Assembly: GCA_051453625.1 (NCBI GenBank)
Contig: JBOZIK010000001.1
Span: forward strand, 35,564,500-35,584,499
Length of the DNA stretch: 20,000 nt
From: Welwitschia mirabilis
Taxonomy: Eukaryota
Direction: 5' to 3'
Below, one piece after another: positions 1-20,000 of this stretch. Under the pieces are notes generated by a model. The model made no database searches. It was not told the origin of the DNA and worked only from the letters and a program-made list of their open reading frames with translations. Each line of letters starts with the position of its first letter. Position 1 is the stretch's first letter. The position numbers and the translations under genes are program-made.

Positions 1-139
1 CTCTTTACAGCTAAGGTCTCTTTGCCTCTTTTGGAATGTGAATCCTGATGTCTTGTAGGTAGTAAGATGAAGTCTCTAAATCTATTAATCTCTACTATTA
101 TATAGGATCAGGTATAATAAAGTATTTGAATATTATTGA

Positions 140-868
140 GAGAAGGCATGGATATTTTAGAGCCTGTAAATATTTATCCTTAATCATGAATCTGAGTCTC
201 TTCTAAATAAAAGTTGAAAGGTCTAGCTGCTTCCTCTACCTGAATACTAATAAAATCTAAAGATATGCTATTATAGCATGACTGCTGTGGAAATGATAAG
301 CTAATGTTATGAATTAACCCTCTATGAATGATGCAATAGGCAGATGTCAAATGTATAACTAAAACTCCCCTTGTATTACATATCTAATACTACACCATAA
401 GTGTAATGGTCTTTTGTACCATTAGCTAAGTGAATATGTATACTCTTGATGTCATCTAAACTAGTGATAGAAGTAATGTAACTCAATAGGATCAATACCT
501 CATGGCCATCTATAGAAGCTATAATCATTTTAACTAAATGATCATGGGCATCTAATCACCTCTCAATGTGTATAGTATCATAGAAATCTCTGGTCTCTAA
601 GGTAAAGTATGATCCATGGGCATCAATGGTTCATTTTAACTATAGATATATCAATCTATGATTACCTATGGATCTATCCAACTCATATAGTCACAAAGTA
701 TCTCTCAATATGAATAGAAGCCATCTAGATCAACTAAGAATGTGCTTGTTGAGGTGGAGAACATATAGGCATAGTGTGTTATATCATGAGTGGAACCAGA
801 GGGCCTACATCCTACTCTATTGGCTTAACTTCTACCTCAACATACCTAGCTCTACATGTGTTTAACCT
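140..868 (-). pseudogene. Degenerate env-like / PTTA (Transposase_32-like) extra ORF of the Athila-like element
   Basis: Minus-strand translation across stops and frameshifts gives YFTLETRDFYDTIHI...IIASIDGHEVLI...LTSAYCIIHRGLIHNISL...SMPSL. This resembles the YPxLVREFY...L..RILHxIIxHNL...LPFPSL pattern of Athila env-like ORFs. It lies downstream of pol on the same strand and follows an acceptor-like tttcttgtttaattag. Confidence 0.4.
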
Positions 869-2469
869 AATTAAACAAGAAAGTATAGTGTATCATGCAT
901 ATTGAGTGGAAATTACAAAAATTATGTCTCATGGAAACTCTAAAATGACCTGATAAATTGATTTTTATGGAGTAAAAATTATGAAAATAAGTTCTACTCT
1001 CCTCTAAAAAAAATACTATATCTTGTATTAGCTAATAAAGTAAATAAATCATACAAAAACCATGAAAAATGGAAAACTACTAAAGTGGATCTCACATAAG
1101 GTCAAAAAATGAAAGTTCTCAAATGAAAAACCCAATTAAGTAAAAGCATAAACCTTATTACAATATTCAATTTTTCTAAAATGATCATGTAAATCCAACT
1201 TATGGTCTATGAGAAAATAAATTTTAAAGATAAAAACCTAATTCTACCTCATAAAATGCACAATTTCAAAGTTTGTGAAAAATACATAGTGAAAACTAAA
1301 TTCATAAGTTCAAAATTGTAGAACATGAAAAATAAATAACATAGGTACAAAATATGCTTTTAAAGGATAAGAAATAATAGAAAAAGTTAAAAATAAGTGA
1401 GAGAATAAGAAAATACCTCATGTCAAAAATTCACCCAAATCATGTAATCTAGAGTACTAAATTAGTGAGAGGGGGTTCCAAATTAGTGGTAGGTCCTAGC
1501 GTGATACATGTCTCATGAAGCAATGAAGTGAGAAGGATTAGAAATGGTAAAAAATGGTGGAAAATAAAGGCAATTCACAATTTTAACACATTGTCATCCA
1601 CTCAAGTCATTCAAAAGATAGCCATGTAACTATCAGAAAAATATAGACTGCCATCCTCCCTATCATCTAGACAATTAGGCAGACAATGAATATTTTTTAA
1701 AATTTTGTAAAAATTAAATTTTGATAGTTGACAAATTATGTTTAGAGCTTCCTCTAGCAATGTCAGATTTGAAAAGCAAAGATTTGGGGAATATTCTAAC
1801 AAATATGGAATGTGAATGATTGAAATATTAAGCAATAAAAATGTAATAAGTGGAATGAAGCATGTTCATAGGTATCCAAAACACATTTCTTGATAAAATA
1901 ATTATGAACTATGTGTATAACTCTAAAAGACTAAAAATAAACATTATAAAAATTACAAGGAAACTCATCTAATCAAGAAATCAGTTTTTTATTAAAAACT
2001 AAGTAAGAAAACTACTAAATGTTAAGGTCCTAAAATGATAAGAAAATATAGAAAAAAATTTGAAATAACTAACTAAATAATGAAAGGAAAATAAAACAAA
2101 AAATGGACAGAAGGAACATAAAGAAGATAGCCTACCTACCTTAAATTCTAACTTAGCAAACTTCTATGGAAGAAATCATAACATCACATTATTTAAAATA
2201 CATGATCAAATGTATGACCCTATAAAATTTCATTCAATAAATCAATGTTTATGATGATGCTAAAAATCAAATGCTCTAAACAATGAGTGATAAGATCAAA
2301 GAATTACTTAAAAATAAACTTACCTGCTAACATCTCAAAACATACATTTAAATCCTCAAAAGTGAAATGATCATGTGAAAAGTTTAAAAGTCTAAGAAAT
2401 AAGTAATCCTTCTAATAATACCAAGAATAACACTAATTATATAGCCTTAAAGTTTTTATTATTTTATTT

Positions 2470-2910
2470 TCCATGATGAGGGGAGTGCAATATAGTCAGA
2501 GAAGTAAGGGCCTATGAAGCATGGCTAACTGACCTCCTAATGGAATTGTCATAACTATTATATCACACTGCTAAAGGCCCCTCTTAGGAAATTTGCCTTG
2601 ATGTACTTACAGTAGGACATCACGGTGATTAGACTAGTTTAGATATAAAAAATCATGGTTTTATTTTTCTTTAATTTATTTTTTTTTTAAAAAATAAATT
2701 CGTCATGGTCATATGCCCTAAAATATAAAGGTGAAGTGGTGAAATAAAAGATAAAAAAGAACATACCTAAATAACCANNNNNNNNNNTTCCTTTAAGGAA
2801 AATATAATAAATAAAGCATCTTCCTTTAAAATGAATTTTACAAATATGTAAATGTCATAATATTGGGTGAATCCAATCTTACCACTGTAAAATGCCTAAG
2901 TATAAAGACT
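2470..2910. repeat. Post-integrase non-coding segment of the gypsy element, with homologues at ~16047-16203 and ~18006-18420
   Basis: tatcacactgctaaaggcccctcttaggaaatttgccttgatgtacttacagtaggacatca (2560-2622) aligns with tatcacactaccaaaggtgcctcttaggaatatttaccttggtgtacttgcagtaggacatca (~18109-18171). Also attgggtgaatccaatcttaccact (~2862) vs attgggtgaaatctaatattaccact (~18377). Confidence 0.75.
2778..2787. other. Assembly gap (10 N)
   Basis: Run of N. Confidence 1.
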
Positions 2911-2965
2911 AGTCATGGAGATAAAAGAAATACATAAGTCATGTTTAAAAAATAATTCAATGACA

Positions 2966-5880
2966 TTATAACATCCTCAAAAGGAATAATCTAAGAGAGA
3001 ATTTAGAAAATAATAGGGAGGAAGTCCTTCTCATTAAGGAGAACCTCAACATAAGTGCTTCTATCATGTTCAAGATTACATCAGAAGGTTGCTCGTATAT
3101 TTTCAACATTTGTTCATTAACTTTCAGAATTTCTTTAGTGGTTAAGTCAGAAATCTTAACAGAGCCATTAGAATGTACTTTCTTGACAAGGTAAGGGCTT
3201 AACCATTTTAAGCTCAACTTATTAGGTAGAAGATGTACTCTAGGATTATATAAAAAAACTAGTTGACCAGGTTCAAACTTCTTATGGGTTAACTTTTTAT
3301 CATGTTTGAACTTATTTTGGGCTTTATGAATAAGCCGATAATGTATAGCTCAAGTTTGTTTTTCATCTAAATGATATAATTGAGATAAATAATTTTTAAG
3401 ATTTTTTCTAAATTTACAAGATTAAGTTGATAGATAGAATGATAGGAATTATAACAAACATTAATAGGTAAAACACAAACTTTATTATATACAAGTTCAT
3501 AAGGTAAGAAACTAAGAGAATTATGTCAAGTAGTATGGTAAGCTCCAAGAACATCATTAAGTTTAAAATCCCAAGATTTCTCATTGGTAGAGACAAGTTT
3601 TTGAAGCATTTTTTTTTAAATTTCTCTATTGGCATTTTCAGCTTGTCCATTAGTTTGTGAATCATAAGCACAATCTACTCTATGTTCTATTCTAATGGAT
3701 AAAATAAGTTTTCTAAAAAGATGATTGATAAGATAAGTTCCCTAATCACTAATGATTATTTGAAAAAAGCCAAAACATTGAAAAATTTGAGTTCTAACAA
3801 AGTTACAAACAGTTTGGACATCATTTAAAGAAGTAGGAATTACTTAAACCTATTTAGTCACATAATTAATAGCCACTAAGATGTAGTTTTTATCCTTAGA
3901 AAGTGGTTTAGTTGGATCTGTAAAATTGATTCTCCAATCATTGAAAGATTCACATTTAATAATAGGTTTGAGAGGAATGTCTTGAGAATGTATAAGGCTA
4001 CCATAACATTGACATGCATCACATCTTCTAGCATAATTAAAAGAGTCTTAAAAAAGGTTAGGTCAATAAAATCCAGAGTAAAGAACTTTCATTGCTATTT
4101 TCTAATCACTAAAATGTTCATTACAAATCCTACCATGATAAACATAAATGATATTTACTTTTTCCCATTCTAGCACATATTTTCTCATGATTTGGTTTTT
4201 CATCTATAATAAATATGTGGTTCTATCTATTCATAATCACTTATTCTATGGAAAAAATATTTTCTCTGATTATAACTCCAATTATGTAGTGTTTTTAAAG
4301 TAATAAGATAATTGATAATATCAGAATACTAAGAAGTGAAATGATTTTAAGATATGATAAAAAGTTATTCATCTAGAAAAGAATCATTGATAGAAAGATC
4401 ATCAGAAGAAGAAAGGCATAATAAATAATCTACTACATTGTTATATTTTCCTATCTTATTTGTGATGGAAAGATGAAATTCTTACATTAAGAGAATTTAT
4501 CTAATCAATCTAGAATCAAAAACTTTCTTAGTTATTAAGTTTCTAATAGCTACATGATCTATGTAAATGTTTGTATGGAAGCATAAAAGATAATGTCTAA
4601 TATTATTGAGGTAAAAGATTATGGCTAACATTTCTCTCTCACTAGTTATATAATTTATTTAAGATTTGAATATTTCTTTATTATGATAAGATATAACTTT
4701 AAAATTATTTTCATATTTTTGTCCAAGCACCTCATCCACAACAATATTACTAGCATCACACATTATCTTAAAATCCTTATTCCAGTTGGATTAAATTACA
4801 ATAGGTGCGAAAGAGATTTTATGCTTAAATATATTGAAAGCAAGCTGATAAGATTTATTTCATTAAAATTTTTCTTTTTTCTCTAGTAACAAGTAAAGGA
4901 TTTTACAAATTTTAGCATTATCTTATATGAAGTGATGATAAAAATCATAATGTCCAAAAAAAGATTGAATTTATTTAACATTGGTTGGAGGAGTTAAGTT
5001 TTTAATGATGCTTACTTTTTTAGGGTCCATGCTAATTCCTTTATTAGAAATGTAATGATTTAGGACTATTCCATTATCAACAAAAAAAATATCTTTTTAT
5101 GATTTAAATAAACCATACTCTATGCATCTATCAAGGACTTTCTCTAATCTTTCTAAGATTTGGTTAAAGATTTTTCCAAAGATTGAGAATTAATCTATAA
5201 ATATTTCTATCGAATGCTCTAACATGTTAAAAAAAATACCCATAATAGCATGTTAAAAAGTTTCAAGAGTGTTTTAAAGTCCAAAAGGAATTTGTCTAAA
5301 AGTAAATGTTCTAAAAGGTGAAGTAAAATTTGTTTTAGCCTAGTATTCACTAGCTACACAAACTTGATTATAACCACTATATCCATCAAGAAAGTAATAA
5401 AAAGCATGATCTTGAATTCTATCAAGTATTTGGTCAAGAAGGTTATAGGTCAATGATCTTCTTTCATGACTTTATTAAGTTTTCTAAAATCTATGAACAT
5501 TCTTCATTTTCCATCTTTCTTTACTACCACAATTAAAGGATTAACCCATTCACTATCTGATATAGCATAAATGATCTTGGCATCCATTAAATTAATGATT
5601 TCCTTCTTTACTACTTATTTAAGTGCTAGATTTAATCTCCTTTATAGTTGTATAATAGGTTTTGAGTTTTTCTTAAGATAAATTTTATGCTAAGTAATAG
5701 ATAGAGGAATGTCTAATAAATCTTTATGATACAAAGTAGATACATTAACTTTAGAATTCAAAAGAGAGATTAAGATCAATTCTTATTTAGGAGAGAAGTT
5801 TTTATTGATTATTAAAGGTTTGTTTTGATCATTATATAAAAAAATATATTTCAATCTACTTAGATTCAGATTCAAATTAA
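2966..5880 (-). mobile_element. Degenerate Ty3/gypsy (Athila-like) pol: RT, RNase H, integrase
   Basis: RT: RRLNLALK*VVKKEIINLMDAKIIYAISDSEWVNPL...FIDFRKLN, YYFLDGYSGYNQ, IPFGL, IEIFID*FSI. RNase H: EREMLAIIF, YIDHVAIRNL...SRLIR*ILLM*EF. Integrase: YILVAINYVTK, IISD*GTY, and C-terminal KWLSPY..V..VHSNGSV...KVNEQMLKIY. The RT-RH-INT order is gypsy. Many stops and frameshifts. Confidence 0.92.
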
Positions 5881-6991
5881 GATTTTTAGTTTTTCTAAAA
5901 GATTCATCAAGATTGACCATTGTCTAAGATTGTCATCTAGATATTGTTGGGACTACTTTTCTCACAAATTTATATTTATGGTTTTGATTAATCTAGTTTT
6001 GCTTTGATTTTTGGATTTGGTTTAATACAATGAATATTATTATGTTACGCTCAAAATGTGAAAGGAGTTTAAAAACTCAAAATTTCATGATAAAATAATT
6101 TATTAAAAGTATGTTATAATCAAAACATATTGAGTATAGTTTGTATTGTAAATGGATTTACAAATAAAGTAAAAAGATGAATAAAATTTACTAGATGCTC
6201 ATATGGGTAAATACATGTATTTAAATAGCTAGCCCAAATGTGATATCATAAATGTATTAAGAATTTATCCAAACAATAGTGATGTAAATTTTGATCAGAG
6301 TTCAAAATTTAGATATAAATTTCTTTCATATCTAAGCTCTATGATGTTATTTAAAATCTATTCTGTGGATAACATTTCTATTAAATTTAAAAAAAATTAC
6401 TTTTCAATGTTATACAGGAAATAAAATAATAGAGGGAGTTGAAGATCTAACAATCAAAACTAGATTAATTACATAGAAAGACCTTAATCTCACTTTTAAA
6501 TAACAAAATAAGTTCTAGGTTGGAAATAAATTGAAAAATCTAGAATGAGTATCAAATATTGAGCTAAGAATTTTCTTATCATTATATTAGTTTTTTAATC
6601 TTCACTGATCTACTTGCATGCCTGTGATGCTGCTGTCCCTATGGCCTTGCCATTTACATGTGTTTTGTTGCTATTTTTCATCTATTTCTTTAATCTTCTA
6701 CCTTGCTCTAATGCACATTGTTTCGTCTCCTGTCTTAGCTCTACATTTTCCCTCTGTGATATTTCTTCATCTCTATGTTTTTTGGTTGTGCGTTTACCCC
6801 TCTGATTTGTGTTTTTTCCCCCTCAATTCTTGATTGTTCCACCCCCTGATGTATTTCCATTTTTTATTATTGTTCTTCCCTCAAGTAATGGCTGGGATGT
6901 AAGGATTGATTTCTTATTATGGTAATTTTATTGCTAAAATTAAAGATTATTAGTCTTTTTATGTAGCTAATCTGAAAAACTTGACAAATTG

Positions 6992-7497
6992 ATGTTGTGT
7001 CTATCGACATTTCCTCTTAAACGGGACTCCAAATGCTTTAACTTATTATCCTTTTCTTTACACTCTTCCCAGTCCCTAGGTTTGTGGATAGCTTTAGTAC
7101 CAACCAATCATTCTCATTTAACTGTGAATCATCCCTTGTAGTTTTCTTTGGAGAGATGCTCATTGATTTTATCCCTATAGTAGGGGATGCATCACTGGCT
7201 GATGCTCCTACCTTTAAGAAAGCTCCTGGGGATGCATCCACTAATGTTGATTCTACTTTCATTGGAAAGGTTTATGTAGATAAGTTTGGTTACATTCTTG
7301 CTGATATTTTGGATAAAAATAATATAAATAATAAAGGCATGGATTTTGATACTAGTGTTTAAACTACACTAGCATTTGTTACATTAAGATCTGATGGTGA
7401 GCAAGAATTCATGTTCTATAGAAATCAAAGTGTAGACATGCTACTTATAGAGTTGGAACTTGAAGTTAATCTCTTAAAAATGGCTAAAATTTTACAT
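6992..7497 (+). pseudogene. FRK: Processed fructokinase (pfkB family, FRK6/FRK7-like) pseudogene, copy 1, cut by the gap
   Basis: ESSLVVFFGEMLIDFIP...SLADAPTFKKAPG...FIGKV...FGYILADIL, then [28 protein letters not shown]...AKILH. No introns. Contains a stop and a 27-bp in-frame deletion. The 5' boundary (Ser-rich, transit-peptide-like) is uncertain. Confidence 0.9.
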
Positions 7498-7597
7498 NNN
7501 NNNNNNNNNNNNNNNNNNNNNNNNNNNNNNNNNNNNNNNNNNNNNNNNNNNNNNNNNNNNNNNNNNNNNNNNNNNNNNNNNNNNNNNNNNNNNNNNN
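7498..7597. other. Assembly gap (100 N)
   Basis: Run of exactly 100 N. Confidence 1.
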
Positions 7598-7782
7598 GAT
7601 ATGTGTTTTTTTTTTTTTAAGTCCTAGTTGTTCCATCCCCTGATGTATTCCCATTTTTTATTATTGTTCTCTCCTCAAGTAATGGTTGGGATGTAAGGAT
7701 TGCTTTCTTATTATGGTAATTTTATTACTAAAATCAAAGCTTATTAGCCTTGGTATGTAGCTAATCTGAAAAACTTGACAAA

Positions 7783-8624
7783 ATGATGTTATATCTATCG
7801 ACATTTTCTCTTAGACCGACCTTCAAATGCTTCAACTTGTTATCCTTTTATTTACACTCTTCTAAGTCCCTAGGTTCATGGATAGCTTTAGTACTAATCA
7901 ATCATTCTCATTTAACTTGAATCATCCCTTGGAGTTTTCTTTGGAGAGATGCTCATTGATTTTATCCCTACAGTAGGGGATGCATCACTGGCTGATGCTT
8001 CTACCTTTAAAAAATCTCTTGGAGATGCATCCACTAATGCTGTAGTTACAATTACAAGGTTAAATGGTGATTCTACTTTTATTAGAAAGGTTTTGGTTAC
8101 ATGCTTGCTGATATTTTAGATAAAAATAATATAAATAATAAAGGCATGCATTTTGATGCTGGTGCTCGAACTACACTAGCATTTGTTACATTAAGATCTG
8201 ATGGTGAGTATTAATTCATGTTCTATAGAAATCCAAGTGTAGACATGCTACTTACAGAGTTGGAACTTGAAGTTGATCTCTTAAAAAAGGCCAAAATTTT
8301 ACATTATGAGTCTATTAGCTTGATTACTAAACCTGGGAAATCTACATAATTAGTAATAATGAAAATGACAAAGGATGCTGGGGTTCTTCTTTAATATGAT
8401 CCTAATTTAAGGCTACCACTATGGCTATTAGTTGAGATAATCCATACAATTATTATAAGCATATGAGATAAATTAAACAACATAAGGAAAAATGAAAACG
8501 AGATCACATTTTAACTAAAGATGAAGACCCTTATGATGATGCTATTATGTGTAAATGTTTCCATTCCAATCTCAAGTTACTTCTTATGACAAAAGGCCAA
8601 GATGGATGTAGGTATTATACAAAG
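7783..8624 (+). pseudogene. FRK: Processed fructokinase (FRK6/FRK7-like) pseudogene, copy 2, 3'-truncated at YYTK
   Basis: GEMLIDFIPTVG...[28 protein letters not shown]...[17 protein letters not shown]...YDPNLRLPLW...EDPYDD...LKLLL.T.GQDGCRYYTK reads contiguously without introns. Several stops and a 13-bp frameshifting deletion. The C-terminal DTTGAGD motif region is missing. Confidence 0.92.
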
Positions 8625-8753
8625 AAGCGCTTTAGTTATTGATGGAATACCACTTGCAATGTCAGTATATGTTGAAATTTTATGAAGGTAATTGTAGTAG
8701 CTATTTTCTATCCTCATATTTTAGTAGATTATTGTAGTAATAGTAAGGGGAAG

Positions 8754-9117
8754 ATGATGCTTATTTCTTTTTGCTTTGATTTGTTTTTTAGAGATCTTAT
8801 GTAGTATAAGAAGCCTTCATTTTGACCATGTGATAAATCTTAAATTTGAAGATCATCATTTTGATACTAGTGTATCTTTGGATGACTCTCACAAAATTAC
8901 TATTAGAGTTATGTCTCCCTATGGAAATAGTATGCACTTTGTAAACTTAGTGAAAACAGGTTATTTCTCTTTTATAACTTATGAAGCAGGTAATTACATG
9001 ACATGCTTTTGGATGTATCATGCTCATTCTATAGTCATTTTTACCATTGATTTTGAGTCGAAGAATGAATTTCTTGCTAAATAGTAAATAAGAATTACCA
9101 AAAGGGAGGAAATTGAT
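8754..9117 (+). pseudogene. p24-delta (emp24/gp25L/p24, GOLD domain) N-terminal fragment
   Basis: Signal-like start, then SLHFD...SHKITIRVMSPYGNSMH...V.TGYFSF..YEAGNYMTCFW...TIDFE.K...AK**IRITKREEID. This matches the plant p24delta2 pattern SLRFD...SHKxTVRVTSPxG...GxFxF.AxEAGDYMACF...DFDW...AKDWSxVAKKGQID. The KCISE segment is deleted and the coiled-coil/TM half is absent. Confidence 0.82.
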
Positions 9118-9162
9118 AGCCTGATTTATTCTTCTATTCTTCTGCTCTTCCTTTGATGTGCG

Positions 9163-12100
9163 CTTTTAGATCTACAAGGTATTGGGGTTAAAATTGATGA
9201 TGAGTATTAAGCCATTATTTTCTTGCGTTCTCTACTGAATTCCTATGAGAATTTTATTGATAACATGTTGTACAATAGAGATAGTATATCTATTAGTGAT
9301 GTGAAGGATGCTATGTAGTCTAAGGAATTAAAGAGAAGAGTCTCTAACCCTAAAGAAGACATTGCAAAAGTAGGTCTATTTGTTAGTAGAGGGAGGAACA
9401 ATAAAAGAGATGGTGGAAGAAGAGGTAAGTTACATTCCAAATTGAGGGCTAAATCACTTCGATGTTTTCACTATAAAGAGAAAGGGTACATAAGGAAGAA
9501 TTATCCACAGTGGAAGAAGGAAAACAACAGAAAGGAATTAAATAGTAATAATAGTGCTGTAATAGTATAGGAAAGCTCTAATGAAGTAGAGAGAAGTGAT
9601 GTTCTGATTTTGCAAATACTTGGGTTTTGGACACTGGTGCATCGTATTACAAGACTTTTACACACAATTCATTTACTTCCTTCAAGTAGTGAAATGGCAG
9701 TGTAATGTTGGGTGATGATGGAGAGCTTAGTATCAAGGGCAATGATTTTATGCATATTGAGATGCATAATTGAATAATCAGAACATTTGATGCATGGTAT
9801 GTTTCTAATCTACAGAAGAATTTGATATCCCTAGGTATCTTAGACAAACAAGGATACAAGTGCTCTTGTGCAAATGGATAGCTGAAGGTTTCAAAGAATG
9901 CTATGATAGTAATGAAGGGTAAATTACAACATGAGATTTACATCTTAATAGATAATGTAGTGATGAGAATAGTGGAATAATGTGGTAACAAAATGATTGT
10001 ATAGAATTATGGCATTACAGATTGGATCACATGAGTGATAAAGGAATGACAATATTAAGAAAACAAGGATTATTAGATTGAGCAGAAACTAGAAAGTTCA
10101 AATTCAATGAAGCTTGTATTATGAAAAATCAATGCATAGTTAAATTTAGTTTTGGTAGACATACCACTAAGGATATCCTTGAGTATGCTCATTTAGATTT
10201 ATGGGATCCTTCTCCAATTGAGTCTCATGGCAGATGTAGGTACTTTATTACTTTCATTGATGACTACTCCAGAAAGGTTTAGTTGTATTTTATAAAATCC
10301 AAGGATGAGGTGTTTGGGTAGTTCAAGGAGTGGAAGATTATGGTTGAAAAATAGACTAAAAAACAAATCAAGACACTCAGAATAGATAACAGGTTGAAAT
10401 TCTATAATGCACTATTTGATGAGTTCTGTAAGAAATAAGGTATAGTGAGAAACCACACTGTATGGCATACACCATAGCAAAATGGAGTTATAGAATACAT
10501 GAACCAAACACTCATGCAGCATGCTCGATGCATGTAACTAAATGCTAGCTTGTTAAAGCAATTTTGGGTTGAAGCAGTTAACACTGCTTATTATCTGGTC
10601 TCCATCAACTGCAATTGATTTTGGCCTATCTATATAAGGGGTATGGTCTAGTCAAATTCTAATTATTTTAGCCTACCTATATTTAGTTATGCTACTTATG
10701 CTCATGTTAATTATGGTAAATTGGAGTTGAGGGTAATGAAATGCATACTTGTAGGATATGCAAATAGAGTTAAAGGGTATAGAATATGATGTAGTGAAAA
10801 TAATAAAACTCCAAAATTTATCATTAGTAGAGGTATTACTTTTGATGAATCTACTATGTTTGGTCAGAAAGAGGAGCTGAGTCATCATGTAGACAATAAA
10901 GATCAAAGTGCTAGCTAGAAGGTGGATCTTAAAATTAAAGTTCTAAAGAGGATTACAAAAAATCCTGTATAATAGCCTAGGAAAGAGGAAGAAGAATAAC
11001 AGAGTATAGCAGCAAGATCAAGGAGGGGAATTAAAAGACCTGTAAGGTATGCAGATTATGTTAGTATTGTTGATATTAACTCTATTGCATATGCCTTACT
11101 AGTGGAATAAAATATTGATTTTGATGAATCGAGATCTTACAAGGAGAAAATTGAAAGTAGAGAAGCATCTGAATGATTGATTGTAATAAATGAAGAATTA
11201 AGCCTCTTACAAAGAATAAAACCTAGGATTTAGTACCTCTACCAAAGGCTATGAAACCAGTATGATGCAAATGGATGTTTAAGAAGAAAGAAGGCATTCC
11301 TTGAGTTAAAGCACTTAGATTTAAGGCAAGTCTTATGGAAAAGGGTTTTTCATAGAAGGAAGGAATTTATTACCATAAGCTATTCTCATCAGTTGTAAAG
11401 CATAAAACTATTCAAGTTCTTCTAGCCATGATAAGTGCATTAGACTTGAAGTTGAAATAACTTGATATTAAAACTACATTCTTACATGATAACCTAAATG
11501 AGTAGATTTACATGTCATCCTTGATTTTGAAAAGGAAGATCATGTATGTTTGCTAAAGAAATACTTGTATGGTTTGAAGCAGTCTCCAAGGTAGTGGTAT
11601 AAGAGGTTTGATGCATTTATGATTTCTTATGGTTTTATGTGCAATCAATCTAATAATTGTATCTACTTTAAGAGACCTTTAGATGATTCCTATATATATT
11701 TGTTGCTATATGTGGATGACATGTTTATCGTAGCTAAGAACAAGGCTGAAATCAAAAATTTAAAGACGTTATTAAAAGGTGAGTTTGAAATGAAGGATTT
11801 GAATGCATCTAAGAAGATTTTGGGCATAGAAATTTCGAGAGATAGAAGTGTAGGTCTACTATATATATTTCAATAGAAGTACATTAAAAAGTTATTGCAA
11901 TCTTTCTAGATGTTTAATCTAAGATAGTTACTACTTCATTGGTAGCACACTTTAAACTTGATGCTTGTGCGATACCTAATACAGTTGAGAAGAAGGATTA
12001 CATGAGTACAATTCCTTACTCCAGTGTTATTGGAAGTATGATGTATGCCATGATATGTACTAGGCTTTATTTAGCTCATGTAATCAGTGTGGTAAGCAGG

Positions 12101-12678
12101 TTTATGAGTAATCTAGGAAAATCTTACTAGGAAGTAGTTAAATGGATTATGCGGTATTTGAAAGATACGAGAAATATCTACTTGGCTTATGGTGATAATA
12201 AATCTATTGGTAATTTGATTAACTATATAGATTCTGACTATGCCAGAGATCTTGAAAGGGAAGATCCTTAACATGCTATATCTTCACCCTATATGGATGT
12301 GTCATTAGCTAGATGGAAACACTTTAATCTATAGTTTTTTCATCTATCATAAAAGCTGAATACATGTAATTAACAAAAGGGGTTAAAGAAGGTATATGGT
12401 TGTATGGTCTTATTAATAGCTTAGGATTGAATGTTCAGAGATCTATCATCTATTATGGTAGTTAGAGTGCATTAGACATGACCAAGAATCAAGTCTATCA
12501 TGAGAGATTAAAACATATTGATGTCAACCTAAATTTCATTAGAGATGTTATAGAGGATAATAGGTTATTCATTAATAAGACAGCCATAGCAGAGAATCTA
12601 GTAGATATGTTGACAAAGCCATTACCTATAGAGAAGTTCAAGTATAGCTTGAACTTGGTGAATGTTCACATAGCATGA
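9163..12678 (+). mobile_element. Degenerate, 5'-truncated Ty1/copia gag-pol (Tork/Tnt1-like)
   Basis: gag LLDLQGIGVKIDDE..AIIFL.SL..SYENF; decayed zinc knuckle CFHYKEKGYIRKNYP (9463); protease WVLDTGAS (9621); LWHYRLDHMS; integrase HLDLWDP and FIDDYSRKV; RT LYGLKQSPR*WY and LLLYVDDM; RNase H DSDYA and YHERLKHIDV. The PR-INT-RT-RH order is copia. Confidence 0.95.
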
Positions 12679-12748
12679 GGCCCTAAGGGGCATGAATGGT
12701 AGGGGTGAAATTTCTCTTAGTTTCTAGTGATTTGAGACAATTCAAGTT

Positions 12749-12760
12749 AAGGTGGAGAAT
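12749..12760 (+). promoter_or_regulatory. Copia polypurine tract
   Basis: aaggtggagaat lies immediately before tgtt, ~70 bp after the pol stop. Confidence 0.85.
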
Positions 12761-13064
12761 TGTTAAGAACCTTGAATTTTAGTGAATTGTTATATGTATT
12801 TTCTTTTGATGAATGGTTCGAATCATTAAATGTATTTTATTTTGATGAACAATTCAAATAATTATATGTATTTTTTTCTAGAGTGACCCAAACCGGTTAG
12901 TTTATATATATGGTTCTAGGATTCATCATCTTGCAATAATTATTTTACTTGAGGAATAAGAAATCTCTCTTCCTACCCATGGACATAGGTCACATTGACT
13001 AAACCACATAAATCCTATGTATTCTCATTTATCTTCCATTTATATCTCCTTTTTTCTCATAAGA
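12761..13064 (+). repeat. Copia LTR (~304 bp)
   Basis: Starts TGTT after the PPT. Contains TATA-like tatatata at 12903-12910 and a Tork-like R/U5 motif cccatggacataggtcacattgactaaaccacataaat. Ends ataaga (decayed aaca) 2 bp before a PBS. Confidence 0.8.
12791..12877 (+). repeat. 36-bp tandem repeat (~2.3 copies) in the LTR U3
   Basis: atgtatttt recurs at 12794, 12830 and 12866. The units share ttttgatgaa...ttc.aat.atta. Confidence 0.8.
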
Positions 13065-13066
13065 AG

Positions 13067-13078
13067 TGGTATCAGAGC
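13067..13078 (+). promoter_or_regulatory. Primer-binding site for initiator tRNA-Met
   Basis: Exact TGGTATCAGAGC. Confidence 0.9.
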
Positions 13079-13280
13079 TAAGGTTATTGGCAGGTCTTAG
13101 GTTCAAGTCTTCCTAGTAGATTTTGGTTCATGTGAGTACTTGGCATGTGAATCGAGAGGGGAGATTATTATATATGTGATTTCCATGCCCAGCCTGACAA
13201 GTGAGTAAATGTAATGGATTCCAGTTTATCAGATTCCACTAATAGTCATGGCTTTTGATGTGATGGTAAAGGGTCCAATA
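13067..13280 (+). mobile_element. TRIM-like unit: PBS, ~99 bp internal region, PPT and ~115 bp LTR
   Basis: PBS at 13067 and a second PPT gagaggggaga at 13154-13164. The LTR-like segment runs from tatta (decayed tgtta, 13166) to ccaata (decayed ccaaca, 13280), contains ccactaatagtcatggcttttg and is unrelated to the copia LTR. No coding capacity. Confidence 0.6.
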
Positions 13281-13560
13281 CCTATGTCTATGATAAACAT
13301 GAATTTCTCTAGTGGAGTGCCCATTTCCATTTCCATGAAGTAAGGCATAATTCCAAGTGACACTGCAGATATGAAAAGATTTGAAGAGACTACCAAATAG
13401 TGCTTTCTCTCATGATTCCTTTTGTCGATGGATGCATGACATGCTGCATCATGTACAAAGGGATCATAGATTTATTCCTTATGGGAATTGAAATAGAGGA
13501 TGAACGGACTATTTGTAGAGTGATAGTAGATTAGCATCGTTAATTTTATTTTTAGTTTTA
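13281..13560 (-). pseudogene. A1-family (nepenthesin-like) aspartic protease N-terminal fragment, ending at the first catalytic motif
   Basis: Minus strand reads KLTMLIYYHSTNSPF...SHKE*IYDPFVHDAACHASIDKR...SAVSLGIMPYFMEMEMGTPLEKFMFIIDIG, matching LIHRxSPxSPF...DxxR...SGxSxGxGxYFMxxxxGTPxxxFxxIxDTG. Confidence 0.78.
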
Positions 13561-13589
13561 CTATTTTATGTTAATAAGACAATGGTCTC

Positions 13590-14065
13590 AAAGAAGTCCA
13601 AGCATCAAGAGATAATGAAAATCGATATACATCTCGTCTCCATTGAAAGTGCTCTTGTTTTTTTTTATTTGATCACAATGATCACATACTTCAATGATTT
13701 GTTATTAAGACATATATATGGATGCTATATTAGCCTTATCTTATCAAGGGTAGTATCAGAATGCAGTGGAGCTAGTCTGTACTTATACATCATGGGAGTT
13801 CTTAGATGAAAGTGTCAGTTAACAAAGCTTGCTGATAACTCAATGTGATAATTTATGTACAAATATTAGTAAGATAAAGAAATGGGGTTCTATGGTTATT
13901 TTGAATTCTCTTAATTTTCTTCTAATTGTAGTTGATGCAGCTCCAAAGGAAACAACACATGCAATGCATTCATTTATTAATAATTCTATTTCGAATGAGT
14001 ATGACAGTTTCTTGGGGTTTGGTAAAATGCTCCATTTGAATTTAGTAGGAATTAACAATCTAATG
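13590..14065 (+). pseudogene. ACC1: Homomeric acetyl-CoA carboxylase central-region fragment
   Basis: With frameshifts: IESALV..FDHNDHILQ*FVIKTYIWMLY*PYLIKGSIRMQW...SWEFLDE...KKWGSMVILNSLNFL..VVDAAPKETTH...GKMLHLNLVGINNLM. Recalled ACC1: VEDALVGLFDHSDHTLQRRVVETYIRRLYQPY.VK.SVRMQW...SWEFLEE...RKWGAMVIIKSLQFL...GNMMHIAIVGINNQM. The 5' boundary (13590-13640) is uncertain. Confidence 0.88.
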
Positions 14066-14090
14066 GAGTAGAAACAAATAAGATATTGAC

Positions 14091-15078
14091 ATGGATAGGA
14101 AGAGACACAAGCTTAGATGGCACAGAAATAAAACATGAATTTTTCTCGTTTTACTTACTCTTTAGTATGATGCTCAACTGTTGCTTTTCAAATGCTTTAC
14201 TAGAAATGAAGTCAGTGTAACATCTTCTGTACTTACTTGTAAATGTGCAAAGGTTATTTTTTCTTTAATATTAATTTGACAAGATGGAAGATTAGCAAAA
14301 ATTAGGAAAGAATGGATACTTTTGGGTTCATTAGTAATTTTAGAACTTTTGACTACTATTTATGCTTTGTAGAATAGCATGTTACAACTTTCTTATCGAA
14401 ATCTTGACTTTCTTATCTTCATAATAATTAACCAGACAAAGTTACTTTTCATCACTTTTTTTATGTAATTCATTTTATGGCATAAGTAGTTACTACAACA
14501 AATTGAGGCTCTATTTCTATTTATTGTAATGACTTTACTTCTCAGTATAGGAGAGGAAACTAGTCATGGTTCTAAAGACATTGATCGTGAGTGAGAAATT
14601 TATTTTTGATGTCATAATTATGATTATTAATTCTATATTATCTAGAATTACATCCTTACTTTACCAATGGGTATCACAGGTTAAGAAAAGAAGCTTATAG
14701 TTAATGACCATTGTGATGTCTGTAGTTAAATGTTTGTATATGTTGGTAATCATACTGAAATTACCTAATGGCAAAGCTATAAGAGAGAAAGTTCTCCTTT
14801 TTTCCCCTCTTTTTTGTGCTAGTTGGACACTTGCAACTCTTATCCCTATTTTTATGAATGAAATTGAAGGGATTTTAGTTGTAATTATTACTATGTATTC
14901 TAGTGGTATATGGAAGGGATTTGTTATTGTATCTCCTCTAATTGTGATAGCCTTCTTATAGTTTATATTTGATGGTATACCTTCTTTTATGTGCATACTG
15001 ATGGCCTTACCTCTTATTATTACCAACATCATTATTTACCAAAAGTACCCCTATAAAGAAAAAGAAAATAAATTATAA
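14091..15078 (+). pseudogene. ROCK1: Full-length processed ROCK1-type nucleotide-sugar (UDP-GlcNAc/GalNAc) transporter pseudogene, copy 1
   Basis: LLTL*YDAQLL...VTSSVLTC...KEWILLGSL...IYAL*NSMLQLSYRNLD...NQTKLLF...LLSIGE...QWVSQVKK...LMT..MS...WT.ATLIP...GILV...KGFVIVS.LIV.AFL*F.FDG.P...ALPL.I..I.IYQKYPYKEK. This is colinear end to end with recalled ROCK1. Intronless, followed by a 3'UTR-like stretch and an A-rich tract (~15185-15213). Confidence 0.9.
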
Positions 15079-15284
15079 GACATATCACTTTACTAGCTTA
15101 CAACACTAGAATGTGTTGGTTCTACTTTCTCCTTTACTTTTTAATGTATCACAAAATTTTATTTAATATCCTAGTTTTCTTTTTAAAAAAATTAAATAAG
15201 AGGATAAATAAAAGGGAGAAAGGCTAATGAAGTAAAAGGATGATGCATAAAAAGTGGAAATGTAGAATTTATATATTATAGTTA

Positions 15285-15298
15285 TTCCCCTTTTGATG
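15285..15298 (-). promoter_or_regulatory. Possible SIRE-type PPT-like motif
   Basis: Reverse complement catcaaaaggggaa resembles the Sirevirus (c)atcaaaaagggggag motif. The duplicate at ~17244 is more decayed. Confidence 0.25.
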
Positions 15299-16203
15299 TA
15301 AAGAAAAATATGAGCTTGACATCAAAAATATAAGAAAAAGGAATAAATGTCTTAATGAAGGTTTACATATGCAAGTCATTTTACTATAATGATGAGGATC
15401 CAAAATAATGAAAAGTGACTCAATTAAATGGTAAAGACATAATATGAATAAGCTTTAGACATGCATATGAGATAATTAAAAAAATGTATCATGGATGATG
15501 ATGAAAGATGATAAAAGAATAGGTTCAATTGTATGAAACAGAAATGAGTTGAAATAACTATATGGTAAAAAGGAGTTGGGTATAAAAAATGGATAAGTTA
15601 ACTAAGAAGTGAAATTATCCTTAGATAAGTTTGTAAGTAAATGCAAAAAATGACTTTAAAATAAGTAATTTTAAATATTAATAAAGATTAGGTAAAAATA
15701 GACAAACAAAGGCATGAAGAAGATTGATTACAATGTCTCTAAATACTAACCTAGCAATGTATATTGGTATAAGTCATAAAACTATTTAATACCATTAATA
15801 ATGGTTTAATGCTAAATAACACAGAGTTTCATGTAATTAGTACAATGATTATAAGAATGTTTATGGTCATTTTGCAAAGTATTAATATAATATTAGGATT
15901 ATAACTCAATCCAATCATTGATTGTAATGGTAAATGACATCTTACTAACTTATCATTCAATAATCAATATATTCTGAATTCTTACAAAATCATAGCTTTG
16001 GAGTTATGGAAAATCAAGTAAATGGAATTTTTAAAAGACATCATCTATCATGATGTGAGGAGTGTAACCACTGTCAAAAGCATAAGGATCCATAAGCCAA
16101 ATCCAGATCATAACCAACTAATACTTTGGTGGAGTTCCCATGGCTACCATATCACACTACCAAAGGTGCCTCTTGGGAATATTTACCCTAGTGTGCTTGC
16201 AGT

Positions 16204-16303
16204 NNNNNNNNNNNNNNNNNNNNNNNNNNNNNNNNNNNNNNNNNNNNNNNNNNNNNNNNNNNNNNNNNNNNNNNNNNNNNNNNNNNNNNNNNNNNNNNNN
16301 NNN
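16204..16303. other. Assembly gap (100 N)
   Basis: Run of exactly 100 N. Confidence 1.
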
Positions 16304-17062
16304 TAGGAAAGAATGGATACTTTTGGGTTCATTAGTGATTTTAGAACTTCCAACTACTATTTATGTTATAGCTTTCTTATTGAAATCTTAACTCTCTTAT
16401 CTTCACAATGATTAATCAGATAAAGTTACTTTTCATCACTCTTTTCATGCACTTCATTTTATGGTAAAATTAGTTACCACAACAAATTGAGACTCTATTT
16501 CTATTCATTATAGCGGCTTTACTTCTCAGTATAGGAGAGGAAACTAGTTATGGTTCTAAAGACATTAATTGTGAATGTGAAATTCATTTTTGATGTTATA
16601 CTTATGATTATTGATTCTATATTATCTGGAATTTCATCCTTACTTTGCCAATGGGCATCACAAGTTAAGAAAAGAAGCTTATAGTTAATGACCATTATGA
16701 TGTCTGTAGTTAAATGTTTGTATATGTTGGTAATCATACTTAAATTACCTAATGGCAAAGCTATAAGAGAGAAAGTTTTTCTTTTTTCCCCTCCTTTTTA
16801 TGCTAGTTGGACACTTGCAACTCTTATCCCTATTTTTACGAATGCAATTGAAGGAATTTTAGTTGGAATTATTACTACGTTATCTAGTGGTATATGGAAG
16901 GGTTTTGTTATTGTATCTCCTCTGATTGTGATAGCCTTCTTATAGTTTATATTTGATGGTATACCTCCTTTTATGTACACACTGATGGCCTTACCTCTCA
17001 TTATCACCAACATCATTATTTATCAAAAGTACCCCTATAAAGAAAAAGAAAAGAAATTATAA
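16304..17062 (+). pseudogene. ROCK1: Processed ROCK1-type pseudogene, copy 2 (5' part lost in the gap)
   Basis: Runs from RKEWILLGSL to IYQKYPYKEKEKKL*. Shares stops with copy 1 and has a private 17-bp deletion. Confidence 0.9.
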
Positions 17063-17989
17063 GAGATATCACTTTACTGGCTTGCTACATTAGAATGTAT
17101 TGGTTATACTTTCTCCTTTACTTTTCAATGTATCACAAAATTTCATTTGATATCCTAGTTTTATAAATAAAATGGAGAAAGGCTAATGAAGTAAAAGGAT
17201 GATGCATAAAAAGTGGAAATGTAGAATTTATATATTATAGTTGTCCCCATTTTGATGTAAAGCAAAATATGAGCTTGACATAAAAAATATAAGAAAAATA
17301 AACATGTGTCTTAATCAAGGTTTACATATGCAAGTCATTTCACTATAATGATGAGGATCCAAAATGATGAAAAGTGACTCGATTAAATGGTAAAAACATA
17401 ATATGAATAAAATTTAGACATGCATATGAGAGAATTAAAAAAATGTATCATGGATGGTGATGAAAGATGATAAAAGAATAGGTTCAATTGTATGAAACAG
17501 AATTGAGTTGAAATAACTATATGGTAAAAAGAAGTTGGGTATAAAAAATGGATAAGTTAACTAAGAAGTGAAATTATCCTTAGCTAAGTTTGTGAGTAAA
17601 TGCAAAGAATGACTTTAAAATAATTAATTTTAAGTATTAATAAAGATTATGTAAAAAAAGACAAACAGAGGCATGAAGGAGATTGATTACAATGTTTCTA
17701 AATACCAACCTAGCAATTTCTATTAGTATGAGTCATAAAACTATTTGATACTATTAATAATGGTTTCATGCTAAACAACATAGAGTTTCATTTAATTAGG
17801 ACAATGATTATAAAAATGTTTATAGTCATTTTGCAAAGTATTACTATAATATTAGGATTATAACTCAATCCAATCAATGACTGTAATGGTAAATGACATC
17901 TTACTAACTTATCAGTTAATAATCAATATATTCTCAATGCTTGTGAAATCATAGATTTGGATTTATGAAAAATCAAGTAAATGGAATTT

Positions 17990-18420
17990 TTAGAAGACAT
18001 CATCTATCATGATGTGAGGTTTGTAACCAGTATCAAAAGCATAAGGATCCATAGGCCAAAGCTAGATTGTGACCATCTAATACTTCAGTGGAGTTCCCAT
18101 GGCTACCATATCACACTACCAAAGGTGCCTCTTAGGAATATTTACCTTGGTGTACTTGCAGTAGGACATCATGATTTTTTTTTTGGGTGGTGTATGGTAT
18201 TGATATTTTATTTTAACTTGAATTCCCTTTTTTTAATTTTTTTGAACATTAATTAATCATTAGAATGATAAATTATAAGATTCACTAGTAAAGACAAGTA
18301 TTGAATATAATACAAATTAATATTAGGACAACAAAACATGAGATATTGAATGTCATAGACATAGGAATGTCTTAAGATTGGGTGAAATCTAATATTACCA
18401 CTAGAAATATCCCAAAGTAG
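17990..18420 (-). mobile_element. Non-coding fragment of an element related to the Athila-like element at left
   Basis: Two colinear homology blocks to 2470-2910, in the same orientation. Confidence 0.55.
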
Positions 18421-20000
18421 AAAAAAGTACATTTATAAAAACTCAAATGTGGTTTAACATAAGACCAAACAAAATCAATAATCAAATAAATAAATAACTT
18501 TAATTAAGAAATGCTATTAAGGAGTCATTTAGATAAGGTCCAAGGAAAGACTTACCTCTTGATCAAAGGGTCCTCCTACTCAATTTATTCTATCATGCTT
18601 ATAGTACTATGATAAGTATTAATGTAATATTAACTATTATTGATTGACACTAAGTTTTCTTAGCATTGAAATTAATAACTGAATGAAGTCATTAGAAATG
18701 CACTTCTCTGTAAAGTAAGTATTTGACCACTTAGTATTTAACTTATTATAAGAATGTATCCAAACATCATGTAATAAAATGAAATAAATTGATTGAAGAT
18801 AAATGTTGATGATGAGTTTAAGAAGAACTAAGCATAGAATGGAAATGGAAAAGTACAAATGAATTATTGAAGAAAAATTAGTGGGTAAAACACACTATCA
18901 TTAGATAGTAGAATAGATGTTTTGCATAAAAATGTAGCATTAAAGGATTTATGCAAAAGTGTAAGCTATAGGAGAGAGTGAATGGATGGTATCATAACAA
19001 AGGTAAGTATAGTATGCTATCATCGTCATCATCATCTTCTACAAGGGGAGCCACATGAAATGGAATGTCAATTAGAGAAGCTCGATAAGGGATAAAACAA
19101 TATCTACTAAGAATAAATGGCACTTAATAATTACCAACATATAACTCTACTAGAATCTAACGCATATGGTCAATCATGAGCTGTAAAACTCAAACAAACA
19201 AAGAAAACATGAAACCTATGTAACATATAAAAACATGCTATTCTAAATAATAAATAATTGCATAGATGTATGTCACATTTTATTTTGAATGAAATAGTAA
19301 TAATAAATGCATGAGACGAGTAATGAAAACATAGTAAAAAGGATGTGAATTATGAATTTTATTGATAGTATGGTCAAAGATAGAATGATTTTATTGGTTC
19401 TTTATCCTTAATGTCATTCAGATCTTTGAGTTTGTATATTTATTTATTAAATGTCTATGATATGATGAATGATCCTAGTCAATTTAGTGAAAATTTTAAA
19501 ATTTTCTTAATTAAGTTTACTTTCAAGATAGATTTATATATACTATAAGATCAAGGATTAACATGTTTATTGTATGTATCACTTATTCATTTCTAATAAA
19601 GTTGTGTAAGTTGTAGTGATTTGATCTTTTATTCATCTAGAGTTTCTAATTAAGCAACTCGTGTTTCTCTTTTCACTTAGATAATTCTAGATCTTTAACT
19701 AAGATCCTCAATTTGGGGATCTAAATTTAGATTAGTAAAATTTCTTTAATGCCATAAACTAATTGGAATGGGGTTGTTCCCATGGCACTTTTCACTATGA
19801 TATGATATGCCCATAATGCAAGAGGTAATTTTTCATGATAATATTTTAGATAGTAATTTCTTAAGGTAGCTTATTGTTGCGGTATGTATTTGTGCAATAG
19901 TTCACGTTTCACTTTCAATCTTATTAATTATAAATAAGATGCAAAATATAACATGCTAGTATAGACAGAGTGATCCGAATGTCGTAATTCTGTCGAAGGC

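Follow-up and report, generated by a model that had tools for sequence, protein, structure and literature searches.

Four host-mRNA fragments around a truncated copia element in Welwitschia mirabilis: a probable fossil of reverse-transcriptase template switching

Host-gene fragments

The DNA considered here, referred to as the window, is a 20,000-nt stretch of the Welwitschia mirabilis assembly GCA_051453625.1 (contig JBOZIK010000001.1, positions 35,564,500-35,584,499, forward strand); positions below are counted from its first letter. Its central part carries fragments of four host genes in two blocks, with a decayed retroelement between them. The left block opens with a fructokinase (FRK, PfkB family) retro-fragment at 7890-8636 on the + strand, which starts in the N-terminal region, ends about three quarters of the way along the protein, is free of introns and is interrupted by frameshifts and stop codons. 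That this is a fructokinase, as a first-pass annotation had proposed, is borne out by the Pfam PfkB profile (E 6.3e-13 at 8092-8427) and by solved fructokinases in the PDB (E 2.9e-11; 15 sequences at E<=0.01). The adjoining interval 8430-8702 matches weakly (E 0.1), with three matches at E<=1, each of them to fructokinase-like 2. RNA reads 85-95% alike cover 7885-8745; 26 reads continue beyond the FRK breakpoint at 8625, and 21 reads carry, before 7918, a loose end that is visibly homologous to 7890-7917. Cassava FRK genes, in the part of the source consulted, have 4-7 exons (PMC5713366).

Next to it lies a p24/EMP24 (GOLD-domain) retro-fragment at 8754-9118 (+), which begins at the start ATG and stops near residue 120, both ends having been placed by eye, and which includes a 108-codon open frame at 8758-9084. 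Pfam EMP24_GP25L aligns over profile positions 34-100 at 8869-9069 with E 1.9e-4 and 22 bits, short of the cutoff of 25.9, and all 30 Atlas matches belong to the EMP24 set (score 0.91), so that the p24 assignment stands at the level of the family. The first Atlas cluster for this fragment bears the name p24beta2. A relative's RNA reads extend over 8746-9032. On either side the fragment is bordered by a short, unassigned spacer (8637-8753 and 9119-9168).

In the right block, a fragment of the acetyl-CoA carboxylase (ACCase) central region occupies at least 13662-14066 (+) and breaks off mid-exon. An exhaustive HMMER search returned eight matches at E<=0.001, with ACC_central present in seven of the eight, and when these seven proteins were used as tblastn queries every one of them matched 13722-14086 (E 3e-18 to 7e-12), which upholds the proposed identity. 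The Pfam ACC_central profile itself (positions 321-357) aligns at 13662-13775 with E 0.18. There is a frameshift at 13787, behind which 49 of 56 RNA reads have one extra G, and 31 RNA reads continue beyond the breakpoint at 14066. In the genome-predicted fragments P0123 and P0127 homology ceases at ACC_central position ~342, although 32 and 48 residues, respectively, lie upstream of it; the match at our locus crosses this position, suggesting an intron that is missing here.

Directly adjacent, at 14067-15223 (+), is a near-complete processed copy of an mRNA for a ROCK1-type UDP-GlcNAc transporter, consisting of a 24-nt leader, an ATG at 14091, the whole coding sequence, a stop codon at 15076-15078 and a 3' UTR of ~106 nt. 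The coding sequence has suffered eight in-frame stops and one frameshift. The ROCK1 identity proposed earlier is secure: 211 proteins match at E<=0.001 (best 2.3e-36), many of them named ROCK1 or CMP-sialic acid transporter 5, the nearest being those of gymnosperms, and tblastn places residues 5-329 of 331 at 14088-15069 without an intron (E 8e-83). The A-rich tail that had been noted after ROCK1 is likewise present, at 15185-15223 behind the 3' UTR; in the second copy of the locus, described below, this tail is shorter by 25 nt.

The four host fragments are thus identified, colinear with mRNA and alike in orientation; six oriented parts are all on the + strand, the host fragments and the copia element running in the same direction. 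The earlier reading of the fragments as intronless parts of an RNA-derived, multi-gene chimera is sustained by the unbroken ROCK1 and PfkB matches (PfkB profile positions 3-134 are uninterrupted in the second copy) and by reads from poly(A) RNA that lie, at 85-95% likeness, on FRK, p24 and ACCase; none of these three is involved in any of the 15 joints listed. Near-zero spacing, also claimed, is seen between the end of ACCase at 14066 and the ROCK1 ATG at 14091, and between FRK likeness that extends to at least 8625 and the p24 ATG at 8754. Three of the four fragments begin at or near an mRNA 5' end (p24 at its ATG, ROCK1 24 nt ahead of its ATG, and FRK in its N-terminal region), and the 3' sides are broken within coding sequence at 8625-8636, ~9118 and 14066. 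Such 5' starts combined with internal 3' breaks are the pattern expected if a reverse transcriptase reaches the 5' end of one template and then lands inside another RNA. Read overhangs at the switch points are two only, of 30 nt each.

The fifth cargo of the first-pass annotation, an aspartic protease on the - strand, could not be upheld, which leaves four host fragments in place of the five announced. No Asp or TAXi match was obtained in six frames of 13081-15300 at E<=10, in a search whose HMMER filters drop most matches above ~0.1, and the Atlas search with the supposed 80-aa ORF gave no usable match. Part of the supposed motif (- strand, ~13246-13338), namely 13246-13278, overlaps multi-copy LTR-end sequence. 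What follows, 13281-13661, is a single-copy stretch (X1 depth 4.47) with no confirmed family, with no Pfam match in six frames and with no RNA reads within 13338-13624; its right part, from ~13560, presumably belongs already to the ACCase fragment.

The retroelement between the blocks

The copia element that had been proposed between the cargo blocks is indeed there. Its 5'-truncated Ty1/copia internal region (9169-12678, +) contains many stop codons and comprises the C-terminal third of gag, the protease barrel, integrase, reverse transcriptase and RNase H, in the domain order of Ty1/copia elements and all on the + strand. Pfam matches at 9169-11918 are to Retrotran_gag_2 (profile 112-170 only), Pol_BBD, gag_pre-integrs, rve, SH3_retrovirus and RVT_2; RNase H has no separate Pfam match. 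Because gag begins at profile position 112 of 172, some 50 nt past the p24 fragment, host sequence here replaces part of the element's open reading frame.

To the right of the internal region we read from the sequence a polypurine tract (12749-12759, +), a single LTR (12761 to about 13065, +) with a 36-bp tandem repeat at 12790-12874, and, directly after it, a 12-nt primer-binding site (PBS; 13067-13078, +). The same 12-mer also follows the LTR ends of other copies, seen as loose ends of contigs from public runs, and it is the conserved PBS of Cassandra elements (PMC7215508). The single LTR of the copia element thus has a polypurine tract before it and a PBS after it, the 5' LTR and the start of gag being missing; neither self-BLAST nor alignment revealed a second copy of this LTR in the 20-kb window. 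Beyond the PBS, 13079-13278 (+) is very abundant LTR-element sequence, made up of a short internal piece, a purine tract (13154-13164) and an LTR-like piece of ~113 nt that ends at 13278, at most 3 nt from the end of its family's LTR. In the public runs X1, X5 and X8 (X1 may be the assembly's own sample) its summed depth is 1721, 4170 and 4052, and 96, 75 and 59 contigs continue after 13278 with a few bases and then the PBS 12-mer, while 13 X8 contigs carry the purine tract and the LTR start before 13183. Alignment detected no likeness between this LTR piece and that at 12761-13065.

Assembly context, copy number and decay

As had been stated, the train lies in a gap-free contig, with zero N in 7783-15213. 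This contig is flanked by 100-N gaps at 7498-7597 and 16204-16303, and at both gaps self-BLAST finds the end of the preceding contig recurring as the start of the following one: 6804-7497 is 86.9% identical to 7598-8304 (613 matches, 67 mismatches, of which 48 are transitions, and 41 gap columns), and 14303-16203 is 89.9% identical to 16304-18162 (1709 matches and 150 mismatches, 103 of them transitions). Both gaps conceal unmerged overlaps with a second copy, ~90% identical, and the scaffold strings two versions of the locus end to end over stretches of N. The left part of the second copy (6804-7497, +), which ends exactly at the gap, holds the upstream flank and the first 121 FRK codons in a less decayed state, with Pfam PfkB at 7135-7497 (E 1.4e-9, profile 3-134) and solved sugar kinases and fructokinases matched at E 1.6e-8. 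Its right part (16304-18162, +) begins exactly after the gap with ROCK1 residues 82-320, as placed by tblastn, and continues into the tail and the same downstream flank. The upstream flank of the FRK fragment (7598-7889, +), which aligns to 6804-7095, is of low to middle copy number, with summed depths of 18.7 (X1), 48.3 (X5) and 66.3 (X8), and no RNA reads lie over it. The downstream flank (15224-16203) is rich in repeats and ends in a very high-copy one: successive X1 bins, the first of them at 15060-15346, have depths of 53.9, 172.2, 1330.4 and 10339.2, and 16130-16203 is similar to 2541-2613.

The expectation that the junctions would be spanned by reads stood for the joints within each block, which are bridged by contigs from the runs. 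One X1 contig covers 7598-9310 with six differences and another 13251-15214 with seven; an X5 contig (organism B, a second organism label) covers 13484-14191 with none and bridges the ACCase/ROCK1 joint, and an X8 contig covers 13380-13833 with four. In the middle of the train, none of the contigs listed spans 9310-13251, so the link between left and right blocks comes from the assembly contig alone.

Both cargo blocks have single-copy depth (3.4-5.5 in X1), as against 54-402 summed over copia in the same run. The view that the fragments are carried by a transposable element is not supported by these data, the host fragments sitting outside the retroelement and not between its LTRs, with no LTR pair or inverted termini found to bound the cargo. 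No LTR pair was found within the 20-kb window, and none of its eight inverted pairs (26-39 nt, 71-81%) brackets the train. Neither carrier termini, in the form of LTR pairs or inverted repeats, nor a target-site duplication were found around the train in the window; for the whole unit and the right block, comparison of 15170-15300 with six candidate left borders yielded only common 8-9-mers at chance level, and decay may have erased a duplication. Single-copy cargo lacking an LTR pair, inverted termini and a target duplication does not describe a mobile, multi-copy carrier. In the runs and the window, copies with the same junctions did not turn up at different sites; one extra copy, ~90% alike, has the same flanks, and since flanking DNA is common to both sides, this copy points to DNA duplication or a second haplotype and not to retrotransposition.

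The observed/expected CpG ratio is 0.13-0.36 in every block, and relative to the RNA of its relatives the window has A/T in place of G/C at 245 positions, with the reverse at 37. In one poly(A) RNA run, 7 of 698 RNA reads are at least 95% like the locus, which is not visibly transcribed in that run. The locus is old and silenced.

Origin of the locus

We consider the locus to be probably a fossil of reverse-transcriptase "copy-choice", that is, a set of template-switched chimeric retrocopies that later decayed, and not a working element. Template switching had been put forward at the outset and is the most economical origin; we infer it as the joining mechanism, along with the order of events and their number, be it one, two or more. 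Host mRNAs would have been reverse-transcribed and fused via template switching into two chimeric retro-blocks of one orientation. In the left block, the minus strand of the copia cDNA would have left the copia RNA inside gag, at profile position 112, and continued on p24 mRNA to its 5' end and then on fructokinase mRNA towards its 5' end; in the right block, copying would have begun at the poly(A) tail of ROCK1 mRNA, reached the 5' end of that mRNA and gone on with an internal piece of ACCase mRNA. The blocks would meet at LTR-element termini, with polypurine tract, LTR, primer-binding site and short LTR end. The locus would then have been inserted a single time, with no amplification of the whole; it would later have undergone duplication as DNA, or else exist as two diverged haplotypes, and, having been methylated, it would have eroded through C-to-T decay.

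Some features weigh against such copy-choice retrocopies. The host fragments lie outside the element, whereas described LTR-mediated retrocopies lie between two LTRs; copia has only one LTR; no target-site duplication surrounds the whole unit or the right block; and 13281-13661 has no confirmed family. The right edge of the transposable-element block is moreover an LTR terminus, which fits integration or a cDNA end better than a switch in mid-template and makes at least two events likely. It is improbable that a single 7.4-kb cDNA arose in one uninterrupted run of reverse transcriptase that took in at least five RNAs. Such a run would have been primed on the poly(A) tail of ROCK1 mRNA and would have jumped into ACCase mRNA and then onto LTR-element RNA, where end-to-end strand transfer would have rebuilt an LTR flanked by polypurine tract and PBS, before it left gag for p24 mRNA and finished on fructokinase mRNA; if true, LINE-like initiation and retrovirus-like copy choice would be combined in one locus. 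An unlikely but coherent alternative is nesting, in which a LINE-type retrocopy running from FRK and p24 through ACCase and ROCK1 to poly(A) came first, copia and a short-LTR element entered later, and a deletion removed the 5' LTR and gag start of copia. The A-rich tail at the far right end, the complete ROCK1 copy and the end of the transposable-element block within 3 nt of the LTR terminus at 13278, like that of an integrated element, all suit this order of events, and multi-template LINE chimeras have been described, in the part of the source consulted (PMC2104539). However, no target duplication of either the LTR element or the retrocopy was found, a 5' LTR remnant is absent at 9100-9175 (the alignment score falls among those of shuffled sequences), no remaining p24 was detected right of the transposable-element block (no EMP24 match in six frames at E<=10), and the deletion must have ended neatly beside p24.

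The model of the first-pass annotation, in which the 7.4-kb train is a mobile unit transposed whole as a Bs1-like LTR element, Helitron or Pack-type element, seems to us very unlikely. A second copy at ~90% identity exists for both ends, a 366-nt X5 contig matches 13439-13802 at ~90%, and multi-gene capture by such elements is known from the portions of the literature consulted (PMC13317346; PMC5131818), but the X1 depths of cargo and copia differ as given above, the second copy shares flanks beyond both ends of the train, as a DNA duplicate or haplotype would, LTR pair and flanking inverted repeats were not found, and the fragments lack introns, unlike those in typical DNA-transposon capture. 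Hardly more credible is a patchwork made at the DNA level, whether from loose host and copia cDNA pieces ligated as filler in the repair of a chromosome break or from independent processed pseudogenes joined by deletions. The outer ends without target duplication or element termini, the fragmentary copia and the short unassigned spacers (8637-8753, 9119-9168 and 13281-13661) would be at home in such a patchwork; against it, the six oriented pieces agree, for which the chance is 1 in 32 over five relative orientations, and three fragments start at an mRNA 5' end, a regularity not expected of random ligation. Finally, the block join through repetitive copia, or the whole contig, might be a mosaic of repeat copies or haplotypes. 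The overlaps left unmerged at both gaps (0.7 and 1.9 kb, 87-90% identical), by which the scaffold mixes two versions of the locus, and the unspanned interval in the middle would fit an assembly artefact of this sort. We judge it extremely improbable, given the copy-specific single-copy contigs inside copia (X1 9320-9801 with no differences, X1 10549-10824 with one and X8 10444-10714 with none), the 284 X1 records at least 99% alike, and the bridged junctions of each block.

Relation to known systems

The contention that a multi-gene unit of this kind is unusual was overstated, at least against the portions of the sources consulted: multi-gene LTR-mediated retrocopies have been described (PMC5131818), and maize Bs1 holds three host gene segments in an LTR element (PMC13317346; PMC5131818). 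In those portions, the LTR-mediated retrocopies of Tan et al. (2016; PMC5131818) include ones that bring together at least two genes, among them a mouse locus with four genes and an Alu. They resemble our locus in that partial, intron-free mRNA copies are fused to internal retrotransposon sequence with part of an open reading frame replaced, several parent genes are combined and the copies are often partial. They differ in lying between two LTRs, with microsimilarity at the joints, whereas here the host pieces are on the outer sides of a 5'-truncated, one-LTR element and one host copy has its own A-rich tail. Bs1, as far as the consulted text goes, is likewise a plant LTR element of low copy number with spliced segments of unrelated host genes; it keeps both LTRs, its one to five copies have their switch points in common, and it is both transcribed and translated, in contrast to the present locus with no LTR pair, many stops (eight in ROCK1) and few RNA reads (7/698) at least 95% alike.

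Chimeric retrogenes made by LINEs, such as the tripartite Magnaporthe pseudogene, also join copies of cellular RNAs head to tail, in one orientation and with a terminal poly(A), and the ACCase-ROCK1-A-tail block fits this pattern, in the part of the source consulted (PMC2104539). Of the features of a LINE-type processed pseudogene, a poly(A) tail is present (15185-15223) and a target-site duplication is not found; Pfam searches of the locus found no LINE sequence. In contrast to the LINE chimeras in the same partial source (PMC2104539), the landing sites are inside mRNAs and not at RNA 3' ends. Pack-MULEs, Pack-CACTA elements and Helitrons (PMC13317346) share the close packing of fragments from several unrelated genes, and capture of gene fragments is said to be very common in gymnosperm genomes, with ~400,000 fragments per genome (PMC13477047). 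These elements, however, capture genomic DNA, with element termini bounding the cargo (PMC13317346), whereas our locus has no introns, no flanking inverted termini and single-copy depth.

The stretch 12749-13278 reads, in order, polypurine tract, LTR, PBS, short internal piece, purine tract and short LTR. Complex LTR arrays, reportedly set out by Sabot and Schulman in 2007, are said to have one LTR with a polypurine tract before it and a PBS after it. The order at our locus resembles the shared-LTR junction of two elements in Cassandra tandem arrays (PMC7215508); in contrast to such arrays, no likeness is detectable here between the two LTR pieces. No 5S-type RNA was found, and the element is therefore not Cassandra.

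The locus, dead and unamplified, is a silent pseudogene cluster of low copy number; clusters of this kind have been described before, and nothing about it is new in kind. It carries an annotation lesson, in that such patchworks yield false gene fragments. Its value is that of a clean, checkable example of reverse transcriptases shuffling unrelated gene pieces in an AT-rich, heavily decayed plant genome, in which the three of four pieces that start at an mRNA 5' end allow the direction of the template jumps, and their order, to be read off.

Host-gene fragments

The locus at 7783–15213 carries copies of four unrelated genes, made from processed mRNA and oriented as the copia element that they flank. 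Fragment searches employed a six-frame translation with stop codons read as X. The first-pass annotation had called a fructokinase (FRK) on the + strand, and this is supported by a Pfam match to PfkB at 8092–8427 (+, E 6.3e-13) and by the best solved-structure matches of the fragment and of its second copy, which are fructokinases and fructokinase-like proteins (E 2.9e-11 and E 1.6e-8, respectively); against solved structures, the adjoining 8430–8702 gives a weak match (E 0.1). RNA reads overhang the alignment before 7918 with sequence visibly homologous to 7890–7917, and the FRK copy therefore extends further 5' than 7918. The + strand p24 call holds at the level of the EMP24 family: the Pfam match to EMP24_GP25L at 8869–9069 (+, E 1.9e-4, 22 bits) lies below the curated 25.9, and the 108-codon p24 frame groups with EMP24 clusters in 30 of 30 Atlas matches (score 0.91).

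On the right, the + strand ACCase call is supported by an exhaustive HMMER search with eight matches, seven of them short ACC_central proteins (five of these seven at Pfam's cutoff), and by tblastn, in which all seven match 13722–14086 (E 3e-18 to 7e-12). P0121, the top entry of that HMMER list, is a repetitive protein and was set aside as unrelated. An extension of ACCase leftwards to 13662 gives a weak Pfam match (E 0.18), and we presume that plant ACCase likeness probably continues to about 13560.

ROCK1 (+) is the most complete of the copies. The fragment finds 211 proteins at E<=0.001 (best 2.3e-36), many of them named ROCK1 or CMP-sialic acid transporter 5, with the best matches in Taxus and Cryptomeria. 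A 331-residue tblastn query (E 8e-83) places residues 5–176 at 14088–14591 and residues 177–329 at 14593–15069, a layout from which it follows that the whole coding sequence is present without an intron, as had been proposed, with one frameshift and eight in-frame stops. The sequence has its ATG at 14091, its stop at 15076–15078, a 3' UTR of ~106 nt and an A-rich tract at 15185–15223. A solved-structure search with the ACCase, ROCK1 and p24 fragments gave no useful match.

A fifth proposed fragment, an aspartic protease on the – strand, drops out: it has no Pfam match at E<=10 and no Atlas match, and its motif lies partly on multi-copy LTR sequence. Other identities considered for the neighboring sequence fared no better. 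A copia gag start at 13214–13280 (+), suggested by its place after a primer-binding site (PBS), has no Pfam support, the stretch being an abundant LTR end, and a p24 split by the transposable element, with its C-terminal part at 13281–13600, finds no EMP24 match and no RNA reads there; the membrane-anchor-like part within 13281–13600 probably belongs to ACCase. An Rfam search of the window found no family and no 5S-type RNA.

RNA evidence and decay

About one quarter of a poly(A) run yielded 698 aligned reads, of which 257 are 90–95% alike to the locus and 434 less than 90%. Only seven of the 698 reach at least 95%, and their source is therefore expressed relatives and not the locus itself. 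These reads cover FRK, p24 and ACCase, and ROCK1 thinly. Since 26 of them continue past 8625 and 31 past 14066, these two positions mark breaks within the parents' mRNAs. The G whose absence at 13787 causes a frameshift is present in 49 of 56 reads.

At 245 places a G or C in the RNA corresponds to an A or T in the window, as against 37 in the reverse direction, and CpG observed/expected is 0.13–0.36 in every block, genes and transposable elements alike. Cargo and transposable elements alike have undergone long methylation-type decay. Such strong one-way decay across the contig 7598–16203 fits the AT-rich character of the 20-kb window (GC 0.22–0.37).

The retroelement block

The Ty1/copia series at 9169–11918 (+, Pfam) comprises gag, matched over profile positions 112–170 only, followed by Pol_BBD, gag_pre-integrs, rve, SH3_retrovirus and RVT_2. 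On the 3' side of the RNase H region there follow a polypurine tract (12749–12759), an LTR from 12761, and a 12-nt PBS (13067–13078) one base beyond the LTR end. With a polypurine tract before it and a PBS after it, the LTR at 12761 is therefore not a simple 3' LTR. Cassandra elements carry the same 12-mer as their conserved PBS (PMC7215508). The LTR at 12761 also holds a 36-bp tandem repeat (12790–12874, 2.4 copies, 83% match), and related copies in the runs have deletions of 71–120 nt within 12807–12943.

The 200 bases after 13078 come from a family that is far more abundant (summed depth 1721, versus 265 for the LTR, in X1, a public sequencing run). Beyond 13278, the sequence continues into a few bases and the PBS in 96, 75 and 59 contigs, respectively, from three runs, and upstream of 13183 there is a purine tract and LTR start in 13 contigs of the public run X8. 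These continuations on both sides identify 13166–13278 as a short LTR of ~113 nt, ending at most 3 nt from the terminus. Comparison of the copia LTR, the short LTR piece, 9100–9175 and 7598–7900 revealed no likeness above shuffled controls.

Other repeats lie nearby. A decayed Ty3/gypsy-type element occupies 3661–4853 (–), with Pfam matches to RT_RNaseH (E 1.1e-17) and RT_RNaseH_2 at 4476–4853 and, below cutoff, to rve at 3661–3936 (E 1.2e-4); a second integrase-like tail is visible by eye at ~19700–20000 (–). A very high-copy repeat at 15921–16203, whose contigs sum to depths of 10339, 27869 and 3284 across three runs, stands at three places in the window, the other two being 2541–2622 and 18089–18171, in copies 74–82% alike.

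Contigs, copy number and a second version of the locus

N runs cut the window at 2778–2787, 7498–7597 and 16204–16303, and 7783–15213 lies, as first described, inside an N-free contig (7598–16203). Parts of the stretch occur in 13 public runs from four studies under two organism labels, four of which were aligned to the window at 85% likeness. X1 contigs cover 7598–9310 (FRK, p24 and the copia joint; 6 differences, depth 2.97) and 13251–15214 (TE edge to A-tail; 7 differences, depth 3.6), an X5 contig from organism B covers 13484–14191, across the ACCase/ROCK1 joint, and X8 contigs cover 13380–13833, 14110–14564 and 15209–15454 (4, 1 and 0 differences). The proposed junctions FRK/p24/copia, TE edge to A-tail and ACCase/ROCK1 are thus bridged, by assembled contigs as opposed to raw reads, and X1 may be the source sample itself; no contig listed from the four runs spans 9310–13251. 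The X5 contig, 708 nt long, has 0 differences despite lying in a decaying pseudogene, and the two organism labels must denote either one lineage or very close relatives.

Summed X1 depth is 3.4–3.8 over 7885–9032 and 3.6–5.5 over 13338–15059, so the cargo is single- or low-copy; copia reaches 54–402 and the contig end up to 10339. The flank upstream of FRK (7598–7884) is low- to mid-copy (summed depth 18.7–66.3 over three runs) with no RNA reads, and may belong to an unrecognised element that bounds the locus on its left.

When the window is compared with itself, the 694 bases that run up to the second gap (6804–7497) match the 707 that follow it (7598–8304) at 86.9%, and the 1901 that run up to the third (14303–16203) match the 1859 beyond it (16304–18162) at 89.9%. 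In the second copy the PfkB profile (positions 3–134) is unbroken at 7135–7497, and the A-rich tract is 25 nt shorter. Transitions make up 48 of 67 mismatches in the left repeat and 103 of 150 in the right, independent indels are also present, and the gap edges are the exact bounds of both repeats. From these features we conclude that 6804–7497 and 16304–18162 are real second versions of both locus ends, not sequencing noise, strung end to end by scaffolding. The scaffold seems to line up two diverged versions of a single locus one after the other, across both 100-N gaps, and at such sites the assembly may overcount genes or repeats.

Origin of the locus

Three of the four fragments start at or near an mRNA 5' end, and their 3' breaks fall within coding sequence. 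A reverse transcriptase that reached the end of one RNA and then landed inside another would leave this pattern. In the left block (FRK–p24–copia), p24 replaces gag at profile position 112, and the block therefore matches LTR-mediated retroposition. The right block (ACCase–ROCK1–A-tail) contains a complete copy of ROCK1 followed by the A-tail, and resembles a LINE-type chimeric retrocopy. We favor, with somewhat better than even confidence, chimeric retro-blocks made by reverse transcriptase at one locus that is not itself mobile.

The first-pass annotation had instead seen cargo carried by a transposable element. The TE block stops at an LTR terminus, however, copia has one LTR only, the second copy has the same outer flanks, and a search of the locus for target duplications and inverted termini found none. 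These same features argue for more than one event. A tandem or circularly permuted single element was likewise discarded, the sequences after the A-tail and before FRK being unrelated and the comparison of the copia LTR, the short LTR piece, 9100–9175 and 7598–7900 having revealed no likeness. A history of nested insertions, with no switch from copia to mRNA, strikes us as rather improbable, and we give smaller shares still to a mobile carrier, a patchwork made by repair and an artefact of assembly.

The first-pass annotation had also held that five spliced cargos in one unit would be unusual. Multi-gene retro-chimeras have, however, been published before: Tan et al. (2016; PMC5131818) describe discontinuous LTR elements to which partial mRNA copies are joined, several genes being combined (up to four plus an Alu), and Bs1 is a plant precedent with three genes. 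The LINE-type chimeric retrocopy described in PMC2104539 resembles the right block here. A survey of gymnosperm genomes (PMC13477047) puts the processed pseudogenes and captured gene fragments of each genome in the hundreds of thousands. The Welwitschia locus is a neat worked example, ordinary in principle.
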